Origin: Escherichia phage Bp7
Reading direction: 5' to 3' (one strand)
Length of the DNA stretch: 64,000 nucleotides
Sequence record: NC_019500.1
This document shows, in pieces, positions 1 to 64,000 of this stretch; within the stretch, counting starts at the first letter, position 1, and every line of letters begins with the position of its first letter. The notes under the pieces were generated by a model. The model had not been told where the DNA came from, did not search any database, and saw only the letters and a program-made list of their open reading frames with translations. Position numbers and translations under genes: made by a program.

Positions 1-130
1 GAGATGGACAGTGGTATACTGTAAAGGTTGTGGTTAATATGTTTGCTGCCGAAGGTTATGTTAAATTGTCTACCAAAGTTTACCATGATAACGATTTTGA
101 TGCGGAAGATTATTTCAATAATATGAAATA
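1..130 (+). CDS. hypothetical protein, 3-prime end only (partial)
   Basis: Open frame entering the window, stop TAA at 128-130. Confidence 0.3.
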
Positions 131-133
131 ATT

Positions 134-163
134 GTTTACATGGGCTCATGATTAAGATATTAT
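134..163 (+). promoter_or_regulatory. early sigma70-type promoter
   Basis: GTTTAC at 134-139, ~18 nt spacer, TATTAT; inverted repeat GGCTCAT/ATGAGCC flanks the -10. Confidence 0.4.
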
Positions 164-188
164 GAGCCTATAATTTGAGGAGAACATA

Positions 189-587
189 ATGAATATCGAA
201 GATAAAGAAATGCAAGAGTTGTATAATTCATTAACACCTGAACAACAAAAATATGCCAAAGAATTAGAGAAAGCTCTTACTTTCAACTTGGCAAAAACTG
301 ATTGGGCTGCCATGTATGAAGAAAAAACTAGATTAGAACTTGAAGCTGTCGAAAGAAATGAATGGATTGTCGAAACCAAGATTTCTGATGGTGGTTGCTC
401 TGTTGAGGTGTCAGCTGTAGTTAAAGGTACCCATGGCGAAAAATCATGGGGCTGGCATAATGAAGCAAACAAATGTATTGTTCTCTCAACGTCAAAAACT
501 TATGGGCAAAGGGCTCCTGTATCCAAAGCTATTATTAAGCAAGCTCAATGGGAAGCCAATGAAATTTGCCTCGCAAAAATGAAATAA
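189..587 (+). CDS. hypothetical protein (132 aa)
   Basis: ORF with GAGGAG RBS upstream of ATG. Confidence 0.6.
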   Translation: MNIEDKEMQELYNSLTPEQQKYAKELEKALTFNLAKTDWAAMYEEKTRLELEAVERNEWIVETKISDGGCSVEVSAVVKGTHGEKSWGWHNEANKCIVLSTSKTYGQRAPVSKAIIKQAQWEANEICLAKMK

Positions 588-591
588 AAAT

Positions 592-621
592 GTTTACAAC
601 CCTCAGAGGACAGGGTATAAT
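592..621 (+). promoter_or_regulatory. early sigma70-type promoter
   Basis: GTTTAC 592-597, TATAAT 616-621; inverted repeat GAGGACA/TGTCCTC flanks the -10. Confidence 0.4.
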
Positions 622-664
622 GTCCTCATGGATTACAAAACGTTAACCAACTGAAGGAAATACT

Positions 665-1258
665 ATGAACACTTTAAAGAAACTCGTTGAATTCATTCGT
701 TCTAAACTGGGCACCGCGATGACTCAGAACCTGTCAATCGAAGACCAATACACCAAAGCGGCTTCTACTCTGATTGATAAAATCACTGAACTCCAGACTG
801 CTCATGTTAAGTCCGTGAATGAAGAAAAACGTATTCGTGAACTCGCTAACGAAAAGGACCAACTGGCTAGTTCTAAAGAACGTGAAATTCGTAAACTGAT
901 TAAAGAAGGTGCCGATGTTCAGGTGCATGCTAAACTTGGCCTCCTTTATCGTCGTACGGCTACTCAACTTCGTAAGAAAGCTGATGATTATGTTGAAATG
1001 CGTAATGAAATTAAGCTTAAGGTCAAGGAACTTGATGACTCTCGTCAGGAACTAGCCGTTAAGCTCGAGTATATCCGTGAAACTCGTAATATGGCTGCCC
1101 TTGGTATTGCTACTGCTGACGATGTTGTTGAAATCGCTGCACTGACTAAGATTGATATTGAAGACACCCTGATGCGTGTAGAAACGTTTAAAGGCCCACA
1201 AGTTGGAATGGATACGACTTCTGCCGATATCGAAGACTACATTAATTCACTTAAGTAA
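665..1258 (+). CDS. hypothetical coiled-coil protein (197 aa)
   Basis: ORF with RBS; charged K/E-rich sequence typical of coiled coils. Confidence 0.6.
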
Positions 1259-1265
1259 TGTTACC

Positions 1266-1288
1266 GGGAGACTTCGGTCTCCCTATTT
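1266..1288 (+). terminator. stem-loop terminator candidate
   Basis: GGGAGAC-TTCG-GTCTCCC followed by a short T-rich tract. Confidence 0.5.
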
Positions 1289-1306
1289 GGAGGAGAGGAG
1301 AATATT

Positions 1307-1843
1307 ATGAGTTTATATGATAACCTTATATCAAATATTGATTGGTTTAAAAACAGTGGTCTTTCCCATGAAACCAATTCAGTTCTTTATAGAATTCGCC
1401 AAGACCTAGGCTATTCAAACGATTTCTTAAGCAGAACATCTAGCCGTGGCTATACTACCAAATTACCTTTTATTTTTGCTTTAGCCGAGGACCTTTCTTT
1501 TGCGGAAGCTTTAGAAATTATTGACGTAAATCTGGGTATTCAACGGGTGGAGTTCGCTGGGCTACGCTATTCGGTATACTCTTTAAATGAACCGAGCGAT
1601 TATAAACAGCTTACTAATGCCGACGATGATTATCATTTAGTATGCTATTTGATGTTAGAAAATGGTGACCATTTTGGTATGGTCGACCGCCGCCCATCTT
1701 ACTCTGATATTAAAAATTACGATAAAGACGAGCTTATTATTTTAGCCAATGAGTATACATCAGAGATTCGAAAACAACAACGGAAGCTTAATCGTTTTAT
1801 TGCTGAATGCCGTGAATATGCTAAAGAGGTTCAAAATGTATAA
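1307..1843 (+). CDS. hypothetical protein (178 aa)
   Basis: ORF with strong GGAGGAGAGGAG RBS. Confidence 0.6.
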   Translation: MSLYDNLISNIDWFKNSGLSHETNSVLYRIRQDLGYSNDFLSRTSSRGYTTKLPFIFALAEDLSFAEALEIIDVNLGIQRVEFAGLRYSVYSLNEPSDYKQLTNADDDYHLVCYLMLENGDHFGMVDRRPSYSDIKNYDKDELIILANEYTSEIRKQQRKLNRFIAECREYAKEVQNV

Positions 1844-2186
1844 GCCTAGTAAAACCGACCCTGGTTACGCATTAGCAGATTATGATATCGCTATTTCTTT
1901 ATTCGCTGGACTTGTCACTGGTACGATTGCCGGATTTGTTGGACTAATTGCTGGTGGAGTCGTTAATGATACGACACAAAACCTATTTGAATTGAACCTT
2001 GCCTGGATTTGGGTTCCTGCTTTAATAGGGTATTTTATCCCATTGGTCTTTGATATTGCCCAAACCAATAAAATAAACAAGCCACGTAAAAAGAGATATG
2101 CTGTATCGATGGCTAATTATAATGAGTATGTAAAACAAACCAAACGTAATGACCTTGAAACCTTTATTAAGGAATGTAAATCATGA
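1836..2186 (+). CDS. small membrane protein (116 aa)
   Basis: ATG at 1836 overlaps upstream stop; two hydrophobic helices; C-terminal tail ...FIKECKS shared with ORF 6059-6646. Confidence 0.5.
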   Translation: MYKPSKTDPGYALADYDIAISLFAGLVTGTIAGFVGLIAGGVVNDTTQNLFELNLAWIWVPALIGYFIPLVFDIAQTNKINKPRKKRYAVSMANYNEYVKQTKRNDLETFIKECKS

Positions 2187-2473
2187 ATAAAATTGAAATC
2201 GAAATCCCAGAACACAACGACGAGAAATCTGCAGAAAAGGCTATCTATGCTCTTCTAAATAAAGTAGATACCATCGAACATGAATGTGAAGCTATTGCCG
2301 ATAAGTATGGTATCCAATTCGGTACTGGTGATTATGGTTCAGGCCGTACATATTATCCTGTCGGTTATGAATGCTCCCAGTGGTTTAAAGATGAAATTGA
2401 AAACAACGGTGGTGAAGTTGAAAATGGCGTCGTTACAGTTGGTGCTTGGATCTCCTCTTCGGCAATGTGCTAA
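2183..2473 (+). CDS. small protein, member 1 of a tandem paralog family (96 aa)
   Basis: Overlapping ATGA start; C-terminus WISSSAMC. Confidence 0.55.
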   Translation: MNKIEIEIPEHNDEKSAEKAIYALLNKVDTIEHECEAIADKYGIQFGTGDYGSGRTYYPVGYECSQWFKDEIENNGGEVENGVVTVGAWISSSAMC

Positions 2474-2482
2474 GGAAACGCT

Positions 2483-2764
2483 ATGATGAATGATAATCAT
2501 AACAACCCAGAGCTTCTGGCTGCAGTAAAAGAAATCCATGAAGCTATTCGTCGTGCTGAGGAAATTGCTGACAAATATGAGACTCATTTTAATATATACC
2601 CTGCTCGCGGTATGGGCGGTGACTATTATTCTCCTGGCGCCTTGAAAGCCGACCTTGCCCACTGGGAAGAATACGGTGGAGCCCAGTACGCTATTGTAAA
2701 CCAGCATGATTACACTACCAGCCTAGAAAATGGCGGTTGGGTGTCCTCTTCTTCTGAATGTTAA
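2483..2764 (+). CDS. small protein, paralog family member 2 (93 aa)
   Basis: C-terminus WVSSSSEC; similar internal ADKY/EEYGG motifs. Confidence 0.55.
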   Translation: MMNDNHNNPELLAAVKEIHEAIRRAEEIADKYETHFNIYPARGMGGDYYSPGALKADLAHWEEYGGAQYAIVNQHDYTTSLENGGWVSSSSEC

Positions 2765-2773
2765 GGAAATAAA

Positions 2774-2986
2774 ATGACTATTGATGAAATCGAAAAACAA
2801 ATCCGCGAATTGGTACGTAAAGGCCAGTCTGTGGCTGACGAAACAGGTGAAGAGTTCCATGTTTCTGGTCGTGGACAATATATTTCTCCAAAGAACCCGG
2901 AATATGATGATTACGAATGGGCCCGTGATGATTACGGTATCCCAGATGGTGAAGGTTTCTGGTTTACATCCTCTATGTCTTGCTAA
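2774..2986 (+). CDS. small protein, paralog family member 3 (70 aa)
   Basis: C-terminus WFTSSMSC. Confidence 0.55.
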   Translation: MTIDEIEKQIRELVRKGQSVADETGEEFHVSGRGQYISPKNPEYDDYEWARDDYGIPDGEGFWFTSSMSC

Positions 2987-2996
2987 GGTGATAAAA

Positions 2997-3221
2997 ATGT
3001 CTAATATTAATGAATTAGAAAAAGCTGCACTTGAACTGGCTGCACTGTATAAGAAAGTAAAAGATATGGCTTCTGCTCAAAGTTTTGGTGTTGAGCTCGA
3101 TGATTATGACGGTGAAGTTCGTCTCGAAGATTGGCTGAATAGCCCGTGTTATGGTGAAGAAGCTGGTCGCACCTTCGTTGCTCAGGCCGATGGTAAAATC
3201 TGGTATCCGAGCTCATGCTAA
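2997..3221 (+). CDS. small protein, paralog family member 4 (74 aa)
   Basis: ATG at 2997 after AAGGTGATAAAA; C-terminus WYPSSC. Confidence 0.5.
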   Translation: MSNINELEKAALELAALYKKVKDMASAQSFGVELDDYDGEVRLEDWLNSPCYGEEAGRTFVAQADGKIWYPSSC

Positions 3222-3442
3222 AATTAAAGAAAAGATACATTCGTAAAATAAATGGTCTTCGCGATTATGCCAAAGGTTGGCCGTTAAGTATTATTATGGC
3301 TGATAGACACCCGCGTTATAATACTGAGATGACTTATTACAAAAAGTACGATTCATATTGTCGGTCTAAAGCAGGTCGTTTAGATGGTTCTTATGAAGAC
3401 TATTTCGGTAAAAAACCTACTCGTATTTCGTTAGGAAAATAA
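3215..3442 (+). CDS. hypothetical protein (75 aa)
   Basis: ORF with ATG overlapping upstream stop. Confidence 0.35.
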   Translation: MLKLKKRYIRKINGLRDYAKGWPLSIIMADRHPRYNTEMTYYKKYDSYCRSKAGRLDGSYEDYFGKKPTRISLGK

Positions 3443-3472
3443 TTTAACCGCATGGATGTGGTAGGAGGACTT

Positions 3473-3802
3473 ATGCATAAAGATTCAGTATTCAAATATC
3501 TTTTGAAAACAGATAAAGAATTCTATATGAATGGGCAAGCTTTCTTGTTCGTTCGCGGTAAACGTGAGATGTTTTACAAATGCGACCTCTCAATGCACCA
3601 TCATATGTATCACACCCATGGTGAGCCTATACTGGGATTCTCTGGCGACGAGACTAAACGTATAGCTATGTACTACGACCATTTTAAGCTCAATGATTGT
3701 GGTGACAACGCTTTGGTCTGGAACCCATCTTGGCGTCGTTGGGATACAGTAGACAACGATAAATTATTTTTAGAATATTGCAGAAGTGATGTACAACTCT
3801 AA
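3473..3802 (+). CDS. hypothetical protein (109 aa)
   Basis: ATG at 3473 preceded by AGGAGG RBS, in frame with track ORF 3452-3802. Confidence 0.5.
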   Translation: MHKDSVFKYLLKTDKEFYMNGQAFLFVRGKREMFYKCDLSMHHHMYHTHGEPILGFSGDETKRIAMYYDHFKLNDCGDNALVWNPSWRRWDTVDNDKLFLEYCRSDVQL

Positions 3803-3845
3803 AAATACGTGTTACTATTACCTTACACAAACATGAGGAGTACAT

Positions 3846-4085
3846 ATGTGGTATTACGCCCCGATGTCCGATAAGTCTAATGAACCGGTACGCATTACTC
3901 GTGCCAAGTTTAAAAAGATTTATGGCTTTGCCTATAAGAAGTCTGATTACGGTGTTCGTTTTGAAGATGCTCACTGTATCAATGACCCTTATGCTGAAGA
4001 AATCTCTAATGAGATAATTCCTATCATTAAGAATAATTCTGATGATATGTGGGAATTGCATAACGATTACGTCGCTGAAATTTAA
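3846..4085 (+). CDS. hypothetical protein (79 aa)
   Basis: ORF with GAGGAG RBS. Confidence 0.5.
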   Translation: MWYYAPMSDKSNEPVRITRAKFKKIYGFAYKKSDYGVRFEDAHCINDPYAEEISNEIIPIIKNNSDDMWELHNDYVAEI

Positions 4086-4104
4086 GTTTACTGAGGAAAA
4101 TATT

Positions 4105-5064
4105 ATGATGTTAGTTATTGGTTCTCGTGCACTGCACCACGCTGGTCTGATTGAAAGTAAGCATATCGAAAATTCTGATTGGGATTTCATTGCCGACCAA
4201 GGCTCATGGAATCACTTTAAAGCTCGGATGTTTGGTGCCCATGTTCCTGTGGATAACCCTGATGTCCAGGCTTTTAAATGCATGTACAACGGTAAAGAAA
4301 CCTATTTTGAAGCATATATCGTTCGTGCTCTGACTAACGTACGAGAAATCACCGGTGAGCTCCAAGATGAAGATTTCACCTCAAGTTATCGTCTCCTGAA
4401 ATATGCTGAAAATCATATTAAAAAGGATCGTCTTACAGGTTTCTATTGGGCTACGCCTGATATCTGTCTTGCTATCAAAACCTCTCATCGTTTCCTGAAG
4501 AATAATCCTTTCTTCCTGAAAACTATGTCCCACATCAAATACCTTCGTAATAAAGGTATCACCCTGAACGAAGAACTCCAGGAAATTATGCTGCAACGTC
4601 AAAAAGAAACGTTGAGCTACAAGCACCCTAAATTGGATGTAAACAAATCATCGTTCTTTAATGATACCATTTATACCCTAGACCACGACTCTATCCATGA
4701 AGCAGTGGCATTGGCAGGGCGCCCTGCATATACCTTTTATATGAAGGAAGGTTCTGAAGTCATGACCTCTCGTGAGAAGTTCGAGGCTTTGCCTGAAGCT
4801 ATTAAACTGGCTGGTGTGTATGAAGAAACTTGTGTCCTGGCACTAGAACGTTCACAGGTTCCTAATGACTTCAATATTTCACCATCATTAAGTTTCTATA
4901 TGGCCCTTGAGAAAGTGTGCACCTCAATCACTTCAGGTTGGTTCCGCACTTATGCATGGGAAAACTACCAAGCTGTGGTTAATATGTACAAGACTTTAGG
5001 TGAAAACGACTACATTGAACGGTTTAAGCGTAACCAACATTTAATTCGTCCTTTCGAAAAATAA
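4105..5064 (+). CDS. hypothetical protein (319 aa)
   Basis: ATG at 4105 preceded by TGAGGAAAATATT RBS module; track ORF 4042 start rejected. Confidence 0.6.
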   Translation: MMLVIGSRALHHAGLIESKHIENSDWDFIADQGSWNHFKARMFGAHVPVDNPDVQAFKCMYNGKETYFEAYIVRALTNVREITGELQDEDFTSSYRLLKYAENHIKKDRLTGFYWATPDICLAIKTSHRFLKNNPFFLKTMSHIKYLRNKGITLNEELQEIMLQRQKETLSYKHPKLDVNKSSFFNDTIYTLDHDSIHEAVALAGRPAYTFYMKEGSEVMTSREKFEALPEAIKLAGVYEETCVLALERSQVPNDFNISPSLSFYMALEKVCTSITSGWFRTYAWENYQAVVNMYKTLGENDYIERFKRNQHLIRPFEK

Positions 5065-5142
5065 TTGCACAAAACAGTGTACAAGGTCTATAGGTGTGAT
5101 ACTATAGACCTATCAAAACAACAGAGTGAAATGGAGAATAAA

Positions 5143-5355
5143 ATGAAACTTTCTAACCAAGCAATCAACATGTTAAACGAAGTTCGTGCAGCTGGTGCTA
5201 AATGCCTGATGGTTAACACTCGTGACGGTGACCTTCGTCAAGCATTTGGTGAATTGAAATCTGCTGACCTGGTTAAATGTTCAGTTGGTATTGGTAACGC
5301 ACTTCGTGTATCCTTATCCCCTAAAGGTAAAATGTACTTTTTCAACAAAAAGTAA
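5143..5355 (+). CDS. hypothetical protein (70 aa)
   Basis: ATG after GGAG; downstream of a promoter-like element at 5068-5110. Confidence 0.45.
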   Translation: MKLSNQAINMLNEVRAAGAKCLMVNTRDGDLRQAFGELKSADLVKCSVGIGNALRVSLSPKGKMYFFNKK

Positions 5356-5369
5356 GTGAGGAAAATATT

Positions 5370-6059
5370 ATGAACGGTCCAAAAATTTTTAATTCTAAAG
5401 CTCGTGCAGTAGGTGGTTTTGCTCAAGATATCAGTAATGATATGATTAAAAATGAGCCTATGTTCTTTAATTGCGATGCTTATTTTGCTCATAAACATGG
5501 CGGTCCTATTACTCGTAGCTTTATTGAAAACCTGCCTGAAGATTGGCAATGTGGCCCTGATATTGTATTTGATTCCCGTGTACACATGTTAATGCCCGGC
5601 TGGTACCCTGCAATTCCAGGCTTCCACCATGATGATGTACCACGCCCGGATATTCCGGTGGGTCAACACTTTATTACCGCAGGGCAACCTGATTATGATA
5701 ATCCTCGATACCATTCTGAACATATTCTTGGTCTTGTTAACGCTGATGTGTGTCCTACTCATTTTGCAACCGGAACTGCACAGTTCAGTCAGATTCCTGA
5801 AGGCGAACTTATCTATCGCCAGTGGCATAAAGAAGTTCTGGAAAAAATTGAGTCCAATGAATTAACCAAGTGGGATGCTCCTGACCGCACGTTGCTCCAG
5901 TTTGATTGGCAGACATGGCATACAGGTTCTCGTGCAGTAAGTAATGGGTGGCGCTGGTTTGGTCGGGTGTCTCGTAATACAGACCGTGTTAAAAAGATTA
6001 CAAATGAAATCCGCGTTAATGCTCAAGTATATCTGGAATTCCCTATGGAGGGCTGGTAA
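5370..6059 (+). CDS. hypothetical protein (229 aa), His-rich
   Basis: ORF with GTGAGGAAAATATT RBS; no confident family assignment. Confidence 0.6.
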   Translation: MNGPKIFNSKARAVGGFAQDISNDMIKNEPMFFNCDAYFAHKHGGPITRSFIENLPEDWQCGPDIVFDSRVHMLMPGWYPAIPGFHHDDVPRPDIPVGQHFITAGQPDYDNPRYHSEHILGLVNADVCPTHFATGTAQFSQIPEGELIYRQWHKEVLEKIESNELTKWDAPDRTLLQFDWQTWHTGSRAVSNGWRWFGRVSRNTDRVKKITNEIRVNAQVYLEFPMEGW

Positions 6060-6646
6060 TGGCCCTTTATGAACCTGGTTGTATGGGTATTGATACAAAC
6101 TTCATCCGTCGGTCGGAAAATGCTGGAATTATTATCCCAAGTGGTGAGAATATGATTATTAAAAAGTCCTGGCGAAATATCGATGACTGTGATGAAGGAA
6201 TTTCAGCCAGTACAATAGATTGGTCAGGTTGTACTGCCGAAATGAAACAGCTTTTAATTGAGGAATATAAAATGGGCTATATTGTAAACGGCTGGCAAGC
6301 GGAACCACATAAAGAACAGACTCCAGACCCATTGATTTGTTATAGCAAAAAATACGGCTTCCGTGCCTGGAGTGATGAATACGACAAATTGGTGGGTTCT
6401 AGATTCTATGTTTGGATGGGTATATTATTTTTCCCACTCCTAGGGTTTTTCCTGACAACAGATAATGACCTGCCTATTTGTGTATTCGCTTCAGCGATGT
6501 CTGCTGCTATCTTAGGTCTTATCGCATCATTTTTATGGACCTCTGTTATCGAAGTACCTTTTCGTATTTCTAAAGTTAAAAAGGTATATGACGATATCAC
6601 TAAGAAAAATACATTAAACTCTTTTATTAAGGAATGCCGTAAATGA
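6059..6646 (+). CDS. membrane protein (195 aa)
   Basis: Hydrophobic segments; C-terminal tail ...FIKECRK paralogous to ORF 1836-2186. Confidence 0.55.
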   Translation: MALYEPGCMGIDTNFIRRSENAGIIIPSGENMIIKKSWRNIDDCDEGISASTIDWSGCTAEMKQLLIEEYKMGYIVNGWQAEPHKEQTPDPLICYSKKYGFRAWSDEYDKLVGSRFYVWMGILFFPLLGFFLTTDNDLPICVFASAMSAAILGLIASFLWTSVIEVPFRISKVKKVYDDITKKNTLNSFIKECRK

Positions 6647-6879
6647 GTATTGCAATTTATATTAAATCCGAGTCATGTGATTCTTATCTGTATTCCTATG
6701 ACACCGGAACATCAGAAGAGAAAATTAAAGAAGACTTAGAAAGCGATATGGATATGTTCTGTCCTATTGGTGACTATATGCTTCAAGTGTCTGATAGTGA
6801 AAGTCCATCATCAGAAAATAGACTTCAAATTATTATGCAAGATATTTTTAAACAATCATGGGAACGAGACGATGAGTAA
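6643..6879 (+). CDS. hypothetical acidic protein (78 aa)
   Basis: ORF with overlapping start. Confidence 0.5.
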   Translation: MSIAIYIKSESCDSYLYSYDTGTSEEKIKEDLESDMDMFCPIGDYMLQVSDSESPSSENRLQIIMQDIFKQSWERDDE

Positions 6880-7321
6880 GAAAGCTAAGGAATTATCGGC
6901 AGGTATTTTGTTCATGACCGTTGATAAAGAACTAGTTATGGGTCGTGTAACAGGCTCTCGTAATCCAGAGAACATGCGTCATAAATGGGACATTCCTAAA
7001 GGTCATGTCGAACCAGGCGAAGAGCCTATTCAAGCGGCAATGCGCGAAACCGAAGAAGAGATTGGATTCACAGCATACGATCCTGCGTTCCTGAAAGACC
7101 TAGGTGAGTTCAAATATTCAAGCAATAAGAATCTACATCTGTTCTTATATACAGTGCCTGTGGAACACGAGCAGTTCAAGGATTGCAAATGTACAGCTTA
7201 CCATACGTTCCCTGATGGTCGTACTATTCCTGAATTCGATGCTTTTGCCTTGATTAAACGACCTCAATGGGAATATGTCATGGGCCCGTCGATGTTTAAG
7301 GTTTTAGATTCGCTCTTTTGA
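6872..7321 (+). CDS. nudE: Nudix hydrolase
   Basis: Nudix box GHVEPGEEPIQAAMRETEEEIG; sits immediately upstream of lysozyme as in T4. Confidence 0.75.
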   Translation: MSKKAKELSAGILFMTVDKELVMGRVTGSRNPENMRHKWDIPKGHVEPGEEPIQAAMRETEEEIGFTAYDPAFLKDLGEFKYSSNKNLHLFLYTVPVEHEQFKDCKCTAYHTFPDGRTIPEFDAFALIKRPQWEYVMGPSMFKVLDSLF

Positions 7322-7347
7322 TATAAATACCTCCTATACTCAGGAGG
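7322..7347 (+). promoter_or_regulatory. late promoter TATAAATA plus RBS-sequestering hairpin for gene e
   Basis: TATAAATA at 7322-7329; CCTCCT (7330-7335) pairs with the SD AGGAGG (7342-7347). Confidence 0.6.
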
Positions 7348-7351
7348 TATT

Positions 7352-7840
7352 ATGGATATTTTTGATATGTTACGTCAAGACGAAGGTCTTGATTTAAATC
7401 TTTATAAAGACACTGAAGGTTATTGGACTATTGGTATTGGCCAGTTAGTTACCAAGAACCCATCTAAAGATGTTGCTCGTGCTGAACTTGATAAGCTTAT
7501 GGGTCGAGTTTGCAATGGTCGTATTACTATGGCTGAAGCCGAACAACTCTTTAACCGGTCGGTTGAAAATGCTCGTAGAGCTATTCTGCGTAATCCTAAA
7601 TTGAAACCTGTTTATGATGTACTGGACGAAGTTCGTCGTTGTGCTTTAATTAACATGGTCTTCCAAATGGGTGAAGCAGGTGTAGCAGGGTTCACTAACT
7701 CTTTACGTATGCTCCAACAGAAACGTTGGAATGATGCGGCAGTTAACCTGGCCCAATCCCGTTGGTATAAACAAACTCCTAATCGTGCTAAGCGCGTTAT
7801 CGCCACCTTTAAAACAGGTACTTGGGCTGCTTATAGATAA
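7352..7840 (+). CDS. e: endolysin, T4 lysozyme family
   Basis: 162 aa; strong similarity to T4 lysozyme ([45 protein letters not shown]). Confidence 0.95.
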
Positions 7841-7845
7841 AAGCA

Positions 7846-7874
7846 GTTTACATCTCCTGCAGTCATGATACTAT
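7846..7874 (+). promoter_or_regulatory. early promoter (PeSL-type)
   Basis: GTTTAC, 17 nt spacer, TACTAT, then conserved box GATACTATAGACCTATCAACT; CTCCTGCAG/CTACAGGAG inverted repeat. Confidence 0.5.
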
Positions 7875-7901
7875 AGACCTATCAACTACAGGAGATTAAA
7901 A

Positions 7902-8345
7902 ATGACTCGTATCAACCTTACCTTAGTATCTGAATTGGCTGACCAACACTTAATGGCTGAATATCGCGAATTACCACGTGTTTTCGGTGCAGTTCGTAAG
8001 CATGTTGCTAATGGTAAACGTGTTCGTGATTTTAAAATTAGCTCTACTTTTATCCTCGGTACGGGCCATGTTACGTTCTTTTACGATAAGCTCGAGTTCT
8101 TACGTAAACGCCAAATCGAGCTTATAGCCGAATGTTTAAAACGTGGTTTTAATATCAAGGATACTACGGTCCAGGACATTAGTGACATTCCTCAGGAATT
8201 CCGTGGTGATTACATTCCTCAGGAATTCCGTGGTGATTACATTCCTCACGAAGCTTCTATCGCCATTTCACAGGCCCGTTTGGACGAAAAAATTGCACAA
8301 CGCCCTACCTGGTACAAACATTACGGTAAGGCGATTTATGCATAA
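7902..8345 (+). CDS. denV: endonuclease V, pyrimidine-dimer DNA glycosylase
   Basis: Near-identical to recalled T4 EndoV ([29 protein letters not shown]...) but 147 aa because of a 9-aa internal duplication. Confidence 0.9.
8187..8248 (+). repeat. perfect 27-bp in-frame tandem duplication inside denV
   Basis: ATTCCTCAGGAATTCCGTGGTGATTAC at 8187-8213 and 8214-8240, then partial third copy; encodes IPQEFRGDY twice. Confidence 0.9.
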
Positions 8346-8384
8346 GGGAGCAACCTGGACCTCACAATTCTGTGAGGGACTCCC
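8346..8384 (+). other. nested stem-loop element downstream of denV
   Basis: GGGAG...CCTCACA-ATTC-TGTGAGG..CTCCC; no U-tract follows. Confidence 0.35.
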
Positions 8385-8447
8385 GCCAACCTGTAATAAG
8401 GTCGAGCCCAAGTGCGGTAATGGGTAAATGCAGAAAGGGATTAATTA

Positions 8448-9035
8448 ATGTGCCAAGGAATGGCCCCACAACTTAAAAAAGAGCCAATTATGAAAACGTT
8501 TTTAACCGGTAGTTATCTATCCCTGATGAATGCTTTTGCAAACCATTCTGATGCTAGAGTAGAACACATTTGTAATAGTGGGTTTTATGTACCTGATTCA
8601 CAAACCCTGTTTAAAGAATGCTGCACCCTAAAACTTGATGGTGGACGCCAATCTGGTAAAACAAGGGCAGTATCCATTTTTGCGTCTGATTGGCTCGCAG
8701 GTGGCGGGACCGTAATTATTTTGTCTAATTGCGCCGCGTATGCTAATGTTTCGGCTGCTGCAATCCGAAAGGAATATTTTAATAACCATACAGAAAGTAT
8801 TAAGTATCGTTTGTACACTGATTCTGTTCGTAGTTTTATTGGTAATACTGCATGCAAATTCCGTGGATTATCGCTTTCACGTGTTCTGTATATAATTGAC
8901 GAGCCTGTTAAAACACCTGATATGGATAAGATTTATGATGCTCATATAAAGGTGGTGCAACATTGTTGTCATGCATCATGTGAAGAAACCAATCAAACCG
9001 CACGTCCTCTGTTCTTTGTGATAGGAATGCAATGA
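8448..9035 (+). CDS. P-loop NTPase-like protein (195 aa)
   Basis: Walker A-like GGRQSGKT and Walker B-like LYIIDE; start codon uncertain. Confidence 0.5.
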   Translation: MCQGMAPQLKKEPIMKTFLTGSYLSLMNAFANHSDARVEHICNSGFYVPDSQTLFKECCTLKLDGGRQSGKTRAVSIFASDWLAGGGTVIILSNCAAYANVSAAAIRKEYFNNHTESIKYRLYTDSVRSFIGNTACKFRGLSLSRVLYIIDEPVKTPDMDKIYDAHIKVVQHCCHASCEETNQTARPLFFVIGMQ

Positions 9036-9328
9036 TGACTGATGAAGAACTTTTTGAGTTCTGTTATTTCTCACGTAAGGTTCGAAGAGAGGACCTTACT
9101 GCAAATTTTGAATATGCTTATTTCTACCCATTGGAATATGTATTCATGACAGGGCCCTTTAAGGGCTCTCGTTTTAGATGTCATGCTCCTAGTATCCGAT
9201 TAATGAAACAGGTTCCTTACTTCACTCTCGAGTTCATCTCAGGGCCTTGTAAGGGTATTATTGCTCGTAGTCTCTTGACTTATGACCAAGAGATTCATAT
9301 GATTTCTGATTGGAAAAAATATGTCTAA
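9032..9328 (+). CDS. hypothetical protein (98 aa)
   Basis: ORF with overlapping ATGA junction. Confidence 0.5.
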   Translation: MMTDEELFEFCYFSRKVRREDLTANFEYAYFYPLEYVFMTGPFKGSRFRCHAPSIRLMKQVPYFTLEFISGPCKGIIARSLLTYDQEIHMISDWKKYV

Positions 9329-9539
9329 ATTGACAATTGAAGGTTCTGAAGAAGCTCTGAAAAGATTTGTTGAATGGCTTAATGGACCAGGTGAACAAGA
9401 CTTTCTGGAAGTCTGGGATGGCGGTCGGTGGAATGGTAAAGAAATGATTTACCCGACTACCTATATCTCCGTGCAAGGTTGGACTGAAGGCCTTCGTTTG
9501 GTAGAATATGATATCGCAACTGGCGAGGAAGTGAAATGA
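9321..9539 (+). CDS. hypothetical protein (72 aa)
   Basis: ORF with overlapping junction. Confidence 0.5.
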   Translation: MSKLTIEGSEEALKRFVEWLNGPGEQDFLEVWDGGRWNGKEMIYPTTYISVQGWTEGLRLVEYDIATGEEVK

Positions 9540-9814
9540 TTGAAGATATCAAGGGTTATAAGCCGCATACCGACGATAAAATCGGTAAAGTAAACGCTAT
9601 CAAAGATGCTGAAGTTCGTCTTGGGTTAATGTTTAAAGCTCTGGAAGAAGAACATGTTACTCATTATATGAACTTAGATACCGAAGAGGTTTCTGAACAA
9701 GAACTAGACCAGGCTCATGAACGCATCACCCAGATTCGTAATGCAATTGACCGTCTGAAAGAAGCAAGCATGTGGGCGTGTCGTTCCGTTTTCCAACCAG
9801 AAGAAAAGTACTAA
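9536..9814 (+). CDS. hypothetical protein (92 aa)
   Basis: ORF with overlapping junction. Confidence 0.5.
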   Translation: MIEDIKGYKPHTDDKIGKVNAIKDAEVRLGLMFKALEEEHVTHYMNLDTEEVSEQELDQAHERITQIRNAIDRLKEASMWACRSVFQPEEKY

Positions 9815-9818
9815 AGCA

Positions 9819-9847
9819 GTTTACATCTCCTGTAGGTATGATACTAT
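9819..9847 (+). promoter_or_regulatory. early promoter (PeSL-type)
   Basis: GTTTAC, 17 nt, TACTAT; CTCCTGTAG/CTACAGGAG perfect inverted repeat spans promoter and RBS. Confidence 0.5.
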
Positions 9848-9875
9848 AAACCTATCAACTACAGGAGATTACAAA

Positions 9876-10334
9876 ATGTCAGAAATTAATTCAGAAGTAT
9901 TCATCCGCCGCAACAAATTACGTCGTCAGTTCGAAACCGAATTCCGTGAACTGAATGCGTCCATCAAAAAAGCCGCCATTAAGAGCGGAGTCCCAGCCTT
10001 CTTTATTAAGTACTCTAATCACTTGTTGGACCGTGCTATCCAACGTGAAATCGACGAAAAATACGTTTTTGCTTTATTCAAGCAACTCCATAACCATGTT
10101 AAAGAAATTCATGAATTTTTAATCCAGGAACCTCTGCCTGATGTAGAATCCGAAATTGTCCCTGGTAAAGTGTATCGTCCATTGCGTCTCGAAATTACCG
10201 ATAAAACCTTATGGCTAGGTATGACAGTAGACCGTAAACATCCTGATAAAGGATATTCCCTTAAATGCCGTATGGCATTTGTTAACTCTAAACGTTTAGA
10301 AGGTAAAACCAGCACGAAAGTAATCTATCTTTAA
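9876..10334 (+). CDS. hypothetical protein (152 aa)
   Basis: ORF downstream of promoter with GGAG RBS. Confidence 0.55.
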   Translation: MSEINSEVFIRRNKLRRQFETEFRELNASIKKAAIKSGVPAFFIKYSNHLLDRAIQREIDEKYVFALFKQLHNHVKEIHEFLIQEPLPDVESEIVPGKVYRPLRLEITDKTLWLGMTVDRKHPDKGYSLKCRMAFVNSKRLEGKTSTKVIYL

Positions 10335-10346
10335 TAATGAGGTCTC

Positions 10347-10886
10347 ATGAAAAAAGTATTAGCCACTTTACTATTGACAGTTAGTATGTCTGCCTATAGC
10401 GTAGAGCCTACTTTCAGTAATGAACAACTCGATAATTTACATTATGCGTATGCTTTCGGTGAACAATACCAAAAGTCGGGAAAGTTCAAAGAAAACCCTA
10501 ATCAAAAAGGATTAGGATATATCATGGCCGGATTACTATGGCAGGAGTCATCAGCCGGAATTAATCAAGGTTTAAATAAAGATAAGCACCATGCTTATGG
10601 CATGTTCCAAAATTACTTGCCTACGTTAAGAAGTCGTGTTCAACAGGTAGGTTGGAAGATGTCTGATAAAGAAATAATTCGTATGGTCCAAAAACGACAG
10701 AACAGTGCCTCTTGGGCCTACATTGAACTGTCTTATTGGATTGATGTTCACAAAGGTGACCTGAGAAAAGCGATTGCTTCTTATAATGCGGGCTGGAACG
10801 TCAAAGCAGGCAGTAAATATGCTTCTGAAGTTCTAGAAAAGGCCAATTACCTAAAATCTAAAAAGATGTTTGAGGCGGTATATTAA
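10347..10886 (+). CDS. secreted lytic-transglycosylase-like protein (179 aa)
   Basis: N-terminal signal peptide; SLT-like motifs WQESSAG...GMFQ and SYNAGWN. Confidence 0.5.
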   Translation: MKKVLATLLLTVSMSAYSVEPTFSNEQLDNLHYAYAFGEQYQKSGKFKENPNQKGLGYIMAGLLWQESSAGINQGLNKDKHHAYGMFQNYLPTLRSRVQQVGWKMSDKEIIRMVQKRQNSASWAYIELSYWIDVHKGDLRKAIASYNAGWNVKAGSKYASEVLEKANYLKSKKMFEAVY

Positions 10887-11243
10887 ATGATTAAGCAGAT
10901 GACTATAGCGCTTATGTTGATTGCTCCGGGAGTATTAGCGTCACAAGTTGATGATAGCAATAATTCAATTGTCGAGTATGCTACCCGTACAGCAAAAGAT
11001 TATTGTCATCCAAGTAATACTGAATGTGTTATCGAATTCAGTTCAAAAATCACGGCTGCTTTTAAAGATGGACAGAACGACGTAGAGCATCGACGAATGA
11101 AAGAGAAAACTCTTTCTAAAAGATACGAGCAACGTCTAAACGTTACTGAATGTATTCCATCTGATAAAAAGTACAAAGAAATGTGCGCGTCTATGGTAGA
11201 CAGACTCGTTGACTCGTACAACCGAGGATTAAACTCTAAATGA
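10887..11243 (+). CDS. secreted small protein (118 aa)
   Basis: Signal peptide MIKQMTIALMLIAPGVLAS; several Cys. Confidence 0.5.
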   Translation: MIKQMTIALMLIAPGVLASQVDDSNNSIVEYATRTAKDYCHPSNTECVIEFSSKITAAFKDGQNDVEHRRMKEKTLSKRYEQRLNVTECIPSDKKYKEMCASMVDRLVDSYNRGLNSK

Positions 11244-11707
11244 TTATTGATTATATTAAGGGCGATATTGTCGCCCTGTTTCTTCAAGGTAATAATGTTG
11301 CACACGGGTGCAACTGTTTCCACACAATGGGTTCAGGTGTAGCTGGACAATTAGCTAAGGCTTATCCACCTATTCTCGCTATCGATAAAACCACTTATTT
11401 AGGCAATTTGGAAAAACTTGGCACGTTTACTCAAGCCACAGGTAATAATGGCCAAATTTGCTATAATTTATATACCCAATACGAACCAGGCCCTAATCTT
11501 GATTATGGTGCTTTAGTAAACTGTATGATAGAATTAAATCAACAAGCAAAAGGTCTTTTGTTTAAACCAAGAATTTATATCCCTCGCATTGGTTGTGGTA
11601 TTGCTGGTGGTGATTGGGACAAGGTTTATCAATTGATTAATTTGTTTACTCCTGATATTAATTTAGTGGTGGTAGATTATGAAAGCCCATTACCCACATC
11701 CGTTTGA
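11240..11707 (+). CDS. macro-domain (ADP-ribose binding/processing) protein
   Basis: 155 aa; HGCNCFHTMGSGVAGQLAKAYP glycine-rich loop and IGCGIAGGDW typical of macro domains. Confidence 0.55.
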   Translation: MIIDYIKGDIVALFLQGNNVAHGCNCFHTMGSGVAGQLAKAYPPILAIDKTTYLGNLEKLGTFTQATGNNGQICYNLYTQYEPGPNLDYGALVNCMIELNQQAKGLLFKPRIYIPRIGCGIAGGDWDKVYQLINLFTPDINLVVVDYESPLPTSV

Positions 11708-11881
11708 CCCTAAAAACAAAGCGGAAATTATTCGACGATGGACCGAAACTCGAGTAACCAAATGCCCTATAAAAAGTCAACACAACACCGATAAATGGTA
11801 TATCGGTGAATACGTTGAATATATTTTTATAGATAAAAATAAACGTAAACAGCATGTAGAAGAATATTGCTTAAAGGTGCA

Positions 11882-12073
11882 ATGGTTATGAGTCTGAGTA
11901 AAGAACAGAAAGATAAATTGTTTGAGCTTATCCATGAGCTTTTGGACGAGCATACAGAAGCAAACGCCTTTTATGATGAATACGGCCCTATAGGTGCCGA
12001 ACACCAGGAAGAATTCGCCAGTCGGTTTGATGAGAAAGAAAACGAATTAATTGCTTATGTAAATAGTCTTTAA
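11882..12073 (+). CDS. hypothetical acidic protein (63 aa)
   Basis: ATG 11882 in frame with track ORF 11867-12073. Confidence 0.45.
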   Translation: MVMSLSKEQKDKLFELIHELLDEHTEANAFYDEYGPIGAEHQEEFASRFDEKENELIAYVNSL

Positions 12074-12082
12074 GAAGGTAAT

Positions 12083-12655
12083 ATGGCTCAACTTTATTTT
12101 CACTATGCGGCAATGAATTCCGGGAAGACTGCTTCATTGCTAACAGCCGCTCATAACTACAAAGAACGCGGTATGGGTGTACTCCTTTTAAAGCCTGCGG
12201 TAGACAATAGAGAATCAAGCCATAGCATTTCGTCTCGTATAGGGATTAGTCAAGAGGCTAATGCCGTGACTCCGGATATGGACCTATACGAGTTCTATCG
12301 TTGGGCTGAATCTCAAAAAGATATCCACTGTGTGTTTGTGGATGAAGCACAATTCTTAGAACCTGCACAGATAAAACAACTGGCAAAGATAGTAGACAAT
12401 TATAATGTTCCAGTTATGTGCTATGGGCTAAGAACTGATTTTCAGGGTAAACTGTTTCCTGGCTCTGCTGAATTACTCGCTACGGCAGATAAACTCGTTG
12501 AGTACAAAGGTGTGTGCCATTGTGGCCGTAAAGCTACTATGACTGCTAGGGTCCAGGATGGTATCGCAATTAAGGACGGCGCCCAAGTTTCTATAGGTGG
12601 CAACGATTCTTACGTGTCATTGTGCAGGAAGCACTGGATAGAAATAACGAGTTGA
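12083..12655 (+). CDS. tk: thymidine kinase
   Basis: 190 aa; P-loop AAMNSGKT, VFVDEAQF, C-terminal Cys zinc cluster; strong similarity to T4 Tk. Confidence 0.9.
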   Translation: MAQLYFHYAAMNSGKTASLLTAAHNYKERGMGVLLLKPAVDNRESSHSISSRIGISQEANAVTPDMDLYEFYRWAESQKDIHCVFVDEAQFLEPAQIKQLAKIVDNYNVPVMCYGLRTDFQGKLFPGSAELLATADKLVEYKGVCHCGRKATMTARVQDGIAIKDGAQVSIGGNDSYVSLCRKHWIEITS

Positions 12656-12662
12656 GGGTACT

Positions 12663-12941
12663 ATGGACCTAAATTCAAAGATTTTAATTCTAGCGTTCGC
12701 TGTGGCTATTTCTTATATTGTTCTTTCGCCTATCATGGATGATGTGGCTTACAAAAGAGAGATAGAGGTTGTAGCAGCGACGTATAATGCTAATAATAAA
12801 GAGTGTCCTAATAAAAATGGGATGGATTTAATTAAGGCCCATTATATGCTTTCCATTACCTCGCCTATACAGAGGAATTGGGTTGAATATAATTTTAACG
12901 ACGTGTTCTATTCTTATTGTCGTAAGCTTAAAAAGCTATAA
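12663..12941 (+). CDS. small membrane/secreted protein (92 aa)
   Basis: N-terminal hydrophobic helix; TATAAATA-like motif at its 3-prime end (12937-12944). Confidence 0.5.
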   Translation: MDLNSKILILAFAVAISYIVLSPIMDDVAYKREIEVVAATYNANNKECPNKNGMDLIKAHYMLSITSPIQRNWVEYNFNDVFYSYCRKLKKL

Positions 12942-13033
12942 ATAATAATACTAACCGTAGAGCTTTAGCTTTTGGTAATCGCTATCGGTTAAGGCCGAAA
13001 GGCAAATAGTATAAAACAACAAAGGACTTTTGT

Positions 13034-13327
13034 ATGGATATTTTCCGTACAGCGGCTTGTATCCTTATGGCGGGATGTTTAAGCCCTACAGTTTCACTAG
13101 CAAATGGTGCCAATGATAAATTGATGGATGCATTTGCTAGTAGTGCGATGCCTGTTTATGCGCAAATGAGTAGACCCAGCGTAAAGGCCTCCGAAGACTA
13201 TTGGGCCTATGTTACGGCTTCCTGGAAGATTTCAAGTTGTCGGACTATAGAAGCGTGCTCAATTGAAGGTCGGGCCATCGGAGAGCGTTATGTAAAACTA
13301 ATGAAGGTGGAAGATGAAGTTCAATGA
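13034..13327 (+). CDS. putative lipoprotein (97 aa)
   Basis: Signal peptide ending in lipobox-like LMAGC. Confidence 0.5.
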   Translation: MDIFRTAACILMAGCLSPTVSLANGANDKLMDAFASSAMPVYAQMSRPSVKASEDYWAYVTASWKISSCRTIEACSIEGRAIGERYVKLMKVEDEVQ

Positions 13328-13685
13328 TTTCGTACCCAGTCGAGGGTCTGAAGTGGATTCTTATATTGGTTGGCTACTGGTTTCTTTAGCCTATTTTAAG
13401 TCAGCCCATTTAGAAACCAAAAGCTATGCAAGACACAAAGCGTATGACTTCTATTATGTAGAAGTTCAAGGACCGCTGGACCAATTTAGTGAGCAATATC
13501 TTGGATTCAGTGGCAAAGAATATAAAGCATCATTACCGTCTGCTTCAGACTTGCCTAAGGACCCTGTAGATTTCCTTGACGAGCTTCTTAAAGCATCTGA
13601 TAAATCTATGATACACTTCCTAAGGCCATCCAGTCGACTTTGGACGATATCACTGGTGTCTTTTACCAGACTAAGTATTTGTTGA
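13314..13685 (+). CDS. hypothetical protein (123 aa)
   Basis: ORF overlapping upstream gene end. Confidence 0.5.
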   Translation: MKFNDFVPSRGSEVDSYIGWLLVSLAYFKSAHLETKSYARHKAYDFYYVEVQGPLDQFSEQYLGFSGKEYKASLPSASDLPKDPVDFLDELLKASDKSMIHFLRPSSRLWTISLVSFTRLSIC

Positions 13686-13701
13686 CGTTAGAATAATCAA
13701 A

Positions 13702-13730
13702 GGTCTCACTTCGGTGGGACCTTTTTTTTT
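13702..13730 (+). terminator. rho-independent terminator
   Basis: GGTCTCAC-TTCG-GTGGGACC followed by T9. Confidence 0.7.
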
Positions 13731-13739
13731 CGTTTAGGT

Positions 13740-13768
13740 GTTTACATCCTCTAGGAACGTGATACTAT
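13740..13768 (+). promoter_or_regulatory. early promoter (PeSL-type)
   Basis: GTTTAC, 17 nt, TACTAT plus conserved GATACTATAGACCTATCAACT box. Confidence 0.5.
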
Positions 13769-13796
13769 AGACCTATCAACTAATGAGGAGAACAAA

Positions 13797-14033
13797 ATGA
13801 AACTTACAAGTACTACGGTTTCATTAGAATATGAAATCAACGGTCGTATCCTTGAGATTAAGATATTCGACGACCGAAGTATCTTTGCCGATTATCGAGG
13901 ATACAGAATTCGTCTAGAAAAGGACGAGCTCAAGGAACCGTGGCTCCTTAAAGACACATTAAAGGGATGTGGATGTAAACTGAAAACCACCCAAGCCCAA
14001 GAATTAATTTCTACTATCAACAAATACTGGTGA
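13797..14033 (+). CDS. hypothetical protein (78 aa)
   Basis: ORF with GAGGAG RBS. Confidence 0.55.
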   Translation: MKLTSTTVSLEYEINGRILEIKIFDDRSIFADYRGYRIRLEKDELKEPWLLKDTLKGCGCKLKTTQAQELISTINKYW

Positions 14034-14037
14034 TATT

Positions 14038-14220
14038 ATGTTAACTACTGAACAGATTGAACAAATCCTTAAACTAGCTACTGCTATTGAACGTGATTCT
14101 TATGATAGTGCAGTAGAACATTGCGAAGGCTATTCATATTCCGGAATAGAGCAGTGTAAACGAGATTTGGCTAATTCTAAAGCGGCCTTGGTTGAGTATC
14201 TTAATGAGTTGAAAGCATAA
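14038..14220 (+). CDS. hypothetical protein (60 aa)
   Basis: ORF closely following upstream gene. Confidence 0.45.
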   Translation: MLTTEQIEQILKLATAIERDSYDSAVEHCEGYSYSGIEQCKRDLANSKAALVEYLNELKA

Positions 14221-14340
14221 TGGCTGATGGCACAGGAGCCTGAAGATGATTTACTATCTTGAACCTTGGGCTTGGTTAACAATGGTTGTAGGGTCTGTTT
14301 TAATTGGTTTATTCTTTTCATGGTTAGCGAGGAAACTGTA

Positions 14341-14538
14341 ATGTTATATGACCCGAGTGGTAATTCTGAAGATGGTATTATTGTTCTTTTGGCAGATGTT
14401 GAAGAATCTGACGATGATGTCTTTGTTAAAGATTGGGAAGAAAAAGGTGGAATTACGCTCCAACAAGAAAATGATATGATTTGTCTGAACGCAAGCCAAG
14501 TCGAAGAGCTTTATAGTATTTTAAAACATAACCGTTGA
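14341..14538 (+). CDS. hypothetical acidic protein (65 aa)
   Basis: ATG 14341 after GAGGAAACTGTA; in frame with track ORF 14266. Confidence 0.45.
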   Translation: MLYDPSGNSEDGIIVLLADVEESDDDVFVKDWEEKGGITLQQENDMICLNASQVEELYSILKHNR

Positions 14539-14548
14539 GGAACAGAAA

Positions 14549-15109
14549 ATGATTATTGAAACATCTGAGCTGTTTGGTGACCTGACCGCTGAAGTAGTTG
14601 ATAATGCAATCGTGCTTTCACAAGAAGACGATAAAATCATATTGACCATCCAAGATATCAAACCGCTTTATGATTTAAAGGTTTTGGACAAACAGGATTA
14701 TCTTGATAGACGCCATAGTGCCTCGATTGATATTAACAGCGATGTATGGGCCCAAATTTATAAAAATGAAGACGGATTTAATATTGAAACTAAAACAGAA
14801 TGCCTAAGCATCAGTGATTCTGATAACTTCTTTAAATGTATTTTTAAACTGTTCCAGGAAGAATGCAAGCCAGAAGTTGAATGGAAAGTCCCTGGTCAAG
14901 ATGCGGTGATTCGTTCCAGTGAAACATTTGAAGGTGATGAAGAAGAACTGGATTATGATACCGAATTATCCGTGTATCAACATCAGGGTCGTGATTTGCT
15001 ATCCTTGACCCAAAGACACGATGGTGAAAGTGAAGTGGTATTTACTAAGGATGAGCTCAAAGCTTTAGTCTCTTATCTGAACTCTGTTATCCCAACTATG
15101 AACTCTTAA
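14549..15109 (+). CDS. hypothetical acidic protein (186 aa)
   Basis: ORF with GAGGAACAGAAA RBS. Confidence 0.55.
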   Translation: MIIETSELFGDLTAEVVDNAIVLSQEDDKIILTIQDIKPLYDLKVLDKQDYLDRRHSASIDINSDVWAQIYKNEDGFNIETKTECLSISDSDNFFKCIFKLFQEECKPEVEWKVPGQDAVIRSSETFEGDEEELDYDTELSVYQHQGRDLLSLTQRHDGESEVVFTKDELKALVSYLNSVIPTMNS

Positions 15110-15119
15110 GGAAAATATT

Positions 15120-15572
15120 ATGATTATCAATGCAAACTCTTGGCACGTTAAATTACACGACCGTTTTTATGACCGTCATTCTCGACCACACTCTTTGTGT
15201 GCTTACTTCTGGAAAATGGTTTGGGCTTGTTTTGCTTGTGCTGTTGTTGCAGGTAGTACGCTTTTTGGATTAACTGTTGCAGGTGTTGGTGTATTAGAGC
15301 ATTTCTTTGTATTAAGTACCCCTGTTCTGTTGAGTCTAGGGTTTGTTTTAGGATTGGTTGCAATAGCTCTTATTATTGCGCTATCCATTGGTTTGGCATT
15401 CGGTGCGATGAATTTACACGCATGGTATGATGCCCGTAGAGAAGAAAAGGAATGGCAACGTATTCAAGCTGAGCGTGAAGGCCGAGAAACTAAAGAAAAC
15501 GTTGTCATCCAATATATCAAAGCTCGTAAATCTAAGGTCTGTCCGGTAATCCACTTCGAGAACAAAGAATGA
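15120..15572 (+). CDS. membrane protein (150 aa)
   Basis: Two long hydrophobic helices then a charged tail. Confidence 0.55.
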   Translation: MIINANSWHVKLHDRFYDRHSRPHSLCAYFWKMVWACFACAVVAGSTLFGLTVAGVGVLEHFFVLSTPVLLSLGFVLGLVAIALIIALSIGLAFGAMNLHAWYDARREEKEWQRIQAEREGRETKENVVIQYIKARKSKVCPVIHFENKE

Positions 15573-16579
15573 GAACAGTTATGAAAGGCTACTTCGGTAG
15601 CCATCTTTATGGAACGAGTACTCCGGAATCTGATGTCGATTTTAAAGAAATCTTTGTTCCACATCCGCGTGATATTCTGTTGGGTACGGCAATGAACCAT
15701 ACCAACCTGAACACGAATAACACTGCTTCCAAAAACACCAAAGATGATGTTGACCATGAGCTTTACAGTCTGAAATATTTCTTTAAACTGGCGGCAGATG
15801 GCGAAACCGTTGCTCTGGATATGCTCCACACTCCACCTGAAATGGTGGTTAAATCTGATTTACCTGATGTATGGAAATTTATCCAAGACAATCGTTCTCG
15901 GTTCTATACGACTAACATGAAAGCCTATTTAGGGTACGTCCGTAAGCAAGCTTCTAAATATGGTGTTAAGGGTTCTCGACTAGCTGCACTGCGTGGTGTA
16001 CTGGCTATTGTTAACCAGATTCCTGAACAGTGGGTCGATTATCAAGAAGATGGTTCGACTAAGCAACGTCGTACTCGTGTAGAAGATATCAAACATCGAC
16101 TCCCTGAAAACGAATTCTGTGAATGGGTATTCCATAACCATGAGAAAACAGGCCCTCAAACGTTCTATACTGTTCTTGGACGTAAGTACCAAACTACTTT
16201 ATCTTTAATCGAGCTCAAGCAATCTCTGAATAAGCTCGATGCGGAATATGGTGAACGGGCCCGTAAAGCTGAAGCTAACGAAGGTATTGACTGGAAAGCT
16301 CTGAGCCATGCTTATCGCGCAGGGTATCAATTGTTGGAAATCTACCAAACAGGCGACCTGGTGTTCCCATTGCGCGAAGCCTCTATCATTAAGCTGATTA
16401 AAGCCGGTGAATTACCATTTAAAGAAGTTCAAGAACTTCTTGAAGATACTGTTGATTTGGTTGAAGTCCTAGCCATCCAGGCATCTAAGAACGGTATGCC
16501 TGAGAAGGTAGACATGAAGTTCTGGGACAAGTTCGTTGAAGAGGTATACCTCGACAACCACAACTCGTATTATAAATGA
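15569..16579 (+). CDS. nucleotidyltransferase-fold protein (pol-beta-like NTase superfamily)
   Basis: N-terminal GSHLYGTSTPESDVDF matches the G[GS]x9-13Dh[DE] NTase signature; about 336 aa. Confidence 0.55.
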   Translation: MRTVMKGYFGSHLYGTSTPESDVDFKEIFVPHPRDILLGTAMNHTNLNTNNTASKNTKDDVDHELYSLKYFFKLAADGETVALDMLHTPPEMVVKSDLPDVWKFIQDNRSRFYTTNMKAYLGYVRKQASKYGVKGSRLAALRGVLAIVNQIPEQWVDYQEDGSTKQRRTRVEDIKHRLPENEFCEWVFHNHEKTGPQTFYTVLGRKYQTTLSLIELKQSLNKLDAEYGERARKAEANEGIDWKALSHAYRAGYQLLEIYQTGDLVFPLREASIIKLIKAGELPFKEVQELLEDTVDLVEVLAIQASKNGMPEKVDMKFWDKFVEEVYLDNHNSYYK

Positions 16580-16582
16580 TAA

Positions 16583-16602
16583 AAGGCCTTCGGGCCTTTT
16601 TT
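16583..16602 (+). terminator. rho-independent terminator
   Basis: AGGCC-TTCG-GGCCT followed by TTTTTT. Confidence 0.7.
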
Positions 16603-16622
16603 GGGTTTAGTGCAAAAAAGAG

Positions 16623-16650
16623 TTTACACTCTCGTAGAGCATGTTATTAT
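16623..16650 (+). promoter_or_regulatory. early promoter
   Basis: GTTTAC, 16 nt, TATTAT, then GGACCTATCAA box variant. Confidence 0.45.
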
Positions 16651-16687
16651 GGACCTATCAAATCTACTGAGTGAAATGGAGAATATA

Positions 16688-17668
16688 ATGTTAACTATCA
16701 AAATCAACAAAGGTATCTATCGCGGTAATGTAATCTCTGGTACGTTCATGAGTTCAGGTAAAACCTGGTTCCCTAATAAAATTCATGAATCCGAAGCTCA
16801 CCTAGGTGATGGCAAGGTATTCGTACAGATTGATGGTGTTGAACGTGGTGTATGGGTGTTCAAATGTGATATCGAAACCGAAGGTGCTGGAGCTCCTGCA
16901 ATGGTTACTGAATCCGCTGAAGAAATGAAACATCGCATTAACAAACGTTTTAAAGTAATGAACATGATGACTAATGGAATCATCGATGGTAAAATTCGTT
17001 CCCTTATCATCTCTGGTGCCGCAGGTATTGGTAAAACGTATTCTTTGGATAAAGCATTACAGAATGCCCACGAAAATGAAACTATCGAATATAAATCAAT
17101 CAACGGAAAGATTAGTGGAATCGGTCTTTACGAGCAGCTTTGGAATAACCGCGGCCCTAATAGTGTTCTTCTTATCGATGATGTTGATGTATTCTCTGAT
17201 ATGGATATCCTGAACCTTCTGAAAGCGGCATTGGATACCGGTGAAAAACGTAAGGTGTGCTGGAGCACTTCAAGTTCTTACCTCGATGATAAAAATATCG
17301 ATAAAGAATTCGAATACGAAGGCACCATCGTGTTCATCACCAACGTTGATATTGACCGTGAATTAGAGCGTGGAACTAAACTTGCTCCACACCTCCAGGC
17401 TTTAGTATCTCGTTCAGTTTACTTAGACCTCGGAGTTCACTCGAACGAAGAGATTATGGTTCGTGTTGAAGACGTTATCCTGTCCACTGATATGATGCAA
17501 AACCGTGGTCTGACTGACGCCGAGACTTACCAAGCTTTAGCATGGATGAAGGCTAATGTATCTCGTCTTCGTAACGTATCATTACGTACAGCTCTTTATC
17601 TGGCGGATTTCATTGCCACCGATAAAAATGACTGGGGTGAAATCTCTGAAGTTACACTTCTGAAATAA
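16688..17668 (+). CDS. AAA/P-loop ATPase (326 aa)
   Basis: Walker A GAAGIGKT, Walker B LLIDDVD; start ATG 16688 after GGAG. Confidence 0.6.
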   Translation: MLTIKINKGIYRGNVISGTFMSSGKTWFPNKIHESEAHLGDGKVFVQIDGVERGVWVFKCDIETEGAGAPAMVTESAEEMKHRINKRFKVMNMMTNGIIDGKIRSLIISGAAGIGKTYSLDKALQNAHENETIEYKSINGKISGIGLYEQLWNNRGPNSVLLIDDVDVFSDMDILNLLKAALDTGEKRKVCWSTSSSYLDDKNIDKEFEYEGTIVFITNVDIDRELERGTKLAPHLQALVSRSVYLDLGVHSNEEIMVRVEDVILSTDMMQNRGLTDAETYQALAWMKANVSRLRNVSLRTALYLADFIATDKNDWGEISEVTLLK

Positions 17669-17680
17669 GGATAAATTATG

Positions 17681-17733
17681 TTCGAACAATTGGTCCCGAA
17701 GTCGCATGCTCCCGGCCGCCATGGCCGCGGGAT
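17681..17733 (+). other. cloning-vector polylinker-like sequence (pGEM-T-type, T7-side arm)
   Basis: GTCGCATGCTCCCGGCCGCCATGGCCGCGGGATT (17700-17733) matches the recalled pGEM-T MCS up to the T-overhang site; upstream ~20 nt is a diverged ApaI/AatII region. Confidence 0.75.
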
Positions 17734-17745
17734 TATCGTGATGCC

Positions 17746-18030
17746 ATGAAACAGTCCGTCGAGGACTATGATAAAGAAGTTGTCGACGGATATACTAATA
17801 GAGTTTATAAAACTGAATGCGAAGAAGGAGACTACAGGAGATTGCTCTTGGCCGCGAAGACCCAGGCCTTAATAAATCTAGACCGCAAGCAGGTAAAGTT
17901 GGCAGGCGACTTCAGAGATAAGCAGCGCGCCATTCGTAGTGATTATCAAGAGCGTATCGCTCAACAAAGGAAAACTGTGACCCAATCAGCGTGGTTTAGT
18001 GGACAAGCAGGTGAAAAAAGTTTCTATTAG
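17746..18030 (+). CDS. hypothetical protein (94 aa) inside the vector-flanked segment
   Basis: ORF with noticeably higher GC than flanking phage DNA, no clear RBS; function unknown. Confidence 0.35.
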   Translation: MKQSVEDYDKEVVDGYTNRVYKTECEEGDYRRLLLAAKTQALINLDRKQVKLAGDFRDKQRAIRSDYQERIAQQRKTVTQSAWFSGQAGEKSFY

Positions 18031-18032
18031 TT

Positions 18033-18061
18033 GTTTACATCTCCAGTAGAAATGATACTAC
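18033..18061 (+). promoter_or_regulatory. early promoter (PeSL-type variant)
   Basis: GTTTAC, 17 nt, TACTAC; CTCCAGTAG/CTACTGGAG inverted repeat with compensatory changes. Confidence 0.45.
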
Positions 18062-18087
18062 AGACATATCAACTACTGGAGGTTATC

Positions 18088-18582
18088 ATGAACGCTAAAG
18101 ATATTTTTTCACTGATTAATTTCAACAACGGTAATTTCAAATCTGAAAAACAAAGCAAGTTCTTTAACGACGTTGCTTGTGGTAATGAGATTACTGTATC
18201 TGGAGGAGAGATTTACAAAAGCCGTTGGAACTGGATTGTTATCATCGATTCAGTTGGTATTGTAGAGCTCTATAAAAACACCAACAAAAAACGTACTCTT
18301 CACTGGAGTCGTGAAACCAATCAAGCTTATCAAGCTGAACGTAACAAACGTTTAATGCCTACCGAATCCGACCTGGCAAACGTTAAATCTGATATCGCTT
18401 ATTTCGATAATCTGATTGCTGAACAACAAGCTGTTATTGATAAGTTTGACGAAATCAAAGCTTGTAAAGAGATTCCTGAATTCATGCGGGAATCAGTAAA
18501 CGAACAGTACGCCCTCACTTCAGGTCGATCAATAGTGCGAACCCCTGCAAGTCGAACATCTGGGAGAGCTCCGATCGCGTAG
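18088..18582 (+). CDS. hypothetical protein (164 aa); 3-prime end runs into vector-like sequence
   Basis: ATG 18088 after GGAGG; last ~18 codons are encoded by polylinker-like sequence, so the native C-terminus is probably lost. Confidence 0.45.
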   Translation: MNAKDIFSLINFNNGNFKSEKQSKFFNDVACGNEITVSGGEIYKSRWNWIVIIDSVGIVELYKNTNKKRTLHWSRETNQAYQAERNKRLMPTESDLANVKSDIAYFDNLIAEQQAVIDKFDEIKACKEIPEFMRESVNEQYALTSGRSIVRTPASRTSGRAPIA

Positions 18583-18592
18583 TATGAAGAGC
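18528..18592 (+). other. cloning-vector polylinker-like sequence (pGEM-T-type, SP6-side arm, diverged)
   Basis: ATCAATAGTGCGAACCCCTGCAAGTCGAACATCTGGGAGAGCTCC... aligns to the recalled MCS at ~80 percent identity; SpeI/NotI/PstI/SalI/NdeI each lost by point changes. Confidence 0.65.
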
Positions 18593-18678
18593 GTTTAAAG
18601 ACGGTTCTCGCATAAACGCTTTATACCAAGGATGGTATAATGGTTCTAGGTTCTTAATTACTTACTGAGGAAATTATT

Positions 18679-19518
18679 ATGTCACAGGCAATTAATCAAA
18701 TTCGTTCTGAAGTTAAAAAAGTTGTTAAATTCGGACGTATTCCGAGTTCTAAAGAAGTGGTTGAAAAGGTTTTGGCCATGATGTGGGAAAAGTTTGAAGT
18801 TTGTATTTCTGTAGATGAATTCACTAAAATCTTTGACAAGACTAGGATGTTTACGTTAGAAGACCGAGTCATGAAATCTCTTCACAGGGCCGGTATGTTG
18901 ACTCGTGCTAACGCCAGAATTATTCTTAGAAATTATAACAAAGGCTATGACCTCTATGGTCGTTTAATCCCGGCGATGTCATTTGATGAAGTTGTTAAAG
19001 ACCTTCGTACTAACCAACGACGTTTACTAGCACTGGGTGCTCGTCTAGCTTTAGGTAAAGATAAGCAAATGCCATTTAAGACTAATGGTTCAGGCGATTG
19101 GATTATCTTTAATATTGTCAACCAACCAGGTAACGAAAACGAGTATCTTACTTCAACTTTTAGTGGTTGTCAATATGACAACTGGAAATTCCATCTTCGA
19201 TTGGCTTTGTCTGAACTCGAACGTAGCGGTATTCTTACCTTCGATAATGTTAATACCAGTACAGGCTGGCGTATTAAACTTGTTAAGCCAGGTAATGAAG
19301 TTAAGAGTCATTCAGAAGCTCCTAAACCGGAACCTGTACCAGTGCGCAGCAATGAGAAGCATCAAGCTCAAATCGAGTATTTTAGCAATTTGCTTACTTG
19401 CTTGAATGTTACAATTCAGCAACAAGATGATGAGATTTTCCGACTCTCTGGTCTGAATGCTAAAGCCAAGGCTGAACGCCAGAAATATATCGATATCCTA
19501 AATCTTCTTAAGGATTAA
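18679..19518 (+). CDS. hypothetical protein with C-terminal coiled coil (279 aa)
   Basis: ORF with TGAGGAAATTATT RBS module; C-terminal heptad-like region. Confidence 0.6.
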   Translation: MSQAINQIRSEVKKVVKFGRIPSSKEVVEKVLAMMWEKFEVCISVDEFTKIFDKTRMFTLEDRVMKSLHRAGMLTRANARIILRNYNKGYDLYGRLIPAMSFDEVVKDLRTNQRRLLALGARLALGKDKQMPFKTNGSGDWIIFNIVNQPGNENEYLTSTFSGCQYDNWKFHLRLALSELERSGILTFDNVNTSTGWRIKLVKPGNEVKSHSEAPKPEPVPVRSNEKHQAQIEYFSNLLTCLNVTIQQQDDEIFRLSGLNAKAKAERQKYIDILNLLKD

Positions 19519-19519
19519 T

Positions 19520-19708
19520 ATGGCTACTTTAATTATTGGTTCTATTTTTGGATACCTTGTGATAGGATTCATTACTACTGTATTAATCCACAAATTTGAC
19601 AGCTGTTTTGAAAAAGGTGATGAGTATGATGCAGTGTTCACTACTCTCGCCTGGCCTATATTCTGGGTTACAGGTATTGTTCTGGCTATAGTGTGTGCCT
19701 ATGGCTAA
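19520..19708 (+). CDS. small membrane protein (62 aa)
   Basis: Two hydrophobic helices. Confidence 0.5.
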   Translation: MATLIIGSIFGYLVIGFITTVLIHKFDSCFEKGDEYDAVFTTLAWPIFWVTGIVLAIVCAYG

Positions 19709-19737
19709 ATTCTATAAAAAATTATTTGGACTTTAAT

Positions 19738-20607
19738 ATGAACATTAAAACACGTAAAGAATATTCCCGATATGATTTTGGTGTAACCAAGCGTATCGCT
19801 ATCGATCGGCTGGCCGACTTCGGCCATATTTGTAATGGTAATTATACTTATGGTGTAGGTCGTAAAGGGACTTATATTAGTTCTTTGAACGATTATTGCC
19901 GTGGCCCAGCCAACCTGTTTGGTGTAACATTGCGAGCTAATATCAAAGACCTCTTGGCTACCGCAGGACGTATTTCTACGGTTCCTGTTAATATCAAGAA
20001 TATTAATTTTACGGCTCGTAACCTAGTCATTAATATTCTGAATGACGGCATTCAAGTTCGTTTCCGTCCTACCTCAAAAGGTAATAAGGCCCTTCGTGAA
20101 GCATTTGAAACCTTATTCAGGGAAGCAATGACTCGTATTAAGGCTGTAGAATCATATAAGGTTACAACAGATGAATATGCTGATTGTTCCGGACGGCCCG
20201 ATGCAGTGTATTTTAATGTTAAACTAACTCGTGAATATCTTTTGTCTTATGCCCCTTATCAATCCCAACAAAAGGAACCGGAAATGGAACGACGTATCTC
20301 TGCAGTATCATGTGACAGCGTAGGCCAGTATGCAGCCTATGACAGATTCAAAACCACGGCTGTACCGAGTCCATTCAATTCCGAACCGTATCATTGGAAA
20401 ATTAAACCTGATAATTCTTTGGTTGTTACTAACCCTACGATGAAACCCATCGAGAAGTATCATGAGGACCACCTCCAGGAATCAATCCACCGTTTAAACG
20501 GTCAGATTGAAGATGAGAAAAAGAGTATCCAAGACGTATTGATTCGCATCAAGAACATGGAAATCCAGCGTGACAAGCTTAGCGCGGCAGTATTAGCTCT
20601 AAAATAA
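19738..20607 (+). CDS. hypothetical protein with C-terminal coiled coil (289 aa)
   Basis: ATG 19738 in frame with track ORF 19693; C-terminal heptad-like region. Confidence 0.55.
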   Translation: MNIKTRKEYSRYDFGVTKRIAIDRLADFGHICNGNYTYGVGRKGTYISSLNDYCRGPANLFGVTLRANIKDLLATAGRISTVPVNIKNINFTARNLVINILNDGIQVRFRPTSKGNKALREAFETLFREAMTRIKAVESYKVTTDEYADCSGRPDAVYFNVKLTREYLLSYAPYQSQQKEPEMERRISAVSCDSVGQYAAYDRFKTTAVPSPFNSEPYHWKIKPDNSLVVTNPTMKPIEKYHEDHLQESIHRLNGQIEDEKKSIQDVLIRIKNMEIQRDKLSAAVLALK

Positions 20608-20608
20608 T

Positions 20609-20638
20609 GTTTACATCCAAGGACGGATGGAGTATAAT
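20609..20638 (+). promoter_or_regulatory. early sigma70-type promoter
   Basis: GTTTAC 20609-20614, 18 nt, TATAAT 20633-20638; CATCC/GGATG inverted repeat in spacer. Confidence 0.45.
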
Positions 20639-20665
20639 CTTTTTAAATCTACTGAGGAGAATATC

Positions 20666-21676
20666 ATGACTCGTACTGAATACATCAATGCCTTTACTAC
20701 GTATATCACTACCAACACCCCTCCGTTAACCCCATACGAGGTAATAGTTTCTAATATCAATAAATGGGTCGACCAAATTGATGATGCATTATCGCGCTGT
20801 TTCAAAGCCGAAATCGAAAAGATTGCAGGCCGTTTGTGCATTCATGATATCATTAAAACATTTAAAGGTTCTCGACTGCTTTCGCGACTGGTCAATAAGG
20901 ACATCCTTTCAGAGTTCGGCAAAGAGAAATATCCGGGTTCTAGCCATGTTGTTAGCTACAAATGGTTTGGTGATACCATAAAAGGTTATGTCAAAATTAA
21001 AGGTATGGACCCTAGTAGTTTATTTCCGCAACGTTGGGTTAGCGAATTCAAGGCTAACTCTGCATTAATTCTCAAAGCGGCCTCTAAAACTATAGTTTCC
21101 GGTGATTGTCGTACTATTCACCCTATGGCTAATTGCATGATTAAAACAAATAGTTATAAAGGAAAAGCTATTATTTCTGTTATTTGGTCGCCTAATAGGA
21201 AACCTAAAGATGATGCGGAAGTTGTAAAGTATCAAGATATTGCTTACGATACCTTGAATACTATCGAACAAGCTTTAGCTCTGATGGATACCGTAGAGAA
21301 ATATGAGACCCAAGAAGTTAAACACCACTTAGGCTGGAAAGGATATGAAGTCTTAGTAACAGTCCGTGAAATCAAATGTACCGTTCCAAAAACTGACGCT
21401 GAAATTTACCAAGAAAAATGTGAGGAAATTGTGAACACTGATAAAGAGCCTGCTACATTAGAAGACTTGATTAACGACTTGAACAGCCCTATCATGGCCC
21501 CTACACCAATTACTAAATCCAAGTTACCGGAAATAGTGGCCTTAGAAAAAGCGTATAAAGATGCCCTGGCTATTAACAAAAAACTGACTGGACAATATAC
21601 TGCTGCCAAGAAACTTTGGGAAGAGTCTACCAATCGTTTAGACCGTCTTGAACAGGCTCTGGAGCTGCTGAAATGA
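20666..21676 (+). CDS. hypothetical protein with C-terminal coiled coil (336 aa)
   Basis: ATG 20666 after TGAGGAGAATATC; C-terminal heptad-like region. Confidence 0.55.
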   Translation: MTRTEYINAFTTYITTNTPPLTPYEVIVSNINKWVDQIDDALSRCFKAEIEKIAGRLCIHDIIKTFKGSRLLSRLVNKDILSEFGKEKYPGSSHVVSYKWFGDTIKGYVKIKGMDPSSLFPQRWVSEFKANSALILKAASKTIVSGDCRTIHPMANCMIKTNSYKGKAIISVIWSPNRKPKDDAEVVKYQDIAYDTLNTIEQALALMDTVEKYETQEVKHHLGWKGYEVLVTVREIKCTVPKTDAEIYQEKCEEIVNTDKEPATLEDLINDLNSPIMAPTPITKSKLPEIVALEKAYKDALAINKKLTGQYTAAKKLWEESTNRLDRLEQALELLK

Positions 21677-21984
21677 AACAACGTTTAGCTGAAGATATTG
21701 CTTCAGCATCTAATACCGGCTTATTGAAATTTATTAAAGCCGCTGATGTTGAAGTTGAATTGGTTGGTAAAATTCATGGTTGTGATGATTATGGTGATGC
21801 CGTTAATTGGGATGCTGTAATGGCTATGGTCGCACGACGAGAACAAGCTTCTAAGAATGTTCCTAATTGTCCTAAGTGCGGCACAGAACAGGTTCAGTTG
21901 GTTCAATGGCGCCATAATCCGCTTCAGTATAAATGCCGCCATTGCAAACACCGATTTGAGCGAGAAGAAAATGGCAAAGTGTAA
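21673..21984 (+). CDS. zinc-ribbon protein (103 aa)
   Basis: CPKCG...CRHCKH four-Cys motif. Confidence 0.5.
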
Positions 21985-22207
21985 AGAATATGTAGAGGCT
22001 GCCGATAAGGCAGTCCGCGAACTTACTCTAGCTTATTATAAAGAGCACGGTAAATTTCCGGACAGTTATTCAGTATTGAAATCTGCTTTAACTCGCTCGT
22101 ATAATAATATACTATCTGATGTGTATAATTTAAAATATGAGCACATGGAAAAATACGGAACAGAACTCGACCGTTCTGAAGCATTCAAACAAATATTAGG
22201 AATTTAA
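21971..22207 (+). CDS. hypothetical protein (78 aa)
   Basis: ATG 21971 overlapping upstream gene end. Confidence 0.45.
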
Positions 22208-22208
22208 A

Positions 22209-22472
22209 ATGTTTAAAGTTTATGGTTATGATTCAAATATTCACCGTTGTGTTTTCTGTGATAATGCCAAACGACTGCTTGATGTTAAGAAACAACCTTA
22301 CGAATTCATTAACGTGATGCCGGAAAAAGGTGTATTTGATGATGAGAAGATTGCCGAACTCCTGGCTGCTCTTGGACGCGAATCTCAGGTAGGTTTGACT
22401 ATGCCTCAGGTATTTGCTCCGGACGGAACTTCTATTGGTGGCTTTGACCAACTGCGAGCGTATTTCAAATGA
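22209..22472 (+). CDS. nrdC: thioredoxin/glutaredoxin NrdC
   Basis: 87 aa; CVFC redox motif; strong similarity to T4 NrdC. Confidence 0.9.
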   Translation: MFKVYGYDSNIHRCVFCDNAKRLLDVKKQPYEFINVMPEKGVFDDEKIAELLAALGRESQVGLTMPQVFAPDGTSIGGFDQLRAYFK

Positions 22473-22630
22473 TTGAACTATTGTTGAGTGTTTTGTATCT
22501 TATCATCGGTATTGGTTATGCTAAGACCCTAGCTAAATTAGATGATTCAGGTGACTTTTGTTGGTGGCTGACGTCTATGATTTGTTGGCCTTTATTTCTG
22601 GTTGGTGCTTCATTCTGGAACTTTAAATGA
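22469..22630 (+). CDS. small membrane protein (53 aa)
   Basis: ATG overlaps nrdC stop; hydrophobic; below the 60-aa cutoff of the ORF track. Confidence 0.4.
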   Translation: MIELLLSVLYLIIGIGYAKTLAKLDDSGDFCWWLTSMICWPLFLVGASFWNFK

Positions 22631-22935
22631 TTGAATTAAATGAACAGACTATTTTTCTGGGTGATGGTACCGAAGATGACCTGGAATATAAACTATACGA
22701 ATATATGGTTTGGCTGGCTAAAGCAGAAGGTATAGACTTTGCTGTATCTCACCCGTATGGCGAGAACACCGTTGTAATCGGTGGCACTGCTTATGAAGTC
22801 CAATGGCAATACGTTGGCCTTGAATCTGAAGAATTTGAAGAAGATGAACACGGTGATTGGCATCCAGTCGGTCCTTGGTACTGGGAACACGGTGGACCTG
22901 ATTTTGAAGTAAGTAGTTGGTGGTGTGACCGTTAA
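22627..22935 (+). CDS. hypothetical acidic Trp-rich protein (102 aa)
   Basis: ORF with overlapping start. Confidence 0.5.
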   Translation: MIELNEQTIFLGDGTEDDLEYKLYEYMVWLAKAEGIDFAVSHPYGENTVVIGGTAYEVQWQYVGLESEEFEEDEHGDWHPVGPWYWEHGGPDFEVSSWWCDR

Positions 22936-22981
22936 GCCATGGTATGTCGCTCGGTGGAAAACTACCGAGCCAGAGGAACCT

Positions 22982-23011
22982 GTTTACAACGATTCCGAAA
23001 TAGAGTATAAT
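22982..23011 (+). promoter_or_regulatory. early sigma70-type promoter
   Basis: GTTTAC, 18 nt, TATAAT. Confidence 0.45.
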
Positions 23012-23051
23012 GAACCTTCAAACAATGATTTAATCGATATGGAGTTTGGAT

Positions 23052-23225
23052 ATGAGTACCAAAATTGAAGTTGGCCGTCATAAAGGCCGTCTGATTGAAC
23101 ATTCGCTTTACGAGTTGTCGGATTCGGGTTCTTTACCTGACTTAGAATCCGATTTGATTAAAGCTGCAGCCGATTATATTCATTGGCTTGAAGCTCAACT
23201 TCGCTTTTCCGATGAGGCCTTCTGA
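23052..23225 (+). CDS. small protein (57 aa)
   Basis: ATG after GGAG; below track cutoff. Confidence 0.35.
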   Translation: MSTKIEVGRHKGRLIEHSLYELSDSGSLPDLESDLIKAAADYIHWLEAQLRFSDEAF

Positions 23226-23527
23226 TGAATTTATTTGAATTTGAAGGTAAAACTGTTCGTATTACTGAAGAAGATGTCGACCATTATGTTGACTGGCCTG
23301 AATTAAATGGTAATCGTGGTTTTGAGTCAGGTGAGCTCTGTGAAGGCGCTGAAGTTAAAATCTTGAAGGTGGAGATTTCTCCATGGGGCGACCCTGAAAT
23401 CATCGGCGTAACTGCTATCGAATTCAATGGTAAGGTATACGAATACACTAAAGAAATGTTTGAAGATACTAAAGCTTCATTCTGGTGTTTTTGGACTAAC
23501 GATGATAATGAATTTGAGGTCGCATGA
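23225..23527 (+). CDS. hypothetical protein (100 aa)
   Basis: ORF with overlapping start. Confidence 0.5.
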   Translation: MNLFEFEGKTVRITEEDVDHYVDWPELNGNRGFESGELCEGAEVKILKVEISPWGDPEIIGVTAIEFNGKVYEYTKEMFEDTKASFWCFWTNDDNEFEVA

Positions 23528-23709
23528 AAACTGTATTAGTCTATACCGAAAAATTAAATGGCGGTAAGGTCTGGAAACTTCTTATCAAAGGAAGTCCAAC
23601 TGACCAGTTTATGGCCACCTGTGTAGGATTATACACTCGTCCTACTAAAAAGATGATTCGTCAATTTAAACGGTTGCATCGCTCGTTTTATAGTACATTT
23701 GAAAAATAA
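23524..23709 (+). CDS. hypothetical basic protein (61 aa)
   Basis: ORF with overlapping start. Confidence 0.45.
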   Translation: MKTVLVYTEKLNGGKVWKLLIKGSPTDQFMATCVGLYTRPTKKMIRQFKRLHRSFYSTFEK

Positions 23710-23747
23710 TAAATACCTATATCTAATTATTATTAAAGGTATAGGTC

Positions 23748-24563
23748 ATGCAAGATTTCGGACATTGGGCGGTATTTGAAGAAACCGATATTAAAAACCA
23801 TATTGGATTTGTATACGTAATCACTTTTGAAGATGGCAAAAAATATGTAGGTGCTAAAAAGATTTGGAAACGAATTAAAGCTGCACCTTGCACATTTAAA
23901 CGCGGCCCTAAAAAAGGATTTGAAGAATCTGATTGGAAAACCTATACCTCATCATCTAATGAACTAAACGCAATGATAGAAAAGGGTATAAGTCCTAAAG
24001 AGTATCTTATTGTAGGATGGTATCCTACTTGGGGTAAAACTCTTATGGCAGAAATGGAAATGCAATTAGCCAATGATGTTTTACGAGACCCTATGTGGCT
24101 TAACAAGCAAATTGGCGGACATTTCAACCCTAACTGCTTTGACGATTTAACCGAAGATGATATTGCAAGATGGATGGAATTTGATAAAGGGAACGAACAT
24201 GTTTCCTGGCCTATGATGTACAAAATAGGTCAGAAAACCAAATATGTTAAACCTGACGAAGTTGGCGAGTATATTAAATCCGGGTGGCAATTTGGTCGTT
24301 CTAAAACAGAAAAACATTCTGTTACCTATAATTGCTCTAAATTTACTATATGGGACTATCAAGAAAATAAAGCAGTGGAAGTTCTAAATCAAAATGAGTT
24401 TGCTCGTAATAATGATTTAAGTAGTAACCATCTAACTAGACTACTTCAAGGAACTCTCGATCTTATTAAAGATCGCTGGGGACTTCCACCAGATATTGCT
24501 CGTCAGCGTTATAAATTTCAGACGTTTCTTCAGGAACAAAATTTTTATCTAATTCCGAGTTAG
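23748..24563 (+). CDS. GIY-YIG-like homing endonuclease candidate (271 aa)
   Basis: N-terminal GFVYVITFEDGKKYVGAKK resembles the GIY-x10-YIG motif. Confidence 0.45.
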   Translation: MQDFGHWAVFEETDIKNHIGFVYVITFEDGKKYVGAKKIWKRIKAAPCTFKRGPKKGFEESDWKTYTSSSNELNAMIEKGISPKEYLIVGWYPTWGKTLMAEMEMQLANDVLRDPMWLNKQIGGHFNPNCFDDLTEDDIARWMEFDKGNEHVSWPMMYKIGQKTKYVKPDEVGEYIKSGWQFGRSKTEKHSVTYNCSKFTIWDYQENKAVEVLNQNEFARNNDLSSNHLTRLLQGTLDLIKDRWGLPPDIARQRYKFQTFLQEQNFYLIPS

Positions 24564-24932
24564 AAGAATTTTACGGTATGACACGCGGTCAGGCTAACAA
24601 AGCCGTTAAAGATGGAAGAGCCGTTAAATTGGTAGTCGAAAGCAAAGAAGACCACATTAAAAACTTGGCTCTATCGAATTGGTAAAACCGAAAAGACAAA
24701 AGTTACGTCTCAAGTAATGCTTAACAGTTTTAAAGATATAGTTAATCCTATGACCGATACCGAAAAATCAGAAATGATTGAATGGTTGGAAAGTTATATA
24801 ACTTATTTGAAATCTTAATGAGGAAATCGCTTAAATGATTAATTTTTATGGCTTAACCGAATCTATGAATGATATTATCCGGCGCATGGGTGTTGAGTAT
24901 CCTGCTCAATGGTTATTTGTTGTAACTAATAC

Positions 24933-25160
24933 ATGGACTATCGTATGAATAAATTTCGTAATGCTGTTTCTGATATCCTGGCTAATATAACATTGGTTCT
25001 GTTTATCGTATGCCTTTTAATCCTGGCTATTCCGTTTGGATTGCTGTTCATGATTATTGGTGCATTGAGTACTGAAAAGGGTCTTGAAGGGGCCGAGTTC
25101 GACAAACGAATCCAGGCTGTTCATAGTGTTATTGCAAAAATGATGAAGGTGAAAGAATGA
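24933..25160 (+). CDS. small membrane protein (75 aa)
   Basis: Hydrophobic helix. Confidence 0.5.
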   Translation: MDYRMNKFRNAVSDILANITLVLFIVCLLILAIPFGLLFMIIGALSTEKGLEGAEFDKRIQAVHSVIAKMMKVKE

Positions 25161-25453
25161 AACGTTTTGAAGAGTATGTAGCTTTGAATTGGACCGCTTG
25201 GGAAAAGTTCGGTGATGACTGGTACTTCCATGACTGTGACCTGAACCCTGAATTCTTTAAAGGTAAGGAAGAAGACCTTAAAGACATCTATGCTCTGTCA
25301 GAGATTCATGGTATTAAACCTACTGTCTACTTCTCTTTTGATGACACAGGTTTCCTTGTACAGATTTACGTCCCATACAGAACTAATGAAGACGAAGTTC
25401 TAAAAACCTGGGACTACCAAGGAGTTATTTCCTGTGGACCAAAAGTTAACTAA
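25157..25453 (+). CDS. hypothetical protein (98 aa)
   Basis: ORF with overlapping start. Confidence 0.5.
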   Translation: MKRFEEYVALNWTAWEKFGDDWYFHDCDLNPEFFKGKEEDLKDIYALSEIHGIKPTVYFSFDDTGFLVQIYVPYRTNEDEVLKTWDYQGVISCGPKVN

Positions 25454-25751
25454 AATTGAGATTTACGGTATCCCTGAGACAGTCATGCGCTGTCCAGGGT
25501 GCATTGCTGTTCTATCGCTCCTAAATTCCCTTTCTATCCCACATACTTTCTATCCTGTGATTAATCAGACGCCGTCAGGCGCAGTATATGACAAGCCTCT
25601 TATAGTATCATTGGCCAAACGTGCAGGCTTCAAGAGCTTAGCGATACGCTATCCTGTCATATTTGTCGATAATAAGAAAATAGAAAATATTCCTGCCTTC
25701 AAATCGCTTTTGATTGAACTTGGTTATGACCGAGATTTAATTGAAGATTAG
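25434..25751 (+). CDS. glutaredoxin/thioredoxin-fold protein candidate (105 aa)
   Basis: CPGC motif near N-terminus in a beta-alpha context. Confidence 0.4.
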   Translation: MDQKLTKIEIYGIPETVMRCPGCIAVLSLLNSLSIPHTFYPVINQTPSGAVYDKPLIVSLAKRAGFKSLAIRYPVIFVDNKKIENIPAFKSLLIELGYDRDLIED

Positions 25752-25752
25752 T

Positions 25753-25781
25753 GTTTACTTCCTCTCCTCACGTGTTATAGT
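25753..25781 (+). promoter_or_regulatory. early promoter (PeSL-type)
   Basis: GTTTAC, 17 nt, TATAGT; CTCCTCACGTG/CACATGAGGAG inverted repeat. Confidence 0.45.
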
Positions 25782-25810
25782 CTATCCTATCAACACATGA
25801 GGAGAACATT

Positions 25811-25993
25811 ATGACTATCCAAGATAAAGAAATTAAAGCCGACCAGTATTATTTGGTAAATGGGCGTGCGGTTCGTGTAATTGCTGCTAGCGATTCAGAC
25901 GTATGGTATCGTGTACTGGACCATAGAAATATTCCAATGATGGTATGTGACCGTAGCGTGTTTTGTTCAATAGCTAAGGAAATCAAATTATGA
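25811..25993 (+). CDS. hypothetical protein (60 aa)
   Basis: ORF with GAGGAG RBS. Confidence 0.5.
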   Translation: MTIQDKEIKADQYYLVNGRAVRVIAASDSDVWYRVLDHRNIPMMVCDRSVFCSIAKEIKL

Positions 25994-26244
25994 GCCTGAA
26001 ATTACATTCAATGAAAAATGTCGTCACCCTTAATCTGGATGATGAGCGCCTGATTTTTCTCACCGTCACTGATAAGAATATTGAAATCGCCAACGGCCCG
26101 AAAACTTATTGCTGTCCTGTTAAGAATTGGAAACGTGTATCATTTCTTACTCTGGCCGAACGCCTGAAAGATATTAAGTTAGATTTGGATGTCAAAGATG
26201 TCCAATACATTAAAAATCTTATTGGATACAAACTGCTGAGGTAA
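25990..26244 (+). CDS. hypothetical protein (84 aa)
   Basis: ORF with overlapping start. Confidence 0.5.
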   Translation: MSLKLHSMKNVVTLNLDDERLIFLTVTDKNIEIANGPKTYCCPVKNWKRVSFLTLAERLKDIKLDLDVKDVQYIKNLIGYKLLR

Positions 26245-26246
26245 CT

Positions 26247-26510
26247 ATGGGTAAAACTATTCGTCGTAAAGAATTGTCTGTAAAAGATTTTTATTATTCC
26301 GGACGTCGTAAAGCACCTGACGGCGTAAGTCAGGAACTGGTTGAAGAAAATATCTTCCGTTCCGACAAGTGGAAACGTATGCGCGGTGTTGATTCTGAAG
26401 TTAAGAATGAAATGAATCGCCAACTTCGTAAAGAAGTGAGAAAGCTGAAAAAGATGTTTACAACGACGATGAACCTGATTACAATACTTCTCATCAAGTT
26501 GCAAACGTAA
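26247..26510 (+). CDS. hypothetical basic protein (87 aa)
   Basis: ORF with RBS. Confidence 0.5.
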   Translation: MGKTIRRKELSVKDFYYSGRRKAPDGVSQELVEENIFRSDKWKRMRGVDSEVKNEMNRQLRKEVRKLKKMFTTTMNLITILLIKLQT

Positions 26511-26545
26511 ATCAAACGAGTGCTATCGTTACAGCTGAGGAAAAT

Positions 26546-26677
26546 ATGAATATTAAACGAATGCTTTTTAAGCAAGGGTTATATACTTTAAATGTTACTC
26601 CAAAAGGCGATACAACCAAGTGGTCAGTAAATGACTGGGTTAAATTCATTGATGAAAACGGTAACTGGAAAATTTAA
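26546..26677 (+). CDS. small protein (43 aa)
   Basis: ATG after TGAGGAAAAT; below track cutoff. Confidence 0.35.
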   Translation: MNIKRMLFKQGLYTLNVTPKGDTTKWSVNDWVKFIDENGNWKI

Positions 26678-26878
26678 ATGAATCCTGAATCTAAATTATC
26701 ACAGCGAATTGCTGAAGCTCGTCGTCAGTTCTTTGAAAATATGATAGCCCAAGGTATTGATGACGAAGTTTTTCTAAACTGGTTTTGGAATCACAAATAT
26801 TCAAGTTGCTCGGGTGCTTTGTTAATTTCCGCCGGAATGATGTATGAAGGTTGGAAAGGTGCCAAAGCACAAAAATAG
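26678..26878 (+). CDS. hypothetical protein (66 aa)
   Basis: ORF with overlapping start. Confidence 0.45.
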   Translation: MNPESKLSQRIAEARRQFFENMIAQGIDDEVFLNWFWNHKYSSCSGALLISAGMMYEGWKGAKAQK

Positions 26879-26907
26879 TTTACAAACTCTTGGGACCGGA
26901 GTATAAT
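26878..26907 (+). promoter_or_regulatory. early sigma70-type promoter
   Basis: GTTTAC, 18 nt, TATAAT; GGACC/GGTCC inverted repeat flanks the -10. Confidence 0.45.
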
Positions 26908-26945
26908 GGTCCTACGGATTATAAATTTTAACTGAGGAAATTATT

Positions 26946-27275
26946 ATGTCACAAGCTATTAAAAACGTACTGAACTCTTTCGCTTTCGATAAAGTAAATG
27001 AACTGATGAATACAGGTTTTGTGACTCCTGAAATTCTCGACCAATGGGTTGCTGAACTGTTACCAATCATGCACTCTAAAGACCAGAAAATTGGTAAGAA
27101 TGGTATTCGTGAAATTCTGGTTCAATATATCCTCGATGAATTCGATGTCGCTGCCTTTGGTGTAGAATCTAAAGCTTGGGCCCCTGGTGAAATCTCTGAT
27201 AAAACTATCCGTCGTATGAAGAACCAGCGTAAGAAAAAATTCGTTGACCTGAAAATTGTTAAGGCAGCGAAATGA
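26946..27275 (+). CDS. hypothetical protein (109 aa)
   Basis: Shares a 23-nt RBS/start module with ORF 18679 (both begin MSQAI). Confidence 0.55.
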   Translation: MSQAIKNVLNSFAFDKVNELMNTGFVTPEILDQWVAELLPIMHSKDQKIGKNGIREILVQYILDEFDVAAFGVESKAWAPGEISDKTIRRMKNQRKKKFVDLKIVKAAK

Positions 27276-27538
27276 TTAAAATAAAACTCTCTAATTACGA
27301 TAAAAACTTGGAAATGATTGCTATGAAAGAAGAACTCTTGAATGATGTCCGCTTTACAGGTTATGCAGTTCAATTTAATGGTGATGGGGTTCTTCAAATT
27401 GAAGGCGACCACTTTATTATTGAATACGAGTTTAAACAGTATTGGCTGTATGCAAAAGATGAGGTTGGCGGTGTTGATTACGTCGACGAGTTCGATAACC
27501 TAGATGATGCCTTGGAAGGAGCTCGATTCCTACAATGA
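27272..27538 (+). CDS. hypothetical protein (88 aa)
   Basis: ORF with overlapping start. Confidence 0.5.
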   Translation: MIKIKLSNYDKNLEMIAMKEELLNDVRFTGYAVQFNGDGVLQIEGDHFIIEYEFKQYWLYAKDEVGGVDYVDEFDNLDDALEGARFLQ

Positions 27539-27798
27539 AACCCATATCCACCACCCTCGCCTACGAAGGTCTCGGATTTTTCTTAATAGATAACTGTATG
27601 GATGTTGAGTTTGTTTGTGGTGAGACTTCTTTAGTATGGAAGTCTCATATTTCCAAATACAACCATCGCGAATATCCAGGTCTTTTTAAAGAATTTTGTG
27701 GATATATGTCTGAACATGGATGTACTGATACAATTTCTTATTCCGAGTTCACACAAATCCTTGAAACCGTATTTCAGGCTTATTGCTTACTCCGTTGA
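27535..27798 (+). CDS. hypothetical protein (87 aa)
   Basis: ORF with overlapping start. Confidence 0.5.
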   Translation: MKPISTTLAYEGLGFFLIDNCMDVEFVCGETSLVWKSHISKYNHREYPGLFKEFCGYMSEHGCTDTISYSEFTQILETVFQAYCLLR

Positions 27799-27864
27799 TG
27801 CTTTAAAAGGGTCTTCAAATACTATGATATAATAGACCTATGATTTGAGTTATCTGAGGTAACA

Positions 27865-28422
27865 ATGACCGAAATTAAACTGACTAAAAATAACTATGTA
27901 AATAATAAGGAGCTTCTGAAAGCTATCACCCAATGGAAAACAGAACTCAGAGAAAATACCGATCCTAATAAAATAGTTCGCCAGAACGACGTTATCGGCT
28001 TGGCTATTATGCTCATTGCTGAAGGACTAAGTAAACGTTTCAACTTCTCAGGATATACCCAATCTTGGAAGCAAGAAATGATTGCTGATGGAATCGAAGC
28101 TTCGATTAAAGGTCTTCACAACTTCGACGAAACAAAATACGACAACCCACATGCATATATCACTATGGCTTGTTTTAATGCCTTCGTTCAGCGTATCAAA
28201 AAAGAACGTAAAGAAATGGCAAAGAAATATAGCTACTTCGTCCATAATGTCTATGACAGTAATGATGACGACATGGTAGGTATTGCAGATGAAACCTTTA
28301 TCCAAGATATCTACGACAAAATGACTCAGTATGAAACCTCTTTAACTAAAGCACCAGGGTCTGATAAGAGTGCCGAACCTAAAGTTGGTGAACTGGATTT
28401 TTTATATGGAACATCAGATTAA
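27865..28422 (+). CDS. 55: late-transcription sigma factor gp55
   Basis: 185 aa, same length as T4 gp55; position upstream of gene 47. Confidence 0.85.
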
Positions 28423-28636
28423 TATCACTCCACTTTTAGATGGAATGGAAGACTTCGAAGCACTCCCTTATTTTATTAAATTGATATTACGGGATGTTAA
28501 AGGTCTTCCTATTGATATTGACCCACTTAACGTCAGGAATATTGAATTCACTTCTCCTGACAATAACGTAGATTACCGTTATCATGTTGAGAACGCTAAT
28601 TTCTACTTCACTATTGAATTGACTCCAAAGGATTAA
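28406..28636 (+). CDS. hypothetical protein (76 aa)
   Basis: ATG 28406 overlapping the gp55 3-prime end. Confidence 0.45.
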
Positions 28637-28637
28637 T

Positions 28638-28949
28638 ATGCAAAGCCATGACATTTCTCAATTGACTGATGAGCAAATTGAAGAAGCCCAGCAACGTTTA
28701 GAAGAGCACAATATTAAAGAAGCTAATTCTCAAGCGGCTAAGATTCTTAAGAAGAATGCTCGTGAAATCCGTCGTTTAAATCTCCATGCCCAAGGCGCTG
28801 TACTTGAAAACAACTTTGAAGCATATAAGTACGCTTTAATTAAATTACGTGGTATTTACCGTCAACCTGTTACTGATGAACTTGTTCAATTGATGTGGAA
28901 ATCTACCCGCAAACAAATTTGGGAAATCGTCAATGGCCCTAGTAAATAA
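28638..28949 (+). CDS. hypothetical protein (103 aa)
   Basis: ORF with short intergenic gap. Confidence 0.5.
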   Translation: MQSHDISQLTDEQIEEAQQRLEEHNIKEANSQAAKILKKNAREIRRLNLHAQGAVLENNFEAYKYALIKLRGIYRQPVTDELVQLMWKSTRKQIWEIVNGPSK

Positions 28950-29133
28950 ACCCTTTAAACGGCTTCTTATTGGAGCCGCCTTTAGACTTCGCTCATACGG
29001 TAATATCTGTATTAAGCAGTCCGAAACCGAATATAAAATGGTCGGCCAGTATTCCGATGGAATTTTTCGGATTGAGCCCGTAGCCAAGGTTTGGGTAGAT
29101 TCTCATCAACTTAAGAAATGGTGGCAACGATGA
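28933..29133 (+). CDS. hypothetical protein (66 aa)
   Basis: ORF overlapping upstream gene end. Confidence 0.4.
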   Translation: MALVNKPFKRLLIGAAFRLRSYGNICIKQSETEYKMVGQYSDGIFRIEPVAKVWVDSHQLKKWWQR

Positions 29134-29191
29134 TAACGTGGACAGGCGGCTAATGAAAGACGAATACGAAAAAGTTTAAGAGGTTGTATGA

Positions 29192-29365
29192 ATGACGAAT
29201 TCGATGGATTTTGATAAGATTAAATCTGACAAAAATGAGATGATACTTCAATTTGAAGCCGCTCGTATTAAAGCAGAAAATGAAGGTACTATTACCTATA
29301 AGCCTATCAAGTTCAGGTCTAATCACGAACCTCTGTACGGTGTATTAGTTGGTAAAGGAGCTTAG
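29192..29365 (+). CDS. small protein (57 aa)
   Basis: ORF below track cutoff; ends inside the terminator stem. Confidence 0.3.
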   Translation: MTNSMDFDKIKSDKNEMILQFEAARIKAENEGTITYKPIKFRSNHEPLYGVLVGKGA

Positions 29366-29376
29366 GCTCCTTTTTT
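29357..29376 (+). terminator. rho-independent terminator
   Basis: GGAGC-TTAG-GCTCC followed by TTTTTT. Confidence 0.7.
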
Positions 29377-29430
29377 GCTTTCTGAATGGATGATAAAATA
29401 AATCTATGAAATACATTATAAAGGTAGATT

Positions 29431-30453
29431 ATGAAAATTTTGAATATAGGTGATTTGCATATCGGAGTAAAAGCCGATGACCCTTGGATTCAGGAAATCC
29501 AGCTTAACGGTATTAAACAGGCTGTAGAATATTCTAAAGCAAACAATATTGATACATGGATTCAATATGGTGATTGGTTCGATGTACGCAAGGCTATCAC
29601 CCATAAATGTATGGAATTTAATCGTGGTCTGGTGGAAATTATCAGCGATGCAGGTATTAAAGTCCATGTTATAATTGGTAACCATGATGCAACGTTTAAA
29701 AATAGCATAACTCCTAATGCGGTTTCTGAACTTCTTACTCAGTATGAAAATTTTACTGTTTACGAGAAACCTACTACTGTTAATTTTGATGGCACCGAAA
29801 TTGATTTGATTCCATGGATGTGTGAAGAAAACACGACCGATATCATGGACCATATCAAAAATACTACTGCCGATTTCTGTATTGGCCACTGGGAATTAAA
29901 TGGTTTCTATTTCTATAAAGGAATGAAATCACATGGTTTAGAACCTGATTTCCTTAAGAAGTATAAGCAAGTATGGTCTGGTCACTTCCACACCATTTCT
30001 GATGCAGCAAACGTCAAGTATATTGGTACGCCATGGACCCTGACTGCAGGTGATGAGAACGACCCTCGTGGCTTCTGGATTTTCGATACAGAAACCCATA
30101 AAATGGATTTCATCATCAATGAAACTTGTTGGCATCGTAAGATTCATTACCCGAATGCGACTATCGATTACAAAGATTTTACAAATATTGCGGTTCGTGT
30201 TATAGTCGATAAAATTGATGACGGGCTTACTAAGTTCGAATCTGAACTTGAAAAGGTTGTTCACTCTTTACGTATTGTGTCTAAGGTAGATAACAGTGTT
30301 GATATCGATGATTCTGAAGAGGAAGATGAAGTTAAGTCCCTCTTGGATATGATGTATGATTATATCGATGCCCTTCCTGATGGCCACACTGAAGACGATG
30401 TTAAAGCCCTTAAGACCATGGCTGCACAACTTTATAATGAGGTTACACGATGA
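29431..30453 (+). CDS. 47: recombination nuclease subunit gp47 (Mre11-like)
   Basis: 340 aa; phosphoesterase motifs DLHIG, GDWFD, GNHD, GHWE. Confidence 0.9.
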   Translation: MKILNIGDLHIGVKADDPWIQEIQLNGIKQAVEYSKANNIDTWIQYGDWFDVRKAITHKCMEFNRGLVEIISDAGIKVHVIIGNHDATFKNSITPNAVSELLTQYENFTVYEKPTTVNFDGTEIDLIPWMCEENTTDIMDHIKNTTADFCIGHWELNGFYFYKGMKSHGLEPDFLKKYKQVWSGHFHTISDAANVKYIGTPWTLTAGDENDPRGFWIFDTETHKMDFIINETCWHRKIHYPNATIDYKDFTNIAVRVIVDKIDDGLTKFESELEKVVHSLRIVSKVDNSVDIDDSEEEDEVKSLLDMMYDYIDALPDGHTEDDVKALKTMAAQLYNEVTR

Positions 30454-30713
30454 CTTTAGATGAATTCAAAAAATCGGGACTTGAACTAGAACACGACTGC
30501 ACAGTTATTGATGACGACGGACAAACGAGTATTATTAAGTTCTGGTTTGAAGCCGTGAGCACTCGTGATACCAACGAGCTTATTAAAGTTTATGTTGCTA
30601 CTGATTGGGCTGTGGAATTTAGCTTTAATGTAATGGTAGATGATACTCCAGAAACATTAATTCATATGGCTGAATCATGCATCAAGGATGCTTATAATGA
30701 CGAAAATGTATAA
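30450..30713 (+). CDS. hypothetical acidic protein (87 aa)
   Basis: ORF between genes 47 and 46. Confidence 0.5.
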   Translation: MTLDEFKKSGLELEHDCTVIDDDGQTSIIKFWFEAVSTRDTNELIKVYVATDWAVEFSFNVMVDDTPETLIHMAESCIKDAYNDENV

Positions 30714-30912
30714 ACATGATTTTCATATTGGCGATGGCTGGTTCGGTAATGTAGAATGGGACGTGGATGGTTCTTGGTATACCGGAACTATGTATGTCAC
30801 TTCTGGATATTCTGAAGGTGTTTCATGGGCCATGGAACTTGACGACGTGTTTGCTTCTTCCGAAGAAATGCTAGAATATGCCGAACAAACAATTCGTGAG
30901 AACAATACATGA
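30697..30912 (+). CDS. hypothetical acidic protein (71 aa)
   Basis: ATG 30697 overlapping upstream gene end. Confidence 0.45.
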   Translation: MTKMYKHDFHIGDGWFGNVEWDVDGSWYTGTMYVTSGYSEGVSWAMELDDVFASSEEMLEYAEQTIRENNT

Positions 30913-32586
30913 AGACTTTTAAGTTAAAGAAAGTAACGTATAAAAATATCATGTCAGTAGGCCAACAGCCTATTACAATCCAACTTGATAAGGTCCAAAA
31001 GACCTTAGTCACAGGTAAAAATGGTGCAGGGAAATCTACGTTCCTTGAAGCTGTTACATTTGCTCTGTTCGGTAAGCCTTTTCGTGATGTTAAGAAAGGG
31101 CAATTAATTAACTCAAGTAACAAGAAAGACCTTTTGGTCGAACTGTGGATGGAATATGATGGCAAAGAATACTACATCAAACGTGGGCAAAAACCGAACG
31201 TTTTTGAAATCTCTTGTGGCGGTGAACGTCTTGATGAATCTGCCAGCAGTAAAGACTTCCAAGCAGAATTTGAACAGCTTATCGGAATGTCCTATGCAAG
31301 CTTCAAACAGATTGTCGTTCTTGGCACGGCAGGGTATACCCCCTTCATGGGTTTGTCAACCCCAGCGCGTCGAAAGCTGGTGGAAGACCTTTTAGAGGTT
31401 TCTGTATTAGCGGATATGGATAAGTTGAACAAATCTTTGATTCGTGAGACTAATAGCCAAATCCAGGTGATAGACGTTAAACAGGATTCTATTACCCAAC
31501 AAATTAAAATTTATAATGACAACGAAGAACGTCAACGTAAATTATCTGGCGAGAACGCGGCACGACTACAAACAATGTATGATGAGCTCGTTAAAGAAGC
31601 CAGGACTGCGAAGGGCAATATAGAAAAACTAACTGATGAATTACTCAATGTCATCGTCGATGATGACCCTAGCGACTCCATGAGTGACCTGAGTAATAAA
31701 GGATTTGCAATCAAGAATGATATGGCAACCTTTACGAAGGTCGTGAAATTATACGAAACTGGTGGCAGCTGTCCTACATGTATGCAAGGATTGGAAGAAC
31801 ACGGGAACATCCTTACTAAAATTAAGGATAAGAACTTTGAGCTTCAAAAATCTTTGGATAAGATTAATGAGCAATACCAAGAGCTCAAACTTATTAAAGA
31901 CCAAGTAACCGAACAACGTAATAAAGCGCTGGCTATTAAATCTCAGATAGCTACTCATAAGCAACAAGCCATTACTGCCGTAGAGAAAGCTAAAAAAGTT
32001 AAAGTATTAATCGACCAAGCAGCTGCTGAGTTCGTAAGTAATGCCGAAGAGATTGCCGCGCTTCAAGCAGAGCTTGATAAAATCGTCTCTACCAAATCCA
32101 CATTGGTAATGGAAAAATATCATCGTGGAATTCTGACAGAATGTTGAAGGATACTGGTATTAAAGGTTCCATTATTAAGAAATACATCCTATCTTTAATA
32201 AGCAGATAAATTCTTATTTGAAGATTATGGAAGCCGACTACGTCTTTACACTAGACGAAGAGTTCAATGAGACGATTAAATCACGTGGACGTGAAGACTT
32301 TAGTTATGCTTCATTTTCACAGGGTGAGAAAGCACGTATTGATATCGCACTACTTTTTACATGGCGTGATATTGCTGAAAAAGTCAGTGGAGCCACATTA
32401 GTACATTAGTGTTGGATGAAGTTTTGATGAGCAGTTGACGCTGAGGCTGTTAAGGCGATTGCAAGTATTCTTAATAATCTTGAAGACAGTAATGTTTTTA
32501 TAATCAGCCACAGGGACCATGACCATCAAGCATATGGCCAGCATTTACAAATGAAAAAGGTTGGTCGATTTACAATTATGGAATAA
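30909..32586 (+). pseudogene. 46: recombination ATPase gp46 (Rad50/SbcC-like), 3-prime end disrupted
   Basis: Walker A GKNGAGKST and zinc hook CPTC are intact to 32147; C-terminal SQGEKARIDIALLF, LVLDEV and ISHRD are spread over shifted frames with an 8-bp tandem duplication at 32395-32410. Confidence 0.75.
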
Positions 32587-32591
32587 GCCTC

Positions 32592-33308
32592 TTATTGAGG
32601 CTTCATTTTACAGTTATCGAAATGCCAACGATTCATATTACCGGAATTCCCTTGTTTACCACAATGAGGGCATTCTACCTTCTTTTCTGATTTTTTGCGC
32701 CCGTTAGGATTTTTCTTACAAAAAACTTTATGAGCCGCAATAACACAGGATTTTCCTGAAAGGCCGCAGAATTCACATTCCACAATTTTATAGACCATGT
32801 TTTCTAGGCCTTTCTTTATTTTTAATTTTTGCTCCTCAGATATAGAGCGGTCCACTTTATTAGGGCCTTTAGGGCAGTTATCGAAATGCCATCTGTTCAT
32901 ATTGCCTACCAATCCAGTTTTACCGCAGTGTGGACAGGTAACTCTAGGCTTTTTTAAAGCGGAAATTGACATTTTCTTTCTGGTTTCTTCCGAGAATTCT
33001 TTATCCTTTTGGACTTCTGAATTCTTACGACGAAGCCATCCAAATAATTTATTTTTAGACCTATCAGCTTTTGGTGAGCTAACTGTCATCATTCTTGCTG
33101 CATAGACTAACGATGCATTATCTGGATGGATTTTAACTAACAACTGATGAGCCAAGTAATGTTCTTCAGGTGTTAAGTCTACCAAGTTTAAAGCGTCGTC
33201 CGTTCCACCCATGCATTGTGGTATAATGTGATGACGTTCTTTATAGGTAGTTAAATTTCTATTAACTGCTCGTTGAATAAGCTTTTCGTATATTGATTTA
33301 TAATTCAT
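32592..33308 (-). CDS. HNH homing endonuclease (Mob-like)
   Basis: Minus strand; HHIIPQCMGG...N...H HNH motif plus repeated CPHCGK...NMNRWHFDNC zinc-binding modules; ATG 33308 after AAGGA. Confidence 0.8.
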   Translation of the reverse strand: MNYKSIYEKLIQRAVNRNLTTYKERHHIIPQCMGGTDDALNLVDLTPEEHYLAHQLLVKIHPDNASLVYAARMMTVSSPKADRSKNKLFGWLRRKNSEVQKDKEFSEETRKKMSISALKKPRVTCPHCGKTGLVGNMNRWHFDNCPKGPNKVDRSISEEQKLKIKKGLENMVYKIVECEFCGLSGKSCVIAAHKVFCKKNPNGRKKSEKKVECPHCGKQGNSGNMNRWHFDNCKMKPQ

Positions 33309-33351
33309 TATCAAATCCTTATTTGATACAGCGACCGATAAAGATATTTAT

Positions 33352-33546
33352 ATGGCTTCCAATTTTATAACAGGCCAGCATTTGTTGGCCGTTCCTGAAC
33401 TAAAGCGGTATGTTTTAGTTAATAACTTCTCTGGAGACGAACATCTTGTTACTGAAGATTATCTCCGAAATGCTTTTAAGTCAGAGTATGATAGAATCAT
33501 GTCGAACAGGAATCCTGCCTGGTTCGTTTATGAATACTTTGATTAA
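33352..33546 (+). CDS. hypothetical protein (64 aa)
   Basis: ORF upstream of rpbA. Confidence 0.4.
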   Translation: MASNFITGQHLLAVPELKRYVLVNNFSGDEHLVTEDYLRNAFKSEYDRIMSNRNPAWFVYEYFD

Positions 33547-33606
33547 ATTAAGTGCTTTAAAATATTGATTTATAATACATCTACCAACCAAATGAGAGAA
33601 AATATT

Positions 33607-34020
33607 ATGTTTGCTAACGCTATTACTGTTAAAGATATCCAAGTTAAAACCATTCGTACTGATTCCAACCCACATAATCAAAACCGTATCCGTAAATCAT
33701 GGGTACTGAATATTGATACCGACTCTGCACGTCGTCTGCAGTCTCTTCCACAAGAAACTAAGTTCATGCTCTACGGTATCATTGATAACGACGTATCCGA
33801 TAAGTGGGTAGAAATTATGCGTCGCCACTATAATGATTCACTGGCCGCAGGTGCTAAACTGGTTATCGACCGTGATGGTTCTGAACGTCTCGAAGATGAT
33901 TATTGTGTAGATTTTGACGAACAACTGCTTGAAGCTGGTGCTATTGTTGCTTCCCAGATTCCAGAGTATATTGAATCTCTGCCTGAATCCATTCGTAAAC
34001 AAATGATCGTTATTGCTTAA
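33607..34020 (+). CDS. rpbA: RNA polymerase-binding protein RpbA candidate
   Basis: 137 aa acidic protein immediately upstream of gene 45, as in T4. Confidence 0.55.
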   Translation: MFANAITVKDIQVKTIRTDSNPHNQNRIRKSWVLNIDTDSARRLQSLPQETKFMLYGIIDNDVSDKWVEIMRRHYNDSLAAGAKLVIDRDGSERLEDDYCVDFDEQLLEAGAIVASQIPEYIESLPESIRKQMIVIA

Positions 34021-34048
34021 TTAATTTTTGACTTGATAAGGAAACATT

Positions 34049-34747
34049 ATGAAATTCTCTAAAGAAACTCTGAACATTCTGAAAAACTTCTCCGGTATTA
34101 ACCCAGGTATCATGCTTAAACCTGGTAACACTATTCTAACTCGTTCAGTAACGGGTGCAAGTTATGGTGAAGCTACTGTAAATGACACCTTTGATATCGA
34201 AGCCGCAATCTACGACCTGAACGGCTTCTTAAGTATTCTGTCATTGGTATCTGATAGTGCTGAAGTTTCGGTAAGTGAAGACCAAACCACCTTAATTATT
34301 AAAGACCAACGTTCAACTATTAAATGGCCTATTGCCGACCCAAGTACAATTGCATTCCCAAGCAAAGCTATTCCATTCCCGGTGGCTGAAGTTATTTTCG
34401 ACCTTAAAGCCGAAGATTACCAACAGTTGATGCGTGTGTCCTCTGGATTGAGTATTGATACATTTGCTATCACTGTAGACAACGGTAAAATTGTAATCAA
34501 TGGCTACAAACAAGTTGATGATAAGGACCTGGCACGTCCATTGTATTCCTTAGTGGTTGCAGACCATGATGGTCCTGAATTCAAATTCATTATCAACAAA
34601 ACTAATATGAAAATGATGCCTGCCGATTACCATGTATTGTTATGGGCTCGTGGTGAAGGTCAGGACGCTCGTTTCGCAGCCAAGTTTGAAGGTTCACAAG
34701 CTTCTTATGTATTGGCTATGGAAGCAGGCTCAAGCCACTCGTTCTAA
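34049..34747 (+). CDS. 45: sliding clamp gp45
   Basis: 232 aa; N-terminus MKFSKETLNILKNF resembles T4 gp45; upstream of 44/62. Confidence 0.9.
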   Translation: MKFSKETLNILKNFSGINPGIMLKPGNTILTRSVTGASYGEATVNDTFDIEAAIYDLNGFLSILSLVSDSAEVSVSEDQTTLIIKDQRSTIKWPIADPSTIAFPSKAIPFPVAEVIFDLKAEDYQQLMRVSSGLSIDTFAITVDNGKIVINGYKQVDDKDLARPLYSLVVADHDGPEFKFIINKTNMKMMPADYHVLLWARGEGQDARFAAKFEGSQASYVLAMEAGSSHSF

Positions 34748-35325
34748 TGTATATATGTTATCATAATACGATAACCAACACTAAAACCAAGTGTGTCTAT
34801 CATTATTTTGGTAGACACCGTGTTACTGCTGAAGAATACTACGGTACAGGTAAGTTTGTTAAGAAATGCAAACGAGAAAATGCTATTACTCCAGGTCTTT
34901 GGGAGTTTTGTGTTGAAGTTATCCATACAGTGGATACGTTTAAAGAAGCCAAGATTATTGAAGAAGAGCTTGTTAAAGAAGGCATATCAAAATATGGTAT
35001 CCTTTGTGTTAATAAGAATCCTGGTGGTGATGGCGGTGTGGATTACCACACCGAAGAATCTAAACGTAAAATGTCAGAAACTAGAACAGGAAAATCAAGA
35101 ATATTTTCCGAAAGTCATAAAGAAAATTTAAGTAAACGAGCCAGAAAATACTCTGATGTTTGGTCCGAACCTGTATATTCAAATCTTAAAACCATTTGGC
35201 TGGAAACAGGTATGTTAAAACGCGGACGGTTTAGTACGCTTTTACAAAAATATGGGTATAATTATTCTGCGAATGAATTGAATAAAATTGTTAAACATTT
35301 TAATGAGGAAAATAATAATGAGTAA
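34747..35325 (+). CDS. Seg-like GIY-YIG-family endonuclease candidate, possibly degenerate (192 aa)
   Basis: Inserted between 45 and 44, overlapping both; NUMOD-like repeats (SKRKMSETRTGK, SESHKENLSKRARK); N-terminal GIY-YIG core atypical. Confidence 0.5.
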   Translation: MYICYHNTITNTKTKCVYHYFGRHRVTAEEYYGTGKFVKKCKRENAITPGLWEFCVEVIHTVDTFKEAKIIEEELVKEGISKYGILCVNKNPGGDGGVDYHTEESKRKMSETRTGKSRIFSESHKENLSKRARKYSDVWSEPVYSNLKTIWLETGMLKRGRFSTLLQKYGYNYSANELNKIVKHFNEENNNE

Positions 35326-36295
35326 AGTAGTAAATGGTTTAACTATTAATGAAAACGACTTCATGTGGGAACAGAAATATCGTCCAGGTACTTTATCTGA
35401 GTGTATTCTGCCAGCGCATGATAAAGAAACCCTCCAAGCCATTGTTAATAAGGGTCTAATCCCTAACATTATCCTAGTCTCTGCTTCACCAGGCACAGGT
35501 AAAACTACCGTAGCTAAAGCATTGTGTGCTGATACAAATTCAGATATGCTTTTTGTTAACGGTTCCGACTGCCGTATTGATTTCGTTCGTAATGAACTTA
35601 CTCGTTTTGCATCTTCCAAATCTATCGAAGGTAAACGTAAGGTAATTGTTATCGACGAATTCGACCGCGCCGGTGTTGCTGAAGCTCAACGTCACCTTCG
35701 TTCGTTCTTAGAAGCCTATTCCTCAAACTGTTCTGTAATTATTACAGCAAACAATATTGATGGTATTATCGGTCCACTTCAATCCCGTTGTCGTGTTATT
35801 AAATTTGGTGAAGCCACTCCGGCCGACCAAACAACCATGATGAAAGAAATGATTCATCGTGCTGTAGCAATCTGTAAAAACGAAAATATCGAAGTCGAAG
35901 ACCTTAAAGTTATTGCTGCCTTAGTTAAACAAAACTTTCCTGACTTCCGTAAAACAGTTAACCAACTGGACCGTTACTCATCCAGTGGTAAAATCGATAC
36001 AGGCATTTTGAGTATTGTAATGAATACCAATTCGCCTATCGATGAAGTAGTGGCTGCACTTAAAGATAAAAACTTTAAAGAACTCCGTGCATTAGCTCCA
36101 CGTCATGTCAACGATTATTCCAACTTTATTATGTCGCTGGCTAACGAACTCTATGGTAAATTGCCTGGGCCAAGCATTGTTAGAATGTACGAAATTGTCG
36201 GTGAAAATAACCAATACCACGGTATTGCGGCTAACCCAGAAATTCACATGACTTATCTGTTCATCCAACTTGCTCTGGAGCTCCAATGGCTATAA
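35318..36295 (+). CDS. 44: clamp-loader large subunit gp44
   Basis: AAA+ Walker A SPGTGKTT, Walker B VIVIDEFD; start ATG 35318 after GAGGAAAATAATA. Confidence 0.9.
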   Translation: MSKVVNGLTINENDFMWEQKYRPGTLSECILPAHDKETLQAIVNKGLIPNIILVSASPGTGKTTVAKALCADTNSDMLFVNGSDCRIDFVRNELTRFASSKSIEGKRKVIVIDEFDRAGVAEAQRHLRSFLEAYSSNCSVIITANNIDGIIGPLQSRCRVIKFGEATPADQTTMMKEMIHRAVAICKNENIEVEDLKVIAALVKQNFPDFRKTVNQLDRYSSSGKIDTGILSIVMNTNSPIDEVVAALKDKNFKELRALAPRHVNDYSNFIMSLANELYGKLPGPSIVRMYEIVGENNQYHGIAANPEIHMTYLFIQLALELQWL

Positions 36296-36858
36296 GTCTT
36301 TTTGATGATGACGTTGAACTGAACGAACATGAAGTTGCTTGGAAATCACGTAACGACGCTGCAATTCAAGCCTTGGCCGATTCATTTAAAGAAAAGGCTG
36401 AAAACGAACTGTTCGCCATTATGAACGATATCACATATGGTAAAAACCAACGTAACTTGGCTCAATCGGAAAACTACAATCAATTTTGGCTCGATAATAG
36501 TTTGAGCCAACATGTGGATTGCATTATGCAAGCTGCAATGGTTAACTGTCTGAAACTTGATGACCAAAGTCATTTCAACTATCTTTTACATGCTGTTCCT
36601 AAGGGTAAGAGATTTGGTAAATGGGCTAAGGCCCATGATGATGAAGTTAGTGTAGTTTTTATTACTCGTTTATTGATGAAATACCATTCAATTAATAATG
36701 ATGACGCTTATCGTTATCTCGAGACTTATAAAATTAAAGGCCATCTTCCGGCGGTGCTTAAGAAGATGAAAGGGTTGGTTACTGACGAGTTCCTGAAATC
36801 CGTAACCAAAAATGTTAAAGAACAAAAAGACTTGAAAAAGAAAGCATTGGAATGGTAA
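36286..36858 (+). CDS. 62: clamp-loader small subunit gp62
   Basis: 190 aa ORF overlapping the gp44 end, position as in T4. Confidence 0.8.
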   Translation: MAISLFDDDVELNEHEVAWKSRNDAAIQALADSFKEKAENELFAIMNDITYGKNQRNLAQSENYNQFWLDNSLSQHVDCIMQAAMVNCLKLDDQSHFNYLLHAVPKGKRFGKWAKAHDDEVSVVFITRLLMKYHSINNDDAYRYLETYKIKGHLPAVLKKMKGLVTDEFLKSVTKNVKEQKDLKKKALEW

Positions 36859-36863
36859 ATTAA

Positions 36864-37226
36864 ATGATTGAAATTACTCTGAAACAACCTGAAGACTTCT
36901 TGAAAGTGAAAGAGACCCTAACTCGTATGGGTATCGCTAATAATAAAGAAAAGAAACTATATCAATCCTGCCACATTCTGCAAAAGCAAGGGCTGTATTA
37001 TATAGTCCACTTTAAAGAGATGTTACGTATGGATGGTCGCCAAGTTGATATCGATGGTGAAGACTATCAACGTCGAGATTCAATTGCCCAGCTTCTTAAG
37101 GAGTGGGGACTGATTGATATTGTAGATGAATCTGAACTGTTCGAAATCACCAATAACTTCCGTGTCATTTCCTTTAAGCAGAAAAATGACTGGGAACTAC
37201 TGTCTAAGTACACCATTGGTAATTAA
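36864..37226 (+). CDS. regA: translational repressor RegA
   Basis: 120 aa, between 62 and 43 as in T4. Confidence 0.8.
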   Translation: MIEITLKQPEDFLKVKETLTRMGIANNKEKKLYQSCHILQKQGLYYIVHFKEMLRMDGRQVDIDGEDYQRRDSIAQLLKEWGLIDIVDESELFEITNNFRVISFKQKNDWELLSKYTIGN

Positions 37227-37227
37227 T

Positions 37228-37443
37228 ATGATTCTTGAAATTGAAACGTGTGAACGTCTTAAAGAGGTATACGGACTTTCTCCAACTCAAACTGTTTTTG
37301 ACCTTTCCGAAGAGCTCCAAATAGAATTTCAAAAGGACCTCCATAAGTTGCTACATCCAGGTCAGAAAGTCTTCCAGGCTATGATTAAAACTAAAGACGA
37401 AGATGGTAATTCAACCATTAAACGTCAAACAATAGAAATTTAA
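37228..37443 (+). CDS. hypothetical protein (71 aa)
   Basis: ATG overlaps regA stop. Confidence 0.45.
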   Translation: MILEIETCERLKEVYGLSPTQTVFDLSEELQIEFQKDLHKLLHPGQKVFQAMIKTKDEDGNSTIKRQTIEI

Positions 37444-37448
37444 GCAAA

Positions 37449-37466
37449 GGGACTTCGGTCCCTTTT
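37449..37466 (+). terminator. rho-independent terminator
   Basis: GGGAC-TTCG-GTCCC followed by TTTT. Confidence 0.7.
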
Positions 37467-37524
37467 GGAGTATAATGATTCATCAACAAACAAAAGACAA
37501 TCACTCGTCTATAAAGGAAATGAA

Positions 37525-40236
37525 ATGCAAGAATTCTATTTGACAGTCGAACAAATCGGTGATAATATTCTCGAACGTTACATCGATAAAAATGGTAACG
37601 AACGTAGTCGTGAAGTTCCATACAAGCCTACAATGTTTATGCATGCTAATCCAGAGCAAGCCGTAAAATACATTGATATCTACGGTAAGGGTTGTGTTAA
37701 GAAAGAATTCGACTCTATGCGTGATGCATCCCAATGGATGAAACGTATGGACGATATGGGTCTCGAAGCCCTGGGTATGGACGACTATAAATTAGCCTAT
37801 TTGTCTGATACCTATCGTAAAGAAATCAGATATGATTCTTCTAAGATTCGTATTGCTAACTTCGACATCGAGGTAACATCTCCTGATGGATTCCCTGAAC
37901 CAGCTCAGGCTAAACATCCTATCGATGCCATTACCCACTACGACTCGATTGACGATAAATTCTATGTATTCGACCTTTTAGTTTCGCCTTATGGTACTGT
38001 TGAAGAGTGGTCGATTAAAATCGCTGAGAAACTCCAAGACGAAGGCGGTGACGAAGTTCCACAAGAAATCATTGACAAAATCGTTTATCTTCCGTTTAAT
38101 TCTGAAGAAGAAATGATGCTTGAGTACTTGAATTTCTGGCAACAGAAAACTCCTGTGATTTTGACTGGATGGAACGTTGAGTCGTTTGACGTACCATACG
38201 TTTATAACCGTCTGAAAAATCTGTTCGGTGAGAACACTGCTAAGCGATTAAGCCCACATCGTAAAACTCGTGTTAAAGTTATCGAGAACATGTACGGTGC
38301 TCGTGAAATCATTACATTGTTCGGTATCTCTGTTCTGGATTATATCGACCTGTATAAAAAATTCAGCTTTACCAACCAGCCTTCTTATTCTCTGGATTAT
38401 GTTTCTGAATATGAATTGAAAGTAGGTAAGTTGAAATATGATGGCCCAATCTCCAAGTTACGTGAGACGAACCACCAACGATATATTTCCTATAACATTA
38501 TCGACGTATATCGTGTAGTGCAGATTGATATGAAGCGTCAGTTCATTCTTCTGAGTTTGGACATGGGTTATTATGCCAAGATGCAGATTCAGTCGGTGTT
38601 CAGCCCAATTAAGACTTGGGACGCTATTATCTTTAATAGCCTTAAAGAACAAGGCAAGGTAATTCCACAAGCTCGCTCACACGTGGTCCAACCTTATCCT
38701 GGTGCTTTCGTTAAGGAACCGATTCCTAACGCTTACAAATATGTAATGAGTTTCGACCTTACATCTCTGTATCCGAGTATCATTCGACAAGTGAATATAA
38801 GCCCAGAGACCATCGCAGGGACATTCGCTAACGCACCGATACATGAATATATTGCCGGAACTGCTCAGCGTCCTAGCGACACCTACAGTTGCTCTCCTAA
38901 CGGCATGATGTACTATAAAGACCGTGAAGGTGTGATTCCGACAGAAATCACCAAGGTATTCTTGCAGCGTAAAGAACATAAAGGTTACATGCTTGCAGCT
39001 CAACGTAATGGTGAGTTAATTAAAGAAGCATTGGAAAATCCTAATCTCTCAGTTGATAGTCCACTGGATATCGATTATCGTTTTGACTTCTCTGACGAAA
39101 TCAAAGCCCAGATTAAAGCACTGTCAGCGCCTTCTTTAAGAGAAATGTTGAAGAAAGCCGAGCTCACTGAAGTTGCAGGTAACACTGCTCAGATTAACCG
39201 TAAGTTGCTTATCAACTCCCTTTACGGTGCACTTGGTAACGTATGGTTCCGTTACTATGACCTCAGGAACGCAACTGCAATCACACTGTTTGGTCAAATG
39301 GCCCTCCAATGGATTGAACGTAAGGTTAACGAATATCTGAATAGCGTGTGTAAGACTGAAAATCAGAAGTTCGTGCTCTATGGTGATACTGACTCCATTT
39401 ATGTTAAGGCAGATGCAATCATCAATAAAGTAGGCGAAGATAAATTCCGTGACACTAACCACTGGGTCGACTTCTTAGATAAATTTGCACGTGAACGTAT
39501 GGAACCAGCTATTGATGCAGGCTTCCGTGAGATGTGTGAGTACATGAACAACAAACAACACTTGATGTTCATGGACCGAGAAGCTATCGCTGGTCCTCCA
39601 CTTGGTTCTAAAGGCCTTGGTGGATTCTGGACAGGCAAGAAACGTTATGCACTTAACGTTTGGGACATGGAAGGTACTCGTTATGCCGAACCACACTTGA
39701 AAATCATGGGTCTCGAAACTCAGAAATCAAGTACACCTAAAGCAGTTCAGAAAGCTCTGAAGGAATGTATCCGTCGTATGCTTCAGGAAGGCGAGGCATC
39801 TTTGCAAGAATATTTCAAACAGTTTAATAAGGAATTTAACGAACTCGATTATGTAAGCATTGCAGCAGTATCCAGTGCTAACAACATCGAGAAATATAAT
39901 GAAGGTGGATTCCCTGGCTCTAAATGTCCGTACCACATCAAAGGTTGCTTAGCTTACATGCGTGCTTCTGCAGGTGATTTGACTATGCCTCGTATCGTTG
40001 ATGGTGAAAAGGTATATGTACTGCCGCTTAAAGAAGGCAACCCGTTCGGTGAAGCTTGTATGGCATGGCCGTCAGGTATTGAACTTCCGGTTCAGATTCG
40101 TGACCAAGTCCTCCGTTGGATGGACTACAACGTACTGTTCCAAAAGACCTTTATCAAGCCTCTGACTGGTTTTACTGAGTCCGCTAAAATCGACTACGAG
40201 AAAAAAGCAACATTATTTGACATGTTTGACTTTTAA
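37525..40236 (+). CDS. 43: DNA polymerase gp43 (family B)
   Basis: 903 aa; N-terminus MQEFYLTVEQIG and exo/pol motifs (FDIEV, YGDTDS, KKRY) as in RB69/T4 gp43; in-frame upstream extension from 37465 rejected. Confidence 0.97.
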   Translation: MQEFYLTVEQIGDNILERYIDKNGNERSREVPYKPTMFMHANPEQAVKYIDIYGKGCVKKEFDSMRDASQWMKRMDDMGLEALGMDDYKLAYLSDTYRKEIRYDSSKIRIANFDIEVTSPDGFPEPAQAKHPIDAITHYDSIDDKFYVFDLLVSPYGTVEEWSIKIAEKLQDEGGDEVPQEIIDKIVYLPFNSEEEMMLEYLNFWQQKTPVILTGWNVESFDVPYVYNRLKNLFGENTAKRLSPHRKTRVKVIENMYGAREIITLFGISVLDYIDLYKKFSFTNQPSYSLDYVSEYELKVGKLKYDGPISKLRETNHQRYISYNIIDVYRVVQIDMKRQFILLSLDMGYYAKMQIQSVFSPIKTWDAIIFNSLKEQGKVIPQARSHVVQPYPGAFVKEPIPNAYKYVMSFDLTSLYPSIIRQVNISPETIAGTFANAPIHEYIAGTAQRPSDTYSCSPNGMMYYKDREGVIPTEITKVFLQRKEHKGYMLAAQRNGELIKEALENPNLSVDSPLDIDYRFDFSDEIKAQIKALSAPSLREMLKKAELTEVAGNTAQINRKLLINSLYGALGNVWFRYYDLRNATAITLFGQMALQWIERKVNEYLNSVCKTENQKFVLYGDTDSIYVKADAIINKVGEDKFRDTNHWVDFLDKFARERMEPAIDAGFREMCEYMNNKQHLMFMDREAIAGPPLGSKGLGGFWTGKKRYALNVWDMEGTRYAEPHLKIMGLETQKSSTPKAVQKALKECIRRMLQEGEASLQEYFKQFNKEFNELDYVSIAAVSSANNIEKYNEGGFPGSKCPYHIKGCLAYMRASAGDLTMPRIVDGEKVYVLPLKEGNPFGEACMAWPSGIELPVQIRDQVLRWMDYNVLFQKTFIKPLTGFTESAKIDYEKKATLFDMFDF

Positions 40237-40238
40237 GT

Positions 40239-40268
40239 GTTTACATACCACAAGGAACGTGGTAGTAT
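40239..40268 (+). promoter_or_regulatory. early promoter
   Basis: GTTTAC, 18 nt, TAGTAT, then CCTATCAACT box. Confidence 0.45.
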
Positions 40269-40298
40269 CCTTCCTATCAACTACATGAGGAAATTACA

Positions 40299-40535
40299 AT
40301 GGAAGCTTTAATCGTTAGTGCTGGTGTTTTAGGATTCGGTTCTCTGGTTATTATGTTCATCGGTTACTTTTTACCATGGATTCTGGCTCTTCTGCGAGGC
40401 ACTCGTAGTAATGTCGGAATTTTCTTCCTTAATCTCCTGTTAGGCTGGACGATGATTGGTTGGGTAGTGGCTTTAATCTGGGCCATCGTCGCTGAACGTA
40501 AATCAAACGCTCAAATCATTATTGTTAAACAATGA
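40299..40535 (+). CDS. imm: immunity (superinfection exclusion) membrane protein Imm candidate
   Basis: 78 aa, two transmembrane helices, directly downstream of gene 43 as in T4. Confidence 0.7.
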   Translation: MEALIVSAGVLGFGSLVIMFIGYFLPWILALLRGTRSNVGIFFLNLLLGWTMIGWVVALIWAIVAERKSNAQIIIVKQ

Positions 40536-40669
40536 AAATAATTATTTTATTTCTTATAATGGCCGCCTTTACCATTTACTGGGCAGTGGCAATTCCACCA
40601 ATGATTCCGACACTAATCATCGGATGGATTATTCTTATAGCACAAATTAAGTATAACTGTTTTAATTGA
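40532..40669 (+). CDS. small membrane protein (45 aa), imm.1-like position
   Basis: ATG overlaps imm stop; fully hydrophobic; below track cutoff. Confidence 0.4.
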   Translation: MKIIILFLIMAAFTIYWAVAIPPMIPTLIIGWIILIAQIKYNCFN

Positions 40670-40676
40670 GGATATT

Positions 40677-41177
40677 ATGAAAAAGTTAATTATCGCAATG
40701 AGTATGCTCCTATCAGGTTGCGCAGTCCAGTACGGTGATGCAGTTTCGGCTGATGAAGTTGGTAAAGCTCGTATCGCAGCTGAACAGAAACAATTCGATG
40801 GCGAAATGAAATTCCGTGCAGGTTCAGGACTTGTGTATACCCGAGCTAATAATCAATGTGGTAATAACTGTGCAAAATATGCTCAACGAGAAATTGAATT
40901 CCAACGTGAACAAGAGTCTAAGCGTGAAGCGGTACTAGCCAAACGCCAGGCAGAAATGAAGCGCCAAGATGATTTGTATAAAAAGCAGAAACTGTATGCG
41001 ATGTGCGTAAACCATATCAATCTACAGATTTCTATCCATGAGGCTCGTTATTACGAAATGCTCGAAACCGAAAGCTTTGATAAGGCCCGTGATTATAAGA
41101 AACAAATCAATAAGCTCAAGACCAAAGTGCCGGCAGCAATAGAACAGTGCATCGAAATCGGTAAAGATAAGATTTAA
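40677..41177 (+). CDS. lipoprotein (166 aa)
   Basis: Signal peptide with lipobox LLSGC; mature part charged and helical. Confidence 0.6.
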   Translation: MKKLIIAMSMLLSGCAVQYGDAVSADEVGKARIAAEQKQFDGEMKFRAGSGLVYTRANNQCGNNCAKYAQREIEFQREQESKREAVLAKRQAEMKRQDDLYKKQKLYAMCVNHINLQISIHEARYYEMLETESFDKARDYKKQINKLKTKVPAAIEQCIEIGKDKI

Positions 41178-41237
41178 GCAGTATCAATTTATTAAAAATA
41201 GTGTATAATGTACCTACATTCACTTGAGGAACAGATA

Positions 41238-42911
41238 ATGAAAAAGGTTGTTATTTTAGGCGCAGGTCTTGGCTCACGGTTGTATCCAATTACTAACGAA
41301 ATCCCGAAGGTATTGGTTAACTACAAACAACATACAGTACTAAAACATTTGTATGATTTGTATAGTAACCAATCAGATGAAATCATTTTGGTAATTCATA
41401 GCAAATTTAATGACCTTGTTAAGGGTTACATTAAATCCATTAACATGATTACCAGTGATAAGCCTAAATTCATTATTCGTAACGTAGATGTTGCCAATGG
41501 TTCAGCTCATGCTATCGATTGCATTGCTGAAGATATCATCGGGCACAACGTCCTGTTTAACTGGTGTGACATCATTCCTGAGGGTCATAAAGTTGAGTGG
41601 GATAACGACTACTGTTATACCTACGGGACTGACTGTCGTTTTACATTTGAAGAACCGTATTTGCGTGAAATTGGTACCGGCGGTGGTGTGGTTGGTTTGT
41701 ATCAGGTGGCTAATTGGACAGGTTTCGACCGTTCTAATTATGGTGAAGACCTTGCCGACAACCTGGATTCGATGGTCTATTTGACTGAACGTAAGCTGGA
41801 CTTTGTAGTTGATGTAGGTGACAAACTGAAACTGGCTAAGGCCCATGAAGATTCCGAAATTAACCGTGAATTTAATAAATTAGAGTTCACTGAGAATCTG
41901 GCTATTAAAGTACCAACTAACGAATTAGGTAAAGAAATCCAATCTAAAGAAATCAATTGGTACAATTCTATTGATTCTGAATTCGTTCCGAGCATTGTAG
42001 ACTTTGCTCCAGGTGAATTCATTAAAATGGAACGTATCTTTGGACGCACCATGGCAGATGCCTACCGGTTTATGTCTAAAGAAACTAAAGTCCTCATGGT
42101 TTATAAGGTCATTAGTGCATTACGTTCATTTGGTGGAACCATCGATAATCCATCTGATGAGCAATGGTATTCTGATGTTAAGAAAGAAGTATTGGACAAG
42201 GTCCTTATTCGTAATGCTTCTATTGCTGGATTGATTGAAGGCTTTGCTCCACAGGGCATTACCCATGTCAATGACTTTAAGGTAGGCGACCCGGAAAAAC
42301 TTCTTCGTCACGCCTTAGAAATTCTGTCTGAACATAAAGAACCGTACCAACTTATTCATGGCGACCCGCACTACAGTAATATTATGTTGTCGGACGAAGG
42401 TAATATTAAAATCATCGACCCACGTGGTTATTTTGGTAATAGTTCTAAAGGCCCTGCGATTTATGATGAAGCTAAGGTGCTTTATTCTATCGATGGCTAT
42501 GACAAATTTAACTCTGACCCTCTATGGGGTGGCTTAACTCGTAACGGAACTCGTGTATTCGTTGATATTGAAAAGGTTATGCCTTTAGATGATATTCCAA
42601 TGTGTACATTTAAGCACAAGCTCTGGATTGCTGTTATCTGGATGGCACTGGCAGGTTACTTTAAAAATAACCCTCTGAAAGCTCTGGGTGCTTATTACAA
42701 TGGGCTATATCAACTGAGTGTGCTGCTGAAGCGGCATCCTCGTAAGCGTAAGCTTATCACAGGTGAATTCGTCGATGAAGTTCGCGACCCTATCACGGCT
42801 CAAATTATCACTCGTTGTCCTGATAAGTGGGTTTTGCTTGACCAGGAAACTGGTGTAAAATATAAACCTACAGGTTCTACCGAACTCCACAAACAATGGA
42901 AGAAAATTTAA
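41238..42911 (+). CDS. bifunctional sugar-1-phosphate nucleotidyltransferase / anomeric kinase-like protein (557 aa)
   Basis: N-terminal ILGAGLGSRLYPITNEIPKVLV (NDP-sugar pyrophosphorylase signature); C-terminal HGDPHYSNIML...IKIIDPRGY (APH/choline-kinase-like catalytic motifs). Confidence 0.7.
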   Translation: MKKVVILGAGLGSRLYPITNEIPKVLVNYKQHTVLKHLYDLYSNQSDEIILVIHSKFNDLVKGYIKSINMITSDKPKFIIRNVDVANGSAHAIDCIAEDIIGHNVLFNWCDIIPEGHKVEWDNDYCYTYGTDCRFTFEEPYLREIGTGGGVVGLYQVANWTGFDRSNYGEDLADNLDSMVYLTERKLDFVVDVGDKLKLAKAHEDSEINREFNKLEFTENLAIKVPTNELGKEIQSKEINWYNSIDSEFVPSIVDFAPGEFIKMERIFGRTMADAYRFMSKETKVLMVYKVISALRSFGGTIDNPSDEQWYSDVKKEVLDKVLIRNASIAGLIEGFAPQGITHVNDFKVGDPEKLLRHALEILSEHKEPYQLIHGDPHYSNIMLSDEGNIKIIDPRGYFGNSSKGPAIYDEAKVLYSIDGYDKFNSDPLWGGLTRNGTRVFVDIEKVMPLDDIPMCTFKHKLWIAVIWMALAGYFKNNPLKALGAYYNGLYQLSVLLKRHPRKRKLITGEFVDEVRDPITAQIITRCPDKWVLLDQETGVKYKPTGSTELHKQWKKI

Positions 42912-43270
42912 TGCATCTGTGTTTTGATATCGATAATACCATTACTCACTGGCAAGATGACCGTGATTACGAAAACTTTAAACCGGACACCGAAATGGTG
43001 TCCATGATTAATAAGCTTTATGATGAAGGGTACGAGATTACCTTGTTCACTGCCCGTGGTATGACTTCATGCGGCCCAGGTCGAATCTTGGTTGAAGTAG
43101 TTCCTGCATTAGTTAAGAACCTTGAAAAGATTGGATTGAAATATCACAATCTGCTTACACATAAGCCGAGTTATACTTTTATCATCGATGACCGAGCAAT
43201 CCGTCCTGACCACTTTAAAGAAATGGTTCGTGAAGGAACTCTTGAAACCTATAAGGCATATCATCCGTGA
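42911..43270 (+). CDS. HAD-superfamily phosphatase (119 aa)
   Basis: HAD motif I FDIDNTIT at the N-terminus; small capless HAD size; ATG overlaps upstream stop. Confidence 0.6.
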   Translation: MHLCFDIDNTITHWQDDRDYENFKPDTEMVSMINKLYDEGYEITLFTARGMTSCGPGRILVEVVPALVKNLEKIGLKYHNLLTHKPSYTFIIDDRAIRPDHFKEMVREGTLETYKAYHP

Positions 43271-43803
43271 AACCAAAAATCATTGTTATCGACGGCCCGG
43301 ATAATTCCGGGAAGTCTACTTTAATTGAATCACTTTTATCTGATAAGAAATATCGTCTTATTGATTTCCCTAAAAAGATTAATGGCAAATGCATTTCATT
43401 AGGGACTGATAATGACAAGGCTTTAGTCGAGACGTTGTATAAGTTTTTAGACCCTAATTTTGTCTACATCTTAGACCGTGGGTATCCTAGTAATATTGTT
43501 TACTCTGGATTCCTTCGTGGTGAAATGGACCCTTATGTAGAACTGGAAGATTGGAAAGGGTTTAAATCTGAATTCAATATTATTGAGGTTATTTTAACCC
43601 GTAATCCACTGGATAAAGACTTTGAAGATGACCTTATTAAATTAACCAAAGATGAGTTCAACCTAACTATCCGGCAATATGAAACATGTTTTGAAAACGT
43701 GTTTAAAATCTTAAATCACGACGGCCATAATAACTTGCTTAACGTCGATATGGTAGAATTAAAACGTCTGAATGAATATATTGAAAATAAGGTGAATAAA
43801 TGA
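43267..43803 (+). CDS. P-loop nucleotide/nucleoside kinase-like protein (178 aa)
   Basis: GTG start overlapping upstream stop; IVIDGPDNSGKST Walker A typical of dNMP/thymidylate-kinase-like enzymes. Confidence 0.55.
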   Translation: MKPKIIVIDGPDNSGKSTLIESLLSDKKYRLIDFPKKINGKCISLGTDNDKALVETLYKFLDPNFVYILDRGYPSNIVYSGFLRGEMDPYVELEDWKGFKSEFNIIEVILTRNPLDKDFEDDLIKLTKDEFNLTIRQYETCFENVFKILNHDGHNNLLNVDMVELKRLNEYIENKVNK

Positions 43804-44498
43804 AACACATTACCGCTGTTAGTTTTGAAAACGCGTTTAAGCAAATGAACGAAGAAATCCTGGAAGCTCCACAGTTTGCAGTTGATTCTCGTATCGGCCG
43901 TTGTTATGAAATTGGTTCTGCTTCGGTAGAAGTACTGGATGCAAGCACCTATAAATTCACCGACCCTCGTATTAATCGTATCAACTATGATTATGCCGAA
44001 TCTTTCTGGAAGTTTATGATTTCTGGTGGTACTGACGCCACCGAAGCATTTAAGGAATACCCTAATGTTGCTAAGTTCATTGATAAGCCGAAAAGTGACG
44101 TATTGCCTGCAAACTTCAACACTTTCTATGGACCTAGAATTGTGGCCCAACTCCCAGCCCTACTTAAAGAGCTTAAAGAAAAGCCTAACTCGAGACGAGT
44201 TGTGTTCCAAATTCTCCAAGAACAAGACCAAGCCCTCCTTGATTCTGACGAATCCTTAGAATATCCATGTACCGATTCGGTGACATATTATATTCGTGAT
44301 GGACGTCTGTATGCACACACCCATATGCGTTCACAGAACTGTGCTATCGTTATGCAGCTGGATTTCTATCTGCAGGGTAAACTGATGGCCTTTATTGCTG
44401 AACAGTGTGGTGTTGGTCTGGGTACATATTCCCATACTATGGTTAGTGCACATGTATTTGAACGTGATTTTGACTACGTTCGAGGATTCCTGAAATGA
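43800..44498 (+). CDS. 42: dCMP hydroxymethylase gp42 (thymidylate-synthase fold)
   Basis: 232 aa; EYPCTDSVTYYIRDGRLYAHTHMRSQN resembles the catalytic-Cys region of T4 gp42. Confidence 0.8.
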   Translation: MKHITAVSFENAFKQMNEEILEAPQFAVDSRIGRCYEIGSASVEVLDASTYKFTDPRINRINYDYAESFWKFMISGGTDATEAFKEYPNVAKFIDKPKSDVLPANFNTFYGPRIVAQLPALLKELKEKPNSRRVVFQILQEQDQALLDSDESLEYPCTDSVTYYIRDGRLYAHTHMRSQNCAIVMQLDFYLQGKLMAFIAEQCGVGLGTYSHTMVSAHVFERDFDYVRGFLK

Positions 44499-45388
44499 GT
44501 TTGTTTATCGTTCCTATTTTCAGTATGCGTAGTTACGAAACAGGTGAATATGCCGTCCTTAAGGACGGTAATTTTCAACTCCATTTAAACCGTGCTTGCC
44601 CAGGTGATTATCTGGCTTATCCTAGAAATTCGAGCGATATCAAAGAATGCATTGAATTATTTCCTGAACTGAATTTTGTACCTCTTTGGTATAAAGAAAA
44701 TGCTTATGAAACTCGTAAACATTTTTGGTCTGAAAATGAGTTCGTTGTTGATTCGTTAATCGAATACTATGACTGCTCAGGATTGGTAACCGATATCACA
44801 GGTTATGAGGGTACCCAGACTGTACAATTCAACTTTAACATTACAATGGACCCTGAAGTTCCTCGTTATTATATTGATGAGTTCATTGATATCGACGTGT
44901 CTTCAGTTGAACGTTCGATTTATACTACAGTCTTGAATCAATGTCAGAAAGACGTCCTGGTGACACGAGGTGCGTCCTCTGATAAGATTTTTGTAGACCA
45001 AAAGGTAATTAATCCGGCAGTAATTGAGCGTTACTCTGAAGGTCTAGCGCCTATTAAAATTGATGGTATTTTCCATCCATTCCGTATCTCTGATAAATGC
45101 TATCAATTCGAAAGAGTTGTAGACCAAGCTGCGGCTGAAGGTTCTCGCCTTTATATCACCGATCCGAATGATTCATTTAAACGTGAAGACTATCGTCCTG
45201 ATGTAGAGATTATTAAATTCAAACCGAGTAAGGTTGAATATTATCAGATTCTGAAATCAAGACCTCATATCATTTATCATGAGAATCCTGGTTTAGTATT
45301 CCATCCAGGTCTAGCCGAATTCATTTATTTCGGTGCCCATATCCATTCTGAGCACGAAATGCCAAGTTATGAGGACGTGGTCCTTTAA
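44495..45388 (+). CDS. hypothetical protein (297 aa) in the position of T4 beta-glucosyltransferase
   Basis: ORF between gene 42 and uvsX; no recognisable GT-B signature by eye. Confidence 0.6.
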   Translation: MSLFIVPIFSMRSYETGEYAVLKDGNFQLHLNRACPGDYLAYPRNSSDIKECIELFPELNFVPLWYKENAYETRKHFWSENEFVVDSLIEYYDCSGLVTDITGYEGTQTVQFNFNITMDPEVPRYYIDEFIDIDVSSVERSIYTTVLNQCQKDVLVTRGASSDKIFVDQKVINPAVIERYSEGLAPIKIDGIFHPFRISDKCYQFERVVDQAAAEGSRLYITDPNDSFKREDYRPDVEIIKFKPSKVEYYQILKSRPHIIYHENPGLVFHPGLAEFIYFGAHIHSEHEMPSYEDVVL

Positions 45389-45465
45389 CGCTGTAAATGT
45401 GAAGTGATATAATTACCCTATCTTAAAACGTGAGTAAAATATAATGATGCCTATGGAAAAATATA

Positions 45466-46647
45466 ATGTCTGATTTAAAATCCCGTTTGATTAAAGCTTC
45501 TACTTCTAAAATGACCGCCGACCTGACCAAATCTAAATTGTTTAATGGTCGTGACGAAGTTCCTACTCGTATCCCTATGCTGAATATTGCATTGGGCGGT
45601 GCGTTGAATGCAGGCTTACAATCAGGTTTGACAATCTTTGCTGCTCCATCTAAACACTTTAAAACGTTGTTTGGACTTACCATGGTTGCGGCATATATGA
45701 AGAAATATCCAGACGCAATTTGTTTGTTCTATGACTCTGAGTTTGGTGCTTCAGAATCTTATTTCCGTTCGATGGGTGTTGATTTGGAACGTGTGGTTCA
45801 TACACCAATCCAGTCAGTCGAACAGCTTAAAGTTGATATGACCAACCAGTTAGAAGAAATTACTCGTGGCGAAAAGGTTATTATCTTTATCGACTCCATT
45901 GGTAACACTGCTTCTAAGAAAGAAACCGAAGATGCTTTGAACGAGAAAGTTGTAGGTGATATGACTCGTGCTAAATCACTGAAATCTCTGTTCCGTATCG
46001 TAACACCTTATCTGACCATCAAAGATATCCCTTGTGTAGCAATTAACCACACGGCTATGGAAATTGGTGGAATGTACCCTAAAGAGATTATGGGTGGTGG
46101 TACTGGTATTCTGTACTCTGCTTCTACCGTGTTCTTTATCTCTAAACGTCAGGTTAAAGATGGTACTGAGCTCACTGGTTATGACTTCACACTGAAGGCC
46201 GAGAAATCTCGTACGGTTAAAGAGAAATCAACGTTCCCGATTACAGTGAACTTCGAAGGTGGTATCGACCCATTCAGTGGATTGCTTGAAATGGCTACTG
46301 ATATTGGCTTTGTCGTGAAACCTAAAGCTGGCTGGTATAATCGTGCATTCCTTGACGAAACCACAGGCGAAATGGTTCAAGAAGAAAAAGCATGGCGTGC
46401 TAAAGCTACCGATTGTGTTGAGTTCTGGGGACCGCTGTTTAAACATGCTCCGTTCCGTGAAGCAATCGAGAATAAGTATAAGCTTGGTGCAATTAATTCT
46501 ATTAAAGAAGTTGACGATGCGGTAAATGACCTTATTAACTCTCGTGTCTCTAAGAACGTTGCTGTTAAATTAAGCGGAAATACCCAAAGCGCCGCTGATA
46601 TCGAAAACGATTTAGAAAATATGAATTTTGTGAGCGACCATGACTGA
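45466..46647 (+). CDS. uvsX: recombinase UvsX (RecA-like)
   Basis: 393 aa; N-terminus MSDLKSRLIKASTSK near-identical to T4 UvsX; Walker A AAPSKHFKT. Confidence 0.95.
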   Translation: MSDLKSRLIKASTSKMTADLTKSKLFNGRDEVPTRIPMLNIALGGALNAGLQSGLTIFAAPSKHFKTLFGLTMVAAYMKKYPDAICLFYDSEFGASESYFRSMGVDLERVVHTPIQSVEQLKVDMTNQLEEITRGEKVIIFIDSIGNTASKKETEDALNEKVVGDMTRAKSLKSLFRIVTPYLTIKDIPCVAINHTAMEIGGMYPKEIMGGGTGILYSASTVFFISKRQVKDGTELTGYDFTLKAEKSRTVKEKSTFPITVNFEGGIDPFSGLLEMATDIGFVVKPKAGWYNRAFLDETTGEMVQEEKAWRAKATDCVEFWGPLFKHAPFREAIENKYKLGAINSIKEVDDAVNDLINSRVSKNVAVKLSGNTQSAADIENDLENMNFVSDHD

Positions 46648-46969
46648 TTTATCTGATTTAGATAATTTTGTTAAAGATACCGAAGAGGGTCCTAGTGACC
46701 CTCGTTATTATGAGAAATCGTTAGATATAATCCGTAAGTCAATGGGTTCTGTTAAGCAGGAAATTATGCTTACTTTACCCGATGGCACTGCTCACATCGT
46801 TTATGTGATGAATATTGTTATTGAGAAAGATGGAAAAGTGTCGGTTGATTTCGGAACACCTTCCGAAGACCGAAAAGAAGAGCTAGCGCTTCATGTAGAA
46901 AAATGTGTTACAATGCAAATACAAGAAGAACTGGATAAAATTAAATCTAAGAGGTGGTGGAAGTGGTAG
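46640..46969 (+). CDS. 40: gp40 head-vertex assembly protein candidate
   Basis: 109 aa ORF between uvsX and 41 as in T4. Confidence 0.65.
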   Translation: MTDLSDLDNFVKDTEEGPSDPRYYEKSLDIIRKSMGSVKQEIMLTLPDGTAHIVYVMNIVIEKDGKVSVDFGTPSEDRKEELALHVEKCVTMQIQEELDKIKSKRWWKW

Positions 46970-48393
46970 AAACTATTTTGGCTCAACTGCTAGGCAATAG
47001 TGATTATTTCACTAAGGTCTGGCCTTATATGAATGATTCTTATTTTGACCAGGGTCCTGCAAAGACCCTTTTCAAAGAAATTAAAAAACACGTCAATGAA
47101 TATAATGCAGTGCCTTCTAAGAACGCGCTGAGCATTGCATTAGATAACAGTACGCTTTCAGAAGTTGAACATCAAGGCGCTAAAGAGCTTTTAAGTTCAC
47201 TGAATGCCGGACCTGAAGACCAAGAATGGTTGGTTAAAGAGACGGAGAAATACGTTCAGAAAGCAGCGATGTATAATGCAACTTCAAAAATCATTGAAAT
47301 CCAAACTAATGCCGACCTTCCGGTTGAGCAACAAAATAGAAAACTTCCAGGTATTGGTGCTATTCCGGATATCATGCGTGATGCATTATCGATTTGTTTC
47401 GATTCTGAATTAGGTCATGACTGGATGGATGACTATGAAGAACGTTTCAAAAGTTATTCTGATAAAGCACGTAAGGTTCCGTTCCGTCTTAATATTCTGA
47501 ATAAGATTACCAAAGGTGGTGCCGAGTTTGGTACTGAAAACGTATTGTTGGCAGGAACAAACGTAGGTAAGTCTCTTGGTCTTTGTTCATTGGCTGCTGA
47601 TTATCTTCAATCTGGTTACGATGTTCTTTATATCTCCATGGAGATGGCAGAGGAAGTATGTGCTAAGCGTATCGATGCCAACCTTCTGGATGTATCACTG
47701 GATGATATCGATGATGGCCACGTCTCTTGGCCTGAATATAAAGCTAAGATGGATAAATGGCGTTCAACTGCTACTTTAGGTCGTTTAAAGATTAAACAGT
47801 ATCCTACTGGTGGTGCTAATGCCGATACATTCCGTGCATTATTAAACGAATACAAGCTCAAACAAAACTTTGTCCCTCAGGTTGTTATCGTCGACTACTT
47901 GGCTATCTGCGCATCGTCTCGTACGAAAGTTTTCTCTGAAAACAGTTACGGATTGATTAAGATGGTTGCTGAAGAACTACGTGGACTTGCAGTAGAGAAG
48001 AAATTATTGCTGTGGACAGCCGCCCAGACTACTCGTGGTGCAAACGTTGCAGCCGAAATCGATATGGCTGATATTGCTGAATCATTTGGTATTGCACATA
48101 CTGCAGACTTCATGTTGGGTGTGGTCGAGACAGAAGAGTTTGCTCAGATGGGTATGCAGATGGTTAAGCAGCTTAAATCTCGTTATGGTGATAAGAGCTA
48201 CTACAACAAATTTAAGATTGGTGTTAAGAAAGGAAATCAGCGTTGGTACGAAGTTGAAGATGATTCCAACCCGGGCCCAGTGAACACTGTTCGTGAGGCC
48301 ACAGGTGAGATGAATCGTCAAGCCGAGGTCAATCGACAGACGCGTGTTAATAGAAGTGATTTGGACGATTTAGCAGCATCTATCAAATTTTAA
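46954..48393 (+). CDS. 41: replicative DNA helicase gp41 (DnaB-like)
   Basis: Strong similarity to T4 gp41 (LAGTNVGKSLGLCSLAADYLQSGYDVLYISMEMAEEVCAKRIDAN); probable GTG start. Confidence 0.95.
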   Translation: MVEVVETILAQLLGNSDYFTKVWPYMNDSYFDQGPAKTLFKEIKKHVNEYNAVPSKNALSIALDNSTLSEVEHQGAKELLSSLNAGPEDQEWLVKETEKYVQKAAMYNATSKIIEIQTNADLPVEQQNRKLPGIGAIPDIMRDALSICFDSELGHDWMDDYEERFKSYSDKARKVPFRLNILNKITKGGAEFGTENVLLAGTNVGKSLGLCSLAADYLQSGYDVLYISMEMAEEVCAKRIDANLLDVSLDDIDDGHVSWPEYKAKMDKWRSTATLGRLKIKQYPTGGANADTFRALLNEYKLKQNFVPQVVIVDYLAICASSRTKVFSENSYGLIKMVAEELRGLAVEKKLLLWTAAQTTRGANVAAEIDMADIAESFGIAHTADFMLGVVETEEFAQMGMQMVKQLKSRYGDKSYYNKFKIGVKKGNQRWYEVEDDSNPGPVNTVREATGEMNRQAEVNRQTRVNRSDLDDLAASIKF

Positions 48394-48413
48394 GGAGCTT
48401 CGGCTCCTTTTTT
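48394..48413 (+). terminator. rho-independent terminator
   Basis: GGAGC-TTCG-GCTCC followed by TTTTTT. Confidence 0.75.
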
Positions 48414-48422
48414 GTTTTAAGG

Positions 48423-48451
48423 GTTTACATCTCCTGTAGGCGTGATACTAT
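48423..48451 (+). promoter_or_regulatory. early promoter (PeSL-type)
   Basis: GTTTAC, 17 nt, TACTAT plus GATACTATAGACCTATCAACT box. Confidence 0.5.
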
Positions 48452-48475
48452 AGACCTATCAACTTGGAGAACAAA

Positions 48476-48793
48476 ATGAAAACCATCGACTGTAAAGCAG
48501 AATACAAAGTATATTATCACGGAAGTTGTAGTGTCGCTAATATCGGTAATATGCTTTGTCCTCCTGAGGAAACAGGAGTTCTGTCTGAAACCGGTCGTAA
48601 GAAAAACCTAAATCGTGTGTTCTTTACTGAAGATATCGGTTTGGCTAAGATTTATGCTGGACGTGCAGCTCGTTCAGTGGGAGGAGAACCTCGTCTTTAT
48701 CGTGTAATTGCTCCGGTAGATGTGGTTTGTTTAAATGATACTAAAGGCGCTACGGTTTATCATGCTGAATGGGCCTTCTGTGAGGAAATCTAA
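48476..48793 (+). CDS. hypothetical protein (105 aa)
   Basis: ATG 48476 after GGAG; Cys/His-containing. Confidence 0.5.
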   Translation: MKTIDCKAEYKVYYHGSCSVANIGNMLCPPEETGVLSETGRKKNLNRVFFTEDIGLAKIYAGRAARSVGGEPRLYRVIAPVDVVCLNDTKGATVYHAEWAFCEEI

Positions 48794-48988
48794 ATGTCTG
48801 AATCAATTAAAGTAAAATTTGTCGGCCATTTCGCCAACGGTGATACCGCTACCAAAGAAGCTTCAGTGCGTGAAAACGATATTGTGTGGGTGGCTACCCA
48901 ATTCGCTGAAGTCAATAGTATTCTAGTCAAGGCCTATGTCGACGACGTAGAAGTTTATGAACACGATGCTCGCATTGAGGAAATCTAA
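48794..48988 (+). CDS. hypothetical protein (64 aa)
   Basis: ORF abutting upstream gene. Confidence 0.45.
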   Translation: MSESIKVKFVGHFANGDTATKEASVRENDIVWVATQFAEVNSILVKAYVDDVEVYEHDARIEEI

Positions 48989-49129
48989 ATGGAAGAATTT
49001 GAATGTGTAGTATGTGGTTGTTCGGTCTGTGAAGACCAGGCAGTATTTGATGCTTGGGACAACGCAACCTGTTTAGACTGTGACAGCGAATTCGAAGAAA
49101 TTGCCCATAAACATGAAGGTGAGGAATAA
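48989..49129 (+). CDS. small Cys-rich zinc-binding protein (46 aa)
   Basis: CVVCGCSVC...CLDC motifs; below track cutoff. Confidence 0.35.
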   Translation: MEEFECVVCGCSVCEDQAVFDAWDNATCLDCDSEFEEIAHKHEGEE

Positions 49130-49369
49130 ATGAATATTACCTTAATGAAACCAACTCCTAGTTCTTTTTGGAATAAATCTTTCGGTAAGCATAATATGTT
49201 TATCCAACGTACCGTAAACAACTGGGAACTAGTTCTTTCAGTCGGTCACAACGATTATGAACAAGAATACGTAGAGTTCTTCGAATTTCCTGTGAAGCCC
49301 ACTAAGCGTCAGATTCGTCAGACAAAACGTAAATTCCGTAAAATTTCTTTGGAAGATTCATTAAAATAA
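49130..49369 (+). CDS. hypothetical basic protein (79 aa)
   Basis: ORF with overlapping start. Confidence 0.45.
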   Translation: MNITLMKPTPSSFWNKSFGKHNMFIQRTVNNWELVLSVGHNDYEQEYVEFFEFPVKPTKRQIRQTKRKFRKISLEDSLK

Positions 49370-49370
49370 A

Positions 49371-49400
49371 GTTTACAACGGTCTATGGTAGTGATACTAT
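49371..49400 (+). promoter_or_regulatory. early promoter (PeSL-type)
   Basis: GTTTAC, 18 nt, TACTAT, GGACCTATCAACT box. Confidence 0.45.
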
Positions 49401-49428
49401 GGACCTATCAACTACCGAGGAGAACATT

Positions 49429-49722
49429 ATGAAAAAGTTATTAATCGCAGCAATCCTTACAGTAGCATCATGTGGCACAGCTCCAGTTACGGCTGGATTG
49501 GATAAAGACCTGTGTGAATGGTCTATGACTGCAGACCAAGAATCAGTCGAACATCAGATTTATGCCGATATCATGAACATCACTAAACGCGACCGCCCTG
49601 ATATGGTTAAAGAAGTGTCAGACCAATTGGCTTCAAGCGGTGTTATGCAATATAACTATGTTTTGTATTGCGATGCCAATTTCGATAACAAAAATATCGT
49701 TAAAGAGGTGACAGGTGAATAA
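49429..49722 (+). CDS. putative lipoprotein (97 aa)
   Basis: Signal peptide with lipobox-like VASC. Confidence 0.5.
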   Translation: MKKLLIAAILTVASCGTAPVTAGLDKDLCEWSMTADQESVEHQIYADIMNITKRDRPDMVKEVSDQLASSGVMQYNYVLYCDANFDNKNIVKEVTGE

Positions 49723-50155
49723 GATTAACAGAAATTTAGTTATCAAAAAACTTCGTTGTAAAAATCCAAATGCACAAGCATACAGGATGTTTTGGAGCGA
49801 CGACCACCAGTACCTAGGTTATTTTCTTGTTGATAGTGATAATATAATTACGTTTGCTCATAAACTTCTTAACAAAGAATTAAACCATTGGCAAGAACTT
49901 ATTGCAGTGAGGTCTAAATTGTTTTCACGTAATGCAATGCACCAATTGGTTTATTTTTTCGCTGAAGGTATTCCTGACAAGGTCGAGTTTGATGGATTCG
50001 AATTTAAAGATATCCTCCCGGACAACGAATTGAACGACTGCATTAATATAGATGTCCCTAGCAAGTATATCAAAAATAGCCTGTTGAAAATTCTGGAAGC
50101 CCCAGTTTATTCAATTGACGACCAGATTTTTAATGCCTTTATGAATCGAGGTTAA
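49715..50155 (+). CDS. hypothetical protein (146 aa)
   Basis: ORF with apparent GTG start. Confidence 0.45.
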   Translation: MNKINRNLVIKKLRCKNPNAQAYRMFWSDDHQYLGYFLVDSDNIITFAHKLLNKELNHWQELIAVRSKLFSRNAMHQLVYFFAEGIPDKVEFDGFEFKDILPDNELNDCINIDVPSKYIKNSLLKILEAPVYSIDDQIFNAFMNRG

Positions 50156-50156
50156 T

Positions 50157-50348
50157 ATGAGTGCAATGTGTACGGGCTCTAAGATTTCTGTATTCGAATT
50201 ATTCGAAGAGTATGAAATCGTATCAAAGGACCAAGAAGCTATCCATATTATTGCCGGTGATGGTGTGACTTGGATTATCCCACTGTATCATGAAGATACC
50301 TATGAAGTCACTGATGCGAATGGTGATAAAGCTATTTTCGTAATATAA
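50157..50348 (+). CDS. hypothetical protein (63 aa)
   Basis: ORF with GAGG RBS. Confidence 0.45.
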   Translation: MSAMCTGSKISVFELFEEYEIVSKDQEAIHIIAGDGVTWIIPLYHEDTYEVTDANGDKAIFVI

Positions 50349-50351
50349 ATA
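50344..50351 (+). promoter_or_regulatory. late promoter TATAAATA
   Basis: Exact TATAAATA ~14 nt upstream of the ORF at 50365. Confidence 0.45.
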
Positions 50352-50364
50352 AGGCCAGGAGCCT

Positions 50365-50526
50365 ATGAAATCTTTTAAAGAAGTTATGAACGAAGATATG
50401 GTCGCAGGCGATGCAGGTGGTAACCCATCTAATATTGCCTCCGGAACTACCTCAGGCGTGGTCGTCAACAAAGGGCCTGAACAAATCCCATCTAAAAAGC
50501 GTAAAGAAAAATCCGAAAACGAATGA
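50365..50526 (+). CDS. small protein (53 aa), possibly late-expressed
   Basis: ATG after AGGAG; preceded by TATAAATA; below track cutoff. Confidence 0.35.
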   Translation: MKSFKEVMNEDMVAGDAGGNPSNIASGTTSGVVVNKGPEQIPSKKRKEKSENE

Positions 50527-50564
50527 TATAATGGCTCTATTAATTTAGAGCCCAAGGAAAAATA

Positions 50565-51593
50565 ATGTCATATGTCGATAAAGAATTTGCTGTACGTGCC
50601 TTGAATTACCAACCTAAATTCAGACAAGTAACTGGTAGTGATTTTAAATTAAACTGTCGTTGTCGTGTATGCGGTGACTCTCAAAAAGATGAGAACAAAG
50701 CTCGTTTTTGGGCCTATCCGGCTAATGACGGCTCTGTAATGCTGCACTGTTTTAACTGTGACTATTCAGCAGGAATTAAGAAGTATCTATACGAATACGA
50801 GCCTGATTTATATCGCGAATATATTCTTGAGAAACATAAAGAGCAATCGTTCGGGAGACAAGCTGCACCTAAGGTGGAGATATCTGAAAAAATTAAAGCT
50901 AAGATGCCTGTCATCGAAAAGCTTAATTTCTGTGAACGATTAGATAGGATGCCGAAGGACCATCCTATTATCAAATATGTGACGTTACGTTGCATTCCTG
51001 AAAACAAATGGAACCGGCTGTGGTTTACTAAAGAATGGCCTGCATTAGTTAACTCTGTGAATCCAGGGACCTATTCTAAAGAAATGCCTGAGCCTCGTTT
51101 GGTTATTCCAATTTTCAATAAGAATAAACAAATTGAAAGTTTTCAGGGTCGAGCCTTACGTAAAGATGCTCCACAAAAATATATTACAATAAAAGCTCAC
51201 GACCAAGCTACAAAAATATATGGAATGGATACAGTTGACGAACGTCAGTTGGTGTGGGTAATGGAAGGCCCTATTGACTCTTTGTTTGTTCCGAATGCAA
51301 TAGCAATTACTGGCGGGTCGTTGGACTTGGCTATGGTTCCGTGCAAAGAAACTAGGGTTTGGGCCCTTGATAGCGAAAGCCGCCACCCAGATACTATTTC
51401 AAGAATGAAAAAGCTTATCGAGGCTGGTGAAAAAGTAGTGTTTTGGGATAAGGTCCCTTGGCCTTCTAAAGATATTAACGATATGATTAGAAAAGACGGG
51501 GCGTCGCCGGAAGCAATACTAGAATATATGAAAAGTAATTACAGTCAAGGATTAATGGCTAAATTGAGATTACAACGGTATGCTAAAATATGA
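50565..51593 (+). CDS. 61: DNA primase gp61
   Basis: 342 aa; zinc ribbon CRCRVCGDSQKD...CFNCDY; strong similarity to T4 gp61. Confidence 0.95.
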   Translation: MSYVDKEFAVRALNYQPKFRQVTGSDFKLNCRCRVCGDSQKDENKARFWAYPANDGSVMLHCFNCDYSAGIKKYLYEYEPDLYREYILEKHKEQSFGRQAAPKVEISEKIKAKMPVIEKLNFCERLDRMPKDHPIIKYVTLRCIPENKWNRLWFTKEWPALVNSVNPGTYSKEMPEPRLVIPIFNKNKQIESFQGRALRKDAPQKYITIKAHDQATKIYGMDTVDERQLVWVMEGPIDSLFVPNAIAITGGSLDLAMVPCKETRVWALDSESRHPDTISRMKKLIEAGEKVVFWDKVPWPSKDINDMIRKDGASPEAILEYMKSNYSQGLMAKLRLQRYAKI

Positions 51594-52345
51594 ATTATAA
51601 TAAAATTTATGACGATTTGGTTAATAGGGCCCTTGAAAGGGGTCTTATTAAAGAAAATTTAAAATACTATACAGAATCTCATCATATTATACCTGAATGT
51701 ATAGGTGGGCCTGATATAGATTCAAACAAAGTATTATTTACGGCAAGAGAGCATTTTATAGCTCACATATTATTGTATAAGATTTATAAGTTGCCTAAAT
51801 TAATATATGCTGTGCATATGATGTGCAATTCTAGTGAAAAGCACCAAAGAAATTCTAAGATGTATGACTGGCTTAGAAAGGACCATAAAGCAGCCTTAAG
51901 TAAGAAAATGACCGATGCTTGGAAAGCCCCTGAATTTAGGACCAAAATGGTGGCGGCCTTATACCAAAGGCACAAAGATAAGCCCGTCACAGAGGAGACT
52001 AGGGAAAAACAGTCTAATTCTCTAAAGAGGTATTATAAAGAAAATCCTATCTCTGAAGAAGCAAAAAAGAAAAATTCAGAAGCCCAAAAACAAAGGTTTA
52101 AAGATAGGCCTCAAACAGAAGAAACAAAAAGATTAAGGAAGGACTCATGCAGAAAAACCCAAGGCACCCCTATATGGTTATGTAATTCGAATGGGGTAGG
52201 AATAGAAAAGTTTTCTTCTGCGGCAGAAGCTAAAGAAATCTTAGGATTGTCCGGGCACACCCAAAATATATACACCGCTTGTAAGCGAAACAAAGAAACC
52301 GGGAGATTGTATAAATCCTCCGGTTTAATTTGGAAATATCAATAA
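51590..52345 (+). CDS. HNH homing endonuclease (Mob-like)
   Basis: 251 aa; ESHHIIPECIGGPD...N...H HNH motif with NUMOD-like repeats; N-terminus paralogous to the HNH gene at 32592-33308. Confidence 0.8.
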   Translation: MNYNKIYDDLVNRALERGLIKENLKYYTESHHIIPECIGGPDIDSNKVLFTAREHFIAHILLYKIYKLPKLIYAVHMMCNSSEKHQRNSKMYDWLRKDHKAALSKKMTDAWKAPEFRTKMVAALYQRHKDKPVTEETREKQSNSLKRYYKENPISEEAKKKNSEAQKQRFKDRPQTEETKRLRKDSCRKTQGTPIWLCNSNGVGIEKFSSAAEAKEILGLSGHTQNIYTACKRNKETGRLYKSSGLIWKYQ

Positions 52346-52351
52346 TGGCAT

Positions 52352-52552
52352 TTAAACCTGCATACCTGTAAAGAATCCAATGATGCTCAACACGTGTTCC
52401 ATAGTAACCGCAGGGAGAGTAATACCCTGACTAGCCGCAACAGGTACAACTAAAAGATTCCATAGGAACACATCTAAAGCAAGGAAGCCCATCATGAGCT
52501 TTTTATCTTTCTTGCTGGTTAATTTCCAAATTTGGTAAAATATACTACCCAT
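52352..52552 (-). CDS. small membrane protein (66 aa) on the minus strand
   Basis: Two hydrophobic helices; preceded on the minus strand by TATAAATA and AGGAGG RBS. Confidence 0.5.
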   Translation of the reverse strand: MGSIFYQIWKLTSKKDKKLMMGFLALDVFLWNLLVVPVAASQGITLPAVTMEHVLSIIGFFTGMQV

Positions 52553-52573
52553 GTTATCCTCCTGTTAAATTAA

Positions 52574-52581
52574 TATTTATA
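52574..52581 (-). promoter_or_regulatory. late promoter TATAAATA (minus strand)
   Basis: Reverse complement of 52574-52581 is TATAAATA, ~20 nt upstream of the minus-strand ATG at 52552. Confidence 0.5.
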
Positions 52582-52651
52582 GCTTGCTTTACAAATTAAT
52601 GATATAATTATCTAACTTATTACCTAATATGAATCGAAAAGGAAAAATATA

Positions 52652-53167
52652 ATGGCTCATTTTAACGAATGTAGTGGTTTGATTGCAGGTGTTGATAAAG
52701 CTGAGGAAGCTTATGTTAGTGCAATTACCAAAGGTATCGACCCACTGCAGGTTATGCTTGATATGCAGAAATCTTTACAGGTTCGTCTGGCTAATGACCG
52801 TGATTATTGTTACCACCCGGATAAACTGGCTACTGCAGGTGATGTTGTTGGATGGATGCGCGAACAGAAAGACTGCATCGATGATGAATTCCGTGAACTT
52901 CTGACTTCACTTGGTGAAATGTCTAAAGGTGAGAAAGATGCTTCTGCCGTCTGGAAAAAATGGAAGGCACGTTACCCAGAAGCTCAGTCTAAACGTATTG
53001 ATGAAATGAGCCCTGAAGACCAGTTGGAAATTAAATTTGAACTTGTGGACATAATCCATTTCGTATTAAACATGGTTACAGGTCTTGGTATGACTTCTGA
53101 AGAATTGTTCAAACTTTATTATCTGAAAAATCTTGAAAATTTCAAACGTCAGGACAATGGGTATTAA
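52652..53167 (+). CDS. 56: dCTP pyrophosphatase gp56
   Basis: 171 aa; strong similarity to T4 gp56 (MAHFNEC..., EQKDCIDDEFRELLTSLG, MSPEDQLEIKFEL). Confidence 0.9.
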   Translation: MAHFNECSGLIAGVDKAEEAYVSAITKGIDPLQVMLDMQKSLQVRLANDRDYCYHPDKLATAGDVVGWMREQKDCIDDEFRELLTSLGEMSKGEKDASAVWKKWKARYPEAQSKRIDEMSPEDQLEIKFELVDIIHFVLNMVTGLGMTSEELFKLYYLKNLENFKRQDNGY

Positions 53168-53171
53168 TCAG

Positions 53172-53179
53172 TATAAATA
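53172..53179 (+). promoter_or_regulatory. late promoter TATAAATA
   Basis: Exact TATAAATA upstream of soc. Confidence 0.6.
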
Positions 53180-53210
53180 CACCTGTAATTAAACAACAAA
53201 GGAGTTAATT

Positions 53211-53444
53211 ATGGGTGGTTTCGTTAATATCAAAACCTTTACGCATCCGGCTGGTGAAGGTAAAGAAGTTAAAGGTGTTGAAGTATCTGTTCCGTTTGAA
53301 ATCTATTCAAACGAGCATCGTATTGCGAATGCACACTATCAGACATTTCCTTCTGAAAAGGCGGCATACACTACTGTAGTAACTGATGCAGCCGATTGGC
53401 GAACTAAGAACGCGGCGATGTTTACGCCTACCCCAGTAGTTTAA
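53211..53444 (+). CDS. soc: small outer capsid protein Soc
   Basis: 77 aa; VNIKTF...AHYQTFPSEKAAY matches T4 Soc. Confidence 0.85.
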   Translation: MGGFVNIKTFTHPAGEGKEVKGVEVSVPFEIYSNEHRIANAHYQTFPSEKAAYTTVVTDAADWRTKNAAMFTPTPVV

Positions 53445-53450
53445 TTATAA

Positions 53451-53472
53451 GGAACCTTCGGGTTCCTTTTTT
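53451..53472 (+). terminator. rho-independent terminator
   Basis: GGAACC-TTCG-GGTTCC followed by TTTTTT. Confidence 0.75.
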
Positions 53473-53538
53473 GGTTTTAAGGGTTTACTTTCTAGGAAGG
53501 CCGTGTTAAGATGGTCTTATCTTATAGAGGAGAACACT

Positions 53539-53736
53539 ATGTTAAATCGTTGGATTAAACCTAATAATGCAGTAGGTGCTTTGATTGCTCAAGAAGTTTC
53601 GCTTAAATACGGGTTAGGGTATCATGACGATGTTATTACGCATTCTTTTATGATGTATGAAGATAATTCTGTAGAATTTAATGCAGAAATCCGCTTAGAC
53701 AATGGCGATGTAAAATTTGTGAGAGGTTTCCTATGA
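53539..53736 (+). CDS. hypothetical protein (65 aa)
   Basis: ATG 53539 after GAGGAGAACACT. Confidence 0.45.
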   Translation: MLNRWIKPNNAVGALIAQEVSLKYGLGYHDDVITHSFMMYEDNSVEFNAEIRLDNGDVKFVRGFL

Positions 53737-54062
53737 TTCAGTGGCTTAAGAATTTATTCAAAATTACCCCAGGCGAAGGTCCGGTTCCTATTAGTCCATC
53801 AGACGTTAAGTTAAGGGAATATGTTTACGTGGGCGATGGTATGATGGAAGAAGTTATCAGGCAACCTGAAAAAGCTGGTAATGTGGGGCCAGGCGCTCTT
53901 CCTTTGAATTCTAAAAAGTTTAAAGAACATCTAGAAGCTCGTCGCACGAGCCATATTGATACCACTCCTATTATGGTTGCGGCGGCTGTTAGTTCATGGA
54001 CCGGTGATTCGTCTTATTCTGACTCAGGAAGCTGTGGCTCATCGTCCAGCTCGTGTGATTAA
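53733..54062 (+). CDS. hypothetical protein (109 aa)
   Basis: ORF with overlapping start; Ser-rich C-terminus. Confidence 0.5.
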   Translation: MIQWLKNLFKITPGEGPVPISPSDVKLREYVYVGDGMMEEVIRQPEKAGNVGPGALPLNSKKFKEHLEARRTSHIDTTPIMVAAAVSSWTGDSSYSDSGSCGSSSSSCD

Positions 54063-54262
54063 TGAAACCTTTATCATGGCTTAAAGATTGGCTAGACCGT
54101 CCTGGCGATTATCTTGATGACGGATGGTTAGACCAAGCCAATGCAGAAATGAAACGTGACTCCGAAGAATGGATTCTTAAAGGTATCCGTGAAGAACGCG
54201 AAAAGAAATTAGAACGCAAAGCTCTTAGAATTATGCGTGACATCTATGGGGATAAATCATGA
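54062..54262 (+). CDS. hypothetical protein (66 aa)
   Basis: ORF with overlapping start. Confidence 0.45.
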
Positions 54263-54426
54263 CTACTGAAGAGGCCGAAAAACAAGCTAAAGAGGCATTG
54301 GATTTGCTTCTTAAAATTGGTAGTAAAATGATGGAAGAAAACGAGAAATACATCCAAGAAAATAAAATTCCGGATGGTCCTTTAGCGGGTAAACTAAAAA
54401 GAGGAAAACATAATGAAAGTTTATGA
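54259..54426 (+). CDS. small protein (55 aa)
   Basis: ORF below track cutoff with overlapping junctions. Confidence 0.35.
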
Positions 54427-54901
54427 ACTAGAATTCTTTGTTCGTGATTCTGCCGGACAAACGCGACCTTATGATGCTACGGCGTGTCTTATCCTTGTCG
54501 ATAATGGTACGAATTCTATAACCCAGTTAGAAACACGATTAAAAGATATTAAGCTTCCAGAAAATATTATGATGAAGGCTTACCATAACAAAAATGTTGA
54601 TGTTGCTGAAGATTGTCCTTTTAGCCTGGCTGAAGCATTGCATATCAAGGGTTATCGCCATCCGGACCCGGATGGCGAAGGAACAATGGACATTTTCTAT
54701 AAAGATACCGATAGAATGTCCAACGAACGTCTTAAAGGTCGTACTTATCTTATTTCCGCTACCGAAGACCTTATTGAAGTTGAACGTCAGATTTGGAAGC
54801 ACTTTGATATTGGATTGCGCTTTACCATGACTGAAGACGCTATTCGTGATGCTAAGTTACGAGCTCGTATGTACGGTTATGGTCCTATCGGTGGTTACTA
54901 A
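54413..54901 (+). CDS. hypothetical protein (162 aa)
   Basis: ORF with RBS. Confidence 0.55.
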
Positions 54902-55089
54902 TGGACTTATTTGATATGTTTGTCATTCCGGACCCTGAGCCTGAAACAACTCAGGAGCCGCCTGTTGACCTTGTCAACGAACTTGATATGATTATACAGA
55001 AGCACGGTTTTAAGTTGCCTAAAGAGGTCCTTAGTGACCTTGCTTCTTATTACTTAGACCCTCCACCCTGGGCCCCTTGGGTAAAATAA
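54901..55089 (+). CDS. hypothetical acidic protein (62 aa)
   Basis: ORF with overlapping start. Confidence 0.45.
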   Translation: MDLFDMFVIPDPEPETTQEPPVDLVNELDMIIQKHGFKLPKEVLSDLASYYLDPPPWAPWVK

Positions 55090-55144
55090 AGTTTTACACC
55101 TCCTCCCTTCATGTTATAATGACCTCTAAATCACTGGAGGTCAT

Positions 55145-55714
55145 ATGAACATCGAACAAAAATGTCTTTATCAAGACCGAATCAATTCCAAATTCTCAAA
55201 ACACGAACAGAATCTTTTAGAAAAATGTCTGGATGCTAAAAAAGACCCTAACTTCCATTACGACCTTGACAAACTGGTTCGCAAGCATGTTACTTCAGCG
55301 GTTCCAGTAGAGTTGTATCGTGGGATTACCACCAGAGAACTTGAGCAATTAGAGCTCCTTTCAGTAGGGTGTCAATGGTCTCCTGGTCGAGTTACTTCTT
55401 TTAGTACACAATACTCTCAGGCTCGTCAGTTCGCAGGGGCGTGGGAATATGGAACCAAAACCATTTTAAGTCTCAGGAATGCACCGTTCATTTTCGACTA
55501 CTACAACCATGCTATAGACCTTGTTCTTGCAGGGAATGTAGACGCCCTTGAAATTGATGAAACTCGTATTGACCTCTATGATATGGTCGAAACTGAATGT
55601 GAGTTCATGGTCTCTAGCCAATCGCGATTTGAGATTGTTGCAATCGAAACCGTCAAAAGAGACCCGTATGAAATCGAGTACAAAACAATTCATTTAAAAA
55701 TGTTGGATTTTTAG
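55145..55714 (+). CDS. ADP-ribosyltransferase, ModA/ModB family
   Basis: 189 aa; R-S-E ART motifs (LYRG, SFSTQ, EFMVSSQ); position near dda as in T4. Confidence 0.65.
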   Translation: MNIEQKCLYQDRINSKFSKHEQNLLEKCLDAKKDPNFHYDLDKLVRKHVTSAVPVELYRGITTRELEQLELLSVGCQWSPGRVTSFSTQYSQARQFAGAWEYGTKTILSLRNAPFIFDYYNHAIDLVLAGNVDALEIDETRIDLYDMVETECEFMVSSQSRFEIVAIETVKRDPYEIEYKTIHLKMLDF

Positions 55715-55768
55715 TTTACAAGCAAGGATGCTTGTGGTACTATCTTTCTATCAACTGAGGAGAATAAT

Positions 55769-56383
55769 ATGTTATATCCAAGCCACCGATTATCAGAGTT
55801 CTATGACAATGTTAAGTGTGATGATTTCCGTGAAAACATCCAGTGCGAAATCAACCAGCAGTATTCTGATTTAGAACAGAGTACCCTCTGGCAGTGCATG
55901 GAAAATAAACCAGATTGTATCCAGGAAACTCTGAACAAAATTATTCGTAAGAACCTGACTTCTGTAGTGCCTGATAAGCTCTATCGAGGCATATCTAAAA
56001 AGACTATGAAGTATCTAGAGTCCACAATGTGTGTAGGTGCGGTAATTGAATTCGACCGCGTGATGAGCTTCTCTAAAGACTTCAACGTGGCAAGGAATTT
56101 CGCGTCTTATAACTTCTACGGCACATTTAATATCTTTTGTATTAATGATGCACCATTTGTGTACAATTATCAGGAAGAAATCTTTAAAATGTTATGTGCC
56201 GCGCCCCCTGAAGAGTTCCCAGGTGCATTTCCTGAATCTACCCGTGTAGCAAACTTACAATTAATCAATGATGAAGATGAGATGATGTTCCCTGCGGGAA
56301 CTACGCTGCGCGTAGACTCTATTGAGAGAAATCCTAAATGGAATAATTACACCATTTGGAATCTTTCCGTTCTTTCTTACTGA
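55769..56383 (+). CDS. ADP-ribosyltransferase, ModA/ModB family (paralog)
   Basis: 204 aa; LYRG, MSFSKD, EMMFPAGT motifs; tandem paralog of 55145-55714. Confidence 0.65.
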   Translation: MLYPSHRLSEFYDNVKCDDFRENIQCEINQQYSDLEQSTLWQCMENKPDCIQETLNKIIRKNLTSVVPDKLYRGISKKTMKYLESTMCVGAVIEFDRVMSFSKDFNVARNFASYNFYGTFNIFCINDAPFVYNYQEEIFKMLCAAPPEEFPGAFPESTRVANLQLINDEDEMMFPAGTTLRVDSIERNPKWNNYTIWNLSVLSY

Positions 56384-56452
56384 ACCACCTGGTTTAATTG
56401 AAAGGCAAAGTCCTTGATTCATTATACCGTCGAAAATTTAAAGCAAAAAAGT

Positions 56453-56481
56453 GTTTACTTTACCGAGCAACATGATACTAT
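56453..56481 (+). promoter_or_regulatory. early promoter (PeSL-type)
   Basis: GTTTAC, 17 nt, TACTAT plus GATACTATAGACCTATCA box. Confidence 0.5.
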
Positions 56482-56521
56482 AGACCTATCAGCTAATCGT
56501 CCGTAAGATGAGAAAAATATT

Positions 56522-57187
56522 ATGCCTACTATTAAAACTAACGATGAATTTGAGTTAAAGGTTTACAAACGTCGCGAACACACTAAAGCCTCTGCCAAAA
56601 AACGTGGTAAGGACTTTAACCTGTCTAGTAAGTACGTTCGTAGACTTCTTGAACAAAAAGTGTGTGCATATTCAGGCGAGCGCTTTGATGAGAATTCAGA
56701 TAAAGATAAGATTTCGTTTGAACGCTTTAACAACGATATAGGTTATATCGAAGGTAATGTAATCCCGGTTAAAGTTAAGTACAACGGGTTGCGAGCTGAT
56801 TTGTCTTTAGATGAATTGAAACGTGCACAGACTCGTTTAGCGTCCCGTATTTCAGGTGGTTCTAAAATGCCTAATAGTTTTAAAGTTACCCCAGATAATT
56901 ATTATAAAATTCGTAAAATAGTTAAAAATATTAAAGATACCCAAAGAGGTCTTAAAAAGCGTGAAAAACGTCTTAAGGACCTTATTAAATCAGGAGCCAC
57001 TGATAATACCCCTTCTGTCATCGCGGTTAAGGCCCGTATCCATGGTTCTAACGCTTCAATAGGTACTATGGAAAAGGGTCTCAAATCTATATTGGTGGGC
57101 CTGATTGGCGTGTCAAGTTTAAATTGTCTGAAGCAGAAACGCGTTACTATATGTATGATAAAATTATTCAAGGTCTGGAGCGTTTAG
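56522..57187 (+). CDS. endonuclease-VII/HNH-like domain protein, possibly degenerate (221 aa)
   Basis: N-terminal KKRGKDFNLS...CAYSGERF...NNDIGYIEGNV resembles Endonuclease_7-type domains but lacks obvious catalytic His. Confidence 0.4.
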   Translation: MPTIKTNDEFELKVYKRREHTKASAKKRGKDFNLSSKYVRRLLEQKVCAYSGERFDENSDKDKISFERFNNDIGYIEGNVIPVKVKYNGLRADLSLDELKRAQTRLASRISGGSKMPNSFKVTPDNYYKIRKIVKNIKDTQRGLKKREKRLKDLIKSGATDNTPSVIAVKARIHGSNASIGTMEKGLKSILVGLIGVSSLNCLKQKRVTICMIKLFKVWSV

Positions 57188-57274
57188 AACACCTTTCTTT
57201 TATTGACAAAATGAAGTTGAAAAAAGGTCTTCCGCTGAATGCTTCAATTTTTTCACTGATTAGAGGTTAACGTG

Positions 57275-57571
57275 ATGTACTATGCATACGTATTAGTTCA
57301 CAAGGACAAAGACGGGTACGAAATTCCATTAGAAGAGGCCGGTGAAGTGACTTTGTATTCGACAAAGATTGGAGCCGATACCGCTCTATCCGTTTATGAA
57401 ATGTCAACAAAAAGATATCTTCGGCTTGGACGCCTTGAAACGGTGTGCACACCTAGAAAATGGTGGTTTGATAAGTGGGAAACTAAAACAGTATATCCTA
57501 CCGAAGAACGAGCCCGAGAACTTAAATTAGTTTTAGACACTTTATATGTTAAGCGAGTAAAATTGGCATGA
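57275..57571 (+). CDS. hypothetical protein (98 aa)
   Basis: ATG 57275 after GAGG, directly upstream of dda. Confidence 0.5.
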   Translation: MYYAYVLVHKDKDGYEIPLEEAGEVTLYSTKIGADTALSVYEMSTKRYLRLGRLETVCTPRKWWFDKWETKTVYPTEERARELKLVLDTLYVKRVKLA

Positions 57572-58899
57572 TTACATTTGAAGACTTGAACAACGGCCAG
57601 AGGACGGCCTTTAAAGAAATCATTGAAGCTATTAAACGACGTAAGGGCGAATGGATTACATTGAATGGTCCGGCCGGTACAGGTAAAACAACCCTTACCA
57701 AATTTATTCTTGACCATCTAGTCAAGAATGGTGAACTCGGAGTTATTTTGACTGCACCCACTCATGCGGCCAAAAAGGTGTTGTCGAAACTCGCAGGTCA
57801 AGAAGCATCAACAATTCACAGAATTCTAAAGATTAACCCTACTACATACGAAGACCAGGACATCTTTGAACAACGCGAAGCTCCTGACTTGAGCAAATGC
57901 AATGTGTTAGTTGTTGATGAAGGCTCGATGATTGATGGTAAGTTGTTTAAGATTATTGAATCTTCCGTGCCACCATGGTGTACTGTATTAGGGATTGGCG
58001 ACAGAGCTCAGCTACAACCGGTAGAACCTGGCTGTGATGGTAGTCCGCAGTTATCTCCGTTCTTTACTCATCCAAAAATCAAACAATTACATTTGACTGA
58101 AGTGATGCGTAGTAATGCTCCTATCATTGAGGTGGCTACTGAAATCCGTAATGGTGGATGGTTTAGAGATTGTATATTCGAAGACCACGGTGTCCATGGT
58201 TTTAAATCTCAGACTGCTTTAAAAGATTTTATGATGAATTATTTTTCCATTGTAAAAGATGCTGATGCTCTGTTTGAGAATAGGATGTTTGCTTATACAA
58301 ATAAATCGGTTGAAAAGCTGAATAGCATTATTCGTAAAAAGCTTTATGAAACCGATGCACCTTATATCAAGGGTGAAATCCTAGTAATGCAAGAGCCTTT
58401 TATGAAGGAACTTGAATACGATGGTAAGAAATTCTCTGAAACCATTTTTAATAACGGTCAAATGGTTCGTATTCTGGATGTGAACCATACCTCATTGTTT
58501 TTGTCTGCTAAGGATGTAGGCACTCGTCAAATGATTAATTACTGGGACCTGCAAGTAGAATCTGTTGATGAAGACGATGAGTACTATGTAGAGCATTTAA
58601 AGGTTATCGATGAGACTTCGGTCGAGAAGTTCCATTATTTCTTGGCTAAGGTTGCTACTGAGTACAAAGCCATGCGTGGTAGTGGTAAGAAACCTAAGTG
58701 GGCTGATTTCTGGAAAGCCAAGCGAATGTTCAGTAAGGTTCGAGCTCTTCCAGTGAGCACTGTTCATAAATCCCAAGGACTTACAGTCCAAAACAGCTTC
58801 ATCTATACTCCGTGTATGCACATGGCTGATGCGAATTTAGCTTCACAGCTGGCTTATGTTAGTATTACGCGTGCTCGTACCGACGCTTACTACGTTTGA
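57568..58899 (+). CDS. dda: SF1 DNA helicase Dda
   Basis: 443 aa; Walker A GPAGTGKTT, Walker B VDEGSM; length and context as T4 Dda. Confidence 0.9.
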   Translation: MITFEDLNNGQRTAFKEIIEAIKRRKGEWITLNGPAGTGKTTLTKFILDHLVKNGELGVILTAPTHAAKKVLSKLAGQEASTIHRILKINPTTYEDQDIFEQREAPDLSKCNVLVVDEGSMIDGKLFKIIESSVPPWCTVLGIGDRAQLQPVEPGCDGSPQLSPFFTHPKIKQLHLTEVMRSNAPIIEVATEIRNGGWFRDCIFEDHGVHGFKSQTALKDFMMNYFSIVKDADALFENRMFAYTNKSVEKLNSIIRKKLYETDAPYIKGEILVMQEPFMKELEYDGKKFSETIFNNGQMVRILDVNHTSLFLSAKDVGTRQMINYWDLQVESVDEDDEYYVEHLKVIDETSVEKFHYFLAKVATEYKAMRGSGKKPKWADFWKAKRMFSKVRALPVSTVHKSQGLTVQNSFIYTPCMHMADANLASQLAYVSITRARTDAYYV

Positions 58900-58906
58900 G
58901 GAAAAT

Positions 58907-59146
58907 ATGATTAAAGTAACTAAAGACCAATTTTATAAGTTGAAATTTGAAACCGAATATATTATTAAGGTCGACCAAGACGATACAAATATTCGTGGCA
59001 AGGCCCATAAGGTCTTGCATTCTCTTAAAGAGATTGAATACGATTTTATTGCAATACAGCGTCTAATGGACGACAATATCTCTTCGGTTTATATTGAAGA
59101 CTACATCGTTGGCCAAATCCGAGACCTTATGAGGTATGTTAAATGA
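58907..59146 (+). CDS. hypothetical protein (79 aa), dda.1 position
   Basis: ATG 58907 after TGAGGAAAAT. Confidence 0.5.
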   Translation: MIKVTKDQFYKLKFETEYIIKVDQDDTNIRGKAHKVLHSLKEIEYDFIAIQRLMDDNISSVYIEDYIVGQIRDLMRYVK

Positions 59147-59817
59147 AAGATATAATTATTGACTTCGAAACCTTTGCTACTACCCAAAATGCTGCGGTTA
59201 TCGACCTTGCAGTAATTGCTTACGACCCTAATCCAGAGGTTGTAGAAACGTTTGAAGAGCTTACTCAACGAGGCCTTCGTATTAAATTTGACCTCGCTTC
59301 TCAACGTGATAAACGTCTGTTTTCTAAAAGCACGTTGCAGTGGTGGAAAGAGCAAGGGCCTGAAGCACGTAAAAACCTGGCCCCATCCGAAATTGATGTG
59401 AGCACTTCTATCGGCCTTGGTAATTTCCTGGAATACTGCCGTAAAAACGAAGTGGACCAATGGAAATCACAGATGTGGTGTCGTGGAATGTCATTTGACT
59501 TTCCTATCTTAGTCGACCTTATTCGCGATGCTTATCGTTCTGAAGGTGTTCCTGAGAATGAAATTGATACCAGTAAATTAGAACCGGTTAAATTCTGGAA
59601 CCAACGTGATATCCGTACGGCCATCGAAGCATATTCATTGACTCGCGGATTGAGCATGTGTCCTCTGCCTAACGGAACATTGAGTGGGTTTGTAGCCCAT
59701 GACTCCATCCATGACTGTGCCAAGGATATCTTGATGCTGAAATATGCTCAACGTTATGCCTTGGGCCTGGAAGATGTCCCTGAGAATCCTGACCCGTTAA
59801 GTGTAAAAAATCGATAA
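59143..59817 (+). CDS. dexA: exonuclease A (DnaQ-like 3-5 exonuclease)
   Basis: 224 aa; N-terminal IIDFETF DEDD exonuclease motif; position between dda and 39. Confidence 0.75.
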   Translation: MKDIIIDFETFATTQNAAVIDLAVIAYDPNPEVVETFEELTQRGLRIKFDLASQRDKRLFSKSTLQWWKEQGPEARKNLAPSEIDVSTSIGLGNFLEYCRKNEVDQWKSQMWCRGMSFDFPILVDLIRDAYRSEGVPENEIDTSKLEPVKFWNQRDIRTAIEAYSLTRGLSMCPLPNGTLSGFVAHDSIHDCAKDILMLKYAQRYALGLEDVPENPDPLSVKNR

Positions 59818-59821
59818 AAGT

Positions 59822-59850
59822 GTTTACTTCTCCTCATGACATGATATTAT
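59822..59850 (+). promoter_or_regulatory. early promoter (PeSL-type)
   Basis: GTTTAC, 17 nt, TATTAT; CTCCTCATG/CATGAGGAG inverted repeat. Confidence 0.45.
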
Positions 59851-59877
59851 CTACCCTATCAACATGAGGAGAACAAA

Positions 59878-60351
59878 ATGAAAATTTATCGAGTGGAGTC
59901 ATCGTTTAGTATCTTAGACAACAGCGATGTTATCACAATCACTCGTCATCAATGTCGCCAATTAACCCCGTATAGAGGCTCATTTGACGAATGGAGTGAA
60001 GGTTGGTTATTGGAAGTAGGTTTCGACAGACCTAATTTTAGACACCATCATACCAATAATAAAAATATTCCATTACCAAGTCAAGACGAATTGTTGGTTA
60101 AAAATTCTAATATGGTAATTAAAACCAAATTCGAACATGAAGATTATAAAGGTGTAGATAACTACATTCCAGGTTGGTTTGTCAATCTCTACCATTTTGC
60201 TTTTGCCAGCGAGTATGATATGATGCGCTGGTTCACTCGTGAAGAGCGTGCTGAATTATCTTCTAAAGGATTTTACCTTGCTGTTACGAAATACCTGAAG
60301 ATGAGTTGTCATTGGTGGCCGCCAAGTAAGGTTCCGCAAATCCCATGCTGA
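59878..60351 (+). CDS. hypothetical protein (157 aa)
   Basis: ORF with GAGGAG RBS. Confidence 0.55.
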   Translation: MKIYRVESSFSILDNSDVITITRHQCRQLTPYRGSFDEWSEGWLLEVGFDRPNFRHHHTNNKNIPLPSQDELLVKNSNMVIKTKFEHEDYKGVDNYIPGWFVNLYHFAFASEYDMMRWFTREERAELSSKGFYLAVTKYLKMSCHWWPPSKVPQIPC

Positions 60352-60493
60352 ACTCGTAGATTTATGAATGAGAACAATATGAAATTTAATTACAACCCTA
60401 AATACACCCCGAATCCAGCAGCTAAACTGATTGATTTGATGTTTTAAGCACTTATGTATGCCTGTTAAACCACTGGAAATTAAGGAACCTGCT

Positions 60494-60928
60494 ATGAATA
60501 CTCAGACTATCGAAATCGGCAAAACCTACAAACTGGTTGAACGTGAAATTAAAACTAAGGCCTTGATTTCTGGCCATAAAACTCTGACTGAGGTTTTTGG
60601 CGAAGGCGAATTTATTGTTGAAGAATTTACCAAAAGTGACTGGTTTACTAAATCTTACGTCATCCACGGCCGTCGATTAGATAATAACAAAATAGAGAAA
60701 ATCTTGGTTTATGAAGCAGAGTTCATCCTGTTCCAAGAAGTTGAAGTCGAACAAGACCCTACTGACCTGCTGTGTGCTGCTGTGTCTATCCGTCGTCCTT
60801 TTGATAATCCTATCTGTGGATGGGTAACAGACCAATGGGTTGAAGATGGGGTTGAGCTGCTGAACGTTGTACATGCTGGTGATTTTAGTGTAGTACCTCG
60901 TAGTGCAGTGGTTAATGTATTGAATTAA
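60494..60928 (+). CDS. hypothetical protein (144 aa), paralog of 61002-61568
   Basis: C-terminal GWVTDQWVEDGVELLNVVHAGDFSVVP shared with the next gene. Confidence 0.5.
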   Translation: MNTQTIEIGKTYKLVEREIKTKALISGHKTLTEVFGEGEFIVEEFTKSDWFTKSYVIHGRRLDNNKIEKILVYEAEFILFQEVEVEQDPTDLLCAAVSIRRPFDNPICGWVTDQWVEDGVELLNVVHAGDFSVVPRSAVVNVLN

Positions 60929-61001
60929 TAGTTTACTTTATCGAGGGCCATGTTATAATGGCTCTCATGGAGAATAAACCTTTAACCAAGAGAGAAAAAT
61001 T

Positions 61002-61568
61002 ATGATTACTATTTCCGATATCGGCGGTATTGTTCGTGTATCCAAAAAGTCTCGTTCAAAAGCTGCAGGCTGTTTAGTTGAAGTTGTTAGTATCCAACTT
61101 AAAGAAGGTGTCAGTGTAGAAAATTCTGAAGTAAAAGTGCGTATCATTCCTAAAAATGGTCAAACTGAAACTCAATTCGCTTATGTGCGTGCTAAATTCT
61201 TGGAATCGACTGAATTTACCGGATACATCGCTCCTGTAGTTGAAGAAGTTGAATCCCATGATGGGTATGTATGTGAAAGCAATGATATCCGTGGCGTAGT
61301 AGCTCAAGACGTTGAAACTATTGACCAATCTCATGTTGGTGTTGATTTCAAATGGAAATTAGGTAAAGGTGTCTTTTTCGTTTCACCTAAACCGTTTGAA
61401 TACAATTGCAAGTATGGTCCGACTTATGAAACCACTAGTATGTCCGGTTACATCACAGACCAATGGGTTGAAGAAGGTGTTAAGCTGTATAACATCGTGT
61501 TCCTTGGCACCTTTAAAGTAGTTCCTGAAAGTTTTATTGTTGAGTATGCTGATATTCATTTTGCATAA
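61002..61568 (+). CDS. hypothetical protein (188 aa), paralog of 60494-60928
   Basis: C-terminal GYITDQWVEEGVKLYNIVFLGTFKVVP. Confidence 0.55.
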   Translation: MITISDIGGIVRVSKKSRSKAAGCLVEVVSIQLKEGVSVENSEVKVRIIPKNGQTETQFAYVRAKFLESTEFTGYIAPVVEEVESHDGYVCESNDIRGVVAQDVETIDQSHVGVDFKWKLGKGVFFVSPKPFEYNCKYGPTYETTSMSGYITDQWVEEGVKLYNIVFLGTFKVVPESFIVEYADIHFA

Positions 61569-61640
61569 AGTTTAAAAACAGTATACAACAGGGTAGTAGT
61601 GTGATACTATTACCCTATCAACAAATGAGAGGAAAATAAA

Positions 61641-61865
61641 ATGGCTAAAGTTACTGTGAACTCTACTCGTGAAGAATTTGAAGATGTTCTGTTCAACCCT
61701 GATTTAATCGTGGTTCAAAAGGAACATTCTGATACGTTTTCTCATTTATCGTCAGTTTATGTATACGAAAATCAAGGCGATAAAAATCCTATCTATGCAG
61801 TGTTCCGTGAAATCACTGCTGAAGGCACCGACTTCTGGAAGGAAACTTACAATGCCACTTTATGA
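61641..61865 (+). CDS. hypothetical protein (74 aa)
   Basis: ORF with GAGAGGAAAATAAA RBS. Confidence 0.5.
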   Translation: MAKVTVNSTREEFEDVLFNPDLIVVQKEHSDTFSHLSSVYVYENQGDKNPIYAVFREITAEGTDFWKETYNATL

Positions 61866-62028
61866 TTACAAATGCCAATCTGAAGACTGTGCGAAAGAAT
61901 ACGAAAAAATCAAGAAAATCTCTGAAAGAGATAATGATGTTTGCCCTGATTGCCATCGGCTGGCTGTTCGGTTAGTCTCGGCTCCTAAACATGTTAATGG
62001 CGGTTTTTACGACCTGCTGACTAAGTGA
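61852..62028 (+). CDS. small zinc-ribbon protein (58 aa)
   Basis: CQSEDC...CPDC four-Cys motif. Confidence 0.4.
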   Translation: MPLYDYKCQSEDCAKEYEKIKKISERDNDVCPDCHRLAVRLVSAPKHVNGGFYDLLTK

Positions 62029-62034
62029 GAAATT

Positions 62035-62295
62035 ATGAAATATATTAATCGTTCTATTGCAGCTCTCGTATTAGCAGTTTCTTTGGTTGGATGTACTGAT
62101 GCCGATAATGCCACCCGTGTATTGGATGCAAATGGCTACGAACAAATCCAAATCACAGGATACAACCTATTTGGCTGCTCTGAAGATGATTTCCAACGTA
62201 CAGGCTTTATTGCTGTCGGTCCGACGGGTAAAAGGGTTGAAGGAACCGTTTGTTCTGGATTATTCTTTAAAAAGTCGACCATTCGATTTGATTAA
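62035..62295 (+). CDS. putative lipoprotein (86 aa)
   Basis: Signal peptide with lipobox LVGC. Confidence 0.55.
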   Translation: MKYINRSIAALVLAVSLVGCTDADNATRVLDANGYEQIQITGYNLFGCSEDDFQRTGFIAVGPTGKRVEGTVCSGLFFKKSTIRFD

Positions 62296-62311
62296 GGGCT
62301 TCGGCCCTTTT
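62296..62311 (+). terminator. rho-independent terminator
   Basis: GGGC-TTCG-GCCC followed by TTTT. Confidence 0.6.
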
Positions 62312-62361
62312 CTTGTTAAGCAAAGTATCCAAATCCTTAAATCTATGTTATAATACATATT

Positions 62362-63042
62362 ATGAAATATATAACATACTTAACAATATATGATGGAACA
62401 AAGCTACCTCCATTTTATATAGGCTCCACTTATTTGGATAAACACCTAGCTGGATATCATGGTTCGGTTACATCCAAAAAGTACGAAGACCTATATAATA
62501 AAGAGCTTGAGGAACACCCTGAATTATTTGATAGCATGATTTTGGGTGAATTTGAAACCAGAGAAGAAGCTACATTTTGTGAGCTTTATTACCAAAAACT
62601 TTATAACGTTGTTAAAAGTAATTTATTTTTCAATATGGCATATGCTACCGTTGACGGATGTTTTGGTATGGATGTTTGTAAAGAAAATAATCCATTTTGG
62701 AACCATAAACATTCTGAAAGTACATTAAAAGCCCAATCTGATGCTAAGATTGGAGAGCTTAATCCTATGTACGGGACTAAACGCCCTGAGCATTCTAAAG
62801 CAATGTCAAAAGAAAATAATCCTTTTTATGATAAGAAACACACCGAAGAAGGATTGGTTAAGTGTGGAATTAAAAATCGTAAAAGTCCGGTATGGGAATA
62901 TGAATCTGCTTTAGAAAAATTATGGTTAGAATTAGATAAACCTAAATTGGCTATGTTTATGCGAGAAAGTATTAAACGCGGTTTTCCTGAAGGTTCATAC
63001 AAAAATATTTTACGACAATTCGAGAGAAGACATAATGATTGA
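62362..63042 (+). CDS. GIY-YIG homing endonuclease (Seg-like)
   Basis: 226 aa; N-terminal YITYLTIYDGTKLPPFYIGST (GIY...YIG) with NUMOD-like repeats (NNPFWNHKHSE, NNPFYDKKHTE). Confidence 0.65.
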   Translation: MKYITYLTIYDGTKLPPFYIGSTYLDKHLAGYHGSVTSKKYEDLYNKELEEHPELFDSMILGEFETREEATFCELYYQKLYNVVKSNLFFNMAYATVDGCFGMDVCKENNPFWNHKHSESTLKAQSDAKIGELNPMYGTKRPEHSKAMSKENNPFYDKKHTEEGLVKCGIKNRKSPVWEYESALEKLWLELDKPKLAMFMRESIKRGFPEGSYKNILRQFERRHND

Positions 63043-64000
63043 TAATAAAATTGAAATGCTTAGTATTAAAGAACACGTTATTAAACGCCCTGGAATGTAC
63101 ATAGGAAGTGTATCATTCGAGGACCATGAACGTTTTCTCTTTGGTGAATTTAAAAAAATTCGTTATGTTGCGGGTGTTCTCAAATTAGTAGATGAAATCA
63201 TTGATAACTCTGTTGATGAAGCCATTCGTACCAATTTTAAATTTGCAAATAAAATCTCAGTTGATATTGATTTAAAAACTAATAAAGTTACTGTAGAAGA
63301 TAATGGTCGTGGCATTCCACAGGCTATGGTTATTACTCCTGAAGGTGAAGAAATCCCAGGACCTGTGGCGGCCTGGACCAAGACTATGGCAGGTGGTAAC
63401 TTTGGCGACGATAAAGAACGAGTCACGGGTGGGCAAAACGGTGTAGGCTCGAGCTTAACAAATATTTTCTCTACATTGTTTACAGGTGTAACTTCAGATG
63501 GCAAAAATGAGCTATCAGTAAATTGTTCTAATAACGCTGATAACGTTTCTTGGAAAACCAAAGCATCTAAAGCCAATGGAACAAAGGTTGAATTTATTCC
63601 AGATTTTACCCACTTCGAAATGTCAGCTTTTGACCAAATCTATTTAGATGTTACTTTAGACCGTTTGCAAACCTTGTCAGTGGTTTATCCCGACATAGAA
63701 TTTAAATTTAACGGTAAAAAGGTTCAAGGCCAGTTTAAAAAATATGCTAAGCAGTTTGATGAAGAAGTTGTAACTCAAGAACAAGAAACATGCTCTATTG
63801 CAATAGGTCGAAGCCCTGACGGATTCCGTCATTTAACTTATGTGAACAATATTCATACTAAAAATGGTGGCCATCACATTGAATGCGTAATGGATGATAT
63901 GTGTGATGAATTGATTCCAGCTATTAAAAAGAAATATAAAATCGAAGTAACTAAGGCTCGCGTTAAAGAATGTCTAACTATGTTGATGTTTGTCCGTGGA
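63035..64000 (+). CDS. 39: DNA topoisomerase II large subunit gp39 (GyrB-like ATPase), 5-prime part only
   Basis: ATG 63035; GHKL ATPase motifs (VDEIIDNSVDEA, EDNGRGIP, GGQNGVGSS); runs off the window end; absent from the ORF track. Confidence 0.9.
   Translation, partial: MIDNKIEMLSIKEHVIKRPGMYIGSVSFEDHERFLFGEFKKIRYVAGVLKLVDEIIDNSVDEAIRTNFKFANKISVDIDLKTNKVTVEDNGRGIPQAMVITPEGEEIPGPVAAWTKTMAGGNFGDDKERVTGGQNGVGSSLTNIFSTLFTGVTSDGKNELSVNCSNNADNVSWKTKASKANGTKVEFIPDFTHFEMSAFDQIYLDVTLDRLQTLSVVYPDIEFKFNGKKVQGQFKKYAKQFDEEVVTQEQETCSIAIGRSPDGFRHLTYVNNIHTKNGGHHIECVMDDMCDELIPAIKKKYKIEVTKARVKECLTMLMFVRG

What the first reader, a model, noticed from the sequence alone, without database searches (positions are those of the whole stretch)
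10347..11707. Secreted SLT-like protein, secreted small protein and macro-domain protein cluster
A signal-peptide protein with lytic-transglycosylase-like motifs, a second secreted Cys-containing protein and a macro-domain protein are transcribed together downstream of the promoter at 9819. Macro domains remove ADP-ribose or process its derivatives, so this one could counter host ADP-ribosylation-based defenses or regulate the phage's own Mod-type ADP-ribosyltransferases at 55145-56383.
Basis: inference. Interest (0 to 1): 0.4.

Follow-up and report, generated by a model that had tools for sequence, protein, structure and literature searches.

The report
T4 vs.1–vs–tk.4 early gene block
These are the ordinary T4-type early genes vs.1, vs and tk.4 of a T-even-like phage; the tk.4 macrodomain matches a T4 protein recently shown by genetics to protect the phage from the bacterial DarTG2 DNA-ADP-ribosylating defence.

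Summary
Window 10347-11707 holds three tightly packed + strand ORFs that are orthologues of T4 vs.1 (67% aa identity), vs (46%) and tk.4 (53%). They sit in the conserved regB–vs.1–vs–tk.4–tk.3–tk.2–tk block of a Dhakavirus-like phage (97% nt identity to WG01, IME08 and C6).

- **Tk.4** is a stand-alone TARG1/ALC1-class macrodomain. T4 tk.4 was named AdfM in a 2025 preprint because its deletion sensitises T4 to DarTG2.
- **Active site.** The TARG1/DarG catalytic Lys is replaced by an invariant Gln (Q80), and N25 is also invariant. This matches Streptomyces SCO6735, which needs that Gln to cleave thymidine-linked ADP-ribose.
- **The alternative idea**, reversal of the phage's own Mod/Alt modification, is unlikely.
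- **Vs.1** is an exported, divergent family-1 lytic-transglycosylase-like protein with an intact catalytic Glu. Its function is unknown.
- **The "small secreted protein"** is Vs, annotated as the valyl-tRNA-synthetase modifier. Its conserved signal peptide and four invariant Cys fit poorly with a cytoplasmic target, and this is unexplained.

The three genes are co-transcribed neighbours, not a functional module. Overall the finding is ordinary and largely known.

The parts
9820..9847 (+). Sigma-70/T4-early-type promoter-like site (TTTACA-16-TACTAT, TG upstream of the -10) in front of regB. It is the probable start of the transcript that also covers vs.1, vs and tk.4.
   Evidence: 9 of 12 matches, TG present. 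It aligns with T4 GTTTAC...TGGTATAAT upstream of regB. Function is inferred, not shown.
9876..10334 (+). regB (site-specific endoribonuclease). Context gene between the promoter and the finding.
   Evidence: Pfam REGB_T4 E 4.7e-69; phrog_1323. Its Shine-Dalgarno region contains GGAG at 9864.
10347..10886 (+). vs.1 orthologue: exported, divergent family-1 lytic-transglycosylase (SLT)-like protein, 179 aa.
   Evidence: 67% identical to T4 Vs.1. Pfam SLT scores 15.7 bits (below the gathering score of 21.3) for this protein, but 31/37 relatives match at E<=0.01. The AF2 model has pLDDT 87.9. The top 15 Foldseek PDB matches are all lytic transglycosylases or goose-type lysozyme, with E 0.03-0.5 and TMq 0.38-0.52.
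10347..10400 (+). Predicted Sec signal peptide of Vs.1 (MKKVLATLLLTVSMSAYS | VEPTF).
   Evidence: Rule-based check: 34/37 relatives have this architecture. pLDDT is low at residues 1-20. The cleavage site is inferred.
10545..10547 (+). Codon of E67 of Vs.1, the putative catalytic glutamate in the invariant W-Q-E-S-S motif.
   Evidence: Invariant in 37 sequences. Equivalence with the Slt70-type 'ES' motif rests on my knowledge of family-1 LT motifs.
10887..11243 (+). vs orthologue ('valyl-tRNA synthetase modifier'), 118 aa: predicted exported four-helix protein with four invariant Cys.
   Evidence: 46% identical to T4 Vs; phrog_1256. Invariant C40, C47, C89 and C100. AF2 gives helices 23-39, 45-67, 73-89 and 94-115, with residues 1-21 below pLDDT 50.
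10887..10943 (+). Predicted signal peptide of Vs (MIKQMTIALMLIAPGVLAS | QVDD).
   Evidence: 25/26 relatives have this architecture. A Karamvirus relative has a lipoprotein box LSGC instead.
11240..11707 (+). tk.4 orthologue (T4 AdfM): 155-aa stand-alone TARG1/ALC1-class macrodomain, Gln-type active site.
   Evidence: Pfam Macro 33.1 bits against a gathering score of 22. 53% identical over the full length to T4 Tk.4. Family profile against PDB: BT1257 5.5e-20, SCO6735 1.4e-17, TARG1 1e-16, DarG 1.2e-9. It is the only such locus in the window.
11312..11314 (+). Codon of N25 of Tk.4 (AHGCN motif), equivalent to SCO6735 Asn27 and DarG Asn22.
   Evidence: Invariant in 33 sequences. Alignment to 5e3b. 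SCO6735 N27S is nearly inactive (PMC9411070).
11477..11479 (+). Codon of Q80 of Tk.4 (NLYTQ motif). It occupies the position of TARG1 K84, DarG K80 and SCO6735 Gln85.
   Evidence: Invariant. Alignments. SCO6735 Q85A is inactive (PMC9411070).
11591..11611 (+). Codons of G118-G124 (GCGIAGG), the diphosphate-binding loop 2 of the macrodomain. A122 takes the place of TARG1 D125.
   Evidence: G118, G120 and G124 are invariant; A122 and G123 are at least 90% conserved. Alignment to TARG1 'GCGLDRL' and to SCO6735/BT1257 'GCGLAGG'.

Best explanation
The interval holds three unrelated early genes of a T-even-type (Dhakavirus-like) phage. They are read as part of one early transcript that starts at the promoter in front of regB.

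**tk.4 (11240-11707)** encodes a small cytoplasmic macrodomain enzyme, the orthologue of T4 Tk.4/AdfM.
- Most likely mechanism: the host DarTG2 system ADP-ribosylates thymidines in single-stranded phage DNA. The macrodomain binds the ADP-ribose through its two Gly-rich loops (G31-A35 and G118-G124). It cleaves the ribose-thymine bond, releases ADP-ribose, and so restores replicable DNA.
- Catalysis is of the SCO6735 type. An invariant Gln (Q80), held in place by an invariant Asn (N25), positions the distal ribose. This replaces the Lys used by TARG1 and DarG.

**vs.1 (10347-10886)** encodes a periplasmic lysozyme-fold, lytic-transglycosylase-like protein with an intact catalytic Glu. It probably cuts or remodels host peptidoglycan early in infection. 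Its biological role is unknown.

**vs (10887-11243)** encodes the Vs protein. It is small, helical, probably exported and probably disulfide-bonded.

**What is shown here:** gene identities, orthology, conserved residues and fold class.
**What is shown elsewhere, for the T4 orthologues:** the anti-DarTG2 phenotype of tk.4, the minimal-medium phenotype of vs, and the non-essentiality of all three genes.
**What is inferred:** the enzymatic chemistry of Tk.4, the export of Vs.1 and Vs, and the activity of Vs.1.
For: **Synteny and orthology with T4**
- The gene order matches T4 regB-vs.1-vs-tk.4-tk.3-tk.2-tk.
- Amino-acid identities are 67%, 46% and 53%.

**Macrodomain family placement**
- Pfam Macro scores above threshold.
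- The closest solved relatives are all TARG1/ALC1-class.
- The PADLOC DarG model matches over the macrodomain only, E 4.9e-6.

**Active-site residues**
- N25, Q80, G118, G120, G124 and W126 are invariant in 33 diverse relatives.
- Q80 aligns with TARG1 K84 and SCO6735 Gln85. N25 aligns with SCO6735 Asn27.

**Published work on relatives**
- SCO6735 Q85A is dead and N27S nearly dead. SCO6735 removes DarT-made thymidine-ADP-ribose and rescues E. coli from DarT (PMC9411070).
- T4 tk.4 was the only significant hit against DarTG2, and a clean knock-out is sensitised (10.1101/2025.11.20.689424).
- T4 vs.1, vs and tk.4 are non-essential on K-12.

**Vs.1 and Vs**
- Vs.1: invariant LT motifs, SLT hits in 31/37 relatives and an LT/goose-lysozyme fold.
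- Signal peptides are conserved.
- Vs has four invariant Cys.
Against: - No experiment exists for this phage's proteins.
- ADP-ribosyl-DNA hydrolase activity has not been shown even for T4 Tk.4. The preprint infers it.
- The window protein is only 53% identical to T4 Tk.4.
- It lacks the 5-residue-longer Lys-bearing mobile loop that SCO6735 uses for DNA binding. It also has Gly where SCO6735 has Val25.
- The SLT assignment of Vs.1 is weak for this sequence alone: Pfam is below threshold, the PDB profile search gives nothing significant, and Foldseek E-values are 0.03 or higher.
- Export of Vs conflicts with its classical cytoplasmic role.
Confidence: 0.8

Rival explanations
1. The macrodomain reverses or tunes the phage's own ADP-ribosylation of host proteins by Alt, ModA and ModB (ORFs at 55145-56383).
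For: Mod-type ART genes are present in the same window. Relatives of this macrodomain class, TARG1 and SCO6735, can remove some protein-linked ADP-ribose (PMC9411070).
Against: To my knowledge Alt, ModA and ModB modify arginine. Arg-linked ADP-ribose is removed by ARH/DraG-type enzymes, not macrodomains; TARG1 and SCO6735 act on Glu/Asp-linked ADP-ribose.

T4 tk.4 mutants have no fitness defect on K-12, where Alt and Mod are active. The only condition found to need the gene was DarTG2.

The gene is not adjacent to the ART genes; they are about 44 kb apart in the window.
Confidence: 0.05
2. Tk.4 is a small-molecule enzyme, as older annotation says ('A1pp phosphatase'). It would be an ADP-ribose-1''-phosphate phosphatase or an O-acetyl-ADP-ribose deacetylase that cleans up NAD-derived metabolites. 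It might also degrade ADP-ribose-derived defence signals.
For: Yeast Poa1p (ADP-ribose 1''-phosphate phosphatase, 6lfu) is a significant relative, at 1.3e-14 with the family profile. RefSeq and PHROG call the family 'phosphatase'. Some sources call relatives O-acetyl-ADP-ribose deacetylase.
Against: These names come from domain transfer, not assays (PMC1524935). The specific genetic requirement in T4 is DarTG2, a DNA-modifying system. The closest relatives by score are BT1257 and SCO6735, and SCO6735 is a proven DNA thymidine-ADP-ribose hydrolase.
Confidence: 0.1
3. Tk.4 neutralises DarT2 mainly by binding it (stoichiometric inhibition) rather than by hydrolysing the DNA adduct. Alternatively, its main substrate is ADP-ribosylated RNA (uracil-linked) rather than DNA.
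For: Catalytically dead SCO6735 Q85A still inhibits DarT in vitro (PMC9411070). TARG1-like macrodomains, including SCO6735, also cleave uracil-linked ADP-ribose on RNA (PMC13036486).
Against: Strict invariance of the ADP-ribose-binding and catalytic positions across distant phage relatives argues for selection on catalysis. The protein lacks the C-terminal DarT-binding domain of DarG: it is 155 aa, and matches cover only model positions 3-142 of 329 (PADLOC DarG) and 3-138 of 338 (NCBIfam DarG).
Confidence: 0.12
4. The three genes form one functional module. For example, Vs would be a periplasmic partner or inhibitor of the lysozyme-like Vs.1, as Spackle is for gp5 lysozyme, and Tk.4 would be linked to them.
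For: The genes are adjacent and translationally coupled. Two of the three products carry signal peptides. Vs resembles Spackle in being a small, helical, Cys-containing exported protein.
Against: Distributions differ strongly: Vs.1 is in 2073 phage records, Vs in 794 and Tk.4 in 2827. Vs.1 occurs without a detectable Vs in Aeromonas, Acinetobacter and Vibrio phages.

There is no homology between Vs and Spackle (hhalign probability 0.8%). Spackle did not appear among the 50 structural matches listed for Vs.

Tk.4 has no signal peptide (0/33), so it works in a different compartment.
Confidence: 0.07

Closest known systems
T4 Tk.4 / AdfM (anti-DarT factor Macrodomain; bioRxiv 10.1101/2025.11.20.689424)
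   Same: Same length (155 aa), 53% identity over the full length, and the same position between vs and tk.3. The motifs AHGCNC, NLYTQ and PRIG.GI..G.W are shared.
   Different: 47% of residues differ (for example GCGIAGGD here and GAGIGKGN in T4). Nothing has been tested for the Dhakavirus-type protein. Enzymatic activity is so far inferred even for T4.
Streptomyces coelicolor SCO6735 (PDB 5e3b) and Bacteroides BT1257 (2afc/2fg1): Gln-type TARG1/ALC1-class macrodomains
   Same: These are the best solved relatives by profile score: 5.5e-20 for BT1257 and 1.4e-17 for SCO6735. They have Gln at the TARG1 K84 / DarG K80 position, Asn at the Asn27 position and a GCGLAGG-type loop. SCO6735 cleaves DarT-made thymidine-ADP-ribose (PMC9411070).
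   Different: The window protein lacks SCO6735's five-residue-longer mobile loop with Lys89 and Lys94. There are 8 residues between Q80 and Y89, against 13 in SCO6735. It has Gly23 where SCO6735 has Val25. It is phage-encoded and expressed early.
DarG antitoxin macrodomain (T. aquaticus 5m31, M. tuberculosis 5m3i) and the Lys-type phage AdfM of PhiKZ (gp104; PMC13309987)
   Same: Same fold class. Same presumed substrate (thymidine-linked ADP-ribose on ssDNA) and the same biological logic, an orphan antitoxin-like eraser used by a phage.
   Different: The catalytic Lys (DarG K80; PhiKZ AdfM K78) is replaced by Gln. There is no C-terminal DarT-binding domain and no adjacent darT gene. The NCBIfam DarG equivalog scores 20.4 bits against a cut-off of 250. 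Profile E-values are only 1e-9 to 8e-8.
Human TARG1/OARD1 (4j5r)
   Same: Full-length alignment, E 1e-16 with the family profile. TARG1 also removes thymidine- and uracil-linked ADP-ribose (PMC13036486).
   Different: Both TARG1 catalytic residues are substituted: K84 aligns with Q80 and D125 aligns with A122.
Family-1 lytic transglycosylases (Slt70, P. aeruginosa Slt and MltD, Neisseria LtgA) and goose-type lysozyme (for Vs.1)
   Same: Predicted fold matches (top 15 PDB hits). Invariant ES, G..Q, AYNAG and Y motifs. Exported.
   Different: Sequence similarity is marginal: Pfam 15.7 bits for this protein, and no significant PDB sequence hit. It is a single small domain of 161 mature residues. 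It is expressed early, not as a virion or lysis protein. No activity has been shown.
T4 Vs, the 'valyl-tRNA synthetase modifier' (for the small ORF)
   Same: 46% identity, same position, and the same signal-peptide-like N-terminus and four Cys.
   Different: Nothing in the sequence suggests a cytoplasmic tRNA-synthetase-binding protein. The family looks exported, and a Karamvirus member even has a lipoprotein box.

Membership tests
Macro domain (Pfam PF01661) | Profile match above the curated gathering score | tested here: met
   33.1 bits against 22, covering profile positions 2-117 of 118.
Macro domain (Pfam PF01661) | Conserved ADP-ribose-binding loops: the Gly-rich loop after beta2 and the G-x-G-x-x-G-G loop | tested here: met
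   G31, G33 and A35, and G118, G120, G123 and G124, are invariant or at least 90% conserved in 33 relatives.
TARG1/ALC1-class macrodomains, Gln-type subgroup (SCO6735/BT1257) | Closest solved relatives belong to this class | tested here: met
   BT1257 5.5e-20, SCO6735 1.4e-17, TARG1 1e-16. MacroD/nsp3-type macrodomains score only 5.6e-3.
TARG1/ALC1-class macrodomains, Gln-type subgroup (SCO6735/BT1257) | Gln at the position of TARG1 K84 / DarG K80 (SCO6735 Gln85), and Asn at the SCO6735 Asn27 position | tested here: met
   Q80 and N25 are invariant and align with Gln85 and Asn27 of 5e3b. Their roles are described in PMC9411070.
TARG1/ALC1-class macrodomains, Gln-type subgroup (SCO6735/BT1257) | Extended mobile loop (5 residues longer than TARG1/DarG) carrying Lys89 and Lys94; Val25 | tested here: not met
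   The loop is TARG1-length (Q80-YEPGPNLD-Y89) and has no Lys. G23 replaces Val25.
DarG antitoxin (DarTG2 toxin-antitoxin) | Match to the curated DarG equivalog model at its cut-off | tested here: not met
   NCBIfam NF048014 scores 20.4 bits against a cut-off of 250. PADLOC DarG scores 24.3 bits, over the macrodomain part only.
DarG antitoxin (DarTG2 toxin-antitoxin) | C-terminal DarT-binding domain and an adjacent darT gene | tested here: not met
   The protein is 155 aa. Matches cover only model positions 3-142 of 329 (PADLOC DarG) and 3-138 of 338 (NCBIfam DarG). The neighbours are vs and tk.3.
DarG antitoxin (DarTG2 toxin-antitoxin) | Catalytic Lys80 | tested here: not met
   The position is Gln in all 33 relatives.
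AdfM of T4 (Tk.4), an anti-DarTG2 factor | Orthology to T4 Tk.4 (sequence and synteny) | tested here: met
   53% identity over 155 of 155 aa. Same place in the regB...tk block. Only one such locus in the window.
AdfM of T4 (Tk.4), an anti-DarTG2 factor | Loss of the gene sensitises the phage to DarTG2; removal of ADP-ribose from thymidine in DNA | not testable with these tools
   The genetic result exists for T4 only. The biochemical activity has not been reported for T4 Tk.4.
SLT / family-1 lytic transglycosylases (PF01464) (Vs.1) | Profile match above the gathering score | tested here: inconclusive
   The window protein scores 15.7 bits against 21.3. 31/37 relatives match at E<=0.01, best 1.3e-7. 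About a third of database relatives carry a precomputed PF01464 hit.
SLT / family-1 lytic transglycosylases (PF01464) (Vs.1) | Catalytic Glu in an E-S motif, plus G-x-x-Q, A-Y-N-x-G and a downstream Tyr | tested here: met
   E67, S69, G85, Q88, Y146, N147, G149 and Y158 are invariant in 37 sequences.
SLT / family-1 lytic transglycosylases (PF01464) (Vs.1) | Goose-lysozyme/SLT fold | tested here: met
   AF2 pLDDT 87.9. The top 15 PDB matches are LTs or goose-type lysozyme, with probability 0.66-1.0, but E is 0.03-0.5 and TMq 0.38-0.52.
SLT / family-1 lytic transglycosylases (PF01464) (Vs.1) | Formation of 1,6-anhydro-MurNAc products from peptidoglycan | not testable with these tools
Vs, valyl-tRNA synthetase modifier (phrog_1256 / PF26829) | Sequence membership | tested here: met
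   phrog_1256 E 3.6e-34. 46% identity to T4 Vs. Database relatives carry PF26829.
Vs, valyl-tRNA synthetase modifier (phrog_1256 / PF26829) | Binds and modifies host valyl-tRNA synthetase (a cytoplasmic enzyme) | not testable with these tools
   The sequence features point to export. This is an unresolved conflict.

The most novel reading that the evidence does not exclude
Vs, carried for 50 years as a cytoplasmic 'valyl-tRNA synthetase modifier', may in fact be a periplasmic, disulfide-bonded four-helix protein. In Karamvirus it would be a lipoprotein. Its effect on ValRS would then be indirect, would occur only after the compartments mix, or would belong to a different gene product.

Secondarily, T-even AdfM may be a mechanistically distinct, Gln-type eraser, unlike the Lys-type DarG and PhiKZ AdfM. 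It could have a broader substrate range, including uracil-ADP-ribose on RNA and Glu-linked protein ADP-ribose.
Probability: 0.3. Interest if true: 0.5.

Novelty: already known. Interest (0 to 1): 0.22.

Why it matters
The gene content is standard for T-even phages, and the key function (tk.4 = AdfM, anti-DarTG2) is already in a 2025 preprint.

Three modest points of value remain:
1. Dhakavirus-type phages, which are often proposed for therapy, carry the anti-DarTG2 macrodomain. They should therefore resist that defence.
2. The T-even AdfM family uses the SCO6735-type Gln active site rather than the DarG Lys. This guides the choice of mutants (Q80, N25) and predicts a possibly wider substrate range.
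3. The conserved export signals and Cys pattern of Vs question how it can act on a cytoplasmic tRNA synthetase. This is directly testable.

Tried and rejected
- **Single-sequence PDB searches for Vs.1 and Vs** gave nothing.
- **Family-profile PDB search for Vs.1** gave only non-significant hits: metacaspase, and goose lysozyme at E 0.7.
- **Foldseek of the Vs model against PDB** returned only generic helical bundles, all with E above 1.
- **Profile search of Vs against 1.84 billion representative proteins** found 8 hits. Apart from one, all are short proteins (77-119 aa) resembling known T4-like-phage Vs sequences. The exception is a spurious multi-repeat 3694-aa protein with no Cys motif. No bacterial homologue was found that could hint at function.
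- **Vs as a Spackle-like lysozyme inhibitor** was rejected: hhalign probability is 0.8%, and the distributions of Vs and Vs.1 differ.
- **Showing a residue-level DarG alignment** with a truncated query failed, because DarG dropped out of the hits. The Lys/Gln equivalence therefore rests on the TARG1 and SCO6735 alignments plus the published structural alignment (PMC9411070).
- **The terminator-like hairpin inside tk.4** is conserved only in T4, Shinka and the window. It is absent in more distant relatives, so it is not a family-wide RNA element.
- **Literature searches** for a discussion of the Vs signal peptide and for a Vs.1 function found nothing beyond the 2006 domain note. The T4 genome review (PMC150520) is not held.
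It was re-run without that row.
Full report
**What is there**

The interval 10347-11707 contains exactly three + strand ORFs: 10347-10886 (179 aa), 10887-11243 (118 aa) and 11240-11707 (155 aa). They are packed like an operon. The stop of the first ORF abuts the ATG of the second. The second and third overlap as ATGA. The third overlaps the next gene by 29 nt.

Upstream lies regB (9876-10334; Pfam REGB_T4, E 4.7e-69). Downstream lie DUF7202 (tk.3), DUF7438 (tk.2) and thymidine kinase. The DNA is 97% identical to Escherichia phages WG01, C6 and IME08, and about 95% to JS10. These records annotate the genes as regB, vs.1, vs, tk.4, tk.3, tk.2 and tk.

In T4 itself the order is regB-vs.1-vs-tk.4-tk.3-tk.2-tk.1-tk. 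The three window proteins are 67%, 46% and 53% identical to T4 Vs.1, Vs and Tk.4 over their full lengths.

It aligns with the early-promoter sequence upstream of T4 regB.

**The macrodomain protein (tk.4)**

Pfam Macro is above threshold at 33.1 bits against 22. By sequence, the solved relatives are all of the TARG1/ALC1-like class: Bacteroides BT1257, Streptomyces SCO6735, yeast Poa1p, the M. tuberculosis DarG macrodomain and human TARG1.

A profile of 33 diverse relatives sharpens this:

| Relative | E-value |
|---|---|
| BT1257 | 5.5e-20 |
| SCO6735 | 1.4e-17 |
| TARG1 | 1e-16 |
| Poa1p | 1.3e-14 |
| M. tuberculosis DarG | 1.2e-9 |
| T. aquaticus DarG | 7.6e-8 |
| Coronavirus nsp3-type macrodomains | 5.6e-3 |

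The invariant positions are A21, H22, G23, N25, G33, A35, D49, G61, N76, Y78, T79, Q80, G84, P115, G118, G120, G124 and W126.

In the printed alignments, TARG1 K84 falls on Q80 and TARG1 D125 on A122. SCO6735 Gln85 falls on Q80 and Asn27 on N25. So the TARG1 catalytic dyad is absent, and so is the DarG lysine, which SCO6735 work places at the same position (PMC9411070). The family instead has the SCO6735 solution.

That work showed the following (PMC9411070):
- Q85A abolishes SCO6735 activity and N27S nearly abolishes it.
- The enzyme removes DarT-made thymidine-linked ADP-ribose.
- It rescues E. coli from DarT.

The window protein differs from SCO6735 in two ways. It lacks the five-residue-longer, Lys-bearing mobile loop, and it has Gly in place of Val25.

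It is not a DarG. It has 155 aa and no C-terminal DarT-binding domain. There is no darT neighbour. The NCBIfam DarG equivalog scores 20.4 bits against a cut-off of 250, and the PADLOC DarG model matches only its macrodomain part.

**What is already known about it**

A November 2025 preprint (10.1101/2025.11.20.689424) reports these results for T4:
- tk.4 is the single significant transposon-screen hit in a DarTG2-expressing host.
- A clean knock-out becomes DarTG2-sensitive.
- The authors name the gene adfM, for anti-DarT factor Macrodomain.
- They infer, but do not show, enzymatic removal of ADP-ribose from DNA.

The supplement lists T4 vs.1, vs and tk.4 as non-essential on K-12.

A separate 2026 paper gives the same name to PhiKZ gp104. 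That protein is a Lys-type (N23/K78) DarG-like macrodomain with demonstrated activity (PMC13309987). The T-even family is thus a Gln-type counterpart.

T4 30.3/AdfN, a NADAR protein, handles DarTG1 (PMC11825919).

The A1pp/macro match of tk.4 and the marginal SLT match of vs.1 were already noted in 2006 (PMC1524935).

Homologues of the window Tk.4 occur in 2827 of 50,697 phage records.

The alternative idea, control of the phage's own ModA/ModB enzymes (confirmed at 55145-56383), is unlikely. To my knowledge those enzymes make Arg-linked ADP-ribose, which is not a macrodomain substrate. T4 tk.4 mutants are fully fit where those enzymes act.

**Vs.1**

The N-terminus, MKKVLATLLLTVSMSAYS|VEPTF, has a textbook Sec signal architecture. 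This is shared by 34/37 relatives.

For this sequence alone Pfam SLT is sub-threshold at 15.7 bits against 21.3. However, 31/37 relatives match at E<=0.01.

The four family-1 lytic-transglycosylase motifs are invariant: W-x-E67-S-S, G85..Q88, Y146-N-A-G149 and Y158.

A confident AF2 model (pLDDT 87.9) finds only lytic transglycosylases (MltD, LtgA, Slt, Slt70) and goose-type lysozyme among its 15 best PDB matches. The scores are modest, with E 0.03-0.5 and TMq 0.38-0.52.

I conclude that Vs.1 is an exported, divergent but probably active LT-like enzyme. Its role in early infection is unknown. It occurs in 2073 phage records, including phages of Aeromonas, Acinetobacter and Vibrio.

**The small protein is Vs**

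It belongs to phrog_1256 / PF26829, 'valyl tRNA synthetase modifier'. The evidence that it is exported is as follows:
- The N-terminal 19-20 residues form a signal peptide in 25/26 relatives.
- Four Cys (C40, C47, C89, C100) are invariant.
- The AF2 model has four helices. The Cys pairs flank the helix1-helix2 and helix3-helix4 turns, and residues 1-21 are unstructured.
- Divergent Vs-like ORFs with a signal peptide and four Cys sit in the same slot in a Jiaodavirus (hhalign probability 97.6%). A weaker candidate (probability 69.8%) sits there in Klebsiella phage KM2.
- In a Karamvirus, the full ORF begins MKKLFVLLVVFALSGC, a lipoprotein box.

The family is confined to T4-like phages (794 records; 8 hits among 1.84 billion representative proteins).

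All of this points to an envelope protein. That is hard to square with binding a cytoplasmic synthetase. I found no paper addressing the conflict. The only recent functional datum is that a T4 vs knock-out plaques poorly on minimal medium.

Removing the signal peptide would give a mature protein of about 11 kDa. From memory, this is close to the roughly 10 kDa reported for the classical ValRS-modifying factor. I record the conflict as unexplained.

**Not a module**

The three genes have different distributions and different predicted compartments. The segment between vs.1 and tk.4 is variable between genera. Vs is not related to Spackle. Co-transcription here reflects the compact T4 early region, not a shared function.

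**Verdict**

The finding is ordinary, with two small loose ends: the Gln-type chemistry of T-even AdfM, and the export signals of Vs.

Noticed in passing
window 11259-11277 (+), inside the start of tk.4: There is an 8-bp GC-rich hairpin, AGGGCGAT-ATT-GTCGCCCT (about -13 kcal/mol), followed by a T-rich run. The scan flagged it as terminator-like. The 20-nt core is identical in T4 and phage Shinka, although the proteins are only 53% identical to the window's. It is absent in Karamvirus, Jiaodavirus and more distant relatives.
   Followed up: partly
L003:762-1088 (Enterobacter phage vB_EclM-UFV01, Karamvirus): The Vs-like ORF is annotated from an internal Met at 813. The full ORF starts at 762 with MKKLFVLLVVFALSGC, a lipoprotein signal (lipobox LSGC). 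This suggests a membrane-anchored Vs variant and a mis-called start.
   Followed up: partly
L003:1085-1504 and L004:1100-1492: A second exported ORF (signal peptide ...SVNA|WEKLPGYP...) sits between the Vs-like gene and tk.4 in Karamvirus and Jiaodavirus. The regB-to-tk.4 segment therefore seems to be a hot spot for exported proteins.
   Followed up: no
window 9864 (GGAG in the regB ribosome-binding site); also 9987, 10544, 10929: The regB Shine-Dalgarno sequence contains GGAG, the RegB cleavage motif. This is consistent with the autoregulation known for T4 regB. Further GGAG sites lie inside regB, vs.1 and vs.
   Followed up: no
window 10068-10076 (+), inside regB: There is a MotA-box-like sequence, TTTGCTTTA (the T4 middle-promoter -30 element), but no convincing -10 element at the right distance. 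It could be a weak middle promoter for vs.1 onward, or chance.
   Followed up: no
window 12073-12083: tk.1, present between tk.2 and tk in T4, is missing here; tk.2 is followed directly by tk. In addition, tk.4 and tk.3 overlap by 29 nt here, against 4 nt in T4.
   Followed up: no
window 55145-55714 and 55769-56383: Two tandem ModA/ModB-type ADP-ribosyltransferase ORFs are confirmed (phrog_832, E 1.9e-37 and 5.8e-45).
   Followed up: partly
window 13034-13327: An rI (lysis-inhibition antiholin) homologue (phrog_1246) lies just downstream of tk. It is another exported protein of this region.
   Followed up: no
P0250 (3694-aa database protein): The Vs profile gave 17 weak repeated matches to a giant, Glu-rich repeat protein that has no Cys motif. 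I judged this spurious score summation over repeats.
   Followed up: yes

Follow-up and report, generated by a model that had tools for sequence, protein, structure and literature searches.

Untrimmed pGEM-T polylinker very probably accounts for two foreign arms in the published genome of Escherichia phage Bp7

We report that the published genome of Escherichia phage Bp7 (NC_019500.1) holds two short arms of cloning-vector polylinker, one on either side of a 793-bp segment of native phage DNA. The arms take the place of native sequence, break two genes and, where they depart from the vector, follow the phage. In all likelihood they are a sequencing or assembly artefact, in which untrimmed pGEM-T sequence was carried into the published genome, and no feature of the phage. 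Positions below refer to the window, by which we mean the whole 64,000-nt stretch of the record that was analysed.

Two polylinker arms meet at the cloning site of pGEM-T

The vector reference was the T7-MCS-SP6 region of pGEM-5Zf(+)/pGEM-T; in a PLSDB search all of its 192 nt matched the 3,004-bp TEM-1 plasmid NZ_CP124361.1 at 100%. With this entire plasmid as the blastn query and the window as the target, both arms match the cloning vector at statistical significance, and together with the DNA that they enclose they give the following features:

17688..17733, + strand: T7-side polylinker arm (5′ arm); vector 1885-1930 of pGEM-5Zf/pGEM-T; blastn 46 nt, 2 mismatches, 95.7%, E 3e-15, and three-way comparison
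17734, + strand: additional T after vector GGGAT, ahead of the insert; the vector matches stop at 1930 and restart at 1931
17735..18527, + strand: native phage DNA, 793 bp, spanning codon 20 (DUF7203 gene) through codon 147 (nrdC.8), most likely the cloned PCR amplicon; blastn and identity to phage IME540
18528..18592, + strand: SP6-side polylinker arm, mixed with native bases (3′ arm); vector 1931-1995; blastn 65 nt, 80.0%, 13 mismatches, 0 gaps, E 2e-11

The two vector matches adjoin in pGEM, where the boundary 1930/1931 is the EcoRV cut GAT/ATC. The insert has the T7 arm on its left and the SP6 arm on its right, and both matches face inward and end at the cloning site. The T at 17734 is the 3′-T overhang by which a T-vector is recognized; its EcoRV-cut parent has no such base between its two halves. 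An initial annotation of this DNA, made from the letters alone, had called attention to 34 nt identical to the T7-side cloning site of pGEM-T-type vectors; the match is indeed exact but lies at 17701-17734 (GTCGCATGCTCCCGGCCGCCATGGCCGCGGGATT) rather than 17700-17733, and the vector match also takes in the 13 nt before it, from 17688 on, where two bases differ. Its second match, of about 80% to the SP6-side polylinker at 18528-18592, is borne out in position and extent, and the vector search that it proposed for this region returns pGEM for both arms.

The 5′ arm opens with 4 nt (AATT) common to the vector and the native sequence. Its SphI, EagI, NcoI and SacII sites are intact, four 6-bp restriction sites within 25 nt, while its mismatches at 17694 and 17700 abolish ApaI and AatII, one each. 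In the 3′ arm SacI (18566) is the sole surviving site, in line with the initial annotation, although NotI is gone through three changes and not, as was thought, through one. The GC-richest 40-mer of the window also sits in the 5′ arm, with a GC fraction of 0.775 against a mean of 0.39 (sd 0.078), some 5 sd above it.

Normal phage sequence might in principle bear a chance or natural likeness to a polylinker, and the moderate identity of the 3′ arm, at 80%, is the one observation that leans this way. The probability of such a coincidence is negligible, and the reading is already refuted by the E values of both matches, by their collinearity and abutment at the cloning site, by four intact sites in 25 nt and so GC-rich a 40-mer in a 39% GC genome, and by the absence of the arms from every relative.

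Vector sequence in the window is confined to these arms. Whole-plasmid blastn gave no further significant match in the 64 kb, the remaining ones being 13-14-mers with E>0.5, and the window has no plasmid backbone, no marker and no second copy of the 793 bp. A GC-outlier scan of the window for other vector remnants brought up nothing further, and a search with the polylinkers of pUC19, pMD18-T, pBluescript and pCR2.1 found no remnant of them in the window.

The DNA between the arms is native and in its natural place

The arms fall in the nrdC.10 / small orf / nrdC.8 / nrdC.6 block, and the phage is a JS98-like member of the T4 type (genus Dhakavirus). At least 50 records cover at least 80% of positions 17000-19300, the best being IME540 at 97.4%, and more than 50 Dhakavirus genomes align across the locus with the gene order nrdC.10 / orf / nrdC.8 / nrdC.6 and without the arms. 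When 17681-18598 is searched by sensitive blastn, only query positions 55-847 (17735-18527 of the window) align, with 99.6% identity to IME540 and 90-94% to dozens of other Dhakaviruses, so that the alignment to relatives ends at the inner edges of the arms. Four-way alignment and three-way display of IME540, IME08 and JS98 show ordinary sequence where the window has polylinker. The arms substitute for native DNA: 47 nt (including the T at 17734) stand in place of 36, and 65 nt in place of 62.

Compared with IME540, the left flank is identical at 684/688 positions, the interior at 790/793 and the right flank at 708/708. Since the interior and both flanks are equally near-identical to IME540, the segment is neither foreign nor from a different phage, and the comparison indicates that it is native, in its natural place and part of the same genome as its flanks, with only the two arms foreign. 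This overturns the view of the initial annotation that some 0.8 kb had been inserted: the 793 bp are native and syntenic. The same near-identity led us to reject a cloned fragment from a different phage, as from contaminating template. A natural insertion (mobile element, homing endonuclease gene or moron) does not fit either, the interior being syntenic in all Dhakavirus relatives at 90-99.6%.

Wild relatives carrying the same arms would have spoken for a natural sequence, and none was found among the more than 50 Dhakaviruses. Each arm alone, searched against 50,697 phage records, matched KF241843.1 as the sole record, and the vector-insert junction was not found in IMG/VR. A search for an independent Bp7 assembly found none; the NrdC.11 protein of Bp7 forms a singleton cluster from one contig.

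The closest relative shifts along the window. IME540 is 99-100% identical around the nrdC block (17000-19300, outside the arms), while over 20000-44000 it is outside the best 12 matches, which PSD9, FB and E33 head with about 96%. This switch is ordinary mosaicism for T4-type phages.

The arms break two genes

Three reading frames carry the marks of the arms:

17678..17749, + strand: 23-codon stub MFEQLVPKSHAPGRHGRGIIVMP followed by a stop, very probably artefactual; it starts at the true ATG of the 113-aa gene and continues into the vector arm
17746..18030, + strand: 94-aa remnant of the DUF7203 / phrog_1931 gene, deposited as EpBp7_0041
18088..18582, + strand: nrdC.8, with native residues 1-147, a 17-aa arm-coded tail SIVRTPASRTSGRAPIA and a premature TAG

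The native form of the first gene encodes 113 aa and matches DUF7203 (full profile, 1-109) as well as phrog_1931. The 5′ arm makes a net change of +11 nt, which shifts the reading frame and thereby leaves the stub and the 94-aa remnant (AEN93758.1, YP_007004082.1, UniProt G3MUS3), the latter matching only positions 16-99 of a 99-position profile. The higher GC of the 94-aa ORF, pointed out in the initial annotation, is real (0.446 against 0.39 for the window), but the native homologues in relatives are also high, at 0.40-0.43.

The second gene, nrdC.8, natively encodes 174 aa, the length of 13 among the 15 proteins listed from its 50-member cluster. Here the 3′ arm makes a net change of +3 nt, so the native frame picks up again past the false stop (YEERLKTVLA and stop), and the Bp7 protein matches only positions 1-153 of the 175 of phrog_2274. 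Both faulty proteins lack exactly those profile ends that relatives keep.

The deposited NrdC.8 (AEN93759.1, YP_007004083.1, G3MUS4) is given as 183 aa, from a TTG start at 18031. The ATG at 18088, which is the start used by relatives, has a GGAGG ribosome-binding site and lies 19 codons downstream of that TTG. The extension from the TTG overlaps a conserved promoter-like motif, GTTTACA...GATACTA, so the TTG is probably a start-codon miscall.

The initial annotation had advised distrust of all of 17681-18598 and its two flanking genes. That caution holds for codons 1-19 of the DUF7203 gene and the final 27 codons of nrdC.8 and can be lifted from the rest: nrdC.10, nrdC.6 and the interiors of both damaged genes are sound, the interior and flanks being near-identical to IME540.

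Bases that depart from the vector follow the native sequence

In a MAFFT alignment, 15 arm bases depart from the vector, and 14 of them agree with the aligned IME540 base: 2/2 of the departures in the 5′ arm and 12/13 of those in the 3′ arm. The 3′ arm keeps the vector base at 52 of its 65 nt, 12 of the other 13 are the native base, and all of its departures are substitutions, with no indels. It switches column by column between a vector and a native sequence that are only about 38% alike, and the outer junctions grade into native sequence.

Gapped alignment can inflate such a count, and we therefore rely on registers fixed beforehand by the flanks. In the flank-fixed register, 6/6 departures over 18564-18592, on the right of the 3′ arm, are the native base (empirical P 4e-4, among 15,766 native 29-mers), as are 2/2 in the 5′ arm. 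In the middle of the 3′ arm (18528-18563), 5-6 of 7 departures are native in several registers, the register being ambiguous because vector and native sequence are both A-rich. As a control, native segments were shuffled and aligned freely with gaps, and 188 of 5000 reached an equally good score (p about 0.04). We discarded a naive binomial estimate of the mosaic (12/13, p=1/3, P=1.7e-5) as too optimistic, MAFFT gaps being free and both sequences A-rich.

To judge from these base-by-base comparisons, the mosaic probably reflects a consensus called column by column over genuine reads and clone reads that carried vector, and not pure base-calling error. The contrary case, an artefact without read mixing, would put the 80% identity of the 3′ arm down to base-calling errors alone in a single T7-primed Sanger read. 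Such a read would reach the SP6 polylinker at read position about 850-920, and the geometry fits, with an almost perfect near arm (2 errors in its first 13 nt) and a poor far arm more than 840 nt downstream; the shuffle result for the middle part of that far arm, being marginal, also leaves it some room. Late in Sanger reads, however, errors include many indels and Ns, whereas the 65 nt of the 3′ arm are gapless and 13/13 of its differences are substitutions, and the agreement with the native base in the right-flank register and in the 5′ arm sits poorly with base-calling error alone. We regard this account as unlikely.

A cloned PCR product is the probable source of the arms

The artefact that we favor probably came about in a few steps. 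A 793-bp Bp7 PCR product (17735-18527) would have been inserted into pGEM-T by TA cloning, its phage + strand reading from the T7 to the SP6 side. The clone would have been Sanger-sequenced from the vector and its reads passed to the assembly with the vector still on them. Anchored by their 793 bp of real overlap, the clone reads would clash with genuine genomic reads past the amplicon ends; close to the insert the consensus would then follow the vector, and farther from it would blend vector with native bases column by column. As an outcome, polylinker arms would supplant 36 and 62 nt of native sequence, leaving one gene frameshifted and the other with a false tail. We infer that the clone was a PCR amplicon, made for example for gap closure or verification, and that the mosaic arose by consensus calling over conflicting reads. 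One detail adds a step: the right junction reads GGTCG/ATCA against the expected GGTCGAATCA, and since the A of the A-overhang is missing, an artefact needs one more editing or consensus event. If the arms are an artefact, true Bp7 is 14 bp shorter than the record and reads CAATTTATTTACAATCTTTATAACGCAGGTTTGGCCCATCGTG and GGTCGTATCGAGCAGTACAAATCACAACGAGCTGAACGCCAAGCTCTGCTTCAGAAATTTGAAGAGC, or close variants, at the two places.

The phage stock itself might instead contain the arms, Bp7 or a laboratory derivative having recombined with a pGEM-T clone of the 793-bp fragment through marker rescue, insertion/substitution engineering or illegitimate recombination on a plasmid-bearing host. They do flank a phage-homologous segment, as they would in a donor plasmid, and the damaged genes are small, accessory and of unassigned function, such that their loss may be tolerated. 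After a single crossover, however, the entire 3-kb plasmid would lie between two 793-bp copies, its arms facing the backbone, and neither backbone nor duplication is seen, while a double crossover within the homology would transfer zero vector. Each arm lies outside the homology, directly abuts the native flank and displaces a similar native length. A base-by-base mixture of sequences so little alike is not a recombination product, and in place of the discrete foreign/native junctions expected of a recombinant phage we find a 3′ arm that alternates and edges that fade. Physical presence would imply patchy, non-canonical gene conversion from a pGEM-T clone between barely similar sequences, and both the reading and the event that it calls for are highly improbable. 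Among the three origins that the initial annotation had entertained, we thus retain a chimeric assembly with untrimmed vector and set aside an engineered insertion and a marker-rescue product.

Promoter-like motifs and gene names near the arms

The initial annotation had also placed a phage-type promoter between the arms, followed by an ORF whose C-terminus reads into the polylinker. The ORF is nrdC.8 and its tail does so; the promoter, at about 18033-18062, is not called by a simple sigma-70 scan. The GTTTACA...GATACTA motif upstream of nrdC.8 is conserved in relatives and is therefore native, whatever its function. Inside it, position 18054 is C in the window and T in IME540, IME08 and JS98 (GATACTAC versus GATACTAT). 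This C may be genuine variation or an error of cloning or PCR, the latter being conceivable because 18054 falls within the presumed cloned amplicon. Between nrdC.8 and nrdC.6, at 18617-18645, an extended -10-like element (TGGTATAAT) is perfectly conserved in three aligned relatives; the same sigma-70 scan does not call it.

The nrdC.x neighbors (16601-19518) carry varied labels in Dhakaviruses: "thioredoxin", "spanin", "outer membrane lipoprotein Rz1" and "ribonucleotide reductase alpha subunit". Pfam returns DUF7203 for one gene only among these neighbors, and nothing for NrdC.8. The varied product names look like propagation from gene labels and not like evidence.

Consequences and comparable cases

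The importance of these arms lies in data quality and record curation, not in biology. Two proteins are wrong in GenBank, RefSeq and UniProt, the 94-aa N-terminally truncated DUF7203 protein and the 183-aa NrdC.8 with its polylinker tail; the gene lengths to restore are 113 aa for the DUF7203 gene and 174 aa for nrdC.8. Those who use the genome for pangenome, gene-family or restriction-site analyses, or for training sequence models, should mask or correct 17688-17734 and 18528-18592. The Bp7 record (168,066 bp) is a RefSeq reference genome and the exemplar of Dhakavirus bp7 in the ICTV taxonomy.

The plasmid that served as our vector query, NZ_CP124361.1 (pAVS0093-B), is reported from a wastewater E. 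coli isolate, carries TEM-1 and equals the T7-MCS-SP6-lacZ region of pGEM-5Zf(+) over the 192 nt compared; it looks like a laboratory cloning vector in the assembly of an environmental isolate.

T4 insertion/substitution (I/S) engineering and marker rescue resemble the Bp7 case in that they use a plasmid clone of a phage fragment, with arms flanking homology. Their products hold a whole plasmid with duplicated homology or zero vector, and Bp7 has neither pattern. Another phage GenBank record with pGEM-T-family polylinker is KF241843.1, a 5,035-bp clone record of Escherichia phage phi-8, which is a further deposit with untrimmed vector. There, unlike in Bp7, pGEM-T Easy stands at both record ends (1-64, 64 nt, and 5006-5035, 30 nt), is 100% identical and has not been merged into a genome consensus. 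Bp7 shares with the usual vector contamination of the VecScreen/UniVec class a polylinker match that ends at the cloning site, is absent from relatives and breaks reading frames. It differs in that the vector sequence is internal to a 168-kb "complete genome" and not at a record end, and in that the arms replace native bases, one of them as an 80% per-base mosaic of vector and native sequence; contamination that is internal, substitutive and blended in this manner is expected to weaken a standard or terminal-match vector screen.

Follow-up and report, generated by a model that had tools for sequence, protein, structure and literature searches.

The repeated start region and its surroundings

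In the 64,000-nt stretch of the genome of the T4-like Escherichia phage Bp7 (Dhakavirus) that we analyzed (NC_019500.1; hereafter, the window), an exact-match search found the 23-nt sequence ACTGAGGAAATTATTATGTCACA exactly twice, at 18664-18686 and 26931-26953 on the + strand. Allowing 3 mismatches brought up no further match in the window, and 100 dinucleotide-shuffled sequences contained none. The two copies start the genes for an NrdC.6 homolog and a gp55.2 homolog, both of which have the N-terminus MSQAI and for which BLASTP gives no alignment with each other. This confirms a previous annotation made from the letters of the DNA (the sequence-only reading), according to which a full 23-nt block is shared at the starts of two unrelated proteins. 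The name nrdC.6 follows the annotation of the matching gene in IME08 and JS98, and T4 gp55.2 is an inhibitor of Escherichia coli topoisomerase I (PMC4396842). The features at the two loci are as follows, with TIR denoting a translation-initiation region and SD the Shine-Dalgarno sequence:

17688-17733, + strand: left arm of a pGEM-T-type polylinker, 96% identical, outside the module; overwrites native sequence.
18528-18592, + strand: right arm of a pGEM-T-type polylinker, 80% identical, outside the module; the nrdC.8 homolog is overwritten at its 3' end.
18614-18648, + strand: putative copy 1 promoter, assigned by orthology to the region upstream of nrdC.7 in T4 and JEP6; MotA-box-like AAACGCTTTA (18614-18623), 12-nt spacer, -10 TATAAT (18636-18641).
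18635-18650, + strand: first island of similarity, copy 1, GTATAATGGTTCTAGG; -10 and first transcribed bases.
18664-18686, + strand: 23-mer copy 1, TIR of the nrdC.6 homolog (exact match, top gene-start pair); SD GAGGA (18667-18671), 7-nt A/T spacer, ATG (18679-18681), then TCACA.
18664-18695, + strand: extended block, copy 1; 30/32 identical to 26931-26962.
18679-19518, + strand: nrdC.6 homolog, 279 aa, begins MSQAINQIRSEV; phrog_2257, with Pfam PF26899 on homologs.
26879-26907, + strand: putative copy 2 promoter from a sigma70 scan, early-type TTTACA-17-TATAAT, 11/12 match.
26892-26913, + strand: 6-bp hairpin GGGACC/GGTCCT enclosing the 55.2 -10 box (covariation).
26901-26917, + strand: first island of similarity, copy 2, GTATAATGGTCCTACGG.
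26931-26953, + strand: 23-mer copy 2, TIR of the 55.2 homolog; SD GAGGA (26934-26938), ATG (26946-26948).
26931-26962, + strand: extended block, copy 2; 30/32 identical to 18664-18695.
26946-27275, + strand: 55.2 homolog, 109 aa, begins MSQAIKNVLNSF; DUF7570, phrog_1475.

The similarity extends beyond the 23-mer up to 18695 and 26962, where the two mismatches of the extended block fall on synonymous third-codon positions (CAG/CAA and GCA/GCT), and a repeat search of the window (family D12) found the two copies to agree at 35/41 nt. When about 3,400 pairs of gene starts were ranked (from 83 crude + strand starts in the window), the nrdC.6/55.2 pair came out on top with 23/23, followed by a runner-up with 21/23. 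The block is not common to most gene starts, as its 16-mer core TGAGGAAATTATTATG is confined to these two starts within the window; the related class GAGGAAAWTWHTATG is present also at 4093 and 5358. Furthermore, GTATAATGG occurs in the window only at 18635 and 26901, 28-29 nt upstream of the respective 23-mer, so that the -10 element reported ahead of each copy is indeed there.

The sequence-only reading also had copy 1 directly abutting a vector-like arm that might be relevant to how this junction formed. The vector-like sequence is real, but it ends at 18592, and the 71 nt between it and copy 1 are native promoter and leader sequence. In both arms, vector and phage bases are mixed base by base in place of a similar length of native sequence, a pattern characteristic of untrimmed reads, and IME540 and IME08, two relatives aligned across the site, have native sequence there. 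The arms are an assembly artefact of untrimmed pGEM-T polylinker. They corrupt two genes, the left arm replacing bases just past the start of the orf85/"thioredoxin" homolog, which concerns any user of NC_019500.1. The proximity of the right arm is the one point in favor of linking the repeat to a cloning-vector junction, either as an assembly artefact or as a junction-promoting site. However, the 91 nt around copy 1 (18625-18715) recur at 100% identity in 34 phage records (including many GenBank/RefSeq duplicates of one genome), the two relatives aligned across the site lack the patch, and both copies are present in all Dhakavirus genomes. Taken with the mixed bases of the arms, this leaves such a link a negligible probability.

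Promoters and leaders of the two copies

The promoters ahead of the two copies belong to different classes. At copy 1, a sigma70 scan found no -35 element. Measured against the MotA consensus (a/t)(a/t)(a/t)TGCTTtA, centred at -30 and separated by 12 +/- 1 bp from TAtaaT without a -35 element, the box deviates at one position (C for T), and TATAAT follows it after a spacer of 12 nt. The native upstream stop TAA (18613-18615) lies just 5' of the box, and the predicted transcription start is near A18648. An 8-bp DNA hairpin (TTATACCA/TGGTATAA, 18621-18640, z=-2.0) overlaps the -10. Moreover, the upstream region aligns with the sequence upstream of nrdC.7 in T4 and JEP6: CGCATAAACGCTTTATACCAAGGATGGTATAATGGTTCTA ahead of nrdC.6 in the window is nearly identical to its T4 counterpart, and box, spacer and TATAAT are all conserved. 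In T4, PnrdC.7 is a mapped MotA-dependent middle promoter with the start site 53325 (PMC2988021, Table 1), which is 7 nt past the -10. The alignment demonstrates the orthology of the copy 1 promoter with PnrdC.7, and by this relationship it is predicted to be active in Bp7 as well. While the T4 promoter drives nrdC.7 and then nrdC.6, in Dhaka-, Gapriver- and Mosigvirus it stands directly before nrdC.6, with nrdC.7 absent from the sampled genomes of these genera. As a side observation, nrdC.7 thus constitutes an indel at the copy 1 promoter.

At copy 2, the -35 abuts the TAG stop of the 55.3 homolog (26876-26878), and the promoter is conserved across Mosig-, Marfa- and Dhakavirus. The hairpin around its -10 box is 100% paired in 8 distinct sequences, with compensatory changes in 4/6 pairs; covariation reaches 0.83 compared to 0.33 in shuffles (0/500), the thermodynamic signal on its own being weak. 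The copy 2 promoter is probably an active sigma70 early-type promoter that resembles the promoter-early stem-loop (PeSL) cassettes of T4-like phages, with its -10 inside a covarying hairpin. A second copy of the 55.2 promoter-leader is found in IME540 (12816-12868), sharing 57 nt at 86% and including a compensatory change in the stem.

PeSL cassettes (Arbiol et al. 2010, PMC2839356; Comeau et al. 2014, PMC4122927) occupy intergenic, hyperplastic regions and consist of an upstream stop, a sigma70 -35/-10, a stem-loop that often lies over the -10 and, at the 3' end, the SD and start codon for a functionally uncharacterized gene downstream. They have been proposed as substrates for modular shuffling, the same idea as in the sequence-only reading, through recombination that depends on about 100 bp of conservation (PMC2839356, PMC4122927). 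The 55.2 copy has all cassette parts, together with the covarying hairpin and the second genomic promoter-leader copy in IME540. Stop codons at the 5' edge, a location in the mosaic nrdC-55 region and an SD plus start codon at the 3' end are found at both copies, and so is a stem-loop, as a covarying 6-bp helix at copy 2 and as a predicted 8-bp DNA hairpin at copy 1. In contrast, the strong sigma70 promoter (11/12) is present at copy 2 and absent at copy 1, whose promoter is of the MotA-type middle class, without a -35, rather than early. Furthermore, the nrdC.6 and 55.2 copies share only an island of 16-17 nt and one of 32 nt, short of the roughly 100 bp conserved in PeSLs, and no deletion variant between them was seen; the 55.2 cassette and its IME540 copy, by contrast, share 57 nt, and nrdC.7 is an indel at the copy 1 promoter.

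The first of these islands comprises the -10 box and the first transcribed bases (proximal leader, P=0.002), and its motif recurs at further promoters of the related IME540 genome; the second reaches from the SD to codon 6. Between them, 13 nt of leader are unrelated (distal leader, P=0.66), as are the 40 nt upstream of the -10 (P=0.2) and codons 7-30 of the two genes (20/72). The proposal of one duplicated promoter-leader-start module is therefore not supported by the comparison: the two promoters are of different classes, each with an ortholog in other genera, a stretch of leader between the islands is unrelated and both start sequences are older than the genus. Likewise, what would mark a recent duplication or gene conversion is missing, since the identity is split, adjacent synonymous sites differ and the starts are shared with other genera. 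The 23-mer is an old conserved translation signal behind two kinds of promoter, and not a recently copied mobile module.

Conservation of the starts and candidate translational control

Comparison with relatives demonstrates the age of both starts. gp55.2 begins with MSQAIKN in at least 7 genera, and in Marfa-, Jiaoda-, Karam-, Gelderland-, Winkler- and Kanagawavirus the gene has the MSQAIKNVLNSF start with synonymous variation, behind a ACTGAGGAAATTAaTATG-like TIR. The NrdC.6 N-terminus is MSQAIN in Dhaka- and Gaprivervirus and MSVVIN or MSVAIN in Tequatrovirus (MSVVIN in T4). Every Dhakavirus genome seen has the identical 23-mer at both sites, next to an upstream 55.2 leader that is indel-polymorphic, and the synonymous sites beside the 23-mer vary independently (CAA in nrdC.6 of JS98; GCA ATC in 55.2 of VR5). 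Among 2.9 million viral contigs, the exact pair is restricted to Dhakavirus, and in IMG/VR the SD+MSQAI pattern stands ahead of only the NrdC.6 and gp55.2 protein families.

The view of the repeat as a ready substrate for homologous recombination is weakened by these comparisons, as the exact block has only 23 nt and both copies are kept in 40/40 listed genomes carrying the nrdC.6-site query at >=98.9% identity and in 6/6 IMG/VR Dhakavirus genomes. Among about 50 related genomes, no deletion variant between the copies was found, nor any indel or mini-circle involving the two sites, although the nrdC-55 region is mosaic between relatives. Inversions are not expected, since the repeats are direct. 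Deletions between short direct repeats are known from classical work on T4 rII, and repeats 8,267 bp apart could likewise, on rare occasions, fuse the copy 1 promoter to 55.2; unlike for rII, no such variant was found in the genomes compared. The endonuclease VII gene lies between the two sites in IME540, where such a deletion would therefore probably be harmful.

The shared start resembles sites of translational control. Folding shows that the mRNA around both starts is unstructured: leader plus start reach -3.8 (z +1.55) and -5.3 kcal/mol (z +1.44), weaker than 192/200 and 188/200 shuffles, respectively. Known operators of the T4 translational repressor RegA include those of gene 44, rIIB and dexA, and its SELEX consensus is aaAAUUGUUAUGUAA (PMC3014915). 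Among 185 gene starts of a related complete genome, nrdC.6 and 55.2 are the only genes scoring 9/12 against this consensus, which is that of T4 RegA and is loose and readily matched by A/U-rich TIRs; the known targets rIIB and 56 score 7, 44 and 45 score 6 and the genome mode is 4. In addition, AAAUUAUUAUGUCA agrees with the consensus at 12/14 positions. Like the T4 operators, the 23-mer is A/U-rich and unstructured, has a 5' A tract and overlaps the AUG, and the Dhakavirus gene 44 TIR (CTGAGGAAATTAATATG) is 1 base off the shared core. The putative nrdC.6 and 55.2 operators differ in the poorer match of their T4 orthologs to the consensus. A regA gene is present in the window (36864-37223; 99% identical to the IME540 translational repressor, tblastn), and GAGGAAAUUAUUAUGUCACA in the shared start region is a candidate site to which RegA may bind. 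In the literature, we found no report of RegA binding or repression for nrdC.6 or 55.2, and the gp55.2 paper (PMC4396842) does not mention RegA.

Early initiation regions sensitive to RegB carry GG*AGRAYARAA (PMC3014915) and represent another sequence-defined class within this genome. An exact match to the strong RegB-site consensus is found at four gene starts in the window (5133, 13787, 48466 and 59868), indicating that the initiation regions of Bp7 fall into regulatory classes. The 23-mer is in a separate class, as it carries GAGGAAA without the GGAG motif cleaved by RegB, and is predicted to escape RegB.

Origin and meaning of the shared start

As the best explanation, at somewhat better than even probability, we consider that the identity reflects a shared class of translation-initiation region in two vertically inherited prereplicative genes, kept by purifying selection. 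Each gene would have been inherited with its own promoter, nrdC.6 being transcribed from the PnrdC.7 ortholog (MotA middle) and 55.2 from the sigma70 early-type, PeSL-like promoter, and both mRNAs would have leaders of about 30 nt that leave the ribosome-binding site unstructured. The 23 nt would then be identical because both genes use the initiation class GAGGAAAWTWWTATG and MSQAI is a long-standing N-terminus of both proteins, with purifying selection on the initiation signal holding them invariant. The likely common function would be efficient initiation together with shared post-transcriptional control. In favor of this explanation are the different promoters, the confinement of similarity to two functional islands, the age of both starts, the independent variation at adjacent synonymous sites, the RegA ranking, the poorly folding leaders and the invariance of the 23-mer. 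That selection, and not exchange, caused the identity is what we infer.

A purely chance resemblance between two strong ribosome-binding sites of an A+T-rich genome would be in line with the strong consensus shared by T4-like gene starts, and a related genome has two other pairs whose exact match spanning the ATG is longer (28 and 25 nt) as well as three pairs sharing 5 N-terminal residues. However, only 0.02 pairs identical in 15 nt upstream plus 8 nt from the ATG are expected, no match arose in shuffles, and a null model in which TIRs and coding starts were re-paired at random gave P of about 0.005 for the joint identity (27/30) and about 0.0004 for three pairs at >=25/30, which makes coincidence very improbable. 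The permutation values also weigh against the preferred explanation: they show that TIR and first codons co-occur beyond independent constraint, and the excess favors a constraint spanning both parts or an exchange of start regions. Moreover, neither ribosome binding nor RegA binding explains why unrelated proteins have identical 5-residue N-termini.

Ongoing or recent short-patch gene conversion within Dhakavirus would account for the invariance of the 23-mer beside the polymorphic 55.2 leader and for the restriction of the exact pair to this genus. It would also fit the 55.2 spacer ending in ATT before the ATG, which is found only in Dhakavirus among the sampled orthologs (the others end in AAT, GCT, ACT, AAC, ATC or TGT) and equals that of nrdC.6. 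Yet conversion is not needed, as the Dhakavirus 55.2 TIR has 4/36 differences from its Jiaodavirus ortholog (one in the spacer) and 5/36 from nrdC.6. The synonymous sites immediately 3' differ, polymorphisms there are not common to both copies, the identity does not run on into the other island and a 23-mer without variation cannot demonstrate concerted evolution; we regard this explanation as unlikely.

An ancient exchange has to be taken more seriously, as possible though not probable. Before the Tequatro/Dhaka/Gaprivervirus split, nrdC.6 would have taken the SD region and its first 5-8 codons from 55.2, or both genes would have received them from a common cassette, by recombination in the short homology of initiation regions or via PeSL-type cassettes, the copies later diverging except where selection holds them. 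Both re-pairing probabilities speak for it, the latter concerning three such pairs of unrelated proteins in one genome: besides nrdC.6/55.2, these are 189 and 25811 in the window (36/41 nt, MNIEDKEMQ/MTIQDKEIK) and 22280 and 51869 in IME540. The gp55.2 start is far more widespread than that of NrdC.6, suggesting a polarity, and NrdC.6 lineages match the gp55.2 MSQAIKNV differently (Q3 in Dhaka- and Gaprivervirus, N7-V8 in Tequatrovirus). Furthermore, the nrdC.7 indel lies exactly at the start region, T4 nrdC.7 and Dhakavirus nrdC.6 sharing ATTATTATG, PeSL-mediated shuffling is documented in T4-like phages and IME540 has a true second copy of the 55.2 promoter-leader. On the other hand, SD+MSQAI ahead of two families only indicates that the module is not widely portable, the upstream leaders and promoters are not homologous and the polarity argument hangs on few residues. 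In addition, of the three 5-residue N-terminal coincidences in one genome, 2/3 lack TIR similarity, pointing to a strong composition bias. The suggestion of start-region shuffling in T4-like genes thus retains the permutation statistics and the PeSL precedent, while any event here would be ancient.

As phage expression signals, the two copies of the nrdC.6/55.2 repeat are ordinary, and the practical value of the repeat is chiefly negative, with no evidence of engineering, recent duplication or instability. One prediction that can be put to the test is that nrdC.6 and 55.2 are members of the RegA translational regulon. The approximately 30 targets of RegA are poorly defined by sequence, and the T4 55.2 product inhibits topoisomerase I and is toxic at high expression. 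More tentatively, the initiation region and first 5-9 codons might form an exchangeable "start module" in T4-like phages, captured or kept by unrelated ORFs and sorting accessory genes into RegA-type and RegB-type regulons. If so, a Dhakavirus genome would contain at least three pairs of this sort, nrdC.6/55.2 among them, and ORFs would capture or keep the module when recombination takes place at gene boundaries. Across the genome, unrelated pairs with a common initiation region and first codons are in excess, which hints that gene-start recombination leaves short N-terminal stubs; if true, this would widen the PeSL shuffling model to include coding sequence.

Two unrelated genes with a common start

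The phage is a T4-like myovirus of the genus Dhakavirus (JS98/IME08 group) with its + strand genes in the order known from T4 (tk ... nrdC.11 ... nrdC ... 55 ... 45/44/62/regA/43), and its closest record, vB_EcoM_IME540 (IME540), is 97-98% identical across both sites described here. The 23-nt sequence ACTGAGGAAATTATTATGTCACA (23-mer) was found in the window at exactly the two positions reported by the sequence-only reading, 18664-18686 (copy 1) and 26931-26953 (copy 2), with no further site in the window even at three mismatches and zero in shuffles. The -10 element GTATAATGG noted ahead of each copy was confirmed as well, at two window sites only (18635 and 26901). The copies cover the starts of the following genes:

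18679-19518, + strand: nrdC.6 homolog, 279 aa, N-terminus MSQAIN; phrog_2257; named nrdC.6 in IME08 and JS98
26946-27275, + strand: gp55.2 homolog, 109 aa, N-terminus MSQAIK; DUF7570, phrog_1475

T4 gp55.2 inhibits topoisomerase I, and its over-expression is toxic (PMC4396842). The two proteins both begin with MSQAI and are indeed unrelated: BLASTP gave no alignment between them and their PHROG/Pfam families differ, on which paralogy was rejected. The 83 crude gene starts of the window form approximately 3,400 pairs, of which this one ranks first; therefore, the repeat is real and not a general feature of gene starts, an objection that the earlier reading had raised itself.

A gapped alignment of the copies spans the -10 box to approximately codon 6-10, but the similarity is non-contiguous. 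It consists of island A (GTATAATGGTTCTAGG in copy 1, GTATAATGGTCCTACGG in copy 2; proximal leader P=0.002) and island B, the 23-mer plus nine further bases (30/32 identical), whose two mismatches are both synonymous third positions (CAG/CAA and GCA/GCT). Outside the islands, the copies are unrelated: P=0.66 for the 13 nt in between, P=0.2 for the 40 nt 5' of the -10, and 20/72 identical bases over codons 7-30. Coding identity alone (codons 2-11, 21/30) was rejected as a signal, since it is no outlier in this A+T-rich genome, where several unrelated pairs match it without similarity in the translation-initiation region (TIR); only the joint statistic for TIR and coding start was used.

Promoters ahead of the two copies

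The promoters predicted for the two copies are different in kind. The region upstream of copy 1 is near-identical to that upstream of nrdC.7 in T4 and JEP6, a gene that none of the Dhaka-, Gapriver- or Mosigvirus genomes sampled contains. PnrdC.7 is a mapped MotA-dependent middle promoter with its start site at 53325, seven bases past the -10 (PMC2988021 Table 1). The copy 1 promoter (AAACGCTTTA, a 12-nt spacer and TATAAT) conforms to the MotA-box rule, and a promoter scan found no sigma70 -35 there. Outside the window, IME540 has a near-copy (25/27) of the -10 box and first transcribed bases of copy 1 (ATGGTATAATGGTTTTAGGTTCTTTAT) at 145232-145258 (minus strand, 27 nt); the tail sheath gene and the late gene that follows it flank this site, both on the opposite strand.

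For copy 2, the sigma70 scan identified TTTACA-17-TATAAT (11/12 match), beginning directly 3' of the 55.3 homolog's stop codon. Its -10 box lies inside a 6-bp hairpin that is paired throughout in eight distinct sequences (four genera and one unclassified IMG/VR lineage), with compensatory changes in 4/6 pairs (covariation 0.83 vs 0.33; 0/500 shuffles). Thermodynamic support for the promoter hairpins is weak alone, and it took covariation to support the 55.2 hairpin. Copy 2 thus fits the published definition of PeSL, the promoter-early stem-loop cassette of T4-like phages: an upstream stop codon, a sigma70 promoter, a stem-loop often over the -10, and a Shine-Dalgarno sequence (SD) with a start. 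The gp55.2 paper (PMC4396842) contains nothing on promoters, the Shine-Dalgarno sequence or RegA. Ahead of 55.2, the Dhaka-, Mosig-, Gapriver- and Marfavirus genomes sampled carry a promoter whose -10 box is TATAAT; in T4, its place is taken by a terminator-like hairpin.

A 55.2 query matched three sites per Dhakavirus genome. The third, IME540 12816-12868 (minus strand), is a second copy of the 55.2 promoter, leader and SD (86% over 57 nt) and lies outside the window, which rules out a third copy within it. The hairpin around its -10 differs in a compensatory manner (GGGACC/GGTCC to GGGAGC/GCTCC). This copy stands upstream of the pseT.1-position gene, with which 55.2 shares promoter, leader and SD and not the coding start; that gene's annotated start (12854) falls within the promoter, and its translation probably begins at the ATG of position 12818. 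Separately, seven early-promoter cassettes of approximately 63 nt each (GTTTACATCTCCTGTAG..TGATACTATAGACCTATCAACTACAGGAG) were found at window positions 5071, 7840, 9813, 13734, 18027, 48417 and 56447. Most copies contain an inverted repeat that pairs the -35/-10 spacer with the SD-carrying region, and these cassettes seem to make up the genome's main PeSL family.

Vector arms and the interval between the copies

Upstream of copy 1, the window contains vector-like sequence:

17688-17733: pGEM-T-type polylinker arm, 96% identity
17734-18527: insert between the polylinker arms, 794 nt
18528-18592: pGEM-T-type polylinker right arm, 80% identity

Both a bla plasmid of 3 kb and a phage phi-8 clone record, the latter at its end, match the arms. 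The two arms stand in place of native sequence of similar length, with flanks the same as in IME540 and IME08, and the right-arm segment with short flanks agrees base by base with the vector at 31 positions, with the phage at 32, with both at 38 and with neither at 4. Judged by these matches, the arms are an assembly artefact, namely reads of a T/A-cloned PCR product that were left untrimmed. They frameshift the orf85/'thioredoxin' homolog (start 17678) and truncate the nrdC.8 homolog, which now stops at TAG (18580-18582) and not at TAA (18613-18615). While the arm itself is real, it does not directly abut copy 1 as had been proposed, since 71 nt lie between them. The suggestion that the repeat bears on how the vector junction formed was discarded, given this gap, the identity of the intervening promoter in many other genomes and the mixture of vector and phage bases.

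The copies are direct repeats 8,267 bp apart, and the interval contains nrdC.5-to-nrdC.1-type genes, thioredoxin-like and Pin-like genes, a homing-endonuclease-like ORF and the 55.x genes. Both sites are retained in 40/40 listed genomes that match the nrdC.6-site query (at least 98.9% identity; 51 extra places across 136 records) and in 6/6 IMG/VR genomes. Moreover, the PeSL recombination model requires conservation over approximately 100 bp, whereas the copies share 23 exact bases. The description of the repeat as a ready substrate for recombination finds no support. Recent conversion between the two sites is very improbable; polymorphisms adjoining the 23-mer are not common to both copies, as seen in nrdC.6 of JS98 (CAA, which extends the identity to 26 nt there), in 55.2 of VR5 (GCA ATC next to the 23-mer) and in A/T indels of the 55.2 leader that reach ACTGAGG.

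Within the interval, at 23730-24819, an ORF (23748-24563) encoding a 271-aa homing-endonuclease-like protein (phrog_7363) replaces the 157-aa endonuclease VII (gene 49) homolog of IME540; tblastn across the whole 64-kb window found no gene 49 homolog, and the arrangement is common to at least seven other Dhakaviruses. Elsewhere in the window, three pairs of short direct repeats (74-88% identical, 129-628 bp apart; 60827-60870/61455-61498, 62680-62718/62809-62847 and 32611-32642/32875-32906) may be internal repeats or tandem paralogs.

Origin and possible role of the common start

Neither start was gained recently. The gp55.2 N-terminus is MSQAIKNVLNSF in Marfa-, Jiaoda-, Karam-, Gelderland-, Winkler- and Kanagawavirus, with synonymous variation free, and the 55.2 TIR of these genera is already ACTGAGGAAATTAaTATG-like. 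Codons 2-4 read SQA in seven genera; among the orthologs sampled, they are altered only in Mosig-, Tequatro- and Gaprivervirus (STK, TIQ, TAS), with the remaining protein conserved. NrdC.6 is confined to Tequatro-, Mosig-, Dhaka- and Gaprivervirus-like phages and shows two N-terminal types in 103 homolog clusters, MSQAIN[EQ]IRSEV and MSVVINNVNAVI. A native nrdC.6 start copied to 55.2 in the Dhakavirus ancestor was suggested by T4, Mosig- and Gaprivervirus alone; six more genera contradicted this, and the idea was rejected because in 55.2 both MSQAIKN and the TIR proved ancestral. With different promoters, an unrelated leader between the islands and two old starts, the copies do not represent one duplicated promoter-leader-start module, and the interpretation given in the sequence-only reading holds in part.

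As an exact match, the 23-mer pair marks the genus, with two copies apiece in six IMG/VR genomes and none elsewhere among 2.9 million IMG/VR contigs. A degenerate SD+MSQAI pattern occurs in IMG/VR only ahead of genes of the gp55.2 and NrdC.6 families, and a widely portable module was rejected on this ground.

Statistics were based on 185 crude SD+ATG starts of the complete IME540 genome. An exact match over both the 15 upstream nt and the initial 8 nt of the ORF is expected in 0.02 pairs, and random re-pairing of TIRs with coding starts gave P ~0.005 for the joint identity of 27/30 and P ~0.0004 for three pairs at ≥25/30; therefore, pure chance is unlikely as the origin of the identity. Longer exact matches across the ATG occur in two other IME540 pairs (28 and 25 nt), and three pairs have five N-terminal residues in common. 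Two unrelated window ORFs of 132 aa and 60 aa (starts 189 and 25811), each with its own GTTTAC-type early promoter, are alike at 36/41 nt (176-216 and 25798-25838) over the SD region and first nine codons (MNIEDKEMQ vs MTIQDKEIK), and IME540 22280 forms a third high-scoring pair of unrelated proteins with the cef gene. Such pairs reflect either constraint across the SD region and first codons or occasional exchange of start regions as units. For the 23-mer pair, the main rival reading is an ancient start-module exchange, and we regard such an exchange as possible though doubtful.

Both predicted leaders (approximately 30 nt), taken with their starts, show less structure than shuffled sequences, and the 23-mer lacks GGAG, the motif cleaved by RegB. 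Genes for RegB and for the translational repressor RegA both lie in the window:

9876-10331: regB
36864-37223: regA

Another start class, at window positions 5133, 13787, 48466 and 59868, matches the RegB strong-site consensus GGAGRAYARAA exactly (four on the + strand, none on the - strand), and GAGGAAA has 17 sites on the + strand and zero on the - strand of the window. AAAUUAUUAUGUCA agrees at 12/14 positions with the RegA SELEX consensus, which is that of T4 RegA. A score of 9/12 against it is reached in the genome only by nrdC.6 and 55.2, compared to 7 for the known targets rIIB and 56, 6 for 44 and 45, and a genome mode of 4; the Dhakavirus gene 44 start is CTGAGGAAATTAATATG. On the strength of the unstructured leaders, the missing GGAG and the top RegA scores, we lean towards reading the 23-mer as a translation-initiation signal that the two genes share, held constant by selection and belonging to a class that resists RegB and is probably repressible by RegA. 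The candidate RegA target RNA would be 5'-ACUGAGGAAAUUAUUAUGUCACA-3', and the RegA prediction for nrdC.6 and 55.2 is testable. The pair is a new instance of already known kinds of phage regulatory signal, and it adds a modest hint of start-module exchange.
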